NCBI GenBank assembly: GCA_963760795.1
Contig: CAVXEP010000028.1
Span: forward strand, 1-64,000
DNA length: 64,000 nt
Direction: 5' to 3'
From: an uncultured delta proteobacterium
GTDB taxonomy: Bacteria > Desulfobacterota > Binatia > UBA9968
Within the stretch, counting starts at the first letter, position 1. Each line of letters starts with the position of its first letter. The notes beneath the pieces were generated by a model. The model saw nothing but the letters and a program-made list of their open reading frames with translations. It made no database searches and was not told the DNA's origin. Made by a program: the position numbers and the translations under genes. Of this stretch, positions 1 to 64,000 are shown piece by piece.

Positions 1-112
1 TCGCCCCGGCAAAGGCCGGATGCGCCGTTACATCCGCCACGCGCTCGCCGTTCACCAACACTGTCCGGCCATCGCGCAGAGCGCGCATATAATCGTCACC
101 ACTTCGAGTCAT
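1..112 (-). CDS. 4-hydroxyphenylacetate 3-hydroxylase (HpaB) family protein, 5' end only
   Basis: Manual translation from ATG at 112 gives MTRSGDDYMRALRDGRTVLVNGERVADVTAHPAF, the typical HpaB/PvcC N-terminus; runs off the window. Confidence 0.8.
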   Translation of the reverse strand, partial: MTRSGDDYMRALRDGRTVLVNGERVADVTAHPAFAGA

Positions 113-165
113 GGTTGTCCCCCGAACCGCAGTGATTTTACAACACTGAGCCGTTCAAGCCACTC

Positions 166-1332
166 TCATCCCGCGTATTTTTCCACCGCGGTGCGAAGCA
201 GCTCGGCTTGCCAGCGCAACAGCCCGCCGCGTTCCATGATCTCATCGACACCACGCGGCCGGCTGCGCGCGATCGCTTCAAGCGCCGCGCGCGGCGCCAG
301 AACCGCTGGCGAGATCTCCAGCTCCTTGGCGATCTGAGTGCACGCGCTGCGTAGCGCGTTGGCCCGTTCCACCGAGTCGGCGCTGGGCGCTTCGCCGCGC
401 TCATGCTTTTTCAGTTCCGGCCAATCAGCCGGAGACATGGCCGCCGCCCTGGCGATGGCTTCCACCAGAGTCGTCAGCAAGGAGCTGTGAATATTGCGCG
501 GCAACTTGGGGCCCTTGTCGAGCGGCTCGTTGGGATGCGCCTCCGCCCAATGCACGAGTTCGAATATTTGTTGATTGCCAAAAATCATGAAGGGCGGCCG
601 ATTGGCACGCCGGGCGTGGTTATCGCGCCAACGCCATAACTCCCGCAGGTAGGCTAATTGCCGCCGAGTCAGCCGGCCCGCGCCCTTGAGACGCCAAGTC
701 TCCTCCGGATCGCGCACGTTATCGCGGCCGCTCGCCTGCACCATCGCCCGGCAGCTTTCGCTATGCCAACCAAGGCGTCTCTTGGCATCCAGCTCACTTG
801 CCATGCGCTCGGCCAGCGCTTCGAGATAACGCGTGTCGTTGACCGCGTAATGCAACTGCTTTTCGCTCAATGGCCGTTGCGACCAGTCGGATTTCTGGCC
901 TTCCTTGCCGATGGTGACGGCGAAGCAGCGTTCGAGCAGCGCCGCCAGACCTATCTGCTCGATGCCAAGCAATTGCGCCGCGATCATGGTGTCGAAAACG
1001 TCACCGCTCGGGCGGAAGCCTGTCGAAGCCCGCAGTATGCGCAGATCGTAGTCGCCGGCGTGAAAAATCAACGGCTTGGCCGCCAGGGCTGCGAGAAAGC
1101 CGCGCAGATCCACACCCGCCAGCGGATCGACCAAGTAATGCTCGCCAGCGATCGAGAGTTGGATCAAACAAACCTTTTCGAAATAGTTGTGCAAACTATC
1201 GGCTTCGGTATCCACGGCAATTCTTGCAGCGCTATCGATGCGATCGATCAGCGTCGCCAAGACGGCGCCATCCCGAACGTAAACAAAACCTTCAGTCTCG
1301 GATGTATTCAAGGCAGCTCCTCGATGCGGCAC
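166..1332 (-). CDS. rnd: ribonuclease D (DEDDy 3'-5' exonuclease plus HRDC domain)
   Basis: AVDTEAD, CLIQLS, HAGDYDL, FDTMIAAQLLG, SDWSQRPL, YAVNDT motifs; HRDC WRDNHAR; start uncertain. Confidence 0.9.
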   Translation of the reverse strand: MPHRGAALNTSETEGFVYVRDGAVLATLIDRIDSAARIAVDTEADSLHNYFEKVCLIQLSIAGEHYLVDPLAGVDLRGFLAALAAKPLIFHAGDYDLRILRASTGFRPSGDVFDTMIAAQLLGIEQIGLAALLERCFAVTIGKEGQKSDWSQRPLSEKQLHYAVNDTRYLEALAERMASELDAKRRLGWHSESCRAMVQASGRDNVRDPEETWRLKGAGRLTRRQLAYLRELWRWRDNHARRANRPPFMIFGNQQIFELVHWAEAHPNEPLDKGPKLPRNIHSSLLTTLVEAIARAAAMSPADWPELKKHERGEAPSADSVERANALRSACTQIAKELEISPAVLAPRAALEAIARSRPRGVDEIMERGGLLRWQAELLRTAVEKYAG

Positions 1333-1490
1333 TTATCCAGTCGAAAGCCGGACTTCCAGACCTAACCATTTCTCGGCGCCAATGAAAAGATATTTCGCCA
1401 TCGAGTTTATGCCGCGGCGATTGCTTGGCAGGCGACGCAAGAACATGTAGGTTCGACGGCAGATCTGAATTTTAAACATGGAGAAAAATC

Positions 1491-2057
1491 ATGCCCGTCC
1501 GATCCATCTTCGTGAGTGCCTTCGCCTCGCTCATGGCTTTAGCGTTTGCCGCACCGAGCCGCGCCGCCGAGCCGCCCTGCCCGCCTATCCTCGATCACAA
1601 ATTCGCCAACTTGATGGATGAACCGATCTCACTGTGCCAATTCCGCGGCAAAGTCGCGCTGATCGTCAATACCGCCAGCGAGTGCGGCTATACGCCGCAA
1701 TACGACGGCCTGGAAAAACTCTATCGCCGCTACAGGGACAAAGGCTTCGTCGTGCTCGGTTTTCCGGCCAACGATTTCGGCGCCCAGGAGCCGGGATCGA
1801 ACAAACAGATCGCACAGTTCTGCCAGGTGAATTACGGCATCACCTTTCCGGTATTCGCCAAGACCGCGGTGGTCGGCGCCAATGCCAACCCGCTGTTTCG
1901 CCAGCTAGCGACCCGCACCGGGCAGCCGCCCAAGTGGAATTTTCACAAGTATCTCGTCGACAAAACCGGGCAGCAGATCACCGCCTTCGAAAGCGCCGTT
2001 GAACCCGAAGACCGCCGGCTCATTTCACAGATCGAAAAACTGCTGGCTGCACGCTGA
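1491..2057 (+). CDS. Cys-type glutathione peroxidase with signal peptide
   Basis: VNTASECGYT, LGFPANDFG, PKWNFHKYLVD; hydrophobic N-terminus ending A-x-A; GGAGA RBS. Confidence 0.92.
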   Translation: MPVRSIFVSAFASLMALAFAAPSRAAEPPCPPILDHKFANLMDEPISLCQFRGKVALIVNTASECGYTPQYDGLEKLYRRYRDKGFVVLGFPANDFGAQEPGSNKQIAQFCQVNYGITFPVFAKTAVVGANANPLFRQLATRTGQPPKWNFHKYLVDKTGQQITAFESAVEPEDRRLISQIEKLLAAR

Positions 2058-2080
2058 GCCCAGCGTGGCTGCCGGCTGGA

Positions 2081-2107
2081 GTTTATCCTGAGCAGCCCGT
2101 CGAAGGG
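2081..2107. repeat. short REP-like intergenic element
   Basis: GTTTATCCTGAGC...GTCGAAGGG between convergent genes resembles CCTGAGC..GTCGAAG-type repeats. Confidence 0.35.
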
Positions 2108-2189
2108 CCGGTATGGCGGAACTTCACTGAGGTTGCTCGCGAGGGATTTCAACCCTTCCTGAGAGCCATTGAATCTATTCCATCCCCCT

Positions 2190-2717
2190 TCACACGACCC
2201 CAGCTATCCCGAGCAACGCGCCAGCAGCTAATAACCATAGCGGATTGCAGGTCAGGCGCAGGACTACAACGGCAGTGAGTACGGTCGTCAAGTAACCGCG
2301 CCAGTCATGATTCACGGCGCGCATGAGTACAGTTGCGCCAGCGAACATCAAACCGATGGTGAGCGGTGTCAAACCGCGCCGAATGGCGCGGAGAATCGGC
2401 GCATCGGGATAGCGCTCGGTGAAGTGGCCCACGAATAGCGTCAAAGTCATCGCCGGCACCAGTAGCGGAATGGTCGTCGCCAGCGCCCCCGACCACCCCG
2501 CCAGATGCCAGCCGATCAGAGTCGTGTACATGACATTGGGACCGGGCGCCGCCTGCGCTAACGTATAGATCTCGGCAAACTCGCGGTTGCTCAACAGCTG
2601 ATGCACTTCCACCACATAACGGTGGATGTCCGGCAAGATCGCCGACGGCCCGCCGACCGCCACAAACCACAGCGCCAGGAAATGCACAAACAACCCACTG
2701 AGATCGACGCGCTCCAT
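2190..2717 (-). CDS. short-chain chromate transporter (CHR family), subunit 2
   Basis: AVGG, LAQAAPGPN motif, hydrophobic; abuts partner gene. Confidence 0.9.
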   Translation of the reverse strand: MERVDLSGLFVHFLALWFVAVGGPSAILPDIHRYVVEVHQLLSNREFAEIYTLAQAAPGPNVMYTTLIGWHLAGWSGALATTIPLLVPAMTLTLFVGHFTERYPDAPILRAIRRGLTPLTIGLMFAGATVLMRAVNHDWRGYLTTVLTAVVVLRLTCNPLWLLAAGALLGIAGVV

Positions 2718-3272
2718 TCAATCCCTGGCCTTCCAGGCTAGGAACACGGCACAGGGCGCGAGAGCGGCGACGACCCAGAGCAATGGCCAGCGCATCACTC
2801 CGATAGCGAGAAAAGCCAGAATGCCGAAAAGCCATGGCCGCAACCGGTGCGGCAGCGCCATCGCCAACTTGATCACGGTCGCGAGCAGCAGCCCGGCCGC
2901 CACCTTCGACATGCCGCCCAGCGCCTGCTGCACCTGCGGCAACGCGCCGAACTGCTGGTACAGCATGCCCATGCCGATAACGACTAAGAACGGCCAGCCA
3001 AGGTAGCCAGCCACCGAAACCACTGCGCCGCTCCAACCGCCAAGGCGATAGCCGACCAACACCGTTAGGTTGAGCACGTTGGGCCCAGGGAGGAGTTGTC
3101 CGATGGTCAAGAACTCGGCGAACTCGCGGTCGGTCAACCAGCGCTGCCGTTCAACCAATCCAAGCCGTGCCCAGAACAGCGCGCCGCCAAAACTCGACAG
3201 AGTAATCCGCGAGAATGTCAGGAACAAGTCCATCCGGGTGATGTGTGGTCGGTTGGAAACTACTGGTTGCAT
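2718..3272 (-). CDS. short-chain chromate transporter (CHR family), subunit 1
   Basis: SFGG, VERQRWL, GQLLPGPN motifs. Confidence 0.9.
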   Translation of the reverse strand: MQPVVSNRPHITRMDLFLTFSRITLSSFGGALFWARLGLVERQRWLTDREFAEFLTIGQLLPGPNVLNLTVLVGYRLGGWSGAVVSVAGYLGWPFLVVIGMGMLYQQFGALPQVQQALGGMSKVAAGLLLATVIKLAMALPHRLRPWLFGILAFLAIGVMRWPLLWVVAALAPCAVFLAWKARD

Positions 3273-3340
3273 ACTCTATTTGTTTGGGCTTCGCCGGGGG
3301 TTGCAAACCCGCGTCCACAGCCGATTTTAACCCACCCCGG

Positions 3341-3844
3341 CTACGATAAAGGCGCACCGCTCGCTCGCGCGGCGCACCAAGAAATGAGACTACTCTGCAG
3401 CGCAGTTTCAACAGTCGACCCCGCGCGCGAGACTACCTCACGCGCATCACCCACCGGTTGGCCGAGGGCAAGCAGCACGCAAATCGAAAGCATCGCAGTG
3501 CGGCCAACGCCGCCTGCGCAATGAATCAGCACGGTCTCGCCAGACCGCAAGCGCGTGGCGACATCACGAGCAAGATTCCAGAAACCGTCCCGATCCTCCG
3601 GCGCGCCCCGATCGGGAATTTCAAACGGCAGCACCAAACATGGCACTGAGCCGTTATCTAGTGCCTGTGCGTACTCGTAAGACTTCACATGGATTTCATC
3701 GCGCTCGGTCAAACACACAATCGCTCGCACCGCATCGGTCCTCACTTGATGCCACACCCGCTCCAGCGCTTCGTAGCGGCCTGGCAAGCTGTGCAGCAAT
3801 AGCCTTCCGGGAACAGCTGAGGGAAGATCGACACAACGAAACAT
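3341..3844 (-). CDS. protein-tyrosine/dual-specificity phosphatase family protein
   Basis: Catalytic IHCAGGVGRT (CX5R) motif and IPDRGAP loop. Confidence 0.88.
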   Translation of the reverse strand: MFRCVDLPSAVPGRLLLHSLPGRYEALERVWHQVRTDAVRAIVCLTERDEIHVKSYEYAQALDNGSVPCLVLPFEIPDRGAPEDRDGFWNLARDVATRLRSGETVLIHCAGGVGRTAMLSICVLLALGQPVGDAREVVSRAGSTVETALQSSLISWCAARASGAPLS

Positions 3845-4526
3845 GAATGTAACCTCAAATAATTTCGGCCTGGGATTCCCCGGCGATCAAGTTGTAGAAC
3901 ATAAGCGCAATGACATTCATGACCGCGAACCTGCCCCTGAACCAATTCCAGCTTTTTTACTCGGTAACGCCCAACAAAACTAACTAAGATTTATTGGCCG
4001 AATCGTCGCTCGATCCGGCTTCAAGTATGCCTGGACATGCGTGCGCGAGGCAACGAAATTAGCGGAACCGCCGCCGAACTTACCTTGAACGCCCGGCTCA
4101 TCCGGCGCACGGTCTTTACGCCAAAGCCGACGTCAATCTGTCTGGAGGTACTGCCGCAATCAAGACACCAACCGAGCTGGGTTATTGGCCACGGCCAATG
4201 CTGCCGATGGCGAACTCTGTCTATATATTATTATTGAAAATCTCTGTTAATCAGTATGTTACGATATAAATAATAAACTAAATTGTTATCTAATTCGACA
4301 CCCTTTTCGTCGGCAACCGCGACGTTGGGCGCGGCGTCAAAAAGTTTGCGTGCGCGCTTCCAGGCCTGGCTCTTTTCAAAAACGCGTCAGTATAGGGCTG
4401 TAAGTCGACAGGTTCGCCGACTTCGAAAGAGTAAACGTCAACTTTGTCGCGAAAGCGCCGGGTCAAATCTTTCAAGGTGATTTATTGGCCGCCAATACTC
4501 ATCTCGTCCGACCGGCTGCCACGCTA

Positions 4527-6149
4527 TCATGAGGCGACGTGGTTGTTGACAATGATTCGGTCGCGAATGTACTTAACTCCGGGAACGCTGCTCGCGGCCT
4601 TGGCGGCGGCAATTTTTTGATTCTCGGTATCGACTCGACCGCCGAGAAAAACTGTCCCATCGATCACCGAAACTTCAACTCCTCTTATTGCATACTTAGC
4701 GATAGCTTTGAGTATGTCAAATTCCAATCTGTCATTCGCTGCCTTTTGGCTGGTTCCTTTGGTAGCGGTGTTTATTGCCTCCTGGTTCTTCTTGTCGTTT
4801 ATTACCGTTTGCTTTGCTTGAGGTCGATCCGGAGCGTCGGCGACTTGGGATGGACTCTTGCTCGCGTCCAGAATCGGCGTAGTGTTTACTCCTGCACTGC
4901 TCTCTTCCGGCTGTGGCGTCGAAACTGGCGGTTTCTCGGAGGCCACGGGTTGAACGTCTTTGAGTTCTTTAGACGGCGCTTCGGGCGGATCTCCTGGCTC
5001 CAGCGCGCCGGTTTTGAGGTTCTCGCGCCGATCAGTCTCATCCCAGATTCGAGCGGCTATCTCTGCAAGGTAATTTCTGTTTGACTGCGGATAAAAAATC
5101 GCACCGACCCCGGCTGCAGCAACAATTCCCAAAACAAATCCCGTTGCCAAACTTGCCAGACTCCACTGCCGATGGATGGGTGTGCGTCTTTGTTCCCGCG
5201 CCATGGAACTTTCTGGAAATTCCGCTGGCGGCGTTAGTCCGACCAGGGTTAGCGGGCTCACTTCCTTTCTAACTCTCCTCTTTCTCCTCTCACCGTCCGT
5301 CTCATCCTGGTCGGTTGCCCTCGACTGCTTTTTTGGTGAACGCAAGGTAAGGTTCAGGTCACGCGCAACTTCTTCAATAATGTCGGGTGAAACTTTTTTC
5401 TTCGAAGATGCGTAACAATTGAGCAGAGCGTTATCGCAAATCACATTGATGATCCGCGGAATCCCCTTCGAATATAGCGAAATTTTCTCGACCGCCTTTG
5501 GATCAAACAACGTCTTGCCTTCGAAACCGACGGTTTTAAGCCGAGCCAGGATATAGAGGTCAACTTCTGGGTCTTTGAGTGGGGCAAGCCGGCAACGTAT
5601 CATGACTCGCTGCTTGAGCTGGCGCAGCTCGGGCTGTTCAAGCCTTTCTTCCAGTTCAGGTTGCCCCAGCAAAACAATCTGAATAAGTTTCTCCTCATCG
5701 GTTTCCAGGTTGGAAAGAAGCCTGAGTTCTTCGAGTAGTTCATTGCTTAGCTGTTGGGCCTCATCGATCAGAAGAGCGACAATGTGACGCTTCTTGAACT
5801 GTTCGAGAAGATACTCCTTGAGCTGTACGGTCAGGGCTCCTGGGTCTTGCGTGGCAGGGGTGATGCGGAGGCCGTTTAACACAAACGGGAGCAGTTCAGT
5901 CGCGCCGAGTTTGGGATTAGCGATGAAGGCTGTGCGGATCATCACTTCTGCCTTTTGCATGAAATCCTTGACCAATCTCGTCTTGCCCGTCCCCGGCTCG
6001 CCAGTGATTACAATGAGGCCCTTGCGCCCTTCGATGCCGTAGCGCAGCGCCGCAAATGCCTCGCGACAACTCGGAGTATCAAAGTAAAATCGCGGATCCG
6101 GTGTGATACTAAAGGGGCATATCTTGAAGCCAAAATAATCTTCGTACAT
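4527..6149 (-). CDS. ExeA/GspA-family AAA ATPase with TM helix and C-terminal BON domain
   Basis: MYEDYFGF..PFSITPDP start, Walker A GEPGTGKT, Walker B LLIDEAQ, GIPRIINVICD; TM segment; BON-like VSVIDGTVFLGGRV..VPGV; start taken at ATG 6149. Confidence 0.88.
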   Translation of the reverse strand: MYEDYFGFKICPFSITPDPRFYFDTPSCREAFAALRYGIEGRKGLIVITGEPGTGKTRLVKDFMQKAEVMIRTAFIANPKLGATELLPFVLNGLRITPATQDPGALTVQLKEYLLEQFKKRHIVALLIDEAQQLSNELLEELRLLSNLETDEEKLIQIVLLGQPELEERLEQPELRQLKQRVMIRCRLAPLKDPEVDLYILARLKTVGFEGKTLFDPKAVEKISLYSKGIPRIINVICDNALLNCYASSKKKVSPDIIEEVARDLNLTLRSPKKQSRATDQDETDGERRKRRVRKEVSPLTLVGLTPPAEFPESSMAREQRRTPIHRQWSLASLATGFVLGIVAAAGVGAIFYPQSNRNYLAEIAARIWDETDRRENLKTGALEPGDPPEAPSKELKDVQPVASEKPPVSTPQPEESSAGVNTTPILDASKSPSQVADAPDRPQAKQTVINDKKNQEAINTATKGTSQKAANDRLEFDILKAIAKYAIRGVEVSVIDGTVFLGGRVDTENQKIAAAKAASSVPGVKYIRDRIIVNNHVAS

Positions 6150-6231
6150 TTGCTTGTATCCGTCGATTAGGAAATCGTCCCGCGAATCGGACAAACTTCT
6201 TCATCTTTGCGATTTTGCATAAACAAAAAGA

Positions 6232-6260
6232 CGCAAGGCCGATGCCACAACATATTGATA
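6232..6260 (-). promoter_or_regulatory. sigma54 (-24/-12) promoter with adjacent IHF site
   Basis: Minus strand TGGCAT-CGGCC-TTGCG (6247-6232), directly preceded by TATCAATATGTTG (6260-6248), which matches the IHF consensus WATCAANNNNTTR. Confidence 0.7.
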
Positions 6261-6426
6261 TCTAAGTCATTGATCGATAACAGACATATAAGAATGCTAA
6301 TTGAAAAAAAGCTTTCGCCATGAAGGGAATTCCCTCCAACAGTACCAGACAACCAGACGAATGGGCAGGCGGCCATGGTCGTCTCGGCCGGTCGCTTCAA
6401 AGATATCGCAACAACCCCCACTTCAC

Positions 6427-7428
6427 CTACCGCTCGATCTCTTTGATTATCGCTTCGGCAAATCTTTTCGTCGTCGCCGTGCCGCCGAGATCGCGCGTGA
6501 CACAATCGCCACGCCAGAGGACTTTTTCCAGCGCTGCGTCAATCCGATTGGCAGCAGCGCGCTCGCCGATGTGGCGCAACATCATGACCGCCGCGGTGAT
6601 CATCGCCGACGGATTGGCGATCCCCTTCCCTTTGATATCCGGCGCGCTTCCATGCACCGGCTCGAAAAGCGCGTGGTGATCGCCGAGATTGGCGCCGGCG
6701 ACCAGCCCCAAACCGCCGACCAAACCAGCAGCCAAGTCCGACACGATGTCGCCGTAAAGGTTTTCCAGCAGTAAGATATCGAACTGGAGCGGATCGAGCA
6801 CCAACTGCATGCAGGCGTTGTCGACGATGATATCGCTAAAGCCGATGCGCTTGTATTTTTGCGCCATCTTGCGGGCGCAATCTAAAAACAAACCGTCGGT
6901 GAGTTTCATGATATTGGCTTTATGCACGGCCGTGACTTTTTTCCGGCCATTTTTCCTGGCGTATTCAAAGGCAAATTTGGCGATCCGCGTCGAAGCTTTT
7001 TCGGTGATAATCTTTAAGCTCTCCATGACGCCGGGGACAACTTCATGCTCGATGCCGGAATAAAGCCCTTCAGTGTTCTCCCGCACGACCACCAAGTCGA
7101 CGTTTTGATATCGCGCTTTGACGCCCGGTAAATTTTTGATCGGCCGCAGGTTGGCATACAGAGTGAAAGTTTGCCGTAGCTCCACGTTCACGCTGCTAAA
7201 ACCTTCACCTACCGGTGTAGTTACCGGTCCCTTCAGGGCGACCTTGGTCTTGTCGAACGAATCCATCAGCGCCCGCGGGATCGTCGTCCCATGCTTTTTC
7301 AACGCCTCGCTGCCAGCGAGATGGGAGTCCCAGGTGATTTTCACTCCGGCGGTCTTGATAATATCCAGTGCCGGCTTAACTACTTCGGGACCGATCCCAT
7401 CACCCGGAATCAACGTGATTTTGTGCAT
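6427..7428 (-). CDS. isocitrate/isopropylmalate dehydrogenase family protein, probably NAD-dependent IDH
   Basis: [57 protein letters not shown]. Confidence 0.85.
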   Translation of the reverse strand: MHKITLIPGDGIGPEVVKPALDIIKTAGVKITWDSHLAGSEALKKHGTTIPRALMDSFDKTKVALKGPVTTPVGEGFSSVNVELRQTFTLYANLRPIKNLPGVKARYQNVDLVVVRENTEGLYSGIEHEVVPGVMESLKIITEKASTRIAKFAFEYARKNGRKKVTAVHKANIMKLTDGLFLDCARKMAQKYKRIGFSDIIVDNACMQLVLDPLQFDILLLENLYGDIVSDLAAGLVGGLGLVAGANLGDHHALFEPVHGSAPDIKGKGIANPSAMITAAVMMLRHIGERAAANRIDAALEKVLWRGDCVTRDLGGTATTKRFAEAIIKEIER

Positions 7429-7623
7429 CGTGACCTTAGCCCTTTCGTGGTCCGCATCATAGCAGGCTGAGATCGCTATATCTAAGCCGATATTTCCTCA
7501 AGCTTTATTTTTCTAAATGATCGCGCGATTTTTCTTTCGGCCCGCCCTAAACACATGCTTCTTTTCATCGTACAATCGATCTAACCCAAGCCGTAGTCGT
7601 ATTTGGGTGAGGTAGGGCGAAAC

Positions 7624-8892
7624 GTGAAGGACGGCAATACACAAATCAGCTCAACCGCGCAGGCACGCGAAACGGTGGACACCGTCTACCGTACCGAATC
7701 GCGTGCGGTCCTCGCGACTCTGATTCGCTTGCTCGGCGACTTCGATCTCGCCGAGGAAGCGCTACACGAAGCCTTTAAAGCAGCATTAGAGCAGTGGCCG
7801 AGCGACGGCGTACCGGCCAAGCCGCGAGCTTGGTTGGTCTCGACAGGGCGATTCAAGGCCATAGACGCGATCCGCAGACGCTCTCGGCTCGACCCACTGC
7901 CCAACGATTTCGCCGAACGGTTCACGAGCGCGAACATTGACTCTATTGCGCAGGACAACGACAACGTCGAGGACGACCGGCTGCGGTTGATCTTCACTTG
8001 CTGCCATCCGGCTCTGGCGCTAGACGCTCAGGTAGCGCTCACTTTGCGCGAGGTGTGCGGTCTTACCACCGAAGAGATCGCGAGCGCATTTCTAACCGGG
8101 GTTTCCACATTGGCCCAGCGCATCGTGCGCTCCAAGGCAAAGATTCGCAACGCGCGAATCCCCTACCAGGTACCGTCGCGCGCCGATCTACCCGATCGCT
8201 TGGAGGCGGTACTGCGCGTCGTCTATCTGGTATTCAACGAGGGATATTCGGCATCCTCAGGCGCGGAAATCACGCGCCACGATCTTGCCAACGAGGCGAT
8301 TTGCCTCGGCCGGTTACTCTTCGATTTGCTCCCGGAGCCGGACGTCGCGGGGCTTCTGGGGCTCATGCTGCTGCAAGATTCGCGGCGCGCGGCACGCATG
8401 TCCCCTACCGGCGATCTGGTGCTGTTGGAAGACCAGGACCGGGCGCTGTGGAACCGCGATTACATCAGAGAAGGTTCCGCCCTCGTGCAACGTGCGGTCG
8501 CGGCCGGCGAGGTCGGCCCATACACCATTCAAGCCGCGATCGCAGCCGTGCACGCAAACGCAGCCAACGCCAGTGTCACCGATTGGGACCAAATCGTGGC
8601 ATTGTACGATCTCCTGGCACGGGCCGAGCCATCGCCCGTAATCGAACTGAACCGCGCGGTAGCCGTCGCGATGCGTGACGGTCCCGAGCCTGGCCTCAAT
8701 TTGATCGAGGCAATTCTGGCGCGCGGCGACCTTGAGAATTACCATCTCGCCCATGCGGCGCGGGCGGATCTCTGCCGTCGGGTCGGGCGGACCGACGACG
8801 CCCGAGATGCCTACGAACGGGCCTTGAGCCTTACCCAACAAGGGCCCGAAAAGCGGTTTTTGGAGCGCCGTCTTGAGGAGCTGAAAAAATAA
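7624..8892 (+). CDS. ECF sigma factor with long C-terminal TPR/DUF6596 extension (ECF42-type)
   Basis: DFDLAEEA region 2, DDRLRLIFTCCHPAL, YLVFNEGY, GPYTIQAAIAAVH, LNRAVAVA; linked to DGPF/YciI genes; start 7603 or 7624. Confidence 0.9.
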   Translation: MKDGNTQISSTAQARETVDTVYRTESRAVLATLIRLLGDFDLAEEALHEAFKAALEQWPSDGVPAKPRAWLVSTGRFKAIDAIRRRSRLDPLPNDFAERFTSANIDSIAQDNDNVEDDRLRLIFTCCHPALALDAQVALTLREVCGLTTEEIASAFLTGVSTLAQRIVRSKAKIRNARIPYQVPSRADLPDRLEAVLRVVYLVFNEGYSASSGAEITRHDLANEAICLGRLLFDLLPEPDVAGLLGLMLLQDSRRAARMSPTGDLVLLEDQDRALWNRDYIREGSALVQRAVAAGEVGPYTIQAAIAAVHANAANASVTDWDQIVALYDLLARAEPSPVIELNRAVAVAMRDGPEPGLNLIEAILARGDLENYHLAHAARADLCRRVGRTDDARDAYERALSLTQQGPEKRFLERRLEELKK

Positions 8893-8901
8893 TCTGGCGG
8901 T

Positions 8902-8930
8902 TGTCGATTGACGACCGGTCCGGACGACTA
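8902..8930 (+). promoter_or_regulatory. ECF-type promoter copy 1 (TGTCGA-N17-CGACTA)
   Basis: Same hexamers and spacing as the copies at 13571 and 14583. Confidence 0.75.
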
Positions 8931-8969
8931 AGTAGTGTAGATCGTGAATTAGCGCGAACCAAAAAAGCG

Positions 8970-9431
8970 ATGACAATGGCCGCCCCAGACAAAAGTTCCA
9001 CAAACCCCGAATCGCATGACGAAGCCCGGATTCGCGTGACGATAGAAGCGCGGGCGAACGCAATCCGCACCAAGAACGTGCACGGAGTGTTAGCTACTTT
9101 CAGCGAAAACTCCGTGGGTTATTTCATCGAAACCCCGCTGCAACAGTTGCCTCTCCAGGAGGATCTGGCGGGCTGGTTCGCAACGTGGAGAGGTCCCATC
9201 GGGTACGAAATTGGCCATTGCGAAATTATCGTGGGCAATGACGTCGCCTACTGCCATGGATTGAATCGTTGGACCGGACCAAGAACCGATGGCGAGGATA
9301 CGGACATTTGGTTTCGCGAGACTCTTTGTTTGCGGAAGATCAACGGTCAGTGGCTCATCAGTCACATTCATGAATCGGTGCCCATGTATATGGACGGCAG
9401 TCTCAAGGCAGCGATTGATCTCAAGCCCTAG
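8970..9431 (+). CDS. SnoaL/NTF2-like (YybH) protein
   Basis: WFRETLCLRKINGQWLISHIHESVPMYMDGS..AAIDLKP; start placed downstream of the promoter motif. Confidence 0.85.
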   Translation: MTMAAPDKSSTNPESHDEARIRVTIEARANAIRTKNVHGVLATFSENSVGYFIETPLQQLPLQEDLAGWFATWRGPIGYEIGHCEIIVGNDVAYCHGLNRWTGPRTDGEDTDIWFRETLCLRKINGQWLISHIHESVPMYMDGSLKAAIDLKP

Positions 9432-9551
9432 GACAAAACGCCAAGTCATACAGTGGGGATGCCTGGCTAAAAGCTGACGGTTTTCCCCAGCAGCTCTCCG
9501 CCGGCGTAGGGCGGTTCAGGATCTTATTGAGGATCTTACGAAGGAATTAAG

Positions 9552-9941
9552 ATGAGAACCAAACCAACGGCAGCCAAAGACATAGATGGGTATATTGCGA
9601 GCTTCCCAAATGAAGTTCAGAAAATTCTAGAAAAGATCCGGATAACGATTAAGAAAGCGGCGCCGGATGCGCAAGAAACTATTAGCTATCAGATGCCGGC
9701 CTTCACTCTGAAAGGCCATTTGGTTTATTTTGCCGCTTTCAAAAATCATATCGGGTTTTATCCTCCGGTAACCGGGGGAGATGAGAAATTCAAGAAAGTG
9801 AAATCAGTTTATGAAGGTCCCAAGGGCAACTTGAGGTTTCCACTCGATCAGCCCGTTCCTTACACCTTGATCAGCAAAATTGTGAAAGTTAGAGTAAAGG
9901 AAAATCTGGCAAGAGCAGAAGCAAAAAACAAGAAGCGATAG
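9552..9941 (+). CDS. DUF1801 (YdhG-like) protein
   Basis: IDGYIASFP, ETISYQMPAF, FAAFKNHIGFYP, KGNLRFPLD; visibly AT-richer than neighbours. Confidence 0.88.
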   Translation: MRTKPTAAKDIDGYIASFPNEVQKILEKIRITIKKAAPDAQETISYQMPAFTLKGHLVYFAAFKNHIGFYPPVTGGDEKFKKVKSVYEGPKGNLRFPLDQPVPYTLISKIVKVRVKENLARAEAKNKKR

Positions 9942-9997
9942 AAACCATTGGCGACCCTCTGTGGCATCCTAGGCGAAAACGAGCGAGATAGAGGTGA

Positions 9998-10912
9998 ATG
10001 ATGAGTCGGGGACTTAAAGGAAAAATTGCCTTGGTCGCCGGAGCGACTCGCGGAGCGGGACGCGGGATAGCCGTCCAGCTAGGAGCGGCCGGAGCGACCG
10101 TTTACGTCACTGGGCGAACGACGCGGTCCGAGCGATCGGAGATGAACCGGCCGGAGACAATCGAAGAGACCGCGGCTCTCGTAGACGATGCCGGCGGCCG
10201 CGGCGTCGCGGTCCAGGTCGACCATCTCGTGCCCGACGAGGTGCGCGCGCTAGTGACTCGCATTGAAAACGAACAGGCCGGCCTGCACATCCTGGTGAAC
10301 GACATTTGGGGCGCTACTAAAATGGAATGGAACAAATCGGTCTGGGAATCCTCTTTGGACTATGGGCTGCGCACCCTGCGCTTGGCGGTGGACACCCATG
10401 CCATCACCAGCCACTTCGCGATACCGCTGCTTATCAAGACCCCAGGCGGCCTGGTTGTCGAGGTGACTGACGGGACCGATGAGTACAATGCGGCCAACTA
10501 CCGGGTCTCTTTTTTCTACGACCTGGCCAAGGCGTCGGTGAATCGAATGGCGTTCGCACTGGCACACGAGCTGAAACCCTATAACGCGACGGCCGTGTCG
10601 CTCACTCCCGGTTGGCTGCGCTCAGAGTTCATGCTCGAGGCCTACGGCGTCACCGAGTCAACCTGGCGTGACGCGACCAAGATCAGTCCCCACTTCGCCA
10701 TTTCCGAGAGTCCAGCGTTTGTCGGCCGTGCCGTCGCGGCGCTCGCACAAGATCCCGACCGGTCGCGCTGGAACGGCAAGTCATTGTCCAGCGGGCAGCT
10801 GGCGAAAATCTATAGTTTCACCGATCTCGACGGCAGCCAACCGGATGCCTGGAGATATCTCGTCGAAATTCAGGACGCCGGCAAACCCGCCGACGTAGCT
10901 GGCTATAGATAG
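9998..10912 (+). CDS. SDR family oxidoreductase
   Basis: VAGATRGAGRG, YDLAK catalytic motif, TPGWLRSE. Confidence 0.9.
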   Translation: MMSRGLKGKIALVAGATRGAGRGIAVQLGAAGATVYVTGRTTRSERSEMNRPETIEETAALVDDAGGRGVAVQVDHLVPDEVRALVTRIENEQAGLHILVNDIWGATKMEWNKSVWESSLDYGLRTLRLAVDTHAITSHFAIPLLIKTPGGLVVEVTDGTDEYNAANYRVSFFYDLAKASVNRMAFALAHELKPYNATAVSLTPGWLRSEFMLEAYGVTESTWRDATKISPHFAISESPAFVGRAVAALAQDPDRSRWNGKSLSSGQLAKIYSFTDLDGSQPDAWRYLVEIQDAGKPADVAGYR

Positions 10913-10998
10913 CGTAGCTAGCCCAACAAGGAATGCCGTCGCCGGCGCTTAGCGAAAGCCGCGGGCCTGTCGGCGAGAGGCACTGAGCTCCTAGGCAA

Positions 10999-11172
10999 AT
11001 GAAATACATGATGCCGATTCAGCTTGACGAAGCAGCCTTCGCCAGGATCACCAAGAACAAGCAGCAGCAAATGCTAGCCCAATCTTTCGCACTCACGCAA
11101 CAACTCCGCCATTATTTATTGGGGCGACATTCAGGCGGTCAACTCTCTCAACAGAAAGGATCACGACCATGA
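10999..11172 (+). pseudogene. truncated YciI/DGPF paralog
   Basis: MKYMMPIQLDEAAFARITKNKQQQMLAQSFALTQQL aligns to MKFMLLVHHDEVAFDQISKDKQQQMLAESIALTHQL (15603); similarity stops near 11110, before DGPF. Confidence 0.75.
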
Positions 11173-11702
11173 CCATCCAATTGAACCACACCATCGTTGC
11201 CGCGCGCGACAAAGACATCTCGGCAACGTTCTTGACTGAGATTTTGGGTCTGCCCGCGCCCGTCCTAGTCGGTCCGTTTGCAGTGGTAAAAGTGTGCGAT
11301 ACCTCGCTGGACTATATGAACGTTGAGGAATACCGCACCAGTGCCAACGGCGAGATCACGTCGCAACACTATGCTTTTCTGGTGAGCGAGGCCGAATTTG
11401 ACGAGATCTTCGAGCGGATTCGCCAGCGGCGCCTGCCGTACTGGGCCGACCCCGGCCGCCTCGAGCGCGACCAGATCAATACCTGGGACGGTGGGCGCGG
11501 GGTCTACTTTGCCGACCCGAATGGCCATCTATTGGAGATCATCACCCGTCCTTACGGCAGCGGGGGTACGACGGCGTCGCGGGTTCACCCTTTGTTCGCG
11601 GCTACCGGCGATGACCAAGGCGGACGCTCTGATAATCAAGAAAAGCACGGGGACAGCCTCGCCGCTGCGGAACGGACCGACGTGGGACGAGTAGAAAAGT
11701 GA
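11169..11702 (+). CDS. VOC/glyoxalase family protein
   Basis: LNHTIV, QHYAFLV, GGRGVYFADPNGHLLEIIT. Confidence 0.9.
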   Translation: MTIQLNHTIVAARDKDISATFLTEILGLPAPVLVGPFAVVKVCDTSLDYMNVEEYRTSANGEITSQHYAFLVSEAEFDEIFERIRQRRLPYWADPGRLERDQINTWDGGRGVYFADPNGHLLEIITRPYGSGGTTASRVHPLFAATGDDQGGRSDNQEKHGDSLAAAERTDVGRVEK

Positions 11703-11745
11703 TGAAGGAACTGGCAATCGTCGAATGGCGCGATCCTTTGGGGGT

Positions 11746-11771
11746 GTCATTCCGAATGAAGCGAGAAATCA
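11746..11771. repeat. REP-like intergenic element
   Basis: TGTCATTCCGAATGAAGCGAGAAATC resembles GTCATTCCG..GAATC-type repeats. Confidence 0.35.
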
Positions 11772-11820
11772 CAATCCGGCGTGTAAGGAGACGCTTGAAT
11801 AAATCAAAAGGAGGCAAGTA

Positions 11821-13464
11821 ATGCGAGCCATGGTGGTCTTTTTCATTCTTACATTTCTCATTTCTACAGCAATGGGCCAGCACCCGCATGAAAATAAACG
11901 GGCGAAAGTGGTTGAGCTTCACCCTGGATTGGGCAACTACCATCATCCGATCACAACCAGAAATGCTGAAGCGCAAACCTACTTCGACCAGGGGCTGACG
12001 CTTCTCTACGGCTTCAATCATGACGAAGCCGCGCGTTACTTTCACCGCGCCGCTGAGCTCGACCCCGAAGCCGCGCTGCCGTATTGGGGCATCGCGCTTG
12101 CCACCGGGCAGAACTACAACGATAGCGCGGTGGATGCTAACCGCGCCAAAGCGACCTACGGCGCGGTCCGGCAAGCGCTCGAGCGCGCGCCCAAGGCGAG
12201 CGCTCGCGAGCAAGACTACATCCGCGCTTTACAGAAGCGCTATCCTTCGGCGAACCCAAAGTCGGACTGGAAGAAGTTCCACCTCGAATACAGCAACGCC
12301 ATGCGCGCAGTGGTGAAAAAATACCCCGACGACCTCGATGCCGCCACTCTGTTTGCCGAGAGCCTGATGATGCTCCGGCCGTGGCAGCTCTGGACAGCCG
12401 ACGGCAAGCCAGCGCCCGGCACCCTCGAGCTGGTCGCGGTACTCGAATCCGTCTTGAAGCGCAATCCGCATCACCCGGGTGCAAACCATTTCTACATTCA
12501 TGCGGTGGAAGCTTCGCCCAACCTCGAGCGCGCGATCCCCAGCGCCCAGCGCCTGATGACGCTGGTTCCCGGTGCCGGACATCTGGTCCACATGCCGGGC
12601 CATATTTTTCTCCAGACCGGCGACTACGAGCTGGCGGCGAAAACCAATGTCGATGCGGCGGCGGCGGACGCGGCGTTTGTTCAGCGGACGGGAGCTTCCG
12701 GCGTGTATCCGTTGATGTACTGGACCCACAACATTCACTTTATCTCTTACGCGCGCGCGCAGCAGGGACGCTACGACGAAGCGAAGCAAGCAGCGCTACA
12801 AATGGCAAAAAATGTCGGCGACGCAGATTCCCAGATGCAAATGCTTGAAGGCTTTCACCTCTACCCGTTGATGGTCGATCTGCGCTTCCATCGCTGGGAC
12901 GATATTCTCAACGCGGCCGATCCGGGTCCCGACCGCAAGCTGCACCGGACTTTCCGCCATTACGCGCGCGCGATGGCGCTGGCTGGACAGGGCAAACTCG
13001 CCGACGCGGCGGCGGAGCGAAAGCAGTTTGAAACCATGCGCAAGGCGGTGCCGGGAGAATCGCAATTTTTGATTAACAATAAATCGTCGGATATTCTTGC
13101 CCTCGCCGCTGCCACTCTCGATGCCCAGCTTGCCTGGGAGCGCGGCGAAAAAGACCAGTCCATCGAAGCATGGCGCCGGGCCGTCAAACTTGAGGCCAAA
13201 ATCCAATACGACGAGCCGCCGGCATGGTTCTACCCGGTGCGGCAATCGTTAGCCGCCGCGCTGCTGCGCAGCGGGCGGCCTAGGGAGGCGGAATCCGTCT
13301 TTCGGGCAGCCATTGGGAAACAACCGCGTGACGGCCGGCTACTTTTTGGCCTGTGGCAAAGCTTGATGGCGCAAAACCGCCATAGCGAAGCCACGCTGGT
13401 CGAACAGCAGTTTGTCGCTGCGTGGAGCGACGCTACGGTGAAGCTGGGTATCGAAGATCTGTAA
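11821..13464 (+). CDS. secreted TPR-repeat protein with His-rich motifs
   Basis: Signal peptide; AQTYFDQGL..YGFNHDEA, HPGANHFYIHAVE, AGHLVHMPGHIF, YDEPPAWFYPVR. Confidence 0.85.
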   Translation: MRAMVVFFILTFLISTAMGQHPHENKRAKVVELHPGLGNYHHPITTRNAEAQTYFDQGLTLLYGFNHDEAARYFHRAAELDPEAALPYWGIALATGQNYNDSAVDANRAKATYGAVRQALERAPKASAREQDYIRALQKRYPSANPKSDWKKFHLEYSNAMRAVVKKYPDDLDAATLFAESLMMLRPWQLWTADGKPAPGTLELVAVLESVLKRNPHHPGANHFYIHAVEASPNLERAIPSAQRLMTLVPGAGHLVHMPGHIFLQTGDYELAAKTNVDAAAADAAFVQRTGASGVYPLMYWTHNIHFISYARAQQGRYDEAKQAALQMAKNVGDADSQMQMLEGFHLYPLMVDLRFHRWDDILNAADPGPDRKLHRTFRHYARAMALAGQGKLADAAAERKQFETMRKAVPGESQFLINNKSSDILALAAATLDAQLAWERGEKDQSIEAWRRAVKLEAKIQYDEPPAWFYPVRQSLAAALLRSGRPREAESVFRAAIGKQPRDGRLLFGLWQSLMAQNRHSEATLVEQQFVAAWSDATVKLGIEDL

Positions 13465-13570
13465 GAATTCGTCGCTGGTGAAAACCGCAATCCGGGCGAG
13501 AGCGATGGCCTGGATGCCGGCGCTGCGTTACTGGCATTCGCCAGCTGAACAAGAAAATTAATTGAGCTTT

Positions 13571-13599
13571 TGTCGATTTGGCAACCTGCCAATCGACTA
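13571..13599 (+). promoter_or_regulatory. ECF-type promoter copy 2 (TGTCGA-N17-CGACTA)
   Basis: 73 nt upstream of the YciI-GyrI gene. Confidence 0.78.
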
Positions 13600-13672
13600 C
13601 TTGATGTAAGAATCGGTACCCTGGCTGAAATCGTGCGGCGCATCGGGGAATTAAGCCAAAAAGGAGACATAA

Positions 13673-14551
13673 ATGCGATTCATGATCTTAATTAAAGCCA
13701 CCAAGGATTCGGAAGCGGGCGTGATGCCCAGCGAGCAGCTACTGGCCGAAATGGGCAACTTCAACGAAGAACTGGTGAAAGCCGGTGTCATGCTCGCCGG
13801 TGAGGGACTCCACCCAAGCTCAAAAGGCGCGCGCGTTCGGTTTTCTCGAAGCACGCGGACGGTGATCGATGGACCGTTCGTCGAGACCAAAGAACTAGTC
13901 GCTGGATTCTGGTTGTGGCAAGTAAAGTCAAAGGAAGAGGCAATCCAGTGGGTCAAGCGCTGCCCCAATCCCCATAACGAAGATTGTGAAATCGAGATTC
14001 GCCAGGTGTTCGAAGCCGAGGACTTTGGCGCAGAGTTTACTCCCGAACTCAGAAGGCAGGAAGCCGGCATTCGCGCCCAAGCGCTGGGCCTGGGCCCGCT
14101 TCGATTCGAACATGGGCGGGAAATGCTGATTGCGGGATTGAACCAGAGCTATACGTTCGAGAACCGGAGCAAAATTCCCATGCAGTGGGAAAATTTCATC
14201 CCTCAAATCGGCAAAGTTCCTGGCCAGGTGGGCAAGGTTGCTTATGGCGTCTGCTGGAACAATCGGCCGGGGCATGGATTCGACTATCTCTGCGGCGTCG
14301 AAGTGACAGATGCCGCGAAGCTGCCGCCCGAGTTGACAACCGTACGTCTCCCCGGCCAAGAATATGCGGTCTTAACGCACTCGGATCATGTATCGACCAT
14401 TGGCACTACGATCGACAAGATATGGAATGGCTGGATTCGCCAATCCGGGCTAAAGGTCGCCGAGTCGCCGTGGTTCGAACGCTACAATGAAGAGTTTAAT
14501 CCTCAGACCGGCATGGGCGGCATGGAAATCTGGATTCCGATTTCGCGGTAA
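13673..14551 (+). CDS. YciI/DGPF domain fused to GyrI-like small-molecule-binding domain
   Basis: N-terminal GEGLHPSSKG..DGPFVETKELVAGFW; C-terminal YGVC..FDYLCGVEV..FERYNEEF..MEIWIP. Confidence 0.88.
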   Translation: MRFMILIKATKDSEAGVMPSEQLLAEMGNFNEELVKAGVMLAGEGLHPSSKGARVRFSRSTRTVIDGPFVETKELVAGFWLWQVKSKEEAIQWVKRCPNPHNEDCEIEIRQVFEAEDFGAEFTPELRRQEAGIRAQALGLGPLRFEHGREMLIAGLNQSYTFENRSKIPMQWENFIPQIGKVPGQVGKVAYGVCWNNRPGHGFDYLCGVEVTDAAKLPPELTTVRLPGQEYAVLTHSDHVSTIGTTIDKIWNGWIRQSGLKVAESPWFERYNEEFNPQTGMGGMEIWIPISR

Positions 14552-14582
14552 GCGGCGCAGCAACGAAGAATTCTAACGGATG

Positions 14583-14611
14583 TGTCGAATTGGATGATTC
14601 GTGTTCGACTA
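14583..14611 (+). promoter_or_regulatory. ECF-type promoter copy 3 (TGTCGA-N17-CGACTA)
   Basis: 54 nt upstream of the YciI ATG at 14666. Confidence 0.78.
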
Positions 14612-14665
14612 TGGTTGATAGACAAACGGGTTGACCGCCGTAATGACCGGTCGGAGAACGCAACC

Positions 14666-15040
14666 ATGAAGTATCTTTGCCTTTCGTACCTGGATGAAAC
14701 GAAATTCGAGGTGCTTTCTGAAAGTGAGCGCGAGAGCTTTATCAAGGCATGTTCCGCGTACGACGATATCCTTCGCAAAAACGGTCATTTCATACGCCTG
14801 GAGGCGCTAGACAATGCGCGGAACGCTAAAACGCTGCGCTACCGAGACGGCAAAGTGTCCAACACCGATGGACCATTCGCCGAAACCAAAGAACAAATCG
14901 GCGGAATTCTCTTGCTCGATGCCCATGACCTAAAGCAAGCCACGGAGTTGATGGCGAAGCATCCCGGTATCCGCGTAGCGACCTTCGAAATCCGTGCGCT
15001 CGATGAGGAGTCGACAGCGAAGGTCAACCCGGCCGAATAG
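14666..15040 (+). CDS. YciI/DGPF family protein
   Basis: MKYLCL start after GGAGA RBS; TDGPFAETKEQIGG. Confidence 0.88.
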   Translation: MKYLCLSYLDETKFEVLSESERESFIKACSAYDDILRKNGHFIRLEALDNARNAKTLRYRDGKVSNTDGPFAETKEQIGGILLLDAHDLKQATELMAKHPGIRVATFEIRALDEESTAKVNPAE

Positions 15041-15158
15041 AATTGCCCGAGCGATGGCGCCCGACTCCCTGCGAAAATAAGTAATCCGGGAAACATAGAC
15101 TGCTTAACGGAATAAGTAGAACGATCACACAGCAACAAACAAAAAAGGAGATACGAGT

Positions 15159-15572
15159 ATGGCTATCGAACCCTATCTATTTTTCAATGGCCGCTGCGAA
15201 GAGGCGATCGAATTTTACAAGAAAGCTCTAGGCGCCGAAGTCTTGATGCTGATGCGCTTCAAAGACAGTCCGGAACCGCCCGCGCCTGGCATGGTCCCGC
15301 CCGGCTCGGACAATAAAATCATGCATCTGTGCATGCGCGTTGGCGACGCCAACGTCATGGCCTCCGACGGTCACTGCACCGGGCAAACCAGTTTCCAAGG
15401 ATTCTCCCTGTCGCTAACAGCCGCCGATGAAGCCGATGCCAAGCGCAAGTTCGCAGCACTAGCCGAAGGCGGTCAAGTGCAGATGCCGCTGGCAAAGACG
15501 TTCTGGTCGCCCTGCTTCGGCATGGTCGCCGACCGTTTCGGCGTCGGCTGGATGGTGACGGTAGCAGCGTGA
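15159..15572 (+). CDS. PhnB-like VOC protein
   Basis: PYLFFNGRCEEAIEFY, KIMH, TFWSPCFGMVADRFGVGWMV. Confidence 0.9.
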   Translation: MAIEPYLFFNGRCEEAIEFYKKALGAEVLMLMRFKDSPEPPAPGMVPPGSDNKIMHLCMRVGDANVMASDGHCTGQTSFQGFSLSLTAADEADAKRKFAALAEGGQVQMPLAKTFWSPCFGMVADRFGVGWMVTVAA

Positions 15573-15602
15573 CAGGCGACGGTAGGAGTTGGAGTTAGGC
15601 CT

Positions 15603-15968
15603 ATGAAATTCATGTTATTGGTTCACCATGACGAGGTCGCCTTTGACCAGATCAGCAAAGACAAGCAACAGCAGATGCTGGCCGAATCTATCGCGCTTAC
15701 CCACCAGCTCCACGCCAATGGGCAATATCTCAGTGCCTCGCCGCTGCAGCCGGCGGCGACGGCGGTCATCGTACGGCAGCGCGAAGGCAAAACCATCGTC
15801 ACCGACGGGCCGTTCATCGAGACCCGCGAACAGATCGCCGGCTATTTTCTGATCGATGCCAAGGATCTCAACGAGGCGGTCAGCATCGCCGCGAGAGTGC
15901 CAGGGGCGCGCATCGGCCCCGTCGAAGTGCGGCCTTTGCGGGAGATTACCGGGTTGCCGAAAGAATAA
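15603..15968 (+). CDS. YciI/DGPF family protein
   Basis: TDGPFIETREQIAGYFLID, VEVRP. Confidence 0.9.
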   Translation: MKFMLLVHHDEVAFDQISKDKQQQMLAESIALTHQLHANGQYLSASPLQPAATAVIVRQREGKTIVTDGPFIETREQIAGYFLIDAKDLNEAVSIAARVPGARIGPVEVRPLREITGLPKE

Positions 15969-15982
15969 AGTAGGGAGACGTC

Positions 15983-16456
15983 ATGCAAAAAATCACGCCG
16001 TGTTTATGGTTCGATAACAACGCTGAAGAGGCGGTAAACCACTACCTGTCTATCTTCAAGAACTCGAAGATTAATAAAATCCTGCGCTGTGGCGATGCGG
16101 GTCCGGGACCGAAGGGATCCGTCCTCACCATCGCCTTCCAGCTCGAGGGTCAGGATTTCATCGCTTTGAACGGCGGCCCGATATTCAAATTTAATGAAGC
16201 CATATCGCTGTCGGTGGACTGCAAATCTCAAATAGAAGTTGACGACCTGTGGGAGAAGTTATCCGACGGCGGTCAAAAGAGCCAGTGTGGATGGCTCAAG
16301 GACAAATTCGGATTGTCGTGGCAGGTGGTCCCCTCCGCATTGGTCGAGATGTTGCAGGACCCGGACCCTGAGAAATCCAAACGCGTCATGGCCGCGATGA
16401 TGCAAATGGGCAAAATAGACATTGCCAAATTGAAGCAAGCGTACGACCGACAATAA
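15983..16456 (+). CDS. VOC protein, 3-demethylubiquinone-9 3-methyltransferase-like (PhnB) family
   Basis: [31 protein letters not shown]. Confidence 0.9.
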
Positions 16457-16479
16457 TAGTTGAATAAAGGAGATTCCTC

Positions 16480-16839
16480 ATGCGTTACGTCGACGGATTC
16501 GTTCTACCCGTGCCGAAGAAAAACCTCGCAGCTTATCGGCGCATGGCCCAGACCGCCGGTAAAGTCTGGCGCGACCATGGTGCCCTTGAGTACGTAGAAT
16601 GCGTGGCTGACGATGTGAAGCCAGGCAAACACACGTCATTTCCGCAGAGCGTCAAGCTGAAACCCGGCGAAACCGTGATTTTCGCTTACATAGTCTACAA
16701 GTCGCGCGCACAGCGCGACCGCGTCAACGCCAAAGTGATGAAAGACCCGCGCCTGGCGAAGATGATGGATCCCAAAGCCATGCCGTTTGACGGCAAGCGC
16801 ATGTTTTGGGGCGGGTTCAATGCCATGATCGCCCTGTAA
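16480..16839 (+). CDS. DUF1428 (YbaA-like) protein
   Basis: YVDGFVLPVP, GKHTSFP, MPFDGKRMFWGGF. Confidence 0.9.
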   Translation: MRYVDGFVLPVPKKNLAAYRRMAQTAGKVWRDHGALEYVECVADDVKPGKHTSFPQSVKLKPGETVIFAYIVYKSRAQRDRVNAKVMKDPRLAKMMDPKAMPFDGKRMFWGGFNAMIAL

Positions 16840-16942
16840 AATGACTTTGCCGGGCGATAAGCCCGCGCCGGTTAATCGAGATCGATAAAATGGCTGAAGC
16901 AATTTGCGCAACGTTTTTTGACAGGCGTAAAAGGAATCGTCT

Positions 16943-17422
16943 ATGAAAAAGACCGTGAAACCTATTCCTCGGGGTTACCACGCCGTCACACCGTATTTGA
17001 GTGTGAAAGGCGCGGCCAGCGCCATCGCATATTACAAGAAAGCTTTCGCAGCCAAGGAGATCATGCGCATGCCGGCGCCGGGAGGAACCATCGGCCACGC
17101 GGAAATCCAGATTGACGATTCCCATATCATGCTCGCCGACGAATATCCGGATATGAACTTTCGCGGGCCGAAATCGTTTGGCGGCACGTCGGTGCATATT
17201 CATCTCTACGTCCAAGACGTCGACCGGGTTGTAAAAAAGGCTGTCGCTGCCGGTGCGAAAGTGCTGCGTCCGGTGACGGACCAATTTTACGGCGACCGCA
17301 GCGGCTCCTTGGAAGATCCCTTCGGTCATGTCTGGCATGTAGCGACGCACAAAGAAGACGTCCCGGCAAAAGAATTAAAAAAGCGCGCAGCCAATATGGC
17401 TGCAGCGGCAGAGAAGAAGTGA
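16943..17422 (+). CDS. VOC/PhnB family protein
   Basis: GYHAVTPYL, HAEIQI, DQFYGDRSG..DPFGHVW. Confidence 0.9.
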   Translation: MKKTVKPIPRGYHAVTPYLSVKGAASAIAYYKKAFAAKEIMRMPAPGGTIGHAEIQIDDSHIMLADEYPDMNFRGPKSFGGTSVHIHLYVQDVDRVVKKAVAAGAKVLRPVTDQFYGDRSGSLEDPFGHVWHVATHKEDVPAKELKKRAANMAAAAEKK

Positions 17423-17435
17423 CGGAGGGCTGCCC

Positions 17436-17795
17436 ATGAAGTACATGTTACTGATCTACCTAAACGAGCAAACTCCGTTGAGCGAGGTTGAGCGGCAGGA
17501 TTGTTACGCCGAGTCCGCGCAGCTCGCCCAAGAGCTGCATTCAAGCGGAAAATATCTGAGCGCCAACCCGCTGCACCCGACTACGATGGCGACCAGCGTG
17601 CGGGTGCGTGACGGCAAACGGTTGGTCACCGATGGCCCATTTGCCGAGACCCGCGAACAGTTGGGCGGCTATTTTTTAATCGATGCCAAGGATCTCGACG
17701 AAGCGCTTGGCGTCGCCGGGCGTATTCCCATGGCGCGCAAGGGTACAGTCGAGGTGCGGCCGGTCATCGAGGTCCCGGGGTTGCCGCTGGGCTAG
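17436..17795 (+). CDS. YciI/DGPF family protein
   Basis: TDGPFAETREQLGGYFLID, GTVEVRP. Confidence 0.9.
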   Translation: MKYMLLIYLNEQTPLSEVERQDCYAESAQLAQELHSSGKYLSANPLHPTTMATSVRVRDGKRLVTDGPFAETREQLGGYFLIDAKDLDEALGVAGRIPMARKGTVEVRPVIEVPGLPLG

Positions 17796-17854
17796 TATTG
17801 AATAGTGAATATCGCTAGCGTGATCGATTTCGCCATGGAATAAATACCCAAGCC

Positions 17855-18259
17855 ATGAACGCTCTTGTAAACATCGACGTTGACGATCTCGACAAAGCCG
17901 CTCGCTTTTACCAATCGGCGTTCGGGTTAAGGATTGGCCGTCGCCTTGGTGACTTCGGAGTCGAAATGCTTGGCGGTCCGGCGCCCATTTATCTGCTCAT
18001 CAGGTCGACTGGAACACCAGCCTCGCCAACGACATCGCAGCGTCGGAGCTACGAGCGTCATTGGACGCCGGTCCATCTTGATTTTGTCGTTGAAGATATC
18101 GACCCGGCGATTCAGCGAGCGGTATCAGCCGGGGCGCGGATAGAAACGCCGATGACAACGCACAAGTGGGGTAAACTCGCACTCATGGTCGATCCGTTTG
18201 GCCACGGCTTTTGTTTTGTCCAATTCCTCGGACGCGGCTACGACGAAATCGCGTTGTAA
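17855..18259 (+). CDS. VOC/glyoxalase family protein
   Basis: NIDVDDL, TPVHLDFVV, DPFGHGFC. Confidence 0.88.
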   Translation: MNALVNIDVDDLDKAARFYQSAFGLRIGRRLGDFGVEMLGGPAPIYLLIRSTGTPASPTTSQRRSYERHWTPVHLDFVVEDIDPAIQRAVSAGARIETPMTTHKWGKLALMVDPFGHGFCFVQFLGRGYDEIAL

Positions 18260-18309
18260 TGCCGATCATCGATATGAACAAAGATGTGCACAAATTTGGA
18301 GGTTGCCCC

Positions 18310-18657
18310 ATGAAGTACAAAGGTAGCTGTCACTGCGGCAAGATAATCCTTGAAGTCGAAGGCGAACTCACCGGCGCGATGGCGTGCAATTGCTCCATGT
18401 GCGGACGTAAAGGCTCGCTCCTGTGGTTTGTGCCGCGCGCTCAGATGCACTTGCTTACGCCGGAAAACAATATGGCCACTTACACGTTCAACAAGCATGT
18501 CATCAAGCATCGCTTTTGCCCGACCTGTGGCATTCATCCGTTTGGCGAAGGTGTCGATCCGAAAGGCAATCCGACGGCGGCAATTAATATTCGTTGTCTC
18601 GATGGAGTCGACCTGGAGAAAGTTCCAGTTCAACATTTCGACGGCCGGTCGCTGTGA
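18310..18657 (+). CDS. GFA (glutathione-dependent formaldehyde-activating/CENP-V) family Zn protein
   Basis: [29 protein letters not shown]; ATG 18310 after GGAGG. Confidence 0.92.
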
Positions 18658-18703
18658 AGCTGGATCGGGCCATTGCAGCGTCAAATTCACAAAGGAGCAA
18701 ATT

Positions 18704-19891
18704 ATGAGCGGAGTTCGAGTTTTGGTTGGCACCCGCAAGGGCGCGTTCATTCTGACGGCGGACGGTAAGCGCGAACGATGGGATATTAGCGGGCCCCATT
18801 TCGCCGGATGGGAGATTTACCATATCAATGGTTCTCCGGTTGATCCGAATCGTTTGTATGCGTCACAGACGAGCAGCTGGTTCGGCCAAATCATTCAACG
18901 CTCGGATGATGGCGGTAAGACATGGCACCAACCCGGAACGCCTCCCGGCGAACCCACCACCGCCCCAGACGGAAGCCCCAAAGGCGAGAGCAACAAGTTC
19001 GTTTACGACACCTCACCTGAAAGCGGCAAGCCCCTGACCACGCACCAGTGGTACGACGGTACGGCGCACGCGTGGGAGTTCAAGCGCGTCTGGCATCTCG
19101 AACCCTCCCTGTCCGATCCGAACATTGTTTACGCCGGGGTCGAAGACGCAGCTTTGTTCCGCTCCAATGACGGCGGCCAAACCTGGCAGGAACTGGCCGG
19201 GCTGCGTGGTCACGGCTCGGGGTCATCCTGGGCGCCGGGTGCCGGTGGAATGTGTTTGCACACAATCCTCCTGGATGCGCACAACCCGAACCGGATCTTA
19301 ATCGCGATCTCGTCGGCGGGTGCGTTTCGCACCGACGATGCCGGCAAGACGTGGCAGCCGATCAACCGCGGTCTGCATTCGCTCTACATTCCCAACCCAA
19401 CTGCTGAGGTCGGCCATTGCGTGCACCGTATCGCCATGCACCGCTCGCGTCCGGACGTGCTGTACATGCAAAAGCACTGGGATGTCATGCGCAGCGATGA
19501 CGGCGGCGATTCCTGGCATGAGATAAGCGGCAACCTACCCACCGATTTCGGCTTTGTCATCGACGTCCACGCTCATGAGCCCGACACGATTTACGTCGTG
19601 CCGATCAAGAGCGACTCCGAGCACTTCCCGCTTGACGGCAAGCTGCGCGTCTACCGGAGCCGCAGCGGCGGCAACGACTGGGAAGCGCTGACCAAAGGAT
19701 TACCGCAGAGCGACTGCTATGTGAACGTCTTGCGCGACGCTATGGCGGTCGATTCGCTCGATAAATGCGGTGTCTATTTCGGCACTTCCGGCGGGCAAGT
19801 TTACGTATCAGCGGATGCCGGCGACAACTGGCAGCCGATCGTACGTGATCTTCCACCGGTGGTGTCCGTCGAAGTCCAGACACTGCCATGA
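18704..19891 (+). CDS. BNR/Asp-box beta-propeller (sialidase-like) cytoplasmic protein
   Basis: Repeated SxDxGxxW Asp boxes; starts [15 protein letters not shown] after AAGGAG; no signal peptide. Confidence 0.88.
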
Positions 19892-20184
19892 TCCGGGTTA
19901 CGCTGCCACCCCACTTGCGCAAACTCTCGCAAGTCGACGGCGAGATCGCACTCGACGTTGCGGCGCCAGTCACCCAACGCTCGGTGCTCGACGCCGTCGA
20001 AGCGCGCTATCCGATGCTGCGCGGGACGATTCGCGACCATGTCACGCACAAGCGCCGCGCGTACGTGCGCTTCTTCGCCTGTGGCGAGGATCTTTCCCAT
20101 GATTCGCCCGACGCGCCTTTGCCTGGGGCCGTCGCTTCCGGCGCCGAGCCTTTCATGATCGTCGGCGCCCTCGCCGGCGGTTAA
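19888..20184 (+). CDS. MoaD/ThiS ubiquitin-like protein
   Basis: 98 aa beta-grasp pattern ending ..GALAGG-stop; ATGA overlap with the propeller gene. Confidence 0.88.
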
Positions 20185-20277
20185 GATGATCGAAGGCTTC
20201 AAACCTGCTAATGACGCTACGGCGCATTGCCAGTATGCGCTAAATTGCCCGGAGTGCATCGATGAGGAGGAATTTTT

Positions 20278-20814
20278 GTGATCAAGAAAATCTTTATTGC
20301 GCTGGTCGCGTTAGTCGCCATATTCATCGTGATCGTTGCCCTACAACCCGCGGAATTTCGCGTCACCCGCTCGGCCGTCATTGCGGCACCCACGCCAGCG
20401 GTGTTCGCGCAGGTTAACGACTTTCATAAATGGGATGGCTGGTCACCCTGGGCGAAACTCGATCCGAACATGAAAACAACTCATGAAGGCGCGCCCGCTG
20501 GAGCTGGGGCTATCTACTCGTGGGCCGGCAATAGCGATGTCGGTGAAGGACGCATGACACTGACGGAGAGCCGACCCAGCGAACTCGTGCGTATCACGCT
20601 CGAATTCAAGAAACCATTTGAGGCGACCAACACCACGGAGTTCAGCTTCAAGCCCGAAGCCGACAAAACCCTGGTCACTTGGAGTATGGCAGGTGAAAAC
20701 AATTTCATGGCCAAGGCTTTCGGCCTAGTCATGAACATGGATAAAATGGTCGGCGGCGATTTCGAGAAGGGCCTAGCGCAATTGAAATCAGTGGCGGAAT
20801 CATCCAGCAAATAA
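20278..20814 (+). CDS. SRPBCC/polyketide cyclase family protein with N-terminal anchor
   Basis: WDGWSPWAKLDP, VGEGRM, MDKMVGGDFEKGL. Confidence 0.88.
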   Translation: MIKKIFIALVALVAIFIVIVALQPAEFRVTRSAVIAAPTPAVFAQVNDFHKWDGWSPWAKLDPNMKTTHEGAPAGAGAIYSWAGNSDVGEGRMTLTESRPSELVRITLEFKKPFEATNTTEFSFKPEADKTLVTWSMAGENNFMAKAFGLVMNMDKMVGGDFEKGLAQLKSVAESSSK

Positions 20815-20883
20815 TCACCGCTCAACGGATCAAACCATGCAACAACCCCAAACAGAGGACAGTCACCACATAGGAAACCAATC

Positions 20884-21249
20884 ATGAACATTGCACTGTG
20901 GATTATCCAAGGATTGCTCGCCGCGCTCTTTCTATTCACCGGCGGCATGAAGTTGATCACCCCCATCGAGGAAATGACAAAGCAGATTGCCATGCCAGGA
21001 TGGTTTCTCCGCTTCATTGGCGTCGCGGAGATGCTCGGCGCCATCGGCTTGATACTCCCATGGCTTTTAAAGGTTCGCCCTGGGCTCACGCCGCTCGCCG
21101 CCGCTGGTTTAACCATCATCATGATTGGCGCCGTTGTGGTGACCGTGATCATCGGTGATCCCGCAACGGCGCTGATGCCCCTCGCGACCGGCATGCTCTG
21201 CGTATTCGTCGCCTACGGCCGCGGCCGCCTCACTGCATCCCCTCGCTGA
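20884..21249 (+). CDS. DoxX-like membrane protein
   Basis: MNIALWIIQGLLA..GGMKL, IGVAEMLGAIGLILP. Confidence 0.88.
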   Translation: MNIALWIIQGLLAALFLFTGGMKLITPIEEMTKQIAMPGWFLRFIGVAEMLGAIGLILPWLLKVRPGLTPLAAAGLTIIMIGAVVVTVIIGDPATALMPLATGMLCVFVAYGRGRLTASPR

Positions 21250-22069
21250 TATACTGAATCACGTACCCCGCCGGATCGTCCATGTACGTTCCGGCGGTGC
21301 CGCCGGGGTGGCGGCCTTTGGCTTCTTCACCGCGGTCACCGTTCGGAATGCCGAGACGGTCGAGCTGGGCGAGCGCATCGCGCCATTGAGCCGGTGCGAC
21401 GTAAAAGCCAAGATGGGGTCCAGGGATCTTGCGGCTCATCGGATAGCCCTTTGGGCGGAAATCCGATTCCGTGAGGATCAGGTATTGACCGCTGGCCATG
21501 CGCATGGCTGCCTGGTTGCGATTGGTCTTAGTATCCAACCCATGGTTAAGCAGCTCGAAGCCCAACACCGCCTGGTAAAATTTGATCGACTCGTCGAGCT
21601 TGGGCGCTTCCAACTCCAAGTAGCCGACCCCGGTGAGCCGTTCACCCGTTGCGGCTGCGCTCTGGCCATCGATGCTCGGCACATAGACCGCGAAATTGTT
21701 ACCCGCGGGATCGGCAAAAAACAGCGTCGTGGTGGCGAACGGATGAGTGTTTTTTTGCGGCCCTTCGAAAGGGATCTTCCATTTCGCCAGCACATCCATC
21801 ACCTCCTCGATGCCATGCTTGGTGGTGGTAAACGAATAGGTCGGTGTGCCGCGCGGGGCGACCGGTTGGCCGCGCTCTTCTTTTTGCAGATAAACGCCGA
21901 TGCGCTTGCCGGCGATGTCCAGGAACGTATGCGGCCCGAGGCTTTGCGATTTGACGTTAAGACCGTTGCGTTTGGCGATCCTGCCGCCGAACACTTGCAC
22001 GTAAAAATCCTCGGCGACGACAATGTCGTTAACCGGCACGACGAAATGATCCAGAGCTTGCACCAACAT
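21230..22069 (-). CDS. two-domain VOC protein (glyoxalase/extradiol dioxygenase fold)
   Basis: LDHFVVPV..FADPAGN and HLGFYV..YMDDPAGY; ATG 22069 after GGAGG. Confidence 0.8.
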   Translation of the reverse strand: MLVQALDHFVVPVNDIVVAEDFYVQVFGGRIAKRNGLNVKSQSLGPHTFLDIAGKRIGVYLQKEERGQPVAPRGTPTYSFTTTKHGIEEVMDVLAKWKIPFEGPQKNTHPFATTTLFFADPAGNNFAVYVPSIDGQSAAATGERLTGVGYLELEAPKLDESIKFYQAVLGFELLNHGLDTKTNRNQAAMRMASGQYLILTESDFRPKGYPMSRKIPGPHLGFYVAPAQWRDALAQLDRLGIPNGDRGEEAKGRHPGGTAGTYMDDPAGYVIQYISEGMQ

Positions 22070-22246
22070 GATTCCTCCGGCTGCAGGACCGGCTTGGATG
22101 ACCGGCTTTCCCTCAATTATCAAGGATTGATGAAAAACGCGAGAAGCACCGCCGTCCAAGTCCAATTACGTTGACTTGGATTGAACCCCTGGCTAGAATC
22201 CGCCCAGTCTTCAATCGATCCACCGAACCATTCAAAGGAGCGCCAA

Positions 22247-22609
22247 ATGATTCTATCGAAGAACGCCGATGTCAAAGCGATCACCGTCAAAGCCATCGAA
22301 GGCAAGCCGATGTACGGCGGCGATTTACTAGTGAAACCGCTCATCACCGGCGAGCAGATGACCTTTTTGGAAATTTATTACACCCCCGGCGTCGGCGCGC
22401 CGCTGCATGTGCATACCCACGAGTCGCTCGCCTATGTCGTCAAAGGCAAAGTCAAAATGACCGTGGGAACGGAAGAGTTCATTCTCGGCCCCGGCGATGT
22501 CTGTCGCCACCCCAAGGGCGTGCCCCATGGCGTCGAGGGCATCGAGGAGTCCATCGTTGTCGAGATCAAATCGCCGGCACCGGAGCTCGGCAGCTTTTTG
22601 GGCATGTAA
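22247..22609 (+). CDS. cupin domain protein
   Basis: PLHVHTHE..GDVCRHPKGVPHGV metal motif; ATG after AAGGAG. Confidence 0.88.
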   Translation: MILSKNADVKAITVKAIEGKPMYGGDLLVKPLITGEQMTFLEIYYTPGVGAPLHVHTHESLAYVVKGKVKMTVGTEEFILGPGDVCRHPKGVPHGVEGIEESIVVEIKSPAPELGSFLGM

Positions 22610-22642
22610 ATCCACCGCGAGAACCACAAGGAGAATTCAATC

Positions 22643-22996
22643 ATGGCAGGCAAAGCAAAATACTTGATGATCGCCAGCATGGATGTCGACGCCGAGCACG
22701 ACGCGATCTTCAACGAAGTCTACGACAAAGAGCATGTGCCCAATCTGCTTAAAGTCCCCGGTGTCCTCGGCGTATCGCGCTACAAACGCGGCACGCTGAC
22801 CATGAATATCGGCGGCGAAAGCAAGACCATCGAGATTCCCAACGAGCCGGTCTACACCGCGATCTATGAGTTGGAAAGCCCCGACGTACTCACGAGCGCG
22901 GCGTGGGACAAGGCCATCGAAGACGGCCGCTGGCCTGGCCAAGTGCGCCCACACACAAAAAACCGGCGCCATGTCTTGCTAAAGTTAATGGACTGA
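22643..22996 (+). CDS. EthD/DUF4286-like dimeric alpha+beta barrel protein
   Basis: FNEVYDKEHVPNLLKVPGV, YTAIYELES. Confidence 0.75.
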   Translation: MAGKAKYLMIASMDVDAEHDAIFNEVYDKEHVPNLLKVPGVLGVSRYKRGTLTMNIGGESKTIEIPNEPVYTAIYELESPDVLTSAAWDKAIEDGRWPGQVRPHTKNRRHVLLKLMD

Positions 22997-23021
22997 CCGC
23001 GACGCTCTGTTTGGTCGGTTA

Positions 23022-23486
23022 TCACGCACCTTGAGGATTGAGCAGTTCCTTCAATTTTGCGCCGACCTGCTCTGCTTGCGCCGCATCCACATGCGCCTCG
23101 AAGAGCGGAAACAGTTCGCGCTCTTCTGTGCGAATATGGCGCTCAAGCAGATCACCCAAGTCAAAAATGAGCTTCGCCAAGCTCGTGCCGGATTCGAGCT
23201 GCGGCATGGCGCGGCGCAGCTGGTCATGATCCTGCACCAGCCGATCGATCATGACATCACAACCGGCTACCTGTTGACGCATCAGCGGGAACAGGACTTG
23301 TTCTTCAGCATTGAAATGGGCCACCAGATTAGCGCGGTAAAATTCTAAAAACTCCTTGGCGCGCTCGCGCAACCCCTCGGCACCCATGGGCTTGATCTGG
23401 CCAAGCCCCTGCTTGCGGCAGCGCAAGGCCAGCGCCAGACCATGATGGTGGTCGTGCGATAACAGAAGTAAGCTCGGATGACGCAT
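23022..23486 (-). CDS. hemerythrin domain protein
   Basis: MRHPSL..SHDHHHGL, HFNAEEQVLF, HIRTEERELF. Confidence 0.88.
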   Translation of the reverse strand: MRHPSLLLLSHDHHHGLALALRCRKQGLGQIKPMGAEGLRERAKEFLEFYRANLVAHFNAEEQVLFPLMRQQVAGCDVMIDRLVQDHDQLRRAMPQLESGTSLAKLIFDLGDLLERHIRTEERELFPLFEAHVDAAQAEQVGAKLKELLNPQGA

Positions 23487-23502
23487 TGTGGACTCACGGG
23501 AC

Positions 23503-23583
23503 TGGAGTGATGGAGTATTGTAGTTTTGGAGTGTTGGATTATCCGCACCCACTACACCATCATTCCGCCACTCCATTACTCCA
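23503..23583. repeat. palindromic octamer-repeat element (TGGAGTNN)n...(NNACTCCA)n
   Basis: TGGAGTGA TGGAGTAT TGTAGTTT TGGAGTGT ... CCACTCCA TTACTCCA; second copy at 35435. Confidence 0.75.
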
Positions 23584-23591
23584 AGGTAATT

Positions 23592-24767
23592 TCAGATTGC
23601 TCCTTTGGCGCGGAGAGAGGCGATGGACGCCGCATCCAAGCCCAGGCTACTGAGAATCTCTTCGGTCTGTTCGCCCAAAACCGGCGGCGGACGATCGATC
23701 GTCGGCGGGGTGCGGCTCATGTCGACGGCGTTGCCGATGAGCTGCATCTTGCCCATTTGCGGATGCTCCACTTCGATCGGGAAACCGTAAGTTTTGACCT
23801 GCGGATCGGCGAACACTTCGTCGAGGGTGTTGATCGGCGCCGCCGGTACGTCTTTGGCGATCAGCCGGCGCAGCCAATCGTCGCGCTTGCCAGCGCGAAA
23901 GATCGGCGTCAGCAGTTCGTTCAACGCATCGTAGTTTTCCACCCGCGATTTGCGGTTGTTGAAGCGCGGATCCCGGGCCCACTCCGGTTTACCGACGACG
24001 TCGAACAGGCCAAGCCAGAATTTATCCGGCGACGACATGTGCAACACGAACGCTAGGCCGTCTTGGTCTTCGAAGGCGAACACGCCGGCGGTGGTCGTGC
24101 GATGCTTGCGCCGCGGCACATGGCCGGTCTCGAAATAGCGCGCCGCACTCTCGCTGACGAAAGATATCGAGGCGCGCAGTAACGAAGTCTCGACATGCTG
24201 CCCCTCGCCGCTGAGCGTGCGATTCATCAGCGCGCCCAACACGCCGTAGCAGGCGTACATGCCGGTCAGATGATCGGAAAACGAGATGCCCATGCCTTGC
24301 GGCTTGCCCGGATCGGTCAGCAAGCTCAACAAGCCGCTGCGCGCCTGGCCGATGGTATCGTAGCCCGGCATGTCGCGGTACGGCCCCTTGGGACCGAAGC
24401 CGGAAATCGAACAGTAAACGATCTTGGCATTGAGCTTTTTGATGTCATCGTAACCGAGGCCGCGTTTGTCCAAGACGCCGGGGCGAAAGTTTTGAATAAA
24501 CACATCGGCGCTGGCTAATAACTGAAGCAGCACATCGCGCCCCTCATCGGTACGAAAATCTACCGTAACGCTTTTCTTGTTGCGGTTGAGACTGCAAAAC
24601 GTCGACGAGTAGTTGCGCTCGCCCCAGCCGCGAAACGGATCGCCGCGTTGAGGCTCCTCGACTTTGATCACATCTGCGCCCAAGTCCGCCAGGAGCTGCG
24701 ACGCGAACGGCCCGGTCACATAACTCGCCGCTTCGATGACTTTGATGCCCGCCAGTGCCCCATCCAT
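23592..24767 (-). CDS. CaiB/BaiF class III CoA transferase
   Basis: GPFASQLLADLGADVIKVE, LNRNKKS, NFRPG, GYD. Confidence 0.92.
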   Translation of the reverse strand: MDGALAGIKVIEAASYVTGPFASQLLADLGADVIKVEEPQRGDPFRGWGERNYSSTFCSLNRNKKSVTVDFRTDEGRDVLLQLLASADVFIQNFRPGVLDKRGLGYDDIKKLNAKIVYCSISGFGPKGPYRDMPGYDTIGQARSGLLSLLTDPGKPQGMGISFSDHLTGMYACYGVLGALMNRTLSGEGQHVETSLLRASISFVSESAARYFETGHVPRRKHRTTTAGVFAFEDQDGLAFVLHMSSPDKFWLGLFDVVGKPEWARDPRFNNRKSRVENYDALNELLTPIFRAGKRDDWLRRLIAKDVPAAPINTLDEVFADPQVKTYGFPIEVEHPQMGKMQLIGNAVDMSRTPPTIDRPPPVLGEQTEEILSSLGLDAASIASLRAKGAI

Positions 24768-24870
24768 GGTTGCCGTCCTTTAAAACAGATGATCTGTCCT
24801 TCCTAGCTGCTCGGCGTATTGGAAGCAAGCCGGCACGGGCTGTCGTGATGGGGAATTGACGCGCTGAAAT

Positions 24871-24915
24871 AAAAAACCCTCCCGTTCGAAGTCGGCACGA
24901 CTCGATCAGGGAGGG
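24871..24915 (-). terminator. intrinsic terminator after the HTH gene
   Basis: CCCTCCC...GGGAGGG stem with inner AGTCG/CGACT pairing, followed by T6 on the minus strand. Confidence 0.75.
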
Positions 24916-24944
24916 CTTCTTAGTGGAAAGTCGATCTGGGAAAA

Positions 24945-25148
24945 CTAGCGTTCTTCGGTGTGCAGCTGGCGCGGCGCCGGCGGTTGCCCTTGGGGTGAAA
25001 CCATTGCGACAATATCGGTTCGGCTAAAACGCCATCCCCCGCCGAACTTGCGCCCAGGAATCGACCCCTGCTTGACCAGCTTGTAAACCGTCCGCGGGTG
25101 GATCTGTAGCAGCTCAGCTACTTCTCCCGCGGTTAAAATTTCATCCAT
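24945..25148 (-). CDS. small excisionase-family (HTH_17) DNA-binding protein
   Basis: MDEILTAGEVAELLQIHPRTVYKLVKQGSIPGRKFGGGWRF; GGAGG RBS. Confidence 0.88.
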   Translation of the reverse strand: MDEILTAGEVAELLQIHPRTVYKLVKQGSIPGRKFGGGWRFSRTDIVAMVSPQGQPPAPRQLHTEER

Positions 25149-25194
25149 CGAAACTCCTCCTTCCCTTGGAATCAAAATTCTAGGGACAACATTA

Positions 25195-25210
25195 GGCAGA
25201 ATCCATGCCA
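25195..25210 (-). promoter_or_regulatory. putative sigma54 promoter
   Basis: Minus strand TGGCAT-GGATT-CTGCC with correct GG/GC spacing; upstream palindrome TGTTC-N11-GAACA near 25310-25330. Confidence 0.55.
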
Positions 25211-25467
25211 CAAACACTCTGCTGGTTTCTCGGGACAGAACCGGCCAGTCGCGCAACTATCGGACAAACCGTGAAAATCGCACCAACCACAAAGCGCACA
25301 AACAGCGATTGTTCGGCACAATTGGGAACAAACCTGTAAGTTCTGCGCCCGTCGCCGGAAACCCGCTGGATTCCCTGCAGGCTCCTGCAACTTCGACAAC
25401 TGCCGCGAGTGCGAAGTGTAGTGTTTTCCAACAGAGATGAAATGAAAGCCAGCGTGACAAGGCAATA

Positions 25468-26182
25468 CTAACCGCCGAGGTAGGCCGCGATGATTCGGTC
25501 GTTGTGCAACAACTCATCACTGCGCCCCGACAAGACAATCGAGCCGTTCTCCATGACGTAAGCGTACTCGGCGATCTTGAGCGCCTGGCGGACATTCTGT
25601 TCCACCAGCAAGATCGACAAGCCGCTTTGATGCAGTTGCTTTCAAAGTCCGAAAGATTTCCTGAACTAGCAGTGGCGCCAAACCCATCGACGGCTCATCC
25701 AACAGCAACAAGCGCGGCCGCGCCATCAACGCGCGGGCGATAGCGAGCATCTGTTGCTCGCCGCCGGAAAGATTGCCGGCGGGACCCGCAAGCCGATCAT
25801 GCAAGCGCGGAAACAGCTCGAGCATTTTTACCAAGTCGCTGTCAATCCCACTCTGATCTCGTCGCCGATAGGCGCCGAGAAGCAAATTCTCGCGGACCGT
25901 AAGCGTAGCGAGAATCTCGCGCCCTTCGGCGACTTGGACAAGCCCAAGCTCGACGATCTGGTGCGGCGCCCGGCCGCGCAACTCCTTGCCGTCGAATTGG
26001 ATCGAGCCGGCGCTGATATTGAGCAGCCCCGACAGCGCCAGCAGCGTGGTCGACTTGCCGGCGCCATTGGCGCCGAGCAAGGTGACGACCTGTCCCAGCT
26101 CAAGGGTGAAGCTGATGCCTCTGACCGCTTCGATGGTGCCATAGCGCACCAGCAAATTTTCAACGTGAAGCAACGCGCTCAT
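25468..26182 (-). pseudogene. livF: branched-chain amino acid ABC ATPase LivF, frameshifted (possibly a sequencing error)
   Basis: GANGAGKST, LSGGEQQ, LLLDEPS; one extra A near 25641; the alternative frame continues QLHQSGLSILLVEQNVRQAL..AAYLGG-stop at 25468. Confidence 0.85.
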
Positions 26183-26190
26183 AACAAGCT

Positions 26191-26967
26191 TTACACCGGC
26201 GCGCCATCTTCGGCGCTCTCTTCGCCCAAATAAGCTTCGACCACCGCGGGGTTGGCGCGAATCTCTTCCGGCGTGCCCTGAGCGATCAGCTGACCAAAAT
26301 TGAGCACGGCGATTTGCCAGCACAGTCCCATGACAAAGCGCATGTCATGCTCGATGATCAAAATGCTCAAGCCGCTCTCTTCCAACTTGACAATCTCTTC
26401 CATGAGCTGCTGCTTCTCCGCCCCATTCATCCCCGCCGCCGGTTCGTCGAGCAGCAAAAGTTTGGGCGCCGTGGCCAGCGCCCTGGCGATTTCCAAGCGG
26501 CGCTGTTCGCCATAGGAAAGTTTGCCGGCCATGATAGCCGCTTTGTCCGCAAGACCGACCTTGGCTAGCAGCTCCTGCACCTCGGCTCGTTCTCGCTGCA
26601 GCGCTGCCCGAAAACGTGCCGACGGCCAGAGTACGCGCACGGCGCCGTGGTGATCCTGCCGCCCGATGGCGACTAAGACGTTCTCGGCCAGGGTCATTTC
26701 TTTGAATATGCGAATATTCTGAAAGGTCCGAGCGACGCCGCAACGGGTAACCCGATGCGGCGCTAATCCGGTTAACGGTTGGCCGCGGAACTCGATGGTG
26801 CCGCTGGTCGGCGCCGTTAAACCGGTGATCAAATTGAACACCGTGGTCTTGCCCGCGCCGTTGGGACCGATCAAGCCAAAGATGCCGCGCGCGGGAATCA
26901 CTAGGCTGATGTTCTGCAAAACCTGCAGGCCGCCAAAGTTTTTCGTAACCGACGACAATGTCAGCAT
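26191..26967 (-). CDS. livG: branched-chain amino acid ABC ATPase LivG
   Basis: GPNGAGKTT, ARTFQNIR, LSYGEQRRLE, IEHDM, EAYLG. Confidence 0.92.
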   Translation of the reverse strand: MLTLSSVTKNFGGLQVLQNISLVIPARGIFGLIGPNGAGKTTVFNLITGLTAPTSGTIEFRGQPLTGLAPHRVTRCGVARTFQNIRIFKEMTLAENVLVAIGRQDHHGAVRVLWPSARFRAALQRERAEVQELLAKVGLADKAAIMAGKLSYGEQRRLEIARALATAPKLLLLDEPAAGMNGAEKQQLMEEIVKLEESGLSILIIEHDMRFVMGLCWQIAVLNFGQLIAQGTPEEIRANPAVVEAYLGEESAEDGAPV

Positions 26968-26969
26968 GG

Positions 26970-27824
26970 CTAATTTACCGCTGTGCGGCGCTGCAGAAAT
27001 CGCGTCAGATCCCAGATACCCTTGGGCGAGTAAAGTATGATGACGATCAAAATCAATCCGTTGATCAGCGGGCGGTAATCGCCGAGGCCGCGTAGCAACT
27101 CCGGCAGCAGTGTAATCAGAACACCGCCGGTCACCGCGCCCCAGGGGCTGCCGGTGCCGCCGAGCACACCCATCGCCAAGATCTCGACGCCGCGGTCGAA
27201 ACCGTACTCATTGGGACTGATGAAAAAAGTAAAATGAGCGTTCAAGCCGCCCGCCAATCCGGCCAATCCAGCGCCAAGCGCGAAGGCGAAAAGTTTAAAA
27301 GCGCGCACGTTGAGCCCCATTAGCTCAGTGGCGGTTTCATCCTGGCAAATCGCTGCCAGAGCGCGGCCGATCTGCGAGCCGGCGAAGCGCAGCAGCACGT
27401 ACAATGCCGCGCTCACCGCCAGCGCAACGTCGAACCATTGGGTATGCTGCGGGATGCCGTTGAGGCCTAAAGCGCCGCCGGTAAGGTTTTCGCTGTTGAG
27501 CAGAAATATCCGCACGATCTCGCCAAAGGCGAGGGTCGCCATCGCCAAGTAGACTCCCGACAGCCGCAGCGTCGGCGGACCGAGCAACAACGCCACTGCC
27601 GCCGGCAGCAGCGCCCCCAGCAACAACGATAAATGAAAAGGCAGACCGCTGTGCACGCTTAACAACGCCGCCGTGTAACTGCCGATGCCCATGAACGCGG
27701 CGTTGGCGACGGTCAAGAGCCCACACGCGAGGGTCAGATAAATCGACAACGCCAACAGCACGTTGGTGCCAATGGAAAGCACCAGCGTGCTATAAGTAGC
27801 CCAGAAGGTTTCGAGCCATTCCAT
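26970..27824 (-). CDS. livM: branched-chain amino acid ABC permease LivM
   Basis: LRLSGVYLAMATLAFGEI, TGGALG, VLGGTGS. Confidence 0.9.
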   Translation of the reverse strand: MEWLETFWATYSTLVLSIGTNVLLALSIYLTLACGLLTVANAAFMGIGSYTAALLSVHSGLPFHLSLLLGALLPAAVALLLGPPTLRLSGVYLAMATLAFGEIVRIFLLNSENLTGGALGLNGIPQHTQWFDVALAVSAALYVLLRFAGSQIGRALAAICQDETATELMGLNVRAFKLFAFALGAGLAGLAGGLNAHFTFFISPNEYGFDRGVEILAMGVLGGTGSPWGAVTGGVLITLLPELLRGLGDYRPLINGLILIVIILYSPKGIWDLTRFLQRRTAVN

Positions 27825-27880
27825 GTCAGTGATCTGAAGTTACAAACTAAACTCCGTACCGCAGCTTAACCACCTCTGCA

Positions 27881-27910
27881 CTCCGAACTTGAACTTTGAA
27901 CGTTGAACCA
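27881..27910. repeat. degenerate TTGAAC short tandem repeat
   Basis: CCGAACT TGAACT TTGAACG TTGAACC in the livH-livM spacer. Confidence 0.45.
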
Positions 27911-27929
27911 CGCCCATAGGGCGTTCAGG

Positions 27930-28811
27930 TCAAGCGCGCCGCTGCGCCACTTTGCCGAACAAGCCTTCGGGCCGGAGTAACAGGATAGCGAACAGCAGGC
28001 CGAAGGCCACAGCATCGCGCATGGTCGAGCCAATATAAGCCACGGAAAAAACTTCGGCACAGCCAAGAAAGAAACCGCCGAGAAGGGCGCCGCGGATATC
28101 GCCCATGCCGCCGAGAATGACCACGGCGATGCCTTTGTGCAGCATCGGTTGGCCCATCTGGGGAAACACCGCGTTGGTGTAGAGCGCGATCAATACGCCG
28201 GCCACACCGCCCAGGAGCGCGGCGATGACCGAAGTCATGCGAAACAGCCCTTCGACGTCGATACCCAACAGCGCCGCCGCCTTGCGCGACTCCGCCAACG
28301 CACGCAGGGCACAACCCATGCGCGTGTGTTTGAGCCACCACAGCAGGACAGCCATGAGGACCAACGCCAGGAGAATTATCTGAATCTCCAGCCAAGTAAC
28401 TTGCACCCCGCCAAACTGCAAACCTTCGGCGGCCAAGCCATGCACCGGAAAGCGCAAATTTTCGGCGCCGAAAATCCCCTGGATGGTACTGTTGAGAGAA
28501 ATACCCAAACCGATGGTGGCGATCATCGGCGCCAAATGAGGCGCTTGGCGAGCCCTCAGCGGCGCGAAGATCAAGCGGTCAAGCAACCAACCGGCAGCGC
28601 CGGTAACGACGATCGCAGCGCCCATCGCTAACGCCAAAGGCAATTTGAAATGCACCACCGCTTGCAGCGCCGTGTAGGCGCCGAGCATGAAGATCGCGCC
28701 ATGGGCGAGGTTGACGACGTTCAGGACGCCGAAGATCAGGGTGAAACCGAGAGCGAAGAGCGCGTAGACACCGCCCAGGGATATCGCGTTGACGAGTTGC
28801 TGGGCGAGCAT
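27930..28811 (-). CDS. livH: branched-chain amino acid ABC permease LivH
   Basis: YALFALGFTLIFGVLNVVNLAHG, VILGGMG, LRPEGLFG. Confidence 0.92.
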   Translation of the reverse strand: MLAQQLVNAISLGGVYALFALGFTLIFGVLNVVNLAHGAIFMLGAYTALQAVVHFKLPLALAMGAAIVVTGAAGWLLDRLIFAPLRARQAPHLAPMIATIGLGISLNSTIQGIFGAENLRFPVHGLAAEGLQFGGVQVTWLEIQIILLALVLMAVLLWWLKHTRMGCALRALAESRKAAALLGIDVEGLFRMTSVIAALLGGVAGVLIALYTNAVFPQMGQPMLHKGIAVVILGGMGDIRGALLGGFFLGCAEVFSVAYIGSTMRDAVAFGLLFAILLLRPEGLFGKVAQRRA

Positions 28812-28814
28812 CGA

Positions 28815-29969
28815 TTATTTTTGAATGACGTATTGGTTGCCCTTGGTCGTCATCACGATGGCGGTCTGCACGGCGTCGTAACCGGCCGGCTTGCCGTCCT
28901 TGTCGTTGACCTGGCGAAATTTAAAGAGGCCGGTGGCGCCGGTGATCTGCACCGCCGGCAAGGCGTTGCGCAGCGCGTTGCGATCGGCTTCGAGCTTGCC
29001 GGTGAGTTTCACCTTCTTCAACGCCTGAGCGACGATATACATGGCGTCGTAGGCTTGGGCGGCGAACTGGTCAGGCAACGTGTTTTGCGCTTTCTGATAG
29101 GCGGCGATGAAGCGTTTGTTCTCCGCCGCCGGATTCTCGCTGGACCACGGGCTGCCGACCCAGAGGTTGTCGGAGTTATCTTTGGCCAGATCGAAGACCT
29201 TGGGCGAGTTCATGCCGTTGCCGCCGATAAACGGCAGCGCGATGCCCAACTGGCGCGCTTGCACCATCGCCGGCGCGCCTTCGGCCACCAACGCCGACAT
29301 GACGATGGCGTCAGCATTACTGGCTTTGATCTTGGTTAGCTGCGGCTTGAAATCGACGTCGCCCTTGGCGAAAGTCTCGGTGGTGGTCACCGGAATCTTG
29401 AGAGTTTCCAGAGCTTTTTTGAAATTGTCGTAGCCGCTCTTGGTAAAAATATCATCGTTGCCGTAGAGCACCGCGACTTTTTTCAAGCCGGTTTTCTGCG
29501 CCGCGACTTTCAAAGTCACCGGCAAGATATCTGCCTCGGTGACCGAATTGCGAAACACATAGTTGCCGATGGAGGTGATGCCGTCGGCGGTATTCGAGGT
29601 GCCGAAGACCACCACCTTGGCGCCCTGGGCCACCGGATCGGAGGCCTGCGCCGAGTTGGACAGCGTCGGACCGAACAGCATCAACACCTTGTCCTGAAAG
29701 ATCAGCTTCTTGAAAACGTTGATCGCTTCTTCTTTTTTGCCCTGCTCGTCTTCGACCACCAGCTCGATCTTCTGACCGTTGACACCACCGCTGCCGTTGA
29801 TCTCGCTCACCGCCAACTCGAACCCCTTGCGGATCGGCACGCCATACTGCGCGGCATTGCCGGTCAACGCTTCGGCGACGCCGATCTTAATCTGCGCCAA
29901 TGACGGAGTGGGAAAATAGCCGAGCACGACCAACGCGCCAAACCAGATTCTTGTCAGTTGCATACTCAT
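28815..29969 (-). CDS. livK: branched-chain amino acid ABC substrate-binding protein
   Basis: Signal peptide, IKIGVAEALTG, GPTLS, DFKPQLTKIK, AQAYDA; start 29963-29981. Confidence 0.88.
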   Translation of the reverse strand: MSMQLTRIWFGALVVLGYFPTPSLAQIKIGVAEALTGNAAQYGVPIRKGFELAVSEINGSGGVNGQKIELVVEDEQGKKEEAINVFKKLIFQDKVLMLFGPTLSNSAQASDPVAQGAKVVVFGTSNTADGITSIGNYVFRNSVTEADILPVTLKVAAQKTGLKKVAVLYGNDDIFTKSGYDNFKKALETLKIPVTTTETFAKGDVDFKPQLTKIKASNADAIVMSALVAEGAPAMVQARQLGIALPFIGGNGMNSPKVFDLAKDNSDNLWVGSPWSSENPAAENKRFIAAYQKAQNTLPDQFAAQAYDAMYIVAQALKKVKLTGKLEADRNALRNALPAVQITGATGLFKFRQVNDKDGKPAGYDAVQTAIVMTTKGNQYVIQK

Positions 29970-29987
29970 CCTCAGGGGCAATTCGGA

Positions 29988-30548
29988 CTATTTCTTCGGT
30001 GCTTCGACATGCCAGAGATACAGCGTGTGATCCCAGCTCGAACCGTCTTTGATATGTTCCGTTTTCAATGGCTTCCAATCGCCCATATCGAAATCATGGG
30101 AGACGATGCGCGAGCCGGGCCTCATCTGCTTCCAAATGGCCGGCCGGATCATCAGATTCACTTCCGGCAGCAAATACATGGTCAGCACACTGGCCGCCGA
30201 CAGATCGACGGTGCGAATATCCTGCTGGCGGATCTCCACAAGATTTTCGACGCCGGCCTTTTTGATATTCTCGTGGGACTCTTTGATCCGTTGCGGGTCG
30301 ATCTCAAAGCCGATCGCCTTGACGCCGTACTTTTTCGCCGCGGTCACTACGATGCGCCCGTCCCCTGAACCGAGATCGTAGACGACATCGCCTTTCTTCA
30401 CCTGGGCCAATTCGAGCATACGGTCGACGACTTCTTGAGGCGTCGGCACATAGGGGACAATCTTGCCCTCCTGAGCCGAAACCCGCGCCGCTGTTTGCAC
30501 CCACATCATCGCCAATGCCAGTAACAGAGAGCTTACGATTTTTTTCAC
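29988..30548 (-). CDS. class I SAM-dependent methyltransferase with signal peptide
   Basis: VPYVPTP, YDLGSGDGRI, GFEID, TMYLLP, VSHDF; N-terminal MKK-hydrophobic-VSA/Q. Confidence 0.88.
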   Translation of the reverse strand: MKKIVSSLLLALAMMWVQTAARVSAQEGKIVPYVPTPQEVVDRMLELAQVKKGDVVYDLGSGDGRIVVTAAKKYGVKAIGFEIDPQRIKESHENIKKAGVENLVEIRQQDIRTVDLSAASVLTMYLLPEVNLMIRPAIWKQMRPGSRIVSHDFDMGDWKPLKTEHIKDGSSWDHTLYLWHVEAPKK

Positions 30549-30593
30549 TGTCGCCTCCTTCGGCTAACTCAGTTTCGACTGCGAATTGCAATC

Positions 30594-30657
30594 GGTGTGC
30601 GCAGCGCACCCTACGAAATATTCGAACTCAGAGGGCGGATTTAAAACCTGCCCCTAC
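30594..30657 (-). repeat. two GTAG-family REP hairpins
   Basis: GTAGGGGCAGGTTTTAAATCCGCCCT (30657-30632) and GTAGGGTGCGCTGCGCACACC (30614-30594). Confidence 0.75.
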
Positions 30658-30734
30658 GAATCCCAATTCTTTTTTGCGCCCTTTGCACTCTATGCGGTTA
30701 ACATTCCGAATCCGTATCCAGTGCGGGAAACGGC

Positions 30735-31040
30735 TCAGCCGTTTTTCTGCCAGAACCGACCCAGCCAGCTGCCTTCATCCTTCTCGGCAACCTGCTCGAG
30801 TTCGCCGGCATCCAACCAGATACCGCTGCAGCCGGTGCATTGATCGATCTCAATCTTTTGGAAGCTGCGCGCCTTGAGCGGCTCACCACATTTCGGACAG
30901 CGCATGTAGGCGGCTTTCTTCGTCGCCTCTTTGGCTTCCGCTTCCTGCTTGGCTTTTAGCTTCGCCAGCTGCTCTCGTTCTTTTTTGACGAAGTATTCGT
31001 CTTCTTGGGCCTTCTTACGCTCGTCCCATTTGTTCGCCAT
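30735..31040 (-). CDS. zf-TFIIB zinc-ribbon protein
   Basis: EDEYF coiled coil, MRCPKCG..IDQCTGCSGIWLDAGEL. Confidence 0.88.
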   Translation of the reverse strand: MANKWDERKKAQEDEYFVKKEREQLAKLKAKQEAEAKEATKKAAYMRCPKCGEPLKARSFQKIEIDQCTGCSGIWLDAGELEQVAEKDEGSWLGRFWQKNG

Positions 31041-31067
31041 CACATCCTCCCAGGAAATTATTTGGAA

Positions 31068-31766
31068 TTACGCCAGCAGTTTCTTCAGCCACTTCGCCGT
31101 GCTGGCCACCGACTTATCGGCGGCATCGCGGTTGGCCACGCTCTTACTCGACGGATTGTTGAGAAAGGCGTGGCTGGCGCCGGGATACATTTCAATTCGA
31201 TATTTTTTCTTATGCCGGTCCAGACTGTCGCGGAACATGTCGATCTCGGTCTGGGTCGTGCCGGCATCGTCGGTGCCGTAATGGCAAAGCATCGGCGCCG
31301 TAATACTCTTCAGATCCTCTGGATCGGGAAACATGCTTTGATAGTAAATCACCCCAGCGTCAAACGCCTTCGACTGCGCCAACGCATAGAGCGCCAAGCC
31401 GCCGCCCATGCAGAAGCCTAATACGGCAACCTTTTTCTTGCCGACCCAGGGTAACTTGCGCAGATAGGGCACGCTGTCGACGATATGATTGACGGCGCGG
31501 GGAATATCGAACGAGGTTTTCTTGAGCGCGCAGTCCTCGAGCGTGTGATAAGTTTTGCCGTGAAAAAGATCCGGCGACAGGCAGACAAAGCCCCCTTGCG
31601 CGAAACGCCGCGTCACCGCCCGCTGGCCGTCGTCCAGACCGCGGTAGCCGTGCACCAAAACGATCGCCGGGCGCTCGCCCGAGCCGGTGGGCCGGGACAA
31701 GAAACCGTCGACGACTTCCTTGCCGCTGCGGTGCGCGGCATGCATGGACACGATCCGTTCAGCCAT
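31068..31766 (-). CDS. dienelactone hydrolase family protein
   Basis: GFCMGG nucleophile elbow, YPGASHAF. Confidence 0.9.
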   Translation of the reverse strand: MAERIVSMHAAHRSGKEVVDGFLSRPTGSGERPAIVLVHGYRGLDDGQRAVTRRFAQGGFVCLSPDLFHGKTYHTLEDCALKKTSFDIPRAVNHIVDSVPYLRKLPWVGKKKVAVLGFCMGGGLALYALAQSKAFDAGVIYYQSMFPDPEDLKSITAPMLCHYGTDDAGTTQTEIDMFRDSLDRHKKKYRIEMYPGASHAFLNNPSSKSVANRDAADKSVASTAKWLKKLLA

Positions 31767-31798
31767 TCCTCGACTCGCTCCAGTTGTCGACAAGGGTT

Positions 31799-32413
31799 TC
31801 AGCCGGCGAAGCTATTCATGTAAGGCAGTTTCTTGGCGGTCTGTTTGACTTGCTCGAGGTTGGCGCGCAACAGCGCCGTAGAGTCCCACGATCCCATGGT
31901 CAACGCCGTGCGGTAGGTATCGGGCAGATCGATGGCGATCTTCACTTTACCGTAGGTCAGAGTTTTGTTGTCAATGTCGACGGTATATTCGGTCTTGGGA
32001 TTATCCTCGACGCTTTTCATCAACTGCTGGATGTCTTTCTCGCTCGCCGTCACCGTCGGCACGCCCATCATGGTGCAGTTGCCGGCGAAGATCGCCGCGA
32101 AGGATTCACCGACGATCACTTTGATACCGAAGCGGTTGAGCGCTTGCGGCGCGTGCTCGCGCGACGAACCGCAGCCAAAATTCTTATTGACGAACAAGAT
32201 CGACGCGCCGCTATATTCGGGGTCGTTGAAGGGATGATCTTTTTTCTTGCCGTCGCTGCTGTAGCGCTCATCGAAGAACGGATAGTCGCCCATGCGCGCG
32301 AAGGTAACTTCTTTTAAATAACGCGCCGGAATGATCCGGTCGGTGTCGATTTCGTTGCCGCGCATCGGCAGCGCTGTGCCGGTGATTTTGACGATCTTGA
32401 TAATCTCGCTCAT
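31799..32413 (-). CDS. leuD: 3-isopropylmalate dehydratase small subunit
   Basis: IDTDRIIPARYL, NFGCGSSREHAP, SFAAIF. Confidence 0.95.
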   Translation of the reverse strand: MSEIIKIVKITGTALPMRGNEIDTDRIIPARYLKEVTFARMGDYPFFDERYSSDGKKKDHPFNDPEYSGASILFVNKNFGCGSSREHAPQALNRFGIKVIVGESFAAIFAGNCTMMGVPTVTASEKDIQQLMKSVEDNPKTEYTVDIDNKTLTYGKVKIAIDLPDTYRTALTMGSWDSTALLRANLEQVKQTAKKLPYMNSFAG

Positions 32414-32423
32414 ATGGCCTCGC

Positions 32424-33821
32424 TTACTCGTACTGGCGCACGTCGACCACTTTGCCGTTGAGCGCCGCCGCCACCACCATCGCCGGACTCATCAATAGGG
32501 TGCGGCCTTGCGGGCTGCCCTGGCGGCCGATGAAATTGCGGTTGGACGACGACGCGGAAACTTCCCGGCCGTTGAGCTTGTCGGGATTCATCGCCAGGCA
32601 CATCGAACAGCCGGCTTCGCGCCATTGAAATCCTGCTTCTTCGAATATTTTATCCAGCCCCTCGGCCTCGGCGAGTTTTTTGACCTCCGCGGAGCCAGGT
32701 ACGACCAGAGCGCGCACGTTAGGATTTACCTTACGCCCCTTGGCAATTTTTGCCGCCGCCCGAAAATCCGCAAGCCGGCCGTTGGTGCAGGAACCGATAA
32801 ACGCAACGTTGACCGGCGTGCCGATAATCGGCGCACCCGGCGTCCAGCCCATATGCTCGTAGGCTTTCTTCGCGCTCTCGGGATCGCTCGACTTGTCCGG
32901 CAACGGCAGTTTTTCGGAAACCCCAACCGACTGGCCCGGATTGATGCCCCAGGTCACCGTCGGCTCAATGTCTTTGCCTTGGTAATTCACGACGTCGTCG
33001 TACTTGGCGACGGCGTCGGACGCCACGGATTGCCAGTACTTCACCGCCTTGTCGAAAGCCTCGCCCTTGGGCGCGTGAGGGCGGCCTTTGAGGTAGTCGA
33101 AAGTGGTTTGATCCGGGTTGACGTAGCCGACCAAGGCGCCGCCTTCGATGCTCATGTTGCACACGGTCATGCGCTCTTCCATGTTCATCCGGTCGATAAC
33201 CGCGCCGCCGTATTCGTAGGCGAAGCCCTTGCCGCCGCTGACGCCCAATTGCCGGATGATATGTAAGATCACGTCTTTGGCATAAACGCCGGTGCCGATA
33301 GTGCCGTTGATGTTGATGCGGCGCACTTTCAATTTGTCCATCGCCAGCGTCTGAGTCGCCAAGACATCGCGCACCTGGCTGGTGCCGATGCCGAAAGCTA
33401 ATGTACCGAACGCCCCATGAGTGCTGGTATGGCTGTCGCCGCATGCCAGCGTCATGCCCGGCTGGGTGAGTCCCAGCTGCGGGCCGATAACATGGACGAT
33501 GCCTTGGTTCATGCTGTCCAGGCCGAAGAATTCCACGCCGAACTGCGCGACGTTCCTTTCCAGCGCTTGGGTGAGATCCTCCGCTTCTTTGTCAAGAAAC
33601 GGCCGCTGGCGCATGTCGGTGGGAACGATGTGATCAACGGTCGCGAAGGTGCGATCGCGAAACGCCACATCCATGCCCTTTTCCCTCAGCATATCGAACG
33701 CCGGCGCGGTGGTGATCTCATGAATTAAATGTAACCCGATAAAGAGCTGGGTTTGACCGGTCGGCAGGATACCCACCGAATGCGACTGCCAAATCTTATC
33801 GTAAAGAGTCCGTTCGGCCAT
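32424..33821 (-). CDS. leuC: 3-isopropylmalate dehydratase large subunit
   Basis: [39 protein letters not shown]; ATG 33821. Confidence 0.95.
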
Positions 33822-34028
33822 TGAGAGATTCTCCTTCGGCGGGATAATATCGGTCGGTATCTGGGACTTCAAGAGCCGTGTAGGGATGCGAGATTGAACT
33901 GCGATATTACGGTGAATTGATCATAAAAATATTCCCCGTGTTCGCAACTCGTGATCGTGCTCATCTCAAGTTAGGAACCTCCAGAAGACACGCGTGGCAA
34001 ACTAAACATTCTCAGCCAACTTCCATTT

Positions 34029-35411
34029 TTACGCACTCCTCCCATAAATCCACTTCCCCGGATTACGAGCGTAATCTTCGTACGATCCCGATGACGTAAT
34101 TCCGGGAATCTGCGGAATCCAATCTTCTCTCAACAGATCGTCGGGATCGCCGTATTTCTCAGCAAGCTTGCGCACCTCGGGATCATCAAGTGCGGTGAGT
34201 CTGCCGTTACGGATAATGGTGTATTCCTTGCCGCTCTTGGTGGTAATCGTGAAAGTTGGAAAGAGTAAGTGAATATGCAGATGGCCGTAGAGAATGCCGT
34301 TTTCGCCGGCCCACTTCTCCTCGGCTGAGCGCCACAGAGTGCCGAAACCCATATGGATCACACCGGAGCGGCGGCGCTCCCACTCGAATCCGCCGGAGGA
34401 ATGCTTTTCGATGCCGCTGGGCCGCATGATCTTCGGGTTGGTGCCGATGGCAACTTCCCAGAGGTAGAACAGGCCGGGCCGCGGAAAGCAGGGATACTTG
34501 GTGTCTCTACTTTCGTCGAGTAATGAGCGCCAAGCGTCGCCGTAGGCCGCGCCGCCGTGAACTTTCACCACCTGACCACCTTCCAGCTCAACTTTGACCT
34601 GAGGAAAGGCTTTCGAAAAATGGCTCGTCGTGCCGGCGACCACGCCGGCGGCGTCTTCCTTGGCGATGATCGGCGGCACCGGATGGCCGAACAGATGGCC
34701 GTTGCGCGGCGTCGAGGAGAAACCGTAGCGCGTGCCGTCGTAGTATTCGTCCCAGTAGGTCCAAGCGATATCCGTTCCTTCGGCGTCGGTCAGCCGCGCG
34801 CGACCGCCGCGGCCGTACTCCCAGATCGGGTCCCAGGTTTTCTTGTTGATGAGCAGATGCAAATCGAGCGGGTACGTCGTCGAACGCTGCAAGAAATGCT
34901 CGGCGCGGAGCCAGGGAATCTGCTCGTAGCGAAAGTCGCTTTGCGGAATCGGCCCGCCTTTGCCGTGAATCAACAGATCATAACCCCCGCGCAGGGCGAA
35001 GTTCTCGATGTAGGGCATGCCTTCCCAACGGCGCGGCTTGTTGTCCCACGGTTCGCGGCGCATGATTACGTCGACTTCATCTGTGTAGTCGAACACACGG
35101 TCGGGTTCGCCCATGTCGGCGACCAGCAAATCGACATGGGCACCCTTCTCGCGTAGCGCCGCCGCCACGGCGTGGGGCACGTCGAGATCGTACTCGCGGT
35201 CGATGGCGATAAGAATTTTGTTGTCGGCTTTGGTCTTGTCGTAACCGATGAAGCCGATATGGCTGTCGCGGTTTTCGCGCGAATTGGCAAGCTGCCGTGC
35301 TAACGGCATCAACGGCGAAATATCCGCCGTGCGCAGTCCCTTATTGCGCAGCTGCAATTCCCGCGGGATTGAACTACTTAACCCAACGCCGTCGTCGGCT
35401 GTGTCGCACAT
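34029..35411 (-). CDS. M29 aminopeptidase/NicX-like metalloprotein of unknown function
   Basis: WEVAIGTNPK, E..RSGVIHMGFG and HLHIH resemble thermophilic metallopeptidase (M29)-fold ligand motifs. Confidence 0.55.
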   Translation of the reverse strand: MCDTADDGVGLSSSIPRELQLRNKGLRTADISPLMPLARQLANSRENRDSHIGFIGYDKTKADNKILIAIDREYDLDVPHAVAAALREKGAHVDLLVADMGEPDRVFDYTDEVDVIMRREPWDNKPRRWEGMPYIENFALRGGYDLLIHGKGGPIPQSDFRYEQIPWLRAEHFLQRSTTYPLDLHLLINKKTWDPIWEYGRGGRARLTDAEGTDIAWTYWDEYYDGTRYGFSSTPRNGHLFGHPVPPIIAKEDAAGVVAGTTSHFSKAFPQVKVELEGGQVVKVHGGAAYGDAWRSLLDESRDTKYPCFPRPGLFYLWEVAIGTNPKIMRPSGIEKHSSGGFEWERRRSGVIHMGFGTLWRSAEEKWAGENGILYGHLHIHLLFPTFTITTKSGKEYTIIRNGRLTALDDPEVRKLAEKYGDPDDLLREDWIPQIPGITSSGSYEDYARNPGKWIYGRSA

Positions 35412-35434
35412 AGAAGCTCCTCAGTCTTGGCAGG

Positions 35435-35515
35435 TTGGATGTTGGAGTAAGGGAGTGATGGAGCGACGGTTTTCGGAGGGTCCCGGACCCAACACTCCAC
35501 TACTCCATCGCTCCA
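35435..35515. repeat. palindromic octamer-repeat element, copy 2
   Basis: TGGAGTAA GGGAGTGA TGGAGCGA ... ACACTCCA CTACTCCA TCGCTCCA. Confidence 0.75.
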
Positions 35516-35522
35516 TTTCTTC

Positions 35523-36434
35523 TTACATGCAATTTTTCTTCACCCACTCGACAATCTCACACCGTTTGGCGAACCACAGATCGGGATATGACTTGGCGTA
35601 TTTGATGCAGTCGTCATAGACTTTTCCCGTGGCAGGAAACGCCATCTGGCAGTGCATCGCCAAGGTCAACATCTTCGGATCCGTCGCGGACTCCTCATAA
35701 AGCAGATCGAACTCGTCTTTGAACGAATTGAAAACATCTCTCGCCGTGATGCCGCGCCGGTACATGCCGGTATCGTTCAAGCCACTGACAGCGTTTTTAT
35801 ACGGCACGATGATCATGGTTTTACCGTTGACGACAGCGGGATAGGGATTGTCGTCGTTGACCGCGTCACCATGCCAGGCGAAACCCTCTTCGGCGAGGAT
35901 GCCCAGCGTACGCTCGGTGTGACGCATGCCGGAGGTCAGCCAACCGGTGGGTCGCACGCCGGTAAAGTCCTCAAACATCTTGGCGCAGGTGCGGATCTCG
36001 TCGCGCTCTCCTTCCGCCGTCAGTTGTGTGAGTTGAATGTCTTCGGCGTAGGAATGGCCGACGATCTCATGGCCGCGCTCATGCACGGCTTTTACCGCTT
36101 CGGGATAGCGATGAATGCAAAGTGCATTGGTGTTGAACGACGCTTTGACGCCGTACTTGTCGAGGATGCGGAGAATCCGCCACACGCCGGTCCGGCCACC
36201 GTAGTCGTTTTCACTCGCCGTTCGGCAGTCGTACTGGGAGACCACGTCGTCTTCCTTGATCGGATTGGAGCCGCCGACATGGTGCGTGCGCCGGTGCTTG
36301 GCATTGGGGATCTCGGTCCACGCTTCCAAATTTCCCGCCAGCGCGATCGCCAGGCGCGCGCCATTGGGCCATTTGATCTTGAGCTTTTTTGCCTTGGAAT
36401 AAGCATCGTAAAAATTGTCATGCTCGGGCATCAT
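35523..36434 (-). CDS. polysaccharide deacetylase family (PuuE-like) protein
   Basis: KWPNGARLA, DYGGRTGVWRI, GHEIVGHSY, RPTGWL, DDNPY, LAMH. Confidence 0.85.
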   Translation of the reverse strand: MMPEHDNFYDAYSKAKKLKIKWPNGARLAIALAGNLEAWTEIPNAKHRRTHHVGGSNPIKEDDVVSQYDCRTASENDYGGRTGVWRILRILDKYGVKASFNTNALCIHRYPEAVKAVHERGHEIVGHSYAEDIQLTQLTAEGERDEIRTCAKMFEDFTGVRPTGWLTSGMRHTERTLGILAEEGFAWHGDAVNDDNPYPAVVNGKTMIIVPYKNAVSGLNDTGMYRRGITARDVFNSFKDEFDLLYEESATDPKMLTLAMHCQMAFPATGKVYDDCIKYAKSYPDLWFAKRCEIVEWVKKNCM

Positions 36435-36478
36435 GGTCTGGCCACCTCCTCTAAGAGCGAACAAAATTGCACCGTTTG

Positions 36479-36507
36479 GGTATAAGTAAATCGACCTGGT
36501 GTGTCAA
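36479..36507 (-). promoter_or_regulatory. sigma70-like promoter
   Basis: TTGACA-N17-TATACC upstream of the deacetylase gene. Confidence 0.55.
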
Positions 36508-36546
36508 TGCAAACCCACGCGCGCAGAGGACTGAATGAGGCACCGA

Positions 36547-37287
36547 TTAAGTCGGATCGTATTTGACCTGCACCAAATATAACCCCACCGGCGGCGCGGT
36601 GTAACCAGCCTGGGTACGGTCGCGTGCATCGAGCAGTTCGGCGAACGATTCGGCGGTGCGGATGCCACGGCCCACCTCGGCCAGCGTGCCAACGATGTTG
36701 CGCACCATATGGCGCAAGAATGCCGTGCCTTCGATGCGATACACCAGCAACTCGCCGCGCTGTACGAGATCCGTTTGATAAATGGTTCGCACCGGATGTG
36801 GCGCGTCGCAATTAGCGGCGCGAAACGACGAGAAATCATGCTCGCCGACCAAGCATTCGATAGCTTTGGTCATCGCTTCGACATCCAGCGGCTCATGGAT
36901 ATGCCAGGCGCGATTGTGGTGGAACGGCGATGGTGTTGAGCGGTTGAGAATCAGATATTCGTAAAGCCGGCTTCTGCCATCGCGCCGGGCGTCGAAGCAA
37001 TCATCGACGATTTCGACATCCTTCACAGTGACATCTCTCGGCGTTAGCGCATTGAGACCGCGCAGAATCCGGTATGGCAGGCATTCTTTATCGGTGAAAA
37101 AATTGGCCACCTGGCCAAGAGCGTGGACGCCGGCATCGGTGCGGCCTGAGCCGTTGATATGGGTGGGCACACCGAGAAAGGTCGAAACCGCTTTCTCTAA
37201 AACCGCTTGAATGGACGAGTAATTCCCCTGCACCTGCCAACCATGATAGTTGGTGCCATCATATTCGACGGTAAGTTTGACGTTCAC
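36547..37287 (-). CDS. truA: tRNA pseudouridine(38-40) synthase
   Basis: EYDGTNYHGWQ, GRTDAGVHA, HDFSSF, FLRHMVR; GTG start near 37287. Confidence 0.95.
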   Translation of the reverse strand: MNVKLTVEYDGTNYHGWQVQGNYSSIQAVLEKAVSTFLGVPTHINGSGRTDAGVHALGQVANFFTDKECLPYRILRGLNALTPRDVTVKDVEIVDDCFDARRDGRSRLYEYLILNRSTPSPFHHNRAWHIHEPLDVEAMTKAIECLVGEHDFSSFRAANCDAPHPVRTIYQTDLVQRGELLVYRIEGTAFLRHMVRNIVGTLAEVGRGIRTAESFAELLDARDRTQAGYTAPPVGLYLVQVKYDPT

Positions 37288-37371
37288 GGCAGAGTGGTTC
37301 CGGGTTTCGCGTTTCGAGTTGCGGGCTCGATAATACAATCACCCCGCGACTCGTCCAGCGCCGATGAAGGT

Positions 37372-38394
37372 TTATAAATAATCGCGGATCAGGATCTCGG
37401 CGATCTGCACGGCGTTGAGCGCCGCGCCCTTGCGCAGATTATCCGACACCACCCAAAGATTGAGGCCGTTGGCGACCGACTTGTCTTCGCGAATCCGGCC
37501 GACATAGGTAGCGTCTTTACCGGCGGCGTCGATGGCCATTGGATAAAGATTGTTCTCCGGCTCATCAGCGACGATGATGCCGGGCGCTTCGCGCAGAATC
37601 CGCCGGGCCTCGTTGGCCGACAGCTTGACGTAGGTTTCGACATTCACCGATTCCGAGTGACTGCAAAACACCGGCACCCGCACCGTGGTCGCGGTGACCG
37701 GCAAGTTCGGCTCGCCGAGGATCTTGCGCGTCTCCTCGATCATCTTCCACTCTTCCTTGGTGTAGCCGTCAGTCATGAAGACATCGATATGCGGAATGCA
37801 ATTGAAGGCGATCTGATGCGGAAACTTGACCTTTTCGATTTCCTTGCCGTTGAACAGCGCCGCTACCTGCTGGCTCAATTCCTCCATCGCTTTGCGACCG
37901 GCGCCGGAAACCGACTGATAGGTGGAAACCACAACGCGTTTGATCCGCGCGGTGTCATGAATCGGTTTGAGGGCGACGACCATTTGAATCGTCGAACAAT
38001 TGGGATTGGCGACGATACCGCGGGTTTTGTAATTGGCGATCGCTTTGGAATTGACCTCTGGAACCACCAAAGGAATATCCGGCTCCAGGCGAAACACCGA
38101 AGTGTTGTCGATCACCACCGCGCCCGCCGCCACCGCCAGTGGCGCGAACTCCGTGCTGACGCTACCGCCGGCAGAGAACAGGCCGATGTCGATGTCTTTA
38201 AACGAATCGGCCTTCAGCACCTGGACCGGCAACTGCCGGCTTTGAAACGGCAGGAACTGGCCAACCGATCGCTCCGAGGCTAACAACCGCAACTCGCCCA
38301 CCGGGAATTGGCGTTCATCGAGCACTTCGCGCATCTGCTCGCCGACGGCGCCGGTGGCGCCAACGATCGCGACGTTGTACTTTTCCTTCTTCAC
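37372..38394 (-). CDS. asd: aspartate-semialdehyde dehydrogenase
   Basis: GATGAVG, ANPNCSTIQ, TYQSVSGAG, DNLRKGAALN. Confidence 0.96.
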   Translation of the reverse strand: MKKEKYNVAIVGATGAVGEQMREVLDERQFPVGELRLLASERSVGQFLPFQSRQLPVQVLKADSFKDIDIGLFSAGGSVSTEFAPLAVAAGAVVIDNTSVFRLEPDIPLVVPEVNSKAIANYKTRGIVANPNCSTIQMVVALKPIHDTARIKRVVVSTYQSVSGAGRKAMEELSQQVAALFNGKEIEKVKFPHQIAFNCIPHIDVFMTDGYTKEEWKMIEETRKILGEPNLPVTATTVRVPVFCSHSESVNVETYVKLSANEARRILREAPGIIVADEPENNLYPMAIDAAGKDATYVGRIREDKSVANGLNLWVVSDNLRKGAALNAVQIAEILIRDYL

Positions 38395-38400
38395 AAAAAC

Positions 38401-39495
38401 CTATCCCTTCGCTGCCGCGATCTTGTCGCGCACCAACTGGCCCATCTGCTTGCAGCCCAACAGCTTGCAACCGGGCTCTTGAATATCCGCCGTGCGGTAG
38501 CCTTCGTCGAGAACATCTTCGACCGCCTTTTCGATACGGTCCGCCGCCGAGCCCTGGTCAAACGAGTAACGCAACATCATCGCGACGCTGAGTATCGTCG
38601 CCAGCGGATTAGCTTTGTCCTGGCCCATAATATCTGGGGCGCTGCCATGCACCGGTTCGTACATGCCGACTTTCCCGCCAAGGCTTGCTGACGGCAGCAT
38701 GCCGATGGAGCCGGTGAGCATCGCCGCCTCGTCGCTTAAAATATCGCCGAACATATTGGTCGTCACGACGACATCGAACTGCCGGGGATTGCGGATCAAT
38801 TGCATGGCGCAGTTGTCGACCAGGATATGTTCCAACTCGATACCGGCGTAGCCCTCCTCTTTTTTGTGAATGCGCGTCACCACCTTGCGCCATAGTTCGG
38901 TGACCTCGAGAACATTGGCCTTGTCGACCGACGTCACTTTCTTGCGCCGCTTGAGCGCCGCCTGAAACGCCACATGGGCGATGCGTTCGATCTCCGGCGT
39001 GGTGTAGACTTCAGTGTTGACACCGCGCTCGGTGCCGTCGGGAAGCATCGTCACGCCCTTGGGTTCGCCAAAATAAATCCCGCCGGTGAGCTCGCGCACC
39101 ACCAGCATATCAGTACCCTCGACCACCTCCCGCTTGAGCGTCGACGCCGAGGCCAGCGCCGAAAATAATTTAACCGGGCGTAAATTGGCGAATAGGCCCA
39201 ACTCTAGGCGTAACGCTAAGAGCGCGCGCTCGGGCCGGATCGCATAGTCGAGACCATCCCACTTAGGGCCGCCCATGGCGCCGAGCAAAACCGCATCGCT
39301 CTGCTTGGCGAGATTCAACACCGCATCGGTGAGCGGCTTGCCGTGGGCGTCGATGGATGCGCCGCCGACGATGCCGGGCTCCAGTGAAACGGTGAAGCCG
39401 TAAAGCTGCGCTACCTGTTTGAGCACCTGCGTGCCTTCGCCCATCACTTCAGGGCCGATGCCGTCTCCGGGTAAAACCGCGATGTTGTAGTTCAT
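38401..39495 (-). CDS. leuB: 3-isopropylmalate dehydrogenase
   Basis: [47 protein letters not shown]. Confidence 0.95.
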
Positions 39496-41057
39496 GGTCC
39501 CTCTTTTTCCACCACCTGCCGATAGCGTTTACGTTCTTCCAATTTATTGAGCGCGTTGATATACGCTAGCGCGCTCGCCATGATGATGTCGGTGTGCGAG
39601 CCCTGGCCCGAGACGCGGATGCCGGCGTCTTCGATCAAGCAGGCGACTTCTCCCTGCGCATCCGTGCCGCCGGTAAGCGCATTGACCGAGTAGCGCACCA
39701 GCTGCGACTGCGAATCGGTTATTTTGGTGATCACCTTGTAACAGGCATCGACCACGCCGTCGCCCGAGGCATGGTCCATCTTTTCCCCATCGGCGACGCG
39801 CATCTTGACGGTCGCCGTCGGCACCCCGTCGGTGCTCGAGTTGACGTTCATGTAGAGCAGCTCGAACTTATCCGGCCGCCCCGGCATGCGCAGAACTTCC
39901 TCGGCAACGACGGCTTCAATATCCTCGTCGTAAACGTTTTTCTTCTTGTCAGCCAATTCTTTGAAGCGCACGAAGGCGCGGTTCATATCTTCCTTGCTCA
40001 AGTTGAACCCCAGATGCTTCAACCGCTCATCGAAGGCATGGCGGCCGGAATGTTTGCCCATGACCAGTTTATTCCCCGGAATGCCGATGGACTCCGGCGT
40101 CATGATCTCGTAGGTCTGTTTATGCTTGAGCACGCCGTCTTGATGAATGCCGGCCTCATGTGCGAAGGCGTTGTCGCCGACGATCGGTTTGTTGATCGGG
40201 ATCGCGATCCCGGTCACCTGCGACAGCAAACGCGAGCTCGGAAAAAGCTGCTCACTGTGAATGTTGGTGTCGAGGTTGAGATAATTCTTGCGCGTGCGCA
40301 GCGCCATGACCACTTCCTCGAGAGAAGTATTACCGGCGCGCTCGCCAATGCCGTTAATTGTGCACTCGATCTGGCGCGCTCCGTTGTGCACCGCTGCCAG
40401 GGAATTGGCCACCGCCAGGCCCAGATCGTTGTGGCAGTGGGCGCTCCAGATCACCCGATCGCCGCCGGCGGTACGCTCGATCAAATTGGCGATCAGTGCG
40501 CCGAATTCTGATGGAATCGCGTAGCCGGTGGTATCCGGGACATTGAGAGTCTTGGCACCGGCGCGGATCACCTCACGGAAAATCTGCAGCAAAAACTCGG
40601 GGTCGCTGCGCGAAGCGTCCTCAGCCGAGAACTCGACATAATCGGTAAACTGCTTGGCGTAGCTAACCGCTTTGACCGCTGCTTCAACCACCTGTTCACG
40701 CGTCATGCGCAGTTTGTGCTTGAGATGAATATCCGAGGTCGCGATGAAAGTATGAATCCCCGGCTTCTTGGCGCCCTCCACCGCCTTCAGGGCGCGGTTA
40801 ATATCGCCCTCCTGGGCACGCGCCAAACTCACCACCCGCGGCTGGCTGACCTCTTGCGCGACTCGCCGCACTGACTCGAAGTCGCCATCCGACGATGCCG
40901 CGAAACCCGCTTCGATGACATCGACGCCGAGCTTCTCCAACTGGCGCGCGATCACGACCTTTTGCTCCACCGTCATGCTCGCCCCCGGCGATTGCTCGCC
41001 GTCGCGGAGCGTCGTATCGAAAATTTGTACTACGTTATCGTTGGCCATCTGATCCAT
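39492..41057 (-). CDS. leuA: 2-isopropylmalate synthase
   Basis: [37 protein letters not shown]; C-terminal allosteric domain. Confidence 0.96.
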
Positions 41058-41096
41058 TTAAATGTCTCCTCTACCGTTGTCCGCCAGCCCACCCCG

Positions 41097-41132
41097 AAAA
41101 GAAAACTCCCGCGGCAGGGCCAACGGGAGTTT
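41097..41132 (-). terminator. intrinsic terminator/attenuator between pssA and leuA
   Basis: Minus strand AAACTCCCG-TTGGCCCTGCCG-CGGGAG-TTTTCTTTT; competing partner CGACGGGAGT at 41200-41191. Confidence 0.75.
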
Positions 41133-41158
41133 ATTTCGCCTTTACTCGAGCCGGAAAA

Positions 41159-42019
41159 TTATGGCAACGCTTGCGCCGTCTGCCGTCTCGACTCCCGTCG
41201 TTGCTTAAGCTTGGTTAAGCACCATAACAAGGGCCCGGATAATGTGTACAGTAAGACAATCGCAAAAAACATAATATGCCGTTGGGCAATAATCAGTGTA
41301 ATCAAAATCACGCCGGAAAGAAACATCCATTCCGGGTGCCGTTTCCTCATGTCATTATTTTTCAAACTGAAGTACGGAATATTGCTAACCATCAGAATCG
41401 CCAAACCGTAAATCACCAGAAGAAACGTCAAGTGGCGCGTCGGCGCCCCCTCGAAACCCATATAGTAATACAATATCACCGACGCGGTAATCATCTGCGC
41501 CGCGGCGGGAATCGGCAGACCGACGAAATGATTCTTCGCCGGTCCTTGGGCCTGGACATTGAAACGCGATAGCCGCGCCGCACCACACACCACATAAGTA
41601 GCCGCCGCCAGCCAACCCCAGTTCTGCCAAGGCATAAGAGCCCAGATATAAACCAAAACCGCTGGCGCGACGCCGAAAGCAACCACATCAGCCAAGGAAT
41701 CGAACTCGACGCCGAACTGGCTGGTAGTCCGAGTCAACCTGGCGACATACCCGTCCACGCCATCGAACACGTTGGCGAGCAGAATCAGTAAAGCCGCGTT
41801 GACATACTCGCCGCGAAAGGTCGCGATGATCGAAAAAAATCCGCACATCAAATTGCCGGCGGTAAACAGACTGGGAATCAGATAAACGCCCTTGCGCAAT
41901 TTCTCCGCCGGCATTCTTTGGCGCAAGGTCATGCGGGGTCGCTCACGCCGACGGCGCAGCAACCGCACGTTATGTTTCTCCTCCGGCCGCTCGGGGTCTG
42001 GAGCATTCATCGCGCTCAT
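41159..42019 (-). CDS. pssA: CDP-diacylglycerol--serine O-phosphatidyltransferase
   Basis: DGVDGYVARL..SQFGVEFDSLADVVAFGVAP, ARLSRFN, FVGLPIP. Confidence 0.94.
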   Translation of the reverse strand: MSAMNAPDPERPEEKHNVRLLRRRRERPRMTLRQRMPAEKLRKGVYLIPSLFTAGNLMCGFFSIIATFRGEYVNAALLILLANVFDGVDGYVARLTRTTSQFGVEFDSLADVVAFGVAPAVLVYIWALMPWQNWGWLAAATYVVCGAARLSRFNVQAQGPAKNHFVGLPIPAAAQMITASVILYYYMGFEGAPTRHLTFLLVIYGLAILMVSNIPYFSLKNNDMRKRHPEWMFLSGVILITLIIAQRHIMFFAIVLLYTLSGPLLWCLTKLKQRRESRRQTAQALP

Positions 42020-42672
42020 AGAAACCTCCCGATAATGGTCTCCCCGCCTTTAACACGCTGCCCCTCCGCCGCTTCGATACGACACCCATGAGGCAAATAT
42101 ATATCGATACGCGAGCCGAACATGATCAAACCGAAACGTTCGCCACGGTCCAACATATCGCCGGCTTTCGAGCGGCACACAATGCGCCTGGCGACTGCAC
42201 CGGCGATTTGCACCACACCCCAATTGCGCTCCCGTTCGTCGACCAGATGCAGCGCGTTCTGCTCGTTGACGCGCGAGGCGTCTTCCTTAAAGGCCGGGAG
42301 AAATTTGCCGGTTTGATAGCGCACGTCGTTAACCCTGCCGGCCACCGGCGCGCGATTGATATGAACGTCGAGGGGCGACAGAAAGATGCTGATACGCGTC
42401 ACCGCGTCGGCGAACAAGCCATCGCCATGGACCGGCGCGATGGTGACAACCCGGCCGTCGGCGGGCGAAACCACCAAGCCGTCGCCGGTGGGGATCTCGC
42501 GTTCCGGATCGCGAAAAAATGCCGCGATCCCCAGCGTTAGCAGCGCCAATGCAATACCAGCCATCTGCCAGCGCAACAAGAACGCTAGCAACGTCAGCGC
42601 TGCCGCCGACAAAATCAACGGCCAACCTTCCTTGGCGATTGGCATCGTGCGTGGCCTAGAGCTTTCCCCCAT
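42016..42672 (-). CDS. psd: phosphatidylserine decarboxylase proenzyme
   Basis: FFRDPER, SPADG, DVHINRAP, QIAG, FGSR self-cleavage site. Confidence 0.94.
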   Translation of the reverse strand: MGESSRPRTMPIAKEGWPLILSAAALTLLAFLLRWQMAGIALALLTLGIAAFFRDPEREIPTGDGLVVSPADGRVVTIAPVHGDGLFADAVTRISIFLSPLDVHINRAPVAGRVNDVRYQTGKFLPAFKEDASRVNEQNALHLVDERERNWGVVQIAGAVARRIVCRSKAGDMLDRGERFGLIMFGSRIDIYLPHGCRIEAAEGQRVKGGETIIGRFL

Positions 42673-42684
42673 CAGATCAATCGC

Positions 42685-43701
42685 CTAATTCTTACTTCGG
42701 TCGACCAGGCGATTCTGGCCCAGCCAGGGCATCATCGACCGCAACCCGGCGCCGACTTTCTCCAGCGGATGATTGGCCTGTTCTTTTCTGAGCTCGCTAA
42801 AGTGCGGCGATCCCGTCTTAAACTCGTTGATCCACTCGTCGGCGAATTGACCGGATTGAATGTCCTTTAAAATTTTCTGCATCGCTTGGCGCACTTCCGG
42901 GCCGATTACACGCTTGCCTCGGGTCAAGTCGCCGTATTCCGCAGTGTTGCTGATCGAGTAGCGCATGTTCGTCATGCCGCCCTCGTAGATCAGATCGACG
43001 ATCAGCTTGACTTCATGGACGCATTCGAAATACGCCATCTCGGGCGGATAACCGGCATCGACGAGAGTTTCATAACCAGCATGAATCAACTCGCATAGAC
43101 CACCGCACAATACCGATTGTTCGCCGAAGAGATCAGTCTCGGTTTCGTCCTTGAAGGTGGTCTCGATCACCGCAGCGCGTGCGCCGCCGATGGCGCTGGC
43201 GTAGGCTAAGCCCATCTTGGTCGTATCGCCGCTGGGATCTTGATGTACCGCCAAAAGGCACGGCACGCCGCGTCCCTTCTCGTACTCGCTACGAACCAGG
43301 TGGCCGGGTCCCTTGGGGGCGACCATGAAAACGTTGACACCCGCCGGGGCAACAATTCTCTTGAAATGAATATTGAAACCATGGCCAAAGGCCAAGTAGT
43401 TGCCACTCTTCAATCCCGGCCGGATTTCCTTTTCGTAAGCATCGCCCTGCAACTCGTCGGGCAATAGGACCATGACGATATCCGCCAACGCTACCGCCTC
43501 GGCGGTTTCGACGACTTTGAGGCCGGCGTTTTCCGCCTTCGCCCATGAGCTGCTGCCTTGGCGCAAGCCGACTACGACATCGACGCCCGAGTCGCGCAAA
43601 TTATTGGCATGCGCATGCCCCTGGCTGCCGTAACCGAGCACGGCGACTTTTTTGCCCTTCAACACATTGAGATCCGCATCGCGGTCGTAATAAACTTGCA
43701 T
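42685..43701 (-). CDS. ilvC: ketol-acid reductoisomerase
   Basis: [33 protein letters not shown]. Confidence 0.96.
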
Positions 43702-43734
43702 GGAATGATTTCTCCTCTGAACTTTAGGCTTTCT

Positions 43735-43763
43735 ACTATGCCGTTTGACCCGCCCTAAGTCAA
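43735..43763 (-). promoter_or_regulatory. sigma70-like promoter of ilvC-psd-pssA-leuA
   Basis: TTGACT-N17-CATAGT, 34 nt upstream of ilvC. Confidence 0.6.
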
Positions 43764-43944
43764 CGACAAGTATCTGTAACCAAACGAGATTTAGTTAGGC
43801 ATCAGGCGGGCGAACGGAGTCCCCTGATAGCGTTATCGAGCTGATAGACCGCCAACCGATGGGTGCATCGCCATTGGCACGGAGATAACGGTTGAGGGAA
43901 GCGCGGTAATCGGCAACGGATATTGTCGTTCCGAAAGTCCCTAG

Positions 43945-44157
43945 ATCAAACCCGGGCTCGCTGGCGCGGCGGTTAGGCGTGCGATCGTTCAGGGGAATGA
44001 AAATGCCGGTGACACCGTCGAAAAAACTGCCGACGCCATCAAAGAGGCCGGTGCCAACGCCAAGGATGCCGGTGGTGGCGCAAGGGACAAGGCTGTCGAT
44101 AAAGCCAAGGAAGTTGGCAAGAACGCCGCCGATAAAATGAAAGATATCATGACCTAA
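43945..44157 (+). pseudogene. short hydrophilic LEA/CsbD-like reading frame lacking an in-frame start
   Basis: NAGDTVEKTADAIKEAGANAKDAGGGARDKAVDKAKEVGKNAADKMKDIMT-stop; ATG at 43997 is one base out of frame. Confidence 0.5.
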
Positions 44158-44190
44158 CCACGCTACCGGCCCGTAAGCGAGCCCGCCGTG

Positions 44191-44237
44191 AAAACAAAAC
44201 GCCGGCCATGAATGTTCATGACCGGCGTTTTTGTTTT
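44191..44237. terminator. bidirectional intrinsic terminator downstream of ilvN
   Basis: AAAACAAAACGCCGGCCATGAA-TG-TTCATGACCGGCGTTTTTGTTTT. Confidence 0.85.
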
Positions 44238-44270
44238 AGTGAACTGTTGGGACGAATTGACAGCGTCGCG

Positions 44271-44792
44271 TCACGGTTTTAGCAAAGCCGGCTCCCGGCG
44301 TGGCGACGCGGTTCTGGTAGTTTCGCGGGCGATCGCAATCCGGCCGGTGCGGATCAAGTCCTTAATTCCCAACGGCTTGAGCATGTTGATCATGGCCTCG
44401 ACTTTGTCGACATCACCGGTAATTTCAATCGTGTAAGTGAACGGCGACGAGTCGACGATCTTGGCGCGAAAGATTGACGCAATGCGAATCGCTTCGTCGC
44501 GGTGCTCCGGCTTGGTGTGGACTTTGATCAACACCGTCTCGCGGTCCAAAAAGTCGGTTTCGGTATGATCGATGACGCTCAACACCTCGACGACTTTGTT
44601 GAGCTGCTTCATGATCTGTTCAATGATGCGGTCATCACCGACGGTCACGATCGTGATCATCGAAGTCGTCGGGTCCAGGGTAGGCGCCACCGACAAACTC
44701 TCGATATTGTACCCTCTTGCGCTAAAAAGACCTGCGACTCTGGCTAAGACGCCGAATTTATTTTCGACAAGAACCGATATGATATGTTCCAT
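44271..44792 (-). CDS. ilvN: acetolactate synthase regulatory subunit
   Basis: SVLVENKFGVLARVAGLFSARGYNIESLSV ACT domain. Confidence 0.95.
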   Translation of the reverse strand: MEHIISVLVENKFGVLARVAGLFSARGYNIESLSVAPTLDPTTSMITIVTVGDDRIIEQIMKQLNKVVEVLSVIDHTETDFLDRETVLIKVHTKPEHRDEAIRIASIFRAKIVDSSPFTYTIEITGDVDKVEAMINMLKPLGIKDLIRTGRIAIARETTRTASPRREPALLKP

Positions 44793-44804
44793 TCGCTAAC
44801 TATA

Positions 44805-46586
44805 TCAGGCAGGAAGAACCCCCTCGCCTTCATCCACCTTTCTCTTATGTACTGTTCCACCCTTGCGCGCTTGAATGAGTTCCGGCGGGTCTTCGAGCAT
44901 CATTTCATGCTGCGCTCCGCCGGCGGGAATCATCGGATAGCAATTTTCGAACGGATCGGTATGAATGTCCATCAACACCGGCCCCTTGTGCTTTAACCCT
45001 TCTTTGAGAACCCCTTCGACTTCGCCGGGCTTCAGCGCGCGCAAGCCTTTAATGCCATAGGCATCGGCAAGCTTCACGAAGTCCGGCTTATTTCCCAGCA
45101 GACTCGCCGAATAGCGGCTCTCGTAAAATAGGTCTTGCCACTGGCGCACCATGCCGTGCACGCCGTTGTTGAGCAAAACGATCTTCACCGGTAGGTTATG
45201 TTCGGCCGCCACCACCAGCTCCTGCAGATTCATCTGAAAACTGCCTTCGCTGGTGATACAAACCACCTGGCGGTTGGGGAACGCGACCTGGGCGCCGATG
45301 GCGGCTGGGAAACCAAAACCCATGGTGCCCAAACCACCCGAGGTAAGCCACGTGCGCGGCTTTTTTCCTTTGAAATACTGTGCCGCGAACATCTGGTGCT
45401 GGCCGACATCGGTGGCGACGATGGCTTCATGCTTGGTCAGCTCGTAGAGCTTCTCGACAACATACTGCGGCTTGGTGATCTTATCGTCTTGCTTGTAAAC
45501 CAGCGGATGCTCTTTCTTCCAAGCATTGATCTGCTTGAGCCATGGCGCGCGCCGCGCTTTCATTGCGGTCGGGTTACCGTCCAGCGAACGCAACACAACG
45601 TTCATCTGGCGCAGCACCGATTTGACATCACCGACGATCGGAATATGGGCATGAAACGTCTTGCGTATCGACGTCGGATCGATATCGATATGAATGACCC
45701 GGGCCTCGGGGCAAAATTCCGAGAGTTTGCCGGTGACGCGATCGTCGAACCGAGCGCCCACGGCGATCAATAAATCTGCCTGGTGCATCGCCATGTTGCT
45801 CCAGTAGCCACCATGCATTCCCAACATCCCCAAGGATAGCTCGTGGGTTCCAGGGAAGGTACCGAGCCCCATTAGCGTCATGGTCACAGGAATTTGCGTG
45901 ATCTCAGCGAGCTCGCGGACCTCGTCGGCAGCATCGCCAAACACCGCGCCGCCGCCGACGTAGATGATCGCCCTCTTCGCCGTCATGATCGCTTCAGCCG
46001 CTTGCTTGATCTGCGATTTATCGCCGCCGGTGAACGGGCGATAGCCGCGCAAATTGATCTTGTCAGGATATTTGAATTCAGCCTTGGCCATACTGACATC
46101 TTTGGGGATATCGACCAAAACCGGCCCCGGTCTGCCGCTGGTCGCGATGTAAAACGCTTCCTTCACCGCTTGAGCGAGATCGTTCACGTCTTTCACCAAC
46201 ACGTTATGCTTAGTGCAGGGGCGGCTGATTCCGACATTATCGGCTTCTTGGAACGCATCGTTGCCGATCAGATCGGTGGAAACTTGCCCGGTGAAAGCGA
46301 CCAACGGCACCGAGTCCATGTGCGCGTCGGCCAAGCCGGTGACAATATTCGTCATGCCGGGCCCGGAAGTCACCAGCACCACGCCAGCCTTGCCGGTCGC
46401 CTTGGCATAGCCCTCGGCCATATGGGCTGCACCCTGCTCATGGCGAGTCAAGATCAACTGCAAATCTTTGCGCTGGCACAAGACATCGAAAATTTTCAGG
46501 ACGACGCCGCCGGGCAAACCGAAAATAGTTTTCACCCCTTCGCGGCGCAGCGATTCGCAAAAAATTTCTGCTCCGGTAATTTTCAT
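44805..46586 (-). CDS. ilvB: acetolactate synthase large subunit
   Basis: RHEQGAAHMA, TSGPG, DAFQEAD, RFDDRVTG, SGGLGTMGFG, GMVRQWQ. Confidence 0.96.
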   Translation of the reverse strand: MKITGAEIFCESLRREGVKTIFGLPGGVVLKIFDVLCQRKDLQLILTRHEQGAAHMAEGYAKATGKAGVVLVTSGPGMTNIVTGLADAHMDSVPLVAFTGQVSTDLIGNDAFQEADNVGISRPCTKHNVLVKDVNDLAQAVKEAFYIATSGRPGPVLVDIPKDVSMAKAEFKYPDKINLRGYRPFTGGDKSQIKQAAEAIMTAKRAIIYVGGGAVFGDAADEVRELAEITQIPVTMTLMGLGTFPGTHELSLGMLGMHGGYWSNMAMHQADLLIAVGARFDDRVTGKLSEFCPEARVIHIDIDPTSIRKTFHAHIPIVGDVKSVLRQMNVVLRSLDGNPTAMKARRAPWLKQINAWKKEHPLVYKQDDKITKPQYVVEKLYELTKHEAIVATDVGQHQMFAAQYFKGKKPRTWLTSGGLGTMGFGFPAAIGAQVAFPNRQVVCITSEGSFQMNLQELVVAAEHNLPVKIVLLNNGVHGMVRQWQDLFYESRYSASLLGNKPDFVKLADAYGIKGLRALKPGEVEGVLKEGLKHKGPVLMDIHTDPFENCYPMIPAGGAQHEMMLEDPPELIQARKGGTVHKRKVDEGEGVLPA

Positions 46587-46612
46587 GGGACTCCTTAGCT
46601 CCGGCCGCCGAA

Positions 46613-46831
46613 CTAACGGTGCTTGCCGAGCAGCTCCATCATCTTGTCTTTGCCGACAAGCTTAAGTTTTTGGATACGTTTCATTTCAACTTCTTCATCC
46701 GCCGACAAATGCACTTTATGCTGAAATGCGGCAAGTTGCTTCTCAAGGGCTAGGTGCTCATCGTAGTATTTCTTAAGCTCTGGATCCTTATCCAGCAGGG
46801 AGACGATCACCGTTTCTTCACTAATTTCCAT
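46613..46831 (-). CDS. DUF465 (YdcH-like) small coiled-coil protein
   Basis: LYxEH..LEK pattern, KLKLVGKDKM; GGAGG RBS. Confidence 0.75.
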   Translation of the reverse strand: MEISEETVIVSLLDKDPELKKYYDEHLALEKQLAAFQHKVHLSADEEVEMKRIQKLKLVGKDKMMELLGKHR

Positions 46832-46873
46832 AATAGCGGCCTCCTTTGGGAAATCTTAATTCTGAGCGGGCTC

Positions 46874-46902
46874 AATTTAACTTACGGTCAGTAGATTGTC
46901 AA
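46874..46902 (-). promoter_or_regulatory. sigma70-like promoter of DUF465-ilvBN
   Basis: TTGACA-N17-TAAATT. Confidence 0.65.
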
Positions 46903-46918
46903 CGTGGCTTTCTCTTTA

Positions 46919-47665
46919 TTATTTCAACGAGTTAGGGACAAATCCGTGAGTATTTCCGAGGCCCAAATAAGCACCTAAATAGACCGGCACCAGCTGGCCT
47001 AAATCACCCCCGGGAGCGTCGGCAAAGCGCTCAAGCGCTAAACGCGCCACCGCGTGGGCTGCACTCTCGGCACCAGCTTCGCCAATGAGCTGAGCCCGCC
47101 CATCGAACATGCGCAGTAACTCCTCGCGATAACGTTCGGCACCAGCGCCAACAAAAGCGATTGGCGGCGCTAGAGGTGCTGGATCGAAAAGGGTTGCGAG
47201 GGTGGTGATTGCACACGCCCGATCGGCCATCCGGCGCAGCAGGATGCCATCGCGCCGATCGAATAAGGCGGCGTAGACTTCTTGCTTGCGCGCGTCGAGC
47301 AACGGACAGATAGGCCCGGCCAAATCTTGCACACGCGCGGCTTGCGCCTCGAGGCTTGACACCCCAATGACCGGCAAGTTGCCGTCGTAGGCCAAGCCTT
47401 TGACGAGAGCGAGACCGATGCGCAATCCGGTATACGAACCGGGACCGATGGCTATGGCAATAGCGCCGAGCTCAGCAATCCGGCACTCGGCTTTGTCGAG
47501 CACCGCTTGGATTTGCAACAAAACGGTCTCTGAGTGGTTACCCCTAGCACCGGCTAAGCCGATTGAAATTTCGCGCCCATCACCGGCTTCGGCGATCAGT
47601 TGGTCGTCTTCGATTAAAGCAACACCGGCGGTGGTTGTGGAGGTGTCAACGCCCAGTATCCTCAT
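46919..47665 (-). CDS. tsaB: tRNA t6A biosynthesis protein TsaB
   Basis: ILGVDTST, GPGSYTGLRIG, DARKQEVY. Confidence 0.93.
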   Translation of the reverse strand: MRILGVDTSTTTAGVALIEDDQLIAEAGDGREISIGLAGARGNHSETVLLQIQAVLDKAECRIAELGAIAIAIGPGSYTGLRIGLALVKGLAYDGNLPVIGVSSLEAQAARVQDLAGPICPLLDARKQEVYAALFDRRDGILLRRMADRACAITTLATLFDPAPLAPPIAFVGAGAERYREELLRMFDGRAQLIGEAGAESAAHAVARLALERFADAPGGDLGQLVPVYLGAYLGLGNTHGFVPNSLK

Positions 47666-48744
47666 CCACCGACCTGCTTCTCGAAAAACCGCACGATGTC
47701 GTTGTAAAAGGCGTAAACCATCAACAAGGCCAGCAGACAGATACCGACCTGCTGGGCCATCTCGCGCACACGCACCGAGACCGGTTTGCGAATCACCGCC
47801 TCGACCAGAAAGAATAACAAGTGGCCACCATCGAGCACCGGCACCGGCAAGAGATTTAGCACGCCCAAATTGATGCTCAGCACGGCGAGGAAATGGAGAA
47901 AGTTCCCGACCCCCTCTTGGGCCTGCTGCCCGGCCATCTGAGCGATCAGAATCGGACCGCCGATATTCTTGGGCGAGACATCGCCCGTGATCATTTTGTA
48001 AAAAGCCAGGAGCGTAATCTTGATGTAGTCCCAGGTTTGCGTAAAAGCTCTACCGATGGCGAGCCCCGGCTTGCCTTTTTCGATGGTGCCCTGACTGCCG
48101 ATACCAATCATCCAGTCGTCTTTACGCTCGCCAAAAATGTTGCGGCCCTCTTTTTTTGTCGGCTGCACCGTCACCTTGACCGTTTCGCTGCCACGGCGAA
48201 TTTCTAGATTTATAGGCTTGCCCTGACTGCCTTTGATGGTTTGCGATAGCGCCTCCCACTCCGCCACCGTCTTACCGTCTATGGCGACAATCCGATCGCC
48301 TTTGGCGACACCGGCCTGTTCCGCCGGCGACCCCTTCTCCACACCACTGACCAGCGTCGACATTACCGGCACGCCGTAAAAAACAAACACCAGCATGAGT
48401 AGCAAGACCGCCAACATCAAATTAAATCCCGGGCCGGCAAAGACGATGGCGCAACGTTTGAATAGACTCTTGTGCGCGAAGGATCTTTCCCTGTCGGCTT
48501 GAGCAACTTCTTCGTCCGGATCTTCGCCGATCATTTTGACGTATCCGCCCAAGGGAAACGCGCTCAAGGCGTACTCGGTTTCGCCTTTCTTGCGAACGAA
48601 CAGCTTGGGGCCGAAGCCGACGGAAAAGGTCAGCACGCCGACCCCGGATAGCTTGGCGATTAGGAAATGGCCGAACTCATGAAATACGATGAGCAAACCC
48701 AAACCGACCACAGCTGAACCGATCGAATAAAGAACACTTTCCAT
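47662..48744 (-). CDS. rseP: RIP metalloprotease RseP
   Basis: HEFGH, PLGGYVKM, PDZ domain, NLLPVPVLDGG. Confidence 0.95.
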   Translation of the reverse strand: MESVLYSIGSAVVGLGLLIVFHEFGHFLIAKLSGVGVLTFSVGFGPKLFVRKKGETEYALSAFPLGGYVKMIGEDPDEEVAQADRERSFAHKSLFKRCAIVFAGPGFNLMLAVLLLMLVFVFYGVPVMSTLVSGVEKGSPAEQAGVAKGDRIVAIDGKTVAEWEALSQTIKGSQGKPINLEIRRGSETVKVTVQPTKKEGRNIFGERKDDWMIGIGSQGTIEKGKPGLAIGRAFTQTWDYIKITLLAFYKMITGDVSPKNIGGPILIAQMAGQQAQEGVGNFLHFLAVLSINLGVLNLLPVPVLDGGHLLFFLVEAVIRKPVSVRVREMAQQVGICLLALLMVYAFYNDIVRFFEKQVGG

Positions 48745-48770
48745 CGCGATACTCCTCTAGATAAACTCGA

Positions 48771-49919
48771 CTAATTAACGTAAGCCGATGCAACCTCGCG
48801 GGCCCAGCGGTCGATATCGATGACGTCGTCGACGTTCTTGGCGTGCGTAGTTTGATGCCGCTGCATGGTTCGATCAATTATACGATGAATTTCGCGAAAT
48901 CCTATCCTACCTGCCAAAAAAGCCGCCACCGCCACCTCGTTGGCTGCGTTAAGCACCGCGGGCATGGTGCCGCCCTCAATTAACGCTGCGTAGGCTAACG
49001 CGAGAGCGGGAAAGCGTTTTTTCTCCACTGGTAGGAAGTTAAGCTCGCCATGCTTGGTCAAATCAAGCGGCTCCCAACTGCCCTTGAGACGGTGCGGATA
49101 GGCCAACGCATACGCGATCGGTATGCGCATGTCGGCAATGCCCAATTGCGCCATGATCGCGCCGTCTTGATAACGCACCATTGAATGGACAACGCTCTGC
49201 GGGTGGATCACCACTTGAATACCGCTCGGTTCCATGTCGAATTCCCAGCGCGCCTCGACGACTTCCAATCCTTTGTTCATCATCGTAGCCGAATCGATGG
49301 TAATCTTCCGGCCCATTTTCCAGTTGGGATGCTTGAGCGCCTGGTTGATTGAGACCTTTGCCAAACGATTGAGCGGTGTGCGCAGGAACGGCCCGCCCGA
49401 CGCGGTCAAGATGAGCCTGTCGACGTCGCTGCGCTGGTTCCCTTGCAAGCACTGAAAGATCGCGCTGTGCTCGCTATCCACCGGCAAAAGCCGCACGCCC
49501 TTTTTCTTGGCCGCCATGACAAACAACTCGCCGGCCATGACCAACGCTTCCTTGTTGGCTAGAGCGATTTCTTTACCGGCTATTAAACCCTGTAGCGTCG
49601 GCATAAGCCCAGCAGCGCCAACGATCGCCGCTAATACAACGTCTACTTTAGATAGGGTGGCCACGACGATGGCCCCGGCTTGGCCGGATAAGATTTCAAC
49701 TTTATGCTTGCCCAACAATTTGCGCAGCGGCGCGATATCTTCCTCGCGCTCGATGGCTACAACTGCCGGGGAAAATTCTATTATTTGCCGGGCCAGCAAT
49801 GGCATATTGCGGCCCGCCACCATGCCATGGACTTTGAAGCGCTCGGGAAATTCACGGACCAGCGCCAGGGTGCTAACGCCGATTGATCCAGTGGAACCCA
49901 ACAGGGCGATTGTTCTCAT
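48771..49919 (-). CDS. dxr: 1-deoxy-D-xylulose-5-phosphate reductoisomerase
   Basis: LGSTGSIG, LANKE, PVDSEHSA, HPNWKMG, NKGLE, NAANE. Confidence 0.96.
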   Translation of the reverse strand: MRTIALLGSTGSIGVSTLALVREFPERFKVHGMVAGRNMPLLARQIIEFSPAVVAIEREEDIAPLRKLLGKHKVEILSGQAGAIVVATLSKVDVVLAAIVGAAGLMPTLQGLIAGKEIALANKEALVMAGELFVMAAKKKGVRLLPVDSEHSAIFQCLQGNQRSDVDRLILTASGGPFLRTPLNRLAKVSINQALKHPNWKMGRKITIDSATMMNKGLEVVEARWEFDMEPSGIQVVIHPQSVVHSMVRYQDGAIMAQLGIADMRIPIAYALAYPHRLKGSWEPLDLTKHGELNFLPVEKKRFPALALAYAALIEGGTMPAVLNAANEVAVAAFLAGRIGFREIHRIIDRTMQRHQTTHAKNVDDVIDIDRWAREVASAYVN

Positions 49920-50722
49920 GGATGAATGACCTTTAAATAAAATGTTGCGAAGACTACCGGAAAAATCAAACTATCGAGCCGATCCAAAACCCCGCCATGG
50001 CCAGGCAATAACTCACCGGAATCCTTGACGGCGAACGCGCGCTTGATCAAAGACTCAAAAAGATCGCCGATCTGGCCTAGGACACTGAGGACTAGCGAGA
50101 GCATGACGATTTCCAAGATTCCCGCGGGCAACGATAGTACCGCCATGGCGCCCAGACCGACGACGATGCTGCCGATCATATAGGCGACCGAGCCTTCGAC
50201 CGTTTTGCTCGGACTGAGCTGTGGCGCCAGCTTCCGCTGGCCAAAATGCTTGCCGATGAAATAGGCCGAGGAATCGCCAGCCATGATGACCACCAACACA
50301 AAGGCCACCCAGGCCCGGCCATCTTTAAGCTGAAACAACAGGGTCAACTGCGGGACGAGAAAGCCGATGTACAACCCACCGAGCAATGTCCAACTCAACC
50401 GGTTGAAGCACTCCGTGAGCGACCCGCCTGACCATAACACGCTAGAGAATAGTAATATCAAGAGCAGACTAAGCCCAAATGCCGTTGCCGACGCGGGAAC
50501 TACCATGACGGTCAGACCGATGGCACTACCGAATAGAATACCGCCCCACTGCCGCCCGGGATCGCCGGGACAGATCATCGCGAAGTACTCTTGCAATGCA
50601 GCAACGGTAAGCACAAAAAAGGTTAGCGAAAAGAGCCACGGCGCGCCCCAGCCAACCAACCAGCCCAAAAGCGGCAGCCCCACAGCGGCGGTGGCAATCC
50701 GCGCTTTAAGATTTCGGTCCAC
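49916..50722 (-). CDS. cdsA: phosphatidate cytidylyltransferase
   Basis: SPSKTVEG, GDLFESLIKR..KDSG..PGHGGVLDRLD; GTG start near 50722. Confidence 0.93.
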   Translation of the reverse strand: MDRNLKARIATAAVGLPLLGWLVGWGAPWLFSLTFFVLTVAALQEYFAMICPGDPGRQWGGILFGSAIGLTVMVVPASATAFGLSLLLILLFSSVLWSGGSLTECFNRLSWTLLGGLYIGFLVPQLTLLFQLKDGRAWVAFVLVVIMAGDSSAYFIGKHFGQRKLAPQLSPSKTVEGSVAYMIGSIVVGLGAMAVLSLPAGILEIVMLSLVLSVLGQIGDLFESLIKRAFAVKDSGELLPGHGGVLDRLDSLIFPVVFATFYLKVIHP

Positions 50723-51485
50723 CCGCCTCCAACATGGCCATCGGGTTTTGCGCCAGTTGTTCATCGGTGCGGCCAAAACGGCGGCGCCGCCGTTGATAAT
50801 CGAGCAGCGCCTGGAGATATTCTTTCTCGCGAAAATCCGGCCACAGTGTCGGTGTGATATAAAGCTCGCTGTAGGCGATCTGCCACAGAAAAAAATTGCT
50901 GATACGCATCTCGCCGCTAGTGCGAATCAAGAGATCGGGATCGGGCACCCCCGCGGTGTCGAGCTGGGAGGAAATCCACTGCTCAGTGATAGCCTCCGGT
51001 TCACACTGCCCGGCTTTCACCTGCTGCGCCAAGTTTCTTGCCATACGCACGATATCGTCCCGGCCGCTGTAACTGAGTGCCAGGACGACAGTCATGCGCT
51101 GGTTGTTCGCCGTGGTTGCAATGACACTCTCCAGGGTGCACCGCACGCCAGCGGGCAACCGGCTGCGGTCGCCCACGGTTAGCAGGCGAATGCCATAACG
51201 CATCATCTTGGCCTGCTCCGCCACGAGATAATGTTCCAGCAACCCCATCAAGGCCTCGACCTCGTCGTCGGGACGAAACCAGTTTTCGGTGGAAAAAGCG
51301 TAGAGGGAAAGGTAGCGGATGCCGATCTTTCGGCTCATCTCGACAATGACGCGCACCGAGGTTTTACCGCGCCGATGTCCTTCAATGCGATGCTTATGCC
51401 GTTGGGTTGCCCAGCGCCCGTTGCCGTCCATGATGATGGCGACATGTTGCGGCAAACGGCTCTTATCGAGACCGTCTAACTCCAC
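50706..51485 (-). CDS. uppS: isoprenyl transferase (undecaprenyl diphosphate synthase)
   Basis: HVAIIMDGNGRWA, AFSTENW, IRTSGEMRISNF. Confidence 0.96.
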   Translation of the reverse strand: MELDGLDKSRLPQHVAIIMDGNGRWATQRHKHRIEGHRRGKTSVRVIVEMSRKIGIRYLSLYAFSTENWFRPDDEVEALMGLLEHYLVAEQAKMMRYGIRLLTVGDRSRLPAGVRCTLESVIATTANNQRMTVVLALSYSGRDDIVRMARNLAQQVKAGQCEPEAITEQWISSQLDTAGVPDPDLLIRTSGEMRISNFFLWQIAYSELYITPTLWPDFREKEYLQALLDYQRRRRRFGRTDEQLAQNPMAMLEAGGPKS

Positions 51486-51590
51486 GGCAACCTGCCTAGA
51501 TAAGCGTTCATCGGTAAATGAGAAAAGTATCGTCGAGAGGGTGACGTCGGATAGGGCACAAGGAAGGCAAGGAAAAATTGCGACGTCGGG

Positions 51591-52888
<1,298 letters not shown>

Positions 52889-52895
52889 CTACGCG

Positions 52896-53504
52896 CTAGT
52901 CCTTCGCCACCCCTTCGCCAAGGTGATAACGGGCAAAGCGGCGCACCTGAATATTCTCACCCAGCCGCGCGATCGCATCGTTGACGACATCGATGACTTT
53001 CTTGTCGGGATCTTTAACAAACGACTGTTCCAGCAAGCAGGCTTCGGAGTAAAACTTCTCCATTTTGCCCTGGACAATCATCTCGACGACTTTTTCCGGC
53101 TTGCCGGACTCTAGCGCTTGTTGGCGATAGATAGCCTTTTCGCGCTCGAATTCGTCGGCTGAGACTTCCTCACGGCGGACGCAACGCGGATTGGTCGCCG
53201 CGACTTGCATGGCGACATCCTTCAGCAAACTTTGGAATTCCGCGGTTCGCGCGACGAAATCGGTCTCGCAATTGATTTCGACCAAGACGCCAAGCTTGCC
53301 GCCGGCATGGACATAAGCGCCAATGGCGCCATCTGTAGCCAGGCGATCGGCTTTCTTTGCCGCCGCGGCCAACCCCTTTTGACGCAAATAATCGACCGCC
53401 TTTGGCAAATCCCCAGAGGTCTCGGCAAGCGCTTTTTTACAATCCATCATCCCGGCTCCGGTTTTTTCCCGAAGCTCTTTGACTAAACTCGCTGTCACTT
53501 CCAT
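52896..53504 (-). CDS. tsf: elongation factor Ts (short form)
   Basis: VKELREKTGAGMMDCKKAL, EINCETDFVA. Confidence 0.96.
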   Translation of the reverse strand: MEVTASLVKELREKTGAGMMDCKKALAETSGDLPKAVDYLRQKGLAAAAKKADRLATDGAIGAYVHAGGKLGVLVEINCETDFVARTAEFQSLLKDVAMQVAATNPRCVRREEVSADEFEREKAIYRQQALESGKPEKVVEMIVQGKMEKFYSEACLLEQSFVKDPDKKVIDVVNDAIARLGENIQVRRFARYHLGEGVAKD

Positions 53505-53509
53505 GTCGC

Positions 53510-54286
53510 CTAAACTCCTCCGACCGCGCTTTCCATCGTCACCGCGGCGCCATCACCCGCCTGCCGGTCATCAACCTTATCCTTCACCAAGGACTGCTCG
53601 TACATCGTTCGCCCTTCAATCACCGCCTCGGCGATCGCCGAGCAGAACAATCGAATCGCCCGGATCGCGTCGTCATTGCCGGGCACCTTGTAATCGATCA
53701 TATCTGGATCGCAATTACTGTCGATCACCGCGATCACCGGGACACCGAGCTTACGTGCCTCTTTGACGGCGATTTCTTCTTGTTTCGGATCGATGACAAA
53801 AATGGCGTCGGGCAGCTTCTTCATCGCCTTGATTCCACCCAGCGATTGCTCCAGCTTGTCCTTTTCGCGGCTCAGACCGAGCATTTCTTTCTTGGTTAGC
53901 GCATCGACGACCTTAGGATCATTCTCCATCTCCTCGATCTTGCGCAATCGTTCGATGCTCTGGCGAATCGTCGTAAAGTTGGTTAGCGTACCGCCGAGCC
54001 AGCGGTTGTGGACATAGTACATGCCGCAGCGGGTCGCTTCTTCGCGGATCGCATCCTGGGCTTGCTTCTTGGTGCCGACAAACAGCACATGGCCGCCGGA
54101 AGCCGCCAAGTCACGCACCACCGCTTCGAGATCCTTGAACATCGACACCGTCTGCTGCAGATCGATGATGTGAATGCCATTACGCGCACCGAAGATGTAA
54201 GGCTTCATCTTCGGGTTCCACCGGCTGGTCTGGTGCCCGAAATGGACACCTGCCTCCAGCAACTGTTTCATAGTAATCTCTGCCAT
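53510..54286 (-). CDS. rpsB: 30S ribosomal protein S2
   Basis: [28 protein letters not shown]; ATG 54286. Confidence 0.97.
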
Positions 54287-54289
54287 ACT

Positions 54290-54380
54290 GCTCCTTCGTG
54301 GTTTTCCCTCCCCTCGCGTCTTTTCGCCACCGCACCTAGTCTTAGGCACCGCGATAACGATCGGCGAGGGTGTGTATTGA
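54290..54380 (-). promoter_or_regulatory. putative rpsB (S2) autoregulatory leader RNA
   Basis: ACACAC-CCTCGC...GGTGC...GCGAGGG-GAGG-GAAAACC matches the general architecture of rpsB leaders. Confidence 0.55.
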
Positions 54381-54515
54381 AATTGATAAAACCTTCGGAA
54401 CGTTGCCGGGCGGTCAACCCTTCAAAATCCCAAGGACGAAACTAATGACGACGTTGCTCCGGGTTTTAACAGAGAACGCCATTTGACGCAAGTTTGGCGA
54501 CTGGCGCGATGGCCC

Positions 54516-55841
54516 TTATTGATTCATCGAATCGAGAAAATCCTTGTTAGTCTTGCTGCCATGCATTTTATCGAGCAGGAATTCCATCGATTCGACGACG
54601 CTCAACTGCGACAAGACTTTGCGCAATATCCAGATGCGATTGAGATCCTCTCGCGGAATCAGCAATTCCTCTTTGCGAGTTCCAGACTTATTGATGTCGA
54701 TGGCCGGGAACACCCGCTTATCCATCAAGCGCCGGTCCAAATGGACTTCCATATTGCCGGTGCCTTTGAATTCTTCAAAGATCACTTCATCCATACGGCT
54801 GCCGGTATCGATCAAGGCCGTGGCGATGATCGTTAAACTACCACCGTCTTCGATATTACGGGCGGCACCGAAGAATTTCTTGGGTTTATGCAGCGCATTC
54901 GAGTCGACACCGCCGGAGAGAATCTTGCCGCTCGGCGGCACGACGGTGTTATAGGCACGCGCCAAGCGGGTGATACTATCGAGCAAGATCACCACGTCTT
55001 TGCCATGCTCAACCAAGCGCTTGGCTTTCTCGATCACCATCTCAGCCACTTGCACATGGCGCGTCGCCGGCTCGTCGAAGGTCGAGCTGATCACCTCACC
55101 GTTGACGGATCGCTGCATGTCGGTGACCTCTTCCGGCCGCTCGTCGATCAACAGGACGATCAACACCACCTCTGGATGATTATGCGCTATCGCTTTGGCG
55201 ATATGCTGTAACATCATGGTTTTGCCGGTACGCGGCGCGGCCACGATTAAACCACGTTGACCCTTACCGATAGGCACCAACAAATCGACAATTCGGGTAG
55301 TGTAGTCGGTAGGCTGATTTTCTAAACACAAACGCTCGTTGGGATAAAGCGGCGTCAGGTTGTCGAAAAGAATCTTTTCCCGCGCGCGTTCAGGATCTTC
55401 GTAATTGATCGTCTCGACCTTGAGTAGGGCGAAATAACGTTCGCCTTCCTTGGGCGGCCGAATATGACCGGAAATAATATCGCCAGTGCGCAAGCTGAAG
55501 CGACGAATCTGGCTGGGTGAAACATAGATATCGTCCGGTCCGGGCAGATAGTTATAATCGGGGGCGCGCAGAAAGCCGAAACCATCGGGTAGTGTTTCCA
55601 ATACTCCCTCGCCATAAACATGACCGTTTTGCTCAGTCTGCGCCTGCAGGATCGCAAAGATCAGATCCTGTTTGCGCATGTTGGCGGCGCCCTCAATATT
55701 AAAGGTTTTGCCGATCAGCGCTAAGTCGCCGATCTTTTTTTCCTTGAGGGCCTTGAGATTCAACCCATTATCTTTGACGACTTCTTTGACCACCTCTTCG
55801 ACGGTCTCCGGCTCGGCGGATCGAGTTCTACCACGAACCAT
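54516..55841 (-). CDS. rho: transcription termination factor Rho
   Basis: [43 protein letters not shown]. Confidence 0.97.
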
Positions 55842-56155
55842 ACACTATGCCTCTCCTTTCAACACTCAAAGCTATAATCCACTTTTGACGCAGTCAGGTC
55901 TAAAACACTCATTTGCTGGGATATTCAAGCACCGATGACGCCAGCGCCCCGCACTAAACTTCAATGACAACGAGTTGACGTTGGCGCCGGGCGCAACTGC
56001 ACACGCAAGTGCGTCCGTGGGACAAACTACTAAACGCAGACAAGAATCTCTTTTTTGAAGAACAAAATAAGCTCTGATCGATTAACTGCGAATGAAAATT
56101 TAATTTGGCGCGGGGACGATCAAAAAGAGTTACTGAACTAATCCTCGGTGAACTA

Positions 56156-56184
56156 ATAATATTTTAAACTCTGAATCTTGTCAA
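56156..56184 (-). promoter_or_regulatory. sigma70-like promoter for rho
   Basis: TTGACA-N17-TATTAT overlapping the rluD stop; implies a leader of about 310 nt. Confidence 0.65.
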
Positions 56185-57228
56185 CCCCATAGGCCGCGAA
56201 GATTTCGCCCGGATCGATTCACTGGCCACCGTGTGGCTTTTGAGCATTTCAATCAAGCTCACCATGTCATCGGCTAGAGGCGCGCGAAACTCCAGCCGCG
56301 CACCACTGCGCACATGATCGAAGCTCAATTTCTCTGCGTGAAGCGCATGGCGCGAGAAGCCATCGACTCCCGCCCCGAATAACTCATTTTGCGGCGCCAC
56401 AGCCCGACGGCGATCGTAGACTTGATCGCCAACCAAAGGATGGCCAAGATCGGCGAGGTGGACGCGGATCTGATGCGTGCGACCGGTCCGTGGAATAAGT
56501 CGGATCAAACAGTACCAAGAGACAATCCGGGCCGCCATCGGCACGGCGTATCGACTTTCAACGATCCACTGAGTCGTAGCGTCACGGCTCTTGCCGAGGA
56601 CGCGTAGACTTGACATCCGTTTCCGATCGCTGCGATGGCGGCCGATGGCACGGTCGATCTCGCCCCGCTCCCCCGCCATGCGCCCATGCACCAGCGCGAC
56701 ATATTCTTTGCGTACCGTGCGACCCTTGAATTGTTCCACCAAGCTACGCATCGCCAAATCGTTTTTGGCGACCACCATCACACCCGACGTGTCTTTGTCC
56801 AGGCGATGCACGATCCCCGGCCGTCGTTCACCGCCGATACCGGCGATGGCCGGGCAGTGGTGCAAGATCGCGTTGACCAATGTGCCACTAGTACGCCCTG
56901 CCGCGGGGTGAACAACCATACCCGCGGCTTTATGAATCACGATAATATCTTGATCTTCATAGAGGACGGTCAGAGGCAAATCCTCAGCGATCAAACCGAT
57001 CTCACGCACCGCCGGTAGTTGAATCTCGATAAGGTCAGCCAATTTCACCCTGACACTAGACTTCACACGCCCACCGTTGACGATCACGTGACCGGCATCG
57101 ATAAGCTTTTGCACCCCGGTGCGGCTCATCGCCTCCGCAGCTTCCGGCGCGGCACAATGGCGCGCGACGAACACATCCAAGCGCATGCCTGCAGTACCAA
57201 CGTCCACCGTAAATCGTTCGGATCCCAT
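56164..57228 (-). CDS. rluD: RluA/RluD family pseudouridine synthase
   Basis: S4-like N-terminus, RPGIVHRLDKDTSG, TGRTHQIRVH. Confidence 0.9.
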   Translation of the reverse strand: MGSERFTVDVGTAGMRLDVFVARHCAAPEAAEAMSRTGVQKLIDAGHVIVNGGRVKSSVRVKLADLIEIQLPAVREIGLIAEDLPLTVLYEDQDIIVIHKAAGMVVHPAAGRTSGTLVNAILHHCPAIAGIGGERRPGIVHRLDKDTSGVMVVAKNDLAMRSLVEQFKGRTVRKEYVALVHGRMAGERGEIDRAIGRHRSDRKRMSSLRVLGKSRDATTQWIVESRYAVPMAARIVSWYCLIRLIPRTGRTHQIRVHLADLGHPLVGDQVYDRRRAVAPQNELFGAGVDGFSRHALHAEKLSFDHVRSGARLEFRAPLADDMVSLIEMLKSHTVASESIRAKSSRPMGLTRFRV

Positions 57229-57230
57229 GT

Positions 57231-58193
57231 TTAAGATTTCTCGTCAATCGACGTCGTCGACGCAAAACCCCGACGCGCAAGGACCCTCTCCGCGTCCGCT
57301 ACATCTAGATGGATCTGCGCGGTCAACGATGCCACAGAGGCGAAGTTCATTTCGTCGCGTAGCCGGGCGACGAACGCTAGCTTCACCGACTCGCCATAAA
57401 TTTCCCTATCAAAATTCAATACATAACTCTCAACGGTGCGCGGCCCGGCACCGAAGGTTGGATTAAGCCCCACACTGGTAACGCTAGGCAGAGATTTCCC
57501 GCCAAGGTGAAACAAGGTCGCGTAAATACCGTCACGCGGGATAATCTCCGCCCGGCTGGCGATATTGGCCGTGGGAAAACCGATCTCGCGGCCGCGCCGG
57601 TGACCGGACACGACCTTGCCGGAAACGAAATAATATCTCGCCAACATCGGCTGCACCGCGGCGACTTCGCCGGCGCTGAGTAGTTCGCGAATCCGTGAAC
57701 TACTCACGCGCTCGCCAGCCACCATGACCGGATCGACAATGCCCACTTCGTAACCCAACTGCGGACCCCAAGCGCGCAAATTCTCGATATCGCCGCCGCG
57801 TCCCTTGCCAAAGCGTAGATCCTTACCGACCCAAACTTTCTTGGCGCGCAGCCGGTCGCGCAAATACTTGTGCACGAAGTCCTCGGCGGGAATGGCGGAA
57901 AAGTCACGATCGAACTGTTGAATCACCACGTAATCGACACCGAGCGCTTGCAGCAACTGCATCTTGTCCTTATGAGTAAGCAGCATCTTAGGCGCCCGCT
58001 CGGGAGCGAGCACACGCAGTGGATGGGGCTCGAAAGTTAACACCGCGGAGCACACTCCCAGCCGCCTGGCATCGTCAACCGTATTCTTGATGAGTTCCTG
58101 ATGCCCCAAGTGAATGCCATCGAAGTTGCCCAAAGTCACGCTGGCGCCCTCGAAGGCGAGCGCGGGATCGTCGATGTGACGGATTATCTGCAT
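57231..58193 (-). CDS. ribF: bifunctional riboflavin kinase/FAD synthetase
   Basis: GNFDGIHLGH, TFEPHP, SSSRIR, GFPTAN. Confidence 0.95.
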   Translation of the reverse strand: MQIIRHIDDPALAFEGASVTLGNFDGIHLGHQELIKNTVDDARRLGVCSAVLTFEPHPLRVLAPERAPKMLLTHKDKMQLLQALGVDYVVIQQFDRDFSAIPAEDFVHKYLRDRLRAKKVWVGKDLRFGKGRGGDIENLRAWGPQLGYEVGIVDPVMVAGERVSSSRIRELLSAGEVAAVQPMLARYYFVSGKVVSGHRRGREIGFPTANIASRAEIIPRDGIYATLFHLGGKSLPSVTSVGLNPTFGAGPRTVESYVLNFDREIYGESVKLAFVARLRDEMNFASVASLTAQIHLDVADAERVLARRGFASTTSIDEKS

Positions 58194-58296
58194 GGTAAAC
58201 CGTACAATAGCACCGAACCACCCTGGGAGTCACACAGGGCGCCAAGTTGGCGCGTATGGCCGGCGGTACTTCGCTGCGCTACACGGATGATCAGGG

Positions 58297-59181
58297 TCAG
58301 GACTCGAGGGATTTGAGTTTTTGCTTGGCCATGAGCGCTTCAGGAGATTGGGAATACTTTTCGACGACATCTTGCAGCACCAAACGGGCGTTTAATTTTT
58401 CACCGAGCTCGGCAAAGGCAAAGCCCTGCCGCAACAGCGCTGCCGGAACTTTCTCCGATTGCGGGTAACGGCGCCGCACCTCATCCAACTCAACAATCGC
58501 CTTGTCGTACTCCTTGAGACCATAGTGGCATTCACCGAGCCAATATTGCGCGTTCGCCGCGATCCGGCTCTTGGGATATTTTTTCACGAACTCGCGAAAC
58601 CGGCCGGCCGCCGCGCGAAAATCTTTGCGGTCGAACAGACGCCAGCTGCTTTCGAAGTCTCGTCGCGCCCCATCCGACTCCCCTAGCGCGGCTTCGGCAT
58701 AGCCATCCGGCGCGTTTGCTGGAGCGGCTTGCGCGGTTTGCGCGGTTTCTTTCAATTGCTTGATCTCGGCTTCGCGAATCTTCAAAATCTCTGCCTGGGC
58801 TTTAGCATCTTCTTCAAGTTTGAGCAGACGAGCATCTAAATTCTTAACCCGCTGATCGCCATCTCGGCTGGTTTGGCCGATTTCCCGTCCGACTTGCACT
58901 CGGGTTTCATCGATGCGCTCGCGAATCGCGCTGATATCGCGTTGCATCTGCTGCAAGTTGGCCCGGGTATCGGCCAAACTTGTTCGCACCGCATCGATAT
59001 CGGACTGCATCGTACCGATATTCGACTGTATCGAACCGACATCGCCACGCAGCCGCCGTTGGTCGCGTTCGAGCAGATCCACCTGCTGCGGGTTCACACA
59101 GCCGGATGTAACCGCCAAAGCGGTCAAGACAAATAGAATCTGAAATTTATTATTTAACAATGGAGCCATCCTCATAGCCAT
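58297..59181 (-). CDS. cpoB: Tol-Pal system protein CpoB/YbgF (lipoprotein)
   Basis: Lipobox VTSGC, coiled coil, TPR NAQYWLGE; follows pal. Confidence 0.88.
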   Translation of the reverse strand: MAMRMAPLLNNKFQILFVLTALAVTSGCVNPQQVDLLERDQRRLRGDVGSIQSNIGTMQSDIDAVRTSLADTRANLQQMQRDISAIRERIDETRVQVGREIGQTSRDGDQRVKNLDARLLKLEEDAKAQAEILKIREAEIKQLKETAQTAQAAPANAPDGYAEAALGESDGARRDFESSWRLFDRKDFRAAAGRFREFVKKYPKSRIAANAQYWLGECHYGLKEYDKAIVELDEVRRRYPQSEKVPAALLRQGFAFAELGEKLNARLVLQDVVEKYSQSPEALMAKQKLKSLES

Positions 59182-59184
59182 CGA

Positions 59185-59790
59185 TCAAGAAGTGGTGCGC
59201 CGCTCGACGATCACAAAGCGCGCCCGGCGATTTTGCCGCCAACAGCCTTCCGAGCTCTCTTGGCATACCGGGATTTCCTCACCATAGCTGGTAGTCGTCA
59301 AACGATCCGGCGCTATCCCCAACGACGCCAGGTATTCCCGCGCCGCCTGGGCTCTTTTCGCGCCCAGTGCCAGATTGTAGTCGCTGGTGCCGCGCTCATC
59401 GCAGTGGCCTTCTATCTCAACCCGCACCGATGCATTGCTTTTAAGCCAATCGGCGTTGGCGCGCAAAACGGCGCGCGCGTCAGCGCTGAGATCGTAGCGG
59501 TCGAAATCGAAGAAAGCGTCTTTCAAGGGACTTGAAGCCGGCGTGATCGGCGGCTTGCCCTCTTGCAACGCCTTCAGGCTCGACGGATCCGCGTCCGAAT
59601 CCTTGGTAGCACCGCGCTGACCGTCGCCGGAGCGTACACTGTCGGAGGACTTTGCCGACGCTGAGCCGGTTCCTTTAGACGGCGGATCGGGCTTGGGTGC
59701 CGCCGTCGGTGCACAGCCAAATGCAATTAATCCAAGCAGCAAAACTCCGCAATTCGCAATTCTCCCACGGATTGTCATCAAAACCTCCAT
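59185..59790 (-). CDS. pal: peptidoglycan-associated lipoprotein
   Basis: Lipobox AFGC, FDFDRY, IEGHCDERG..YNLALG, NRRA. Confidence 0.95.
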   Translation of the reverse strand: MEVLMTIRGRIANCGVLLLGLIAFGCAPTAAPKPDPPSKGTGSASAKSSDSVRSGDGQRGATKDSDADPSSLKALQEGKPPITPASSPLKDAFFDFDRYDLSADARAVLRANADWLKSNASVRVEIEGHCDERGTSDYNLALGAKRAQAAREYLASLGIAPDRLTTTSYGEEIPVCQESSEGCWRQNRRARFVIVERRTTS

Positions 59791-59838
59791 CTTGTTGGTC
59801 GAAAACCTTCTTTAGTCATGACAGTTTACTGAAATAAT

Positions 59839-61155
59839 TTAGTCGAGCAGCCGCGGCGACCAGCTCGGTTTGGTGTCGTCACCACCGGAGCCTGTCAGTC
59901 GCCGTTGATTCTCACCGCTCGCTTGCATCACATATAGATGATACTTGCCGGCCCGATTCGATGAGAACGCAACAAATCTGCCATCCGGCGACCAAGTTGG
60001 ATCTTCGCTGTCAGATGCTTCCGACGTGAGTTTGCGTGGATCGCCACCTTCCGCCGCAACCGTAAAAATAGCAAACCTGCTTCCGACCCTACCGGTATAG
60101 ACAATACGGTCTCCCTTGGGAGACCATTCGGGCGATGTGTTGTAACTACCGCTGTAGGTCACGCGCCGGGTCTTGCCACTCTGAAGGTCGATAACAAAAA
60201 TCTGCGGCGAACCGCTACGGTCGGACACAAAAACAACCTGTTTGCCGTCGGGGGACCAAGCCGGCGAGACCTCGATCCCAGGGTCCTCGGTCAGGCGCCG
60301 GATAACGCCACCGTTACGATCGAGCAAATGAAGATTAGTGTTGCCCGCCGACTCATAGGTGGCCACCACCATTTGGCCGTCGGGGGAGAGCTTACCGCCG
60401 AGATACCGGCCCGCGCCGGGAGGACTGAATCTGACTTCTTTGCCGCTGTCGAGATCGCGTAGATAGAGGGTTTGGCCGCGATCCTTGAACGAAGAATACA
60501 GAACGGTTCGGCCATTTGCGCTCCAGGATGGCGAGAGATTGATCGTCCGGTTATCGGTGACTTGAGTCTTCTCGCTACCGTCAAGATGCGACAAGTAAAT
60601 CTCTTTAAAGCGGCCGCCGCTATTGGAGACGTAGGCGATTTGGGTATTGAAGACGCCGGGAATACCAGTGAATTGGTTGATAATCTCGTCGACGAATTTA
60701 TGGGCGATGCGGCGAAATTGGCGCACCCCCCCAGTGTAACGTTTGGCGATGCGCTCTTTACCTTGGTAGACATCGAACAAACGCAGCTCCACGGTGATCT
60801 CATCCCCCTGCACCGAGAACCCGCCTTTGACTAAGCCCTCCGCGCCGAGGGTCGACCAATCTTTAAGATCGAAGGTGCCGAGCGTAATGCCGCTCTTTTG
60901 CGGGCTTTCGATGTAACTCGATCGATCGATTACCCGGAACCAGCCCGAAAGCTCTAAATCATGGACGATGGCATCGGCGATTCCCGTCGAATAGCGGCCG
61001 GAATCAGCGGTCGAGCCGCCGAGATTGCGCAGCGGCGAGACCGCAATGGGAAACTTCTGGCCGCCGGAACCGACGATCTCGCCTTTAAATTGCGCCAAGG
61101 TCGTTTCGATATCGAAACTGACTATGAACGCTATCACCAGGAACAAAACTTTCAT
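59839..61155 (-). CDS. tolB: Tol-Pal beta-propeller TolB
   Basis: Signal peptide, TolB_N, PD40 repeats (SPAWSPDG); ATG 61155. Confidence 0.93.
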   Translation of the reverse strand: MKVLFLVIAFIVSFDIETTLAQFKGEIVGSGGQKFPIAVSPLRNLGGSTADSGRYSTGIADAIVHDLELSGWFRVIDRSSYIESPQKSGITLGTFDLKDWSTLGAEGLVKGGFSVQGDEITVELRLFDVYQGKERIAKRYTGGVRQFRRIAHKFVDEIINQFTGIPGVFNTQIAYVSNSGGRFKEIYLSHLDGSEKTQVTDNRTINLSPSWSANGRTVLYSSFKDRGQTLYLRDLDSGKEVRFSPPGAGRYLGGKLSPDGQMVVATYESAGNTNLHLLDRNGGVIRRLTEDPGIEVSPAWSPDGKQVVFVSDRSGSPQIFVIDLQSGKTRRVTYSGSYNTSPEWSPKGDRIVYTGRVGSRFAIFTVAAEGGDPRKLTSEASDSEDPTWSPDGRFVAFSSNRAGKYHLYVMQASGENQRRLTGSGGDDTKPSWSPRLLD

Positions 61156-61159
61156 CCGA

Positions 61160-62080
61160 TTAAGCCTCCAGATCCTCCGGCCGAAATGCAAGCTCGACTT
61201 CGGAGAAACCATTGCGAATGTTTTCCGTGAGCGCTGGCAGCGGGCTCGACTTTCGCACCGCCCTCAGGACTGAATCGTCGTAAGACGAGTTGCCGGATGA
61301 CTGGGCAATCTTGAGCCCGACTATTTCGCCGTTGTCTTTGATATTAAACTGCACTACGACTTTGATCTTGCTGCGCGGTCCCACCCACACCCAATTATTC
61401 TTAATCGTGCTCAGCATGCGATTTTGATAGATGACATAGTCCATCCCTTTGACTATCCCTGGGCCGCCACGACCGCCCGCTCCCAACGCCGATCCACCCA
61501 CCCCTTCGCCGGTGCCCGTGCTTAGCGCCTCTCCTTTTGACGCTTTCTGAGCGGTTCCAGTTCCCGCCGACGCTCGCTCAGCGGCGGCCTTGATCAACCG
61601 TTCACGCACGCTATCGGCGGAAGCAGTTTCAGTTCTATCCTCGTCTTTGGATTCTTTGGTCGGTTCTTTTTTCGCAGGCTCCTTTTTGGCCTTGTCGCGC
61701 AGTAGGACATGATCATCGTCAACAATTTTCTTTTCAGCGACTTTGGTTTTCTCGGCCTTTTCCTGGCGCAATTCTTTCTTCGGGACTGCGATCGGTGCTG
61801 GCGCTTCCGCCGCTTTCACATCATTTTTCACCGAACCGCTTAGCTCGGTTCCGAGGGAGGTGCGGCCAATGCGCTCGCCGCCGACCAAATCGACTGTGTA
61901 AATGGGCGTAGTCGGCAAACGCGGCGACGACTTAAACGGCGCGATGACAATCAATAGCGCCAGACCGACATGGACGATTAGGGAAACCGTAACCCACTTC
62001 GGTAGTCGTTCCTCGGCCCCGGCGAGGGGAAACGAGCGTTCACGCAAGTTAATGGTTGGAGAGGAATTATCTCCGGCCAT
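61160..62080 (-). CDS. tolA: TolA/TonB family protein
   Basis: Single TM with S-x3-H, Lys/Glu linker, C-terminal SSGNSSYDDSVLRAV; operon context. Confidence 0.85.
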   Translation of the reverse strand: MAGDNSSPTINLRERSFPLAGAEERLPKWVTVSLIVHVGLALLIVIAPFKSSPRLPTTPIYTVDLVGGERIGRTSLGTELSGSVKNDVKAAEAPAPIAVPKKELRQEKAEKTKVAEKKIVDDDHVLLRDKAKKEPAKKEPTKESKDEDRTETASADSVRERLIKAAAERASAGTGTAQKASKGEALSTGTGEGVGGSALGAGGRGGPGIVKGMDYVIYQNRMLSTIKNNWVWVGPRSKIKVVVQFNIKDNGEIVGLKIAQSSGNSSYDDSVLRAVRKSSPLPALTENIRNGFSEVELAFRPEDLEA

Positions 62081-62086
62081 CGACAA

Positions 62087-62503
62087 TCAGCCCTCTTCAG
62101 ACGGCGGCCGGGTGACCATGCCCAGCCTTTCAATGCCAGCCTGCTTGATTTCAGCAATGGTTTTCATCACCAGGCCGTAGCGGACATCTTGGTCGGCCCT
62201 TAAATAGACTTGCTTGTTCGGCTGGGATTTCGCAATCGCGCGCAATTTTATCCCGAGTTCGCCGAGGGTCATGACATTGTCGTTCAGATAGGTCTTGCCA
62301 TTCTTGGCCACGGTCACCACCAGATGTTCTTCGGTTCCGGGTATTGCACTGCTTCGCGCCGCCGGCAAATTCACCTGCACGCCCTGCTGGATGATCGGTG
62401 CCGTCACCATAAAAATCACCAGCAAAACCAGCATCACGTCGACCAGCGGCGTCACATTGATCGCCGCGATTGTTGCGCCATTGCGTTGGGACGATGCATC
62501 CAT
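62087..62503 (-). CDS. tolR: TolR
   Basis: INVTPLVDVMLVLLVIFMVTAP. Confidence 0.94.
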   Translation of the reverse strand: MDASSQRNGATIAAINVTPLVDVMLVLLVIFMVTAPIIQQGVQVNLPAARSSAIPGTEEHLVVTVAKNGKTYLNDNVMTLGELGIKLRAIAKSQPNKQVYLRADQDVRYGLVMKTIAEIKQAGIERLGMVTRPPSEEG

Positions 62504-62562
62504 GGCTATACCGTCTCCTAAAATTACTACCGACGATAATCCGATTATACGCTTTTATCTTC

Positions 62563-63306
62563 TCACTTGAAGAAGTGGCGTTCGGCGATATTGAGAAATT
62601 CGTGAGAAAAGTTGTCCATCTCCACGGCGACCACTTTGATCTGCTGGACAAAGTAATTATAGGCGATCAAGGCTGGAATCGCCGCACCCAACCCGACTGC
62701 GGTGGCGATCAGCGCCTCGGCGATCCCTGGAGCAACAGCTTGGATACTCGAAGACTGGGTGACACTCAGGCCGAGAAAAGCATTCATGATGCCCCAGACC
62801 GTGCCGAACAGTCCGACGAACGGCGCTGAACTTGCCGTCGTCGCCAGAAACGAGCAGTGCTTTTCCAATTTTGTGATCTCAACACTGGTCGCCCGCTGCA
62901 TCGCCCGCGAAACATTGTCGACCCCGCCCAACTCGGTGGTGAGATTTTCCCCCGGCGATGACTCCTTCTTCGAGCGCGACACCCGCACCAGCTCTTCGTA
63001 ACCCGCACGAAACACTTGCCCCACCGGACTCGACGCCAACTCACGGCTGGCATCGTGGATCGAAGACAGATTGCGCCGTTCCCAGAATATTTCGATGAAC
63101 TTAGCCGACTCCCGTTTGGCACGACGAATCTGCTGGAACTTCTGTGCGATAATGCCCCAACTCATGACCGAGAAAAAAACCAAAATATAGAGAATACCCT
63201 GCACGACCAGCCCGGAACCGCGCACCAAATCGAGAATTCCATGCTGGTGCGGCGCTGGTAGAGCGTTTTGCAGTGATAAATTAAACGACCGGAAAAAAGG
63301 CATCAC
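62563..63306 (-). CDS. tolQ: TolQ
   Basis: APFVGLFGTVWGIM, VAPGIAEALIATA. Confidence 0.94.
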   Translation of the reverse strand: MMPFFRSFNLSLQNALPAPHQHGILDLVRGSGLVVQGILYILVFFSVMSWGIIAQKFQQIRRAKRESAKFIEIFWERRNLSSIHDASRELASSPVGQVFRAGYEELVRVSRSKKESSPGENLTTELGGVDNVSRAMQRATSVEITKLEKHCSFLATTASSAPFVGLFGTVWGIMNAFLGLSVTQSSSIQAVAPGIAEALIATAVGLGAAIPALIAYNYFVQQIKVVAVEMDNFSHEFLNIAERHFFK

Positions 63307-63327
63307 GAGTTTTGCTGCGGATAATTG

Positions 63328-63357
63328 AAAAAGTATTACAAGCCTTGTAATTAGTCA
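63328..63357 (-). promoter_or_regulatory. tolQ promoter containing a perfect palindrome (candidate operator)
   Basis: TTGACT-N17-TACTTT with ATTACAAG-C-CTTGTAAT (63335-63351) filling the spacer. Confidence 0.55.
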
Positions 63358-63405
63358 ATTGAGAACACCTGTTTTAACAAAACTTTCCTGGGCGGAGACC
63401 GAACT

Positions 63406-64000
63406 ATGATTAGAAAACTCACCGAACTCGATCTGCATGACAAGACGGTTTTCCTGCGCGTCGACTTTAACGTGCCGATCAAAGACGGCAAAGTCGGCGA
63501 GCCTCATCGTATCGACAGCGCGCTACCGACCCTCCGCTTCATCTTGGAGCGCGCCAAGAAAGTTATTGTTGCCTCACACCTGGGCCGGCCCGACGGTAAA
63601 GTGGTCGAGAAATACAGCCTGGCGCCGGTGCAACGCCACCTGCAAGACTCCCTGAAACTTCCCGTCGCCATGGCCAGCGACTGCATCGGCCCGGCAGTCG
63701 AAAATCTGCTGCGCACGGGAGACGACAAAGTCGTGCTTCTGGAAAACCTCCGTTTCCACCCGGAAGAGGAAAAAAACGACGAGAATTTTTCCCGCACTCT
63801 GGCCGCCCTCGCCGACATTTACGTCGACGACGCCTTCGGCGCGGCCCACCGTGCGCACGCCTCGATTGCTGGCATGGCGAAATTTTTCAAGAACAAAGGC
63901 GCCGGCCTGCTCTTGCAGAAGGAATTGGACTATCTCGGACCGCTACTGACCAACCCAGCAAAGCCCTTCGTTACGATACTGGGCGGGGCAAAGGTTTCCG
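63406..64000 (+). CDS. pgk: phosphoglycerate kinase, 5' part
   Basis: Manual translation MIRKLTELDLHDKTVFLRVDFNVP..SHLGRP..LLENLRF..DAFGAAHRAHAS..GGAKVS; runs off the window. Confidence 0.95.
   Translation, partial: MIRKLTELDLHDKTVFLRVDFNVPIKDGKVGEPHRIDSALPTLRFILERAKKVIVASHLGRPDGKVVEKYSLAPVQRHLQDSLKLPVAMASDCIGPAVENLLRTGDDKVVLLENLRFHPEEEKNDENFSRTLAALADIYVDDAFGAAHRAHASIAGMAKFFKNKGAGLLLQKELDYLGPLLTNPAKPFVTILGGAKVS

What the first reader, a model, noticed from the sequence alone, without database searches (positions are those of the whole stretch)
41097..41254. Candidate leucine attenuator that uses the 3' end of the pssA gene as its leader peptide
Seen: a strong intrinsic terminator (AAACTCCCG/CGGGAG+TTTTCTTTT) lies between pssA and leuA, only about 40 nt before the leuA start. 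Its 5' arm has a second, mutually exclusive partner inside the last pssA codons. CGACGGGAGT (41200-41191) pairs 10 bp with ACTCCCGTTG (41130-41121). An inner helix CGAG-A-CGG/CCG-G-CTCG extends this and encloses the pssA stop codon. Just upstream, pssA has 7 Leu in 16 codons, four of them TTA (41254, 41242, 41227, 41218), an AT-rich codon in a GC-rich genome. The last TTA ends 15 nt before the antiterminator strand. Established: classical leu attenuators use Leu control codons in a short dedicated leader peptide. Inference: ribosome stalling at these codons under leucine starvation frees the antiterminator and allows read-through into leuA-leuB, while a ribosome running to the stop favours termination. 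A full-length phospholipid enzyme would then double as the sensor, which could explain psd-pssA sitting inside an ilv-leu operon. I do not know of a described case. Caveat: the Leu run lies in a TM helix, so some Leu enrichment is expected.
Basis: partly seen in the sequence, partly recalled or inferred. Interest (0 to 1): 0.85.

Follow-up and report, generated by a model that had tools for sequence, protein, structure and literature searches.

The report
Leucine attenuator using pssA's own tail
Between a membrane-lipid gene (pssA) and the first leucine-pathway gene (leuA) sits a conserved stop-or-go RNA switch that most likely senses leucine through rare leucine codons in the last stretch of pssA itself, where related bacteria use a separate short leader peptide.

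Summary
A strong intrinsic terminator (41132-41097, minus strand) lies 39 nt before leuA. Its 5' arm can instead pair with CGACGGGAGU inside pssA, and four TTA codons sit 15-54 nt upstream.

The hairpin is present in 29 of 29 pssA-leuA junctions of relatives. A pattern scan of one genome per species gave 86 hits, 78 of them at this junction. In 75 unique junctions, rare Leu codons (TTA+CTA) make up 249 of 448 Leu codons in the 16-codon tail, against 140 of 2085 in the rest of pssA. In 39 PssA tails from other families the figures are 15 of 113 against 118 of 1161. The antiterminator pairing is kept, with some compensatory changes.

In sister families of the same class, 27 of 27 long pssA-leuA spacers carry a dedicated Leu-rich leader peptide. 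Another family has a T-box there. This order has no leader ORF and no room for a promoter.

Most likely (about 0.6) this is a ribosome-mediated leucine attenuator with the full-length pssA ORF as leader. Nothing is shown experimentally. The pairing is not significant in one family, and one genus lacks the rare codons. I rate it a new variant of a known kind.

The parts
43735..43763 (-). Promoter-like site (TTGACT, 17 nt, CATAGT) before ilvC; probable start of the unit ilvC-psd-pssA-attenuator-leuA-leuB
   Evidence: 9 of 12 matches; consensus scan only. ilvN upstream is followed by a terminator-like hairpin with T runs on both sides, about 44236-44190.
42685..43701 (-). ilvC (ketol-acid reductoisomerase)
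   Evidence: NF004017, 559 bits.
42016..42672 (-). psd (phosphatidylserine decarboxylase); its stop overlaps the pssA start by 4 nt
   Evidence: NF003678, 254 bits.
41159..42019 (-). pssA (CDP-diacylglycerol-serine O-phosphatidyltransferase, 286 aa); proposed to act as the leader ORF
   Evidence: TIGR00473, 147.9 bits against a cut-off of 107.
41216..41254 (-). Control region: codons 256-268 with TTA at 41254-52, 41242-40, 41227-25 and 41218-16 (Leu 256, 260, 265, 268), plus Leu 257 and 264
   Evidence: In 20 genus sequences TTA is 16/20, 20/20, 20/20 and 17/20 at these columns; other conserved Leu columns have at most 3/20 (264; 2/20 or fewer elsewhere). In 75 junctions rare Leu codons are 249/448 in the tail against 140/2085 in the rest of pssA.
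41202..41221 (-). Hairpin P0 (41221-41215 with 41208-41202), directly 5' of the antiterminator strand. It contains Leu-268. Possible pause or synchronising hairpin (inferred).
   Evidence: Compensatory pairs in the 51-sequence alignment: CG 26 / UA 12 / UG 8, and UA 38 / GC 9.
41191..41200 (-). A: 5' strand of the antiterminator (CGACGGGAGU), inside pssA codons 274-277
   Evidence: Codons 275 CGG and 276 GAG are each 19/20 at synonymous sites.
41183..41190 (-). A': 5' strand of the inner helix (CGAGACGG)
41165..41178 (-). Small hairpin H inside the antiterminator loop
   Evidence: 96.3% of cells paired.
41159..41161 (-). pssA stop codon TAA, enclosed by the inner helix
41147..41154 (-). B': 3' strand of the inner helix (CCGGCUCG), 4 nt after the stop
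   Evidence: One pair covaries: GU 7, CG 5, UA 5.
41103..41132 (-). Terminator hairpin. The 5' arm B (41132-41121) is shared with the antiterminator; the 3' arm C is 41112-41103.
   Evidence: -22.0 kcal/mol, z = -4.22. The pattern is present in 29 of 29 relatives' junctions. 78 of 86 pattern hits over species genomes are at pssA-leuA.
41097..41105 (-). U tract UUUUCUUUU
41081..41090 (-). Element D (GGGCUGGCGG), complementary to CCGUUGGCCC of the terminator arm and loop. Found only in the genus. Role unknown.
   Evidence: 97.2% of cells paired against at most 51.4% when slid.
39492..41057 (-). leuA (2-isopropylmalate synthase), the regulated gene; GGAG at 41069-41066
   Evidence: NF002086, 769.8 bits.
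38401..39495 (-). leuB (3-isopropylmalate dehydrogenase), overlapping the leuA stop
   Evidence: TIGR00169, 494.6 bits.

Best explanation
This is a ribosome-mediated, leucine-sensing transcription attenuator in front of leuA-leuB. Its leader ORF is the full-length pssA gene.

Proposed mechanism (inferred):
1. Transcription comes from upstream, probably from the ilvC promoter, and ribosomes translate pssA.
2. When Leu-tRNA is scarce, the ribosome stalls on the rare Leu codons 256-268 (TTA here, TTA or CTA in relatives). Its footprint ends just before 41200.
3. Strand A (41200-41191) and A' (41190-41183) are then free. They pair with B' (41154-47) and B (41130-41121) as these emerge.
4. The terminator 3' arm finds no partner, and RNA polymerase reads into leuA.
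5. When Leu-tRNA is plentiful, the ribosome runs through A and A' to the stop codon, which lies inside the antiterminator, and covers B'. B pairs with C (41112-41103) and transcription ends at the U tract.

Shown: the sequence elements, their conservation, the codon bias and its lineage specificity, the absence of a separate leader ORF, and dedicated leaders in sister families. Inferred: stalling, the timing relative to RNA polymerase, and the leucine response.
For: 1. Real terminator: -22 kcal/mol, z = -4.2. It is unique in the genome and sits 39 nt before leuA. No promoter-like site was found between it and leuA, or anywhere on this strand between 43735 and 37357. In families f2 and f3 only 17-21 nt separate the hairpin pattern from the leuA ATG.

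2. With the 3' arm not yet made and a ribosome placed on codon 260, 265 or 268, the minimum-energy fold is the full antiterminator, at -33.3, -27.8 and -27.5 kcal/mol.

3. RNAalifold on 20 genus junctions returns the antiterminator as the consensus. On that alignment 95.8% of cells pair against 40.5-52.6% when slid, and 17 cells have changes on both sides against 7.7 +/- 2.3 in shuffles, 0 of 500 reaching it. On 51 junctions with at least 59% PssA identity, A:B plus P0 give 89.4% against 39.0-49.8%, and 27 double changes against 11.4 +/- 2.6, 0 of 500.

4. The A:B duplex is stronger than 99% of 60-nt windows of the same locus in 40 of 75 junctions, and stronger than 95% in 50 of 75.

5. Codon signal. 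Rare Leu codons are 249/448 in the 16-codon tail against 140/2085 in the rest of pssA, and this holds in all four identity bands. At the column of Leu-260 they are 70/74 (52 TTA, 18 CTA); at Leu-265 they are 65/74. TTA and CTA replace each other, so the shared property is the rare codon rather than a fixed sequence. Synonymous entropy falls from 0.63-0.78 (0.65 gene-wide mean) to 0.37-0.50 in the last 50 codons.

6. Lineage control. 39 PssA tails of other families without the hairpin show 15/113 against 118/1161 (odds ratio 1.35, p = 0.33). They carry 2.9 Leu per tail against 6.0 here.

7. Sister families of the class: 27 of 27 spacers of at least 150 nt carry an ATG small ORF with 3-7 Leu in 8 codons. 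Reverse complements reach that in 3 of 27, shuffles in 50 of 540. In these leaders CTT and CTA are enriched: 40 and 14 of 182 Leu codons against 13 and 4 of 352 in the leuA fragments. A T-box occupies the same spacer in 2 of 17 loci scanned.

8. No Leu-rich small ORF exists in any other frame here.

9. Single genes for tRNA-Leu(UAA) and tRNA-Leu(UAG) were found.

10. Rare Leu codons raise the sensitivity of the Salmonella leu attenuator (passages of PMC1183508).
Against: - There is no expression data of any weight. Four metatranscriptome runs gave only short, low-depth contigs. One contig (41042-41261) bridges the terminator, and DNA carry-over cannot be excluded.
- The terminator is thermodynamically favoured over the antiterminator: -55.4 against -49.4. 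The model therefore needs kinetic trapping. By recall, this is also true of the E. coli trp attenuator.
- A ribosome parked on the stop codon does not cover strand A, and A:B can still be drawn around it at -17.9. Termination in leucine excess thus depends on timing or on a trailing ribosome.
- In family g3 (PssA 49-58% identical) A:B is no better than random windows, at percentile about 0.44-0.49, although the hairpin and rare codons are kept.
- Genus g117 of the same family (L159, L160) keeps the hairpin but has no rare Leu codons in the tail. Families f83 and f80 have a related compact hairpin without a clear rare-codon cluster.
- Two tests did not discriminate. Cognate against non-cognate spacer duplexes gave -18.1 against -17.2 kcal/mol. 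Shuffled G-rich tails pair with the 5' arm in 49% of trials.
- The sequences are related, so the large counts represent few independent events.
- In Streptomyces, candidate leuA and ilvB leader peptides did not behave as classical attenuators when mutated (passages of PMC1262725).
Confidence: 0.6

Rival explanations
1. The element is a translation-coupled attenuator that is not specific for leucine. It reports how closely ribosomes follow RNA polymerase at the end of pssA, responding to any translation slow-down or to polymerase speed, as at E. coli rph-pyrE. The rare Leu codons only tune the delay.
For: The geometry is the same as in the main model. By the order of synthesis, a lagging ribosome anywhere upstream would also leave strand A free. 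The rph-pyrE precedent uses a full-length ORF without control codons (passages of PMC2784333; mechanism otherwise recalled).
Against: The bias is specific to Leu codons and the tail carries extra Leu, 6.0 against 2.9 per tail. Sister families use Leu-run leader peptides, and another family a T-box, at the same junction before the same gene. Both point to a leucine-specific signal.
Confidence: 0.15
2. A trans-acting factor (an RNA-binding protein or small RNA) recognises the nearly invariant hairpin ACUCCCG-YYGG-N-CCG-CGGGAGU and decides termination. The coding-region complementarity and the codon bias are secondary.
For: The stem and part of the loop are invariant across the order even where PssA is about 50% identical, and where A:B is not significant. 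A related hairpin persists in f83 and f80 without the rare-codon cluster. A genus-specific element D pairs with the loop.
Against: No candidate factor gene is linked. No Rfam family matches. The invariance can also follow from a three-way constraint: A encodes Arg-Arg-Glu, B must pair with both A and C. This reading does not explain the lineage-specific rare Leu codons.
Confidence: 0.1
3. It is a constitutive, leaky terminator that sets the ratio of ilvC-psd-pssA to leuA-leuB mRNA, or stabilises the upstream 3' end. The rare Leu codons serve folding or membrane insertion of the last PssA helix.
For: The terminator is the minimum-energy fold. The Leu run lies in a hydrophobic segment of PssA. 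One RNA-library contig crosses the terminator.
Against: PssA tails of 39 other-family genomes, with the same YxxSGP segment, show no rare-codon enrichment. Synonymous constraint extends beyond the helix into the Arg-Arg-Glu codons that form strand A. Pairing is conserved with compensatory changes. Dedicated Leu leaders sit at the same place in sister families.
Confidence: 0.1

Closest known systems
Enterobacterial leu operon attenuator (leuL leader peptide; Rfam Leu_leader, accession recalled as RF00512)
   Same: An intrinsic terminator before leuA, a mutually exclusive antiterminator whose 5' strand follows the control codons, and several rare Leu control codons. The importance of rare CUA codons in Salmonella comes from passages of PMC1183508.
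   Different: There the leader is a short dedicated ORF at the 5' end of the transcript, with a 1:2 pause hairpin (recalled). Here there is no separate ORF. The control codons lie in codons 256-268 of a 286-aa enzyme, in the middle of an operon. No Rfam family reaches its threshold.
Dedicated Leu leader peptides in the pssA-leuA spacer of sister families of the same class
   Same: Same junction, same regulated gene, Leu run with rare codons (CTT, CTA), followed by GC-rich inverted repeats and a T run.
   Different: They have a separate ATG ORF of 24-37 aa in a 172-342 nt spacer. In the window's order the spacer is 64-110 nt with no such ORF. The hairpin sequences differ. The structures of the sister attenuators were read only from printed sequence and not analysed.
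T-box leader before leuA in Geobacter-type genomes
   Same: The same pssA-leuA spacer holds a Leu-responsive transcription attenuator. RF00230 matches at 104.5 and 107.8 bits in L130 and L133. PMC2700814 passages name a T-box 5' of leuA.
   Different: A T-box senses uncharged tRNA directly through a roughly 220-nt RNA. Nothing of that kind is here, and 101 nt of spacer could not hold it.
E. coli rph-pyrE intercistronic attenuator
   Same: Translation of a full-length upstream enzyme gene up to its stop codon, close to an attenuator hairpin, controls transcription into the next gene (passages of PMC2784333).
   Different: That system responds to UTP through polymerase speed, and the nearby ribosome prevents termination (recalled from Bonekamp et al. 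1984, which could not be read). It has no amino-acid control codons and no antiterminator inside the coding region.
Actinobacterial LEU element before leuA
   Same: A candidate Leu leader and RNA structure before leuA (passages of PMC1262725).
   Different: It is a pseudoknot that pairs the Leu codon run with the leuA ribosome-binding site, and it is probably protein-bound. It is not a terminator/antiterminator pair.

Membership tests
Ribosome-mediated (leader-peptide) transcription attenuators of amino-acid operons | Intrinsic terminator in the same orientation shortly before the regulated biosynthetic gene | tested here: met
   -22 kcal/mol, z = -4.22, U tract ending 39 nt before leuA. Present in 29 of 29 relatives.
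Ribosome-mediated (leader-peptide) transcription attenuators of amino-acid operons | Mutually exclusive antiterminator that uses the terminator's 5' arm | tested here: met
   Not significant in family g3.
Ribosome-mediated (leader-peptide) transcription attenuators of amino-acid operons | Translated ORF with a cluster of codons for the pathway's amino acid, placed just upstream of the antiterminator's 5' strand | tested here: met
   7 Leu in 16 codons, 4 of them TTA, the last ending 15 nt before strand A. The rare-codon bias is conserved and absent from lineages without the hairpin.
Ribosome-mediated (leader-peptide) transcription attenuators of amino-acid operons | The ORF is a short, dedicated leader peptide | tested here: not met
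   There is no small Leu-rich ORF in any frame. The ORF is pssA, 286 aa. Sister families do have such a leader.
Ribosome-mediated (leader-peptide) transcription attenuators of amino-acid operons | Pause hairpin (1:2) that synchronises RNA polymerase and ribosome | tested here: inconclusive
   Hairpin P0 lies directly 5' of strand A and shows compensatory changes. Pausing cannot be judged from sequence.
Ribosome-mediated (leader-peptide) transcription attenuators of amino-acid operons | Read-through rises when the cognate charged tRNA is scarce | not testable with these tools
   Only short metatranscriptome contigs were available.
T-box leaders (RF00230) | Match to the T-box covariance model (stem I with specifier, T-box sequence) | tested here: not met
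   No match in the window at gathering scores, nor at E up to 10 in 40800-41700. The model does find L130 and L133.
Rfam Leu_leader and other curated leaders or riboswitches | Match at the gathering score | tested here: not met
   The best sub-threshold rows have E = 0.57 and 2.9 and come only from the terminator-like part.

The most novel reading that the evidence does not exclude
In this order a classical Leu leader-peptide attenuator was compacted. The dedicated leader ORF was lost, and its sensing role moved into the last hydrophobic segment of an essential lipid-synthesis enzyme. That segment gained extra leucines and was recoded to rare TTA/CTA codons, while its basic C-terminal tail became the antiterminator strand. 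A full-length membrane enzyme would thus double as an amino-acid sensor for a neighbouring, metabolically unrelated pathway, and its coding sequence would be shaped at three levels at once: protein, codon speed and RNA pairing.
Probability: 0.5. Interest if true: 0.85.

Novelty: new variant of a known kind. Interest (0 to 1): 0.75.

Why it matters
If true, attenuation by control codons does not need a dedicated leader peptide. Any translated gene end can take over the role, so attenuator searches that ask for a short upstream ORF will miss such devices.

It would also be a clear natural case of synonymous-site and amino-acid choices in an enzyme being driven by regulation of the next gene. The evolutionary series is visible within related lineages: T-box, dedicated Leu leader, then leader-less compact form at one and the same junction.

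In practice, it predicts that leuA-leuB expression in these soil bacteria is tied to translation of pssA. It also gives a compact element of about 160 nt that can be tested in reporters.

Tried and rejected
- Rfam: no family. T-box and known leaders rejected.
- Hidden leader ORF in another frame: none.
- Internal promoter. The consensus scan finds none on the minus strand between 43735 and 37357. My reading by eye of the invariant ATTTTGATTACA block as a -35 element found no conserved -10. Other promoter types are not covered.
- Covariation of the inner helix by cognate against non-cognate spacer duplex energies: weak, -18.14 against -17.21 kcal/mol; 11 of 75 had fewer than 10% of foreign spacers binding as well. 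All clades share purine-rich tails and pyrimidine-rich spacers.
- Pre-terminator folds pair the 5' arm with the coding tail in 59 of 75 junctions, but shuffled tails do so in 49% of trials, so this is not discriminating.
- My first terminator bracket string on A1 was one column out of register. The stem never varies in A1, so nothing is lost.
- The long-range pairing of GUUAUCCG with CGGAU(C)AAC is 95% paired but has no double changes. It is left open.
- RNA evidence. 4 metatranscriptome runs from 2 studies gave only short contigs. Gaps in cover say nothing. One contig crosses the terminator.
- Genome-wide scan for other gene ends with at least 3 TTA/CTA in 16 codons: 75 of 8,790 ORFs of at least 150 aa, many with Arg-rich tails that look like non-coding shadow frames (by eye); 7 have a crude terminator, and pssA is one of them. 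No second case was pursued.
- The region upstream of leuC (33821-34028) shows no terminator by eye.
- Bonekamp et al. 1984 is not held. Supplements of papers were not consulted.
- Searches for a prior description listed none for control codons inside a full-length upstream gene. These were word searches of open-access text only.
Full report
**What is there**

On the minus strand the window encodes the following genes:
- tsaB
- a 72-aa ORF
- ilvB (44805-46586)
- ilvN (44271-44792)
- ilvC (42685-43701)
- psd (42016-42672)
- pssA (41159-42019)
- leuA (39492-41057)
- leuB (38401-39495)
- asd and truA
- further down, leuC (32433-33815)

ilvN is followed by an inverted repeat flanked by A and T runs at about 44236-44190. 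A promoter-like site lies before ilvC at 43763-43735. The transcription unit that matters here is therefore probably ilvC-psd-pssA-leuA-leuB.

The assembly is 6.58 Mb with 57% GC. Public records that share the element are metagenome-assembled genomes labelled Candidatus Binatia, Deltaproteobacteria bacterium or Syntrophobacterales. Those labels are the depositors' own.

**Checking the observation**

- The terminator folds at -22.0 kcal/mol, z = -4.22, with 0 of 200 shuffles as stable. It ends in UUUUCUUUU, 39 nt before the leuA ATG.
- CGACGGGAGU (41200-41191) pairs with ACUCCCGUUG (41130-41121).
- CGAGACGG (41190-83) pairs with CCGGCUCG (41154-47) around the TAA stop.
- TTA is 5.6% of Leu codons in 1,913 long ORFs, yet 4 of the 7 Leu codons in 256-271 are TTA. 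The binomial P is 3.0e-4.
- Only 3 such clusters occur in 922,519 codons.
- The hairpin sequence occurs once in the genome.

Two cautions apply. The region as a whole does not fold unusually well (z = -0.74). The terminator fold (-55.4) beats the forced antiterminator (-49.4).

**Conservation of the switch**

- In 40 relatives, 29 of 30 fetched loci have pssA followed by leuA with a 66-110 nt spacer. All 29 carry CTCCCG-YY-GG-N4-6-CCGCGGGAGTTTT within 80 nt of the pssA stop.
- Scanning one genome per species for that pattern gave 86 loci. Of these, 73 have both genes in place, 5 have one gene at a locus edge, and 8 are elsewhere in unrelated phyla.
- After removing duplicates there are 75 distinct junctions, with PssA 49-100% identical to the window's. 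The distance from the stop to CTCCCG is 26-35 nt, median 29.
- RNAalifold on 20 genus sequences returns the antiterminator, not the terminator, as the consensus once downstream sequence is included.
- For A:B, the inner helix, a small hairpin H and hairpin P0, 95.8% of cells pair against 40.5-52.6% when partners are slid. There are 17 cells with changes on both sides against 7.7 +/- 2.3 in shuffles, and 0 of 500 shuffles reach that.
- On 51 junctions with at least 59% identity, A:B plus P0 give 89.4% against 39.0-49.8%, and 27 double changes against 11.4 +/- 2.6, 0 of 500.
- The terminator stem itself never varies, so it gives no covariation.
- The A:B duplex is in the best 1% of 60-nt windows of its own locus in 40 of 75 junctions, and in the best 5% in 50 of 75.

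**Conservation of the codons**

- In the genus, TTA is 16/20, 20/20, 20/20 and 17/20 at Leu 256, 260, 265 and 268. 17 of the 19 other conserved Leu columns of pssA have 0-2 TTA of 20; column 264, inside the tail, has 3, and column 239 is fixed as TTG.
- Normalised synonymous entropy drops from 0.63-0.78 (0.65 gene-wide mean) to 0.37-0.50 in the last 50 codons. Arg-275 CGG and Glu-276 GAG, which form strand A, are each 19/20.
- Over the 75 junctions, TTA+CTA are 249 of 448 Leu codons in the 16-codon tail against 140 of 2085 in the rest of pssA. The four identity bands agree: 31/46, 81/122, 53/103 and 84/177.
- At the Leu-260 column 52 are TTA and 18 CTA, of 74. The two codons differ in the first base and are read by different tRNAs, each with a single gene here. 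This argues for selection on codon rarity rather than on a fixed RNA motif.
- These sequences are related, so the counts reflect few independent events.

**Control lineages**

I fetched the pssA tail and downstream DNA from 40 genomes of other families of the phylum.

- 30 of the 40 have a leuA-like gene after pssA, so the synteny is old.
- In 39 tails (one was dropped because the YxxSGP motif was not found), rare Leu codons are 15/113 against 118/1161 in the background. The odds ratio is 1.35 and p = 0.33.
- These tails hold 2.9 Leu each, against 6.0 in the attenuator lineage.

The rare-codon cluster is therefore not a general property of this PssA helix.

**The same junction in relatives**

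- Rfam finds a T-box in the spacer of 2 of the 17 loci I gave it, L130 and L133. This matches the T-box reported 5' of leuA in Geobacter (passages of PMC2700814).
- In 44 loci of the window's class, 9 have no leuA after pssA.
- 27 have spacers of 172-342 nt, and all 27 contain an ATG-initiated ORF of 24-37 codons with 3-7 Leu in an 8-codon window. Typical forms are ...GLLL[RST][CST]P..., encoded by CTG CTG CTT nnn nnn CCG. Reverse complements reach that score in 3 of 27 and shuffles in 50 of 540.
- Their Leu codons are enriched in CTT (40/182 against 13/352) and CTA (14/182 against 4/352). They are followed by GC-rich inverted repeats and T runs; I read this from the printed sequences and did not analyse it further.
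- The remaining 8 loci have spacers of 64-110 nt without a leader ORF: 4 from the window's family, 3 from f83 and 1 from f80.

The window's order thus looks like a compacted version of a classical Leu attenuator.

**Mechanism**

With the 3' arm not yet transcribed and a ribosome footprint placed on codon 260, 265 or 268, the minimum-energy fold is the complete antiterminator: A:B, A':B' and H, at -33.3, -27.8 and -27.5 kcal/mol.

A ribosome that runs on must melt A and A'. It then stops on a codon that lies inside the antiterminator, 4 nt before B'.

The weak point is timing. A ribosome on the stop codon no longer covers A, and A:B alone can still be drawn at -17.9. Termination in leucine excess must therefore rely on timing, on steric hindrance, on a trailing ribosome, or on displacement by the more stable terminator. 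Hairpin P0, directly 5' of A and supported by compensatory pairs, could be a pause site that synchronises polymerase and ribosome. That is inference.

**Evidence against, and exceptions**

- In family g3 the hairpin and 4-5 rare Leu codons are kept, but A:B is not better than chance, and alternative partners differ between sequences.
- Genus g117 (L159, L160) has the hairpin, with GGGAGC before the T run, but no rare Leu codons. f83 and f80 have a related hairpin without a clear cluster.
- Two of my tests were uninformative.
- RNA data are too thin to use, apart from one contig that crosses the terminator.
- Candidate leaders in Streptomyces failed mutational tests (passages of PMC1262725), so sequence logic alone can mislead.

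**Comparison with what is known**

The device works like the enterobacterial leu attenuator and meets three of its defining features: a terminator, an exclusive antiterminator, and cognate rare control codons just upstream. It fails the fourth, a short dedicated leader ORF.

The use of a full-length enzyme ORF as leader has a precedent in E. coli rph-pyrE (passages of PMC2784333). That system has no amino-acid control codons, and by recall the ribosome there acts on the terminator itself.

My word searches listed no paper describing control codons inside a full-length upstream gene. They cover open-access text only.

**Verdict**

- Leucine dependence is unproven.
- Confidence in the leucine-sensing reading is 0.6.
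- It is a new variant of a known kind.
- Interest is 0.75.

Noticed in passing
L117, L118, L122, L123, L161-L196 (pssA-leuA spacers of sister families): A family of dedicated Leu leader peptides (24-37 aa, core LLL-x-x-P, usually CTG CTG CTT) followed by hairpins and a T run, present in 27 of 27 long spacers. It is not matched by any Rfam family in the four loci I scanned (L117, L118, L122, L123).
   Followed up: partly
L130:692-967 and L133:705-969: T-box leaders (RF00230, 104.5 and 107.8 bits) in the pssA-leuA spacer of another family of the phylum.
   Followed up: partly
window 41081-41090 (minus strand): Element D (GGGCUGGCGG) between the terminator and the leuA ribosome-binding site is complementary to the terminator's 5' arm and loop. 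97.2% of cells pair in 20 genus sequences. It is absent from the families where the T run abuts the ribosome-binding site. Role unknown.
   Followed up: partly
window 41297-41308 (minus strand): pssA codons 238-241 (ATT TTG ATT ACA) are invariant at synonymous sites in 18-20 of 20 genus sequences. No partner or promoter was found.
   Followed up: partly
window 44190-44236: An inverted repeat flanked by A and T runs right after ilvN looks like a bidirectional terminator, so ilvBN may be a separate unit from ilvC-psd-pssA-leuAB.
   Followed up: no
window 43945-44155 (plus strand): An open frame rich in Lys, Ala and Asp, converging on ilvN, has no ATG, GTG or TTG start in frame. It may be a small gene with an unusual start, or a remnant.
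   Followed up: no
window 46613-46831 (minus strand): A 72-aa ORF with a good ribosome-binding site lies between a promoter-like site (46902-46874, 10 of 12 matches) and ilvB. It has no NCBIfam match. It is not a Leu, Val or Ile leader.
   Followed up: partly
L045, L053, L059, L061, L065, L083, L098, L113: Eight exact matches to the hairpin pattern in unrelated phyla, away from pssA and leuA.
   Followed up: partly
L159, L160 (genus g117 of the window's family): These junctions keep the hairpin, with GGGAGC before the T run, but have lost all rare Leu codons in the pssA tail. This may be a decaying or rewired version.
   Followed up: no
window 41042-41261: One 223-nt contig of an RNA library (run X4) spans from the pssA tail across the terminator into leuA, with 2 differences. 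This is a weak hint of read-through transcripts; DNA carry-over is not excluded.
   Followed up: no
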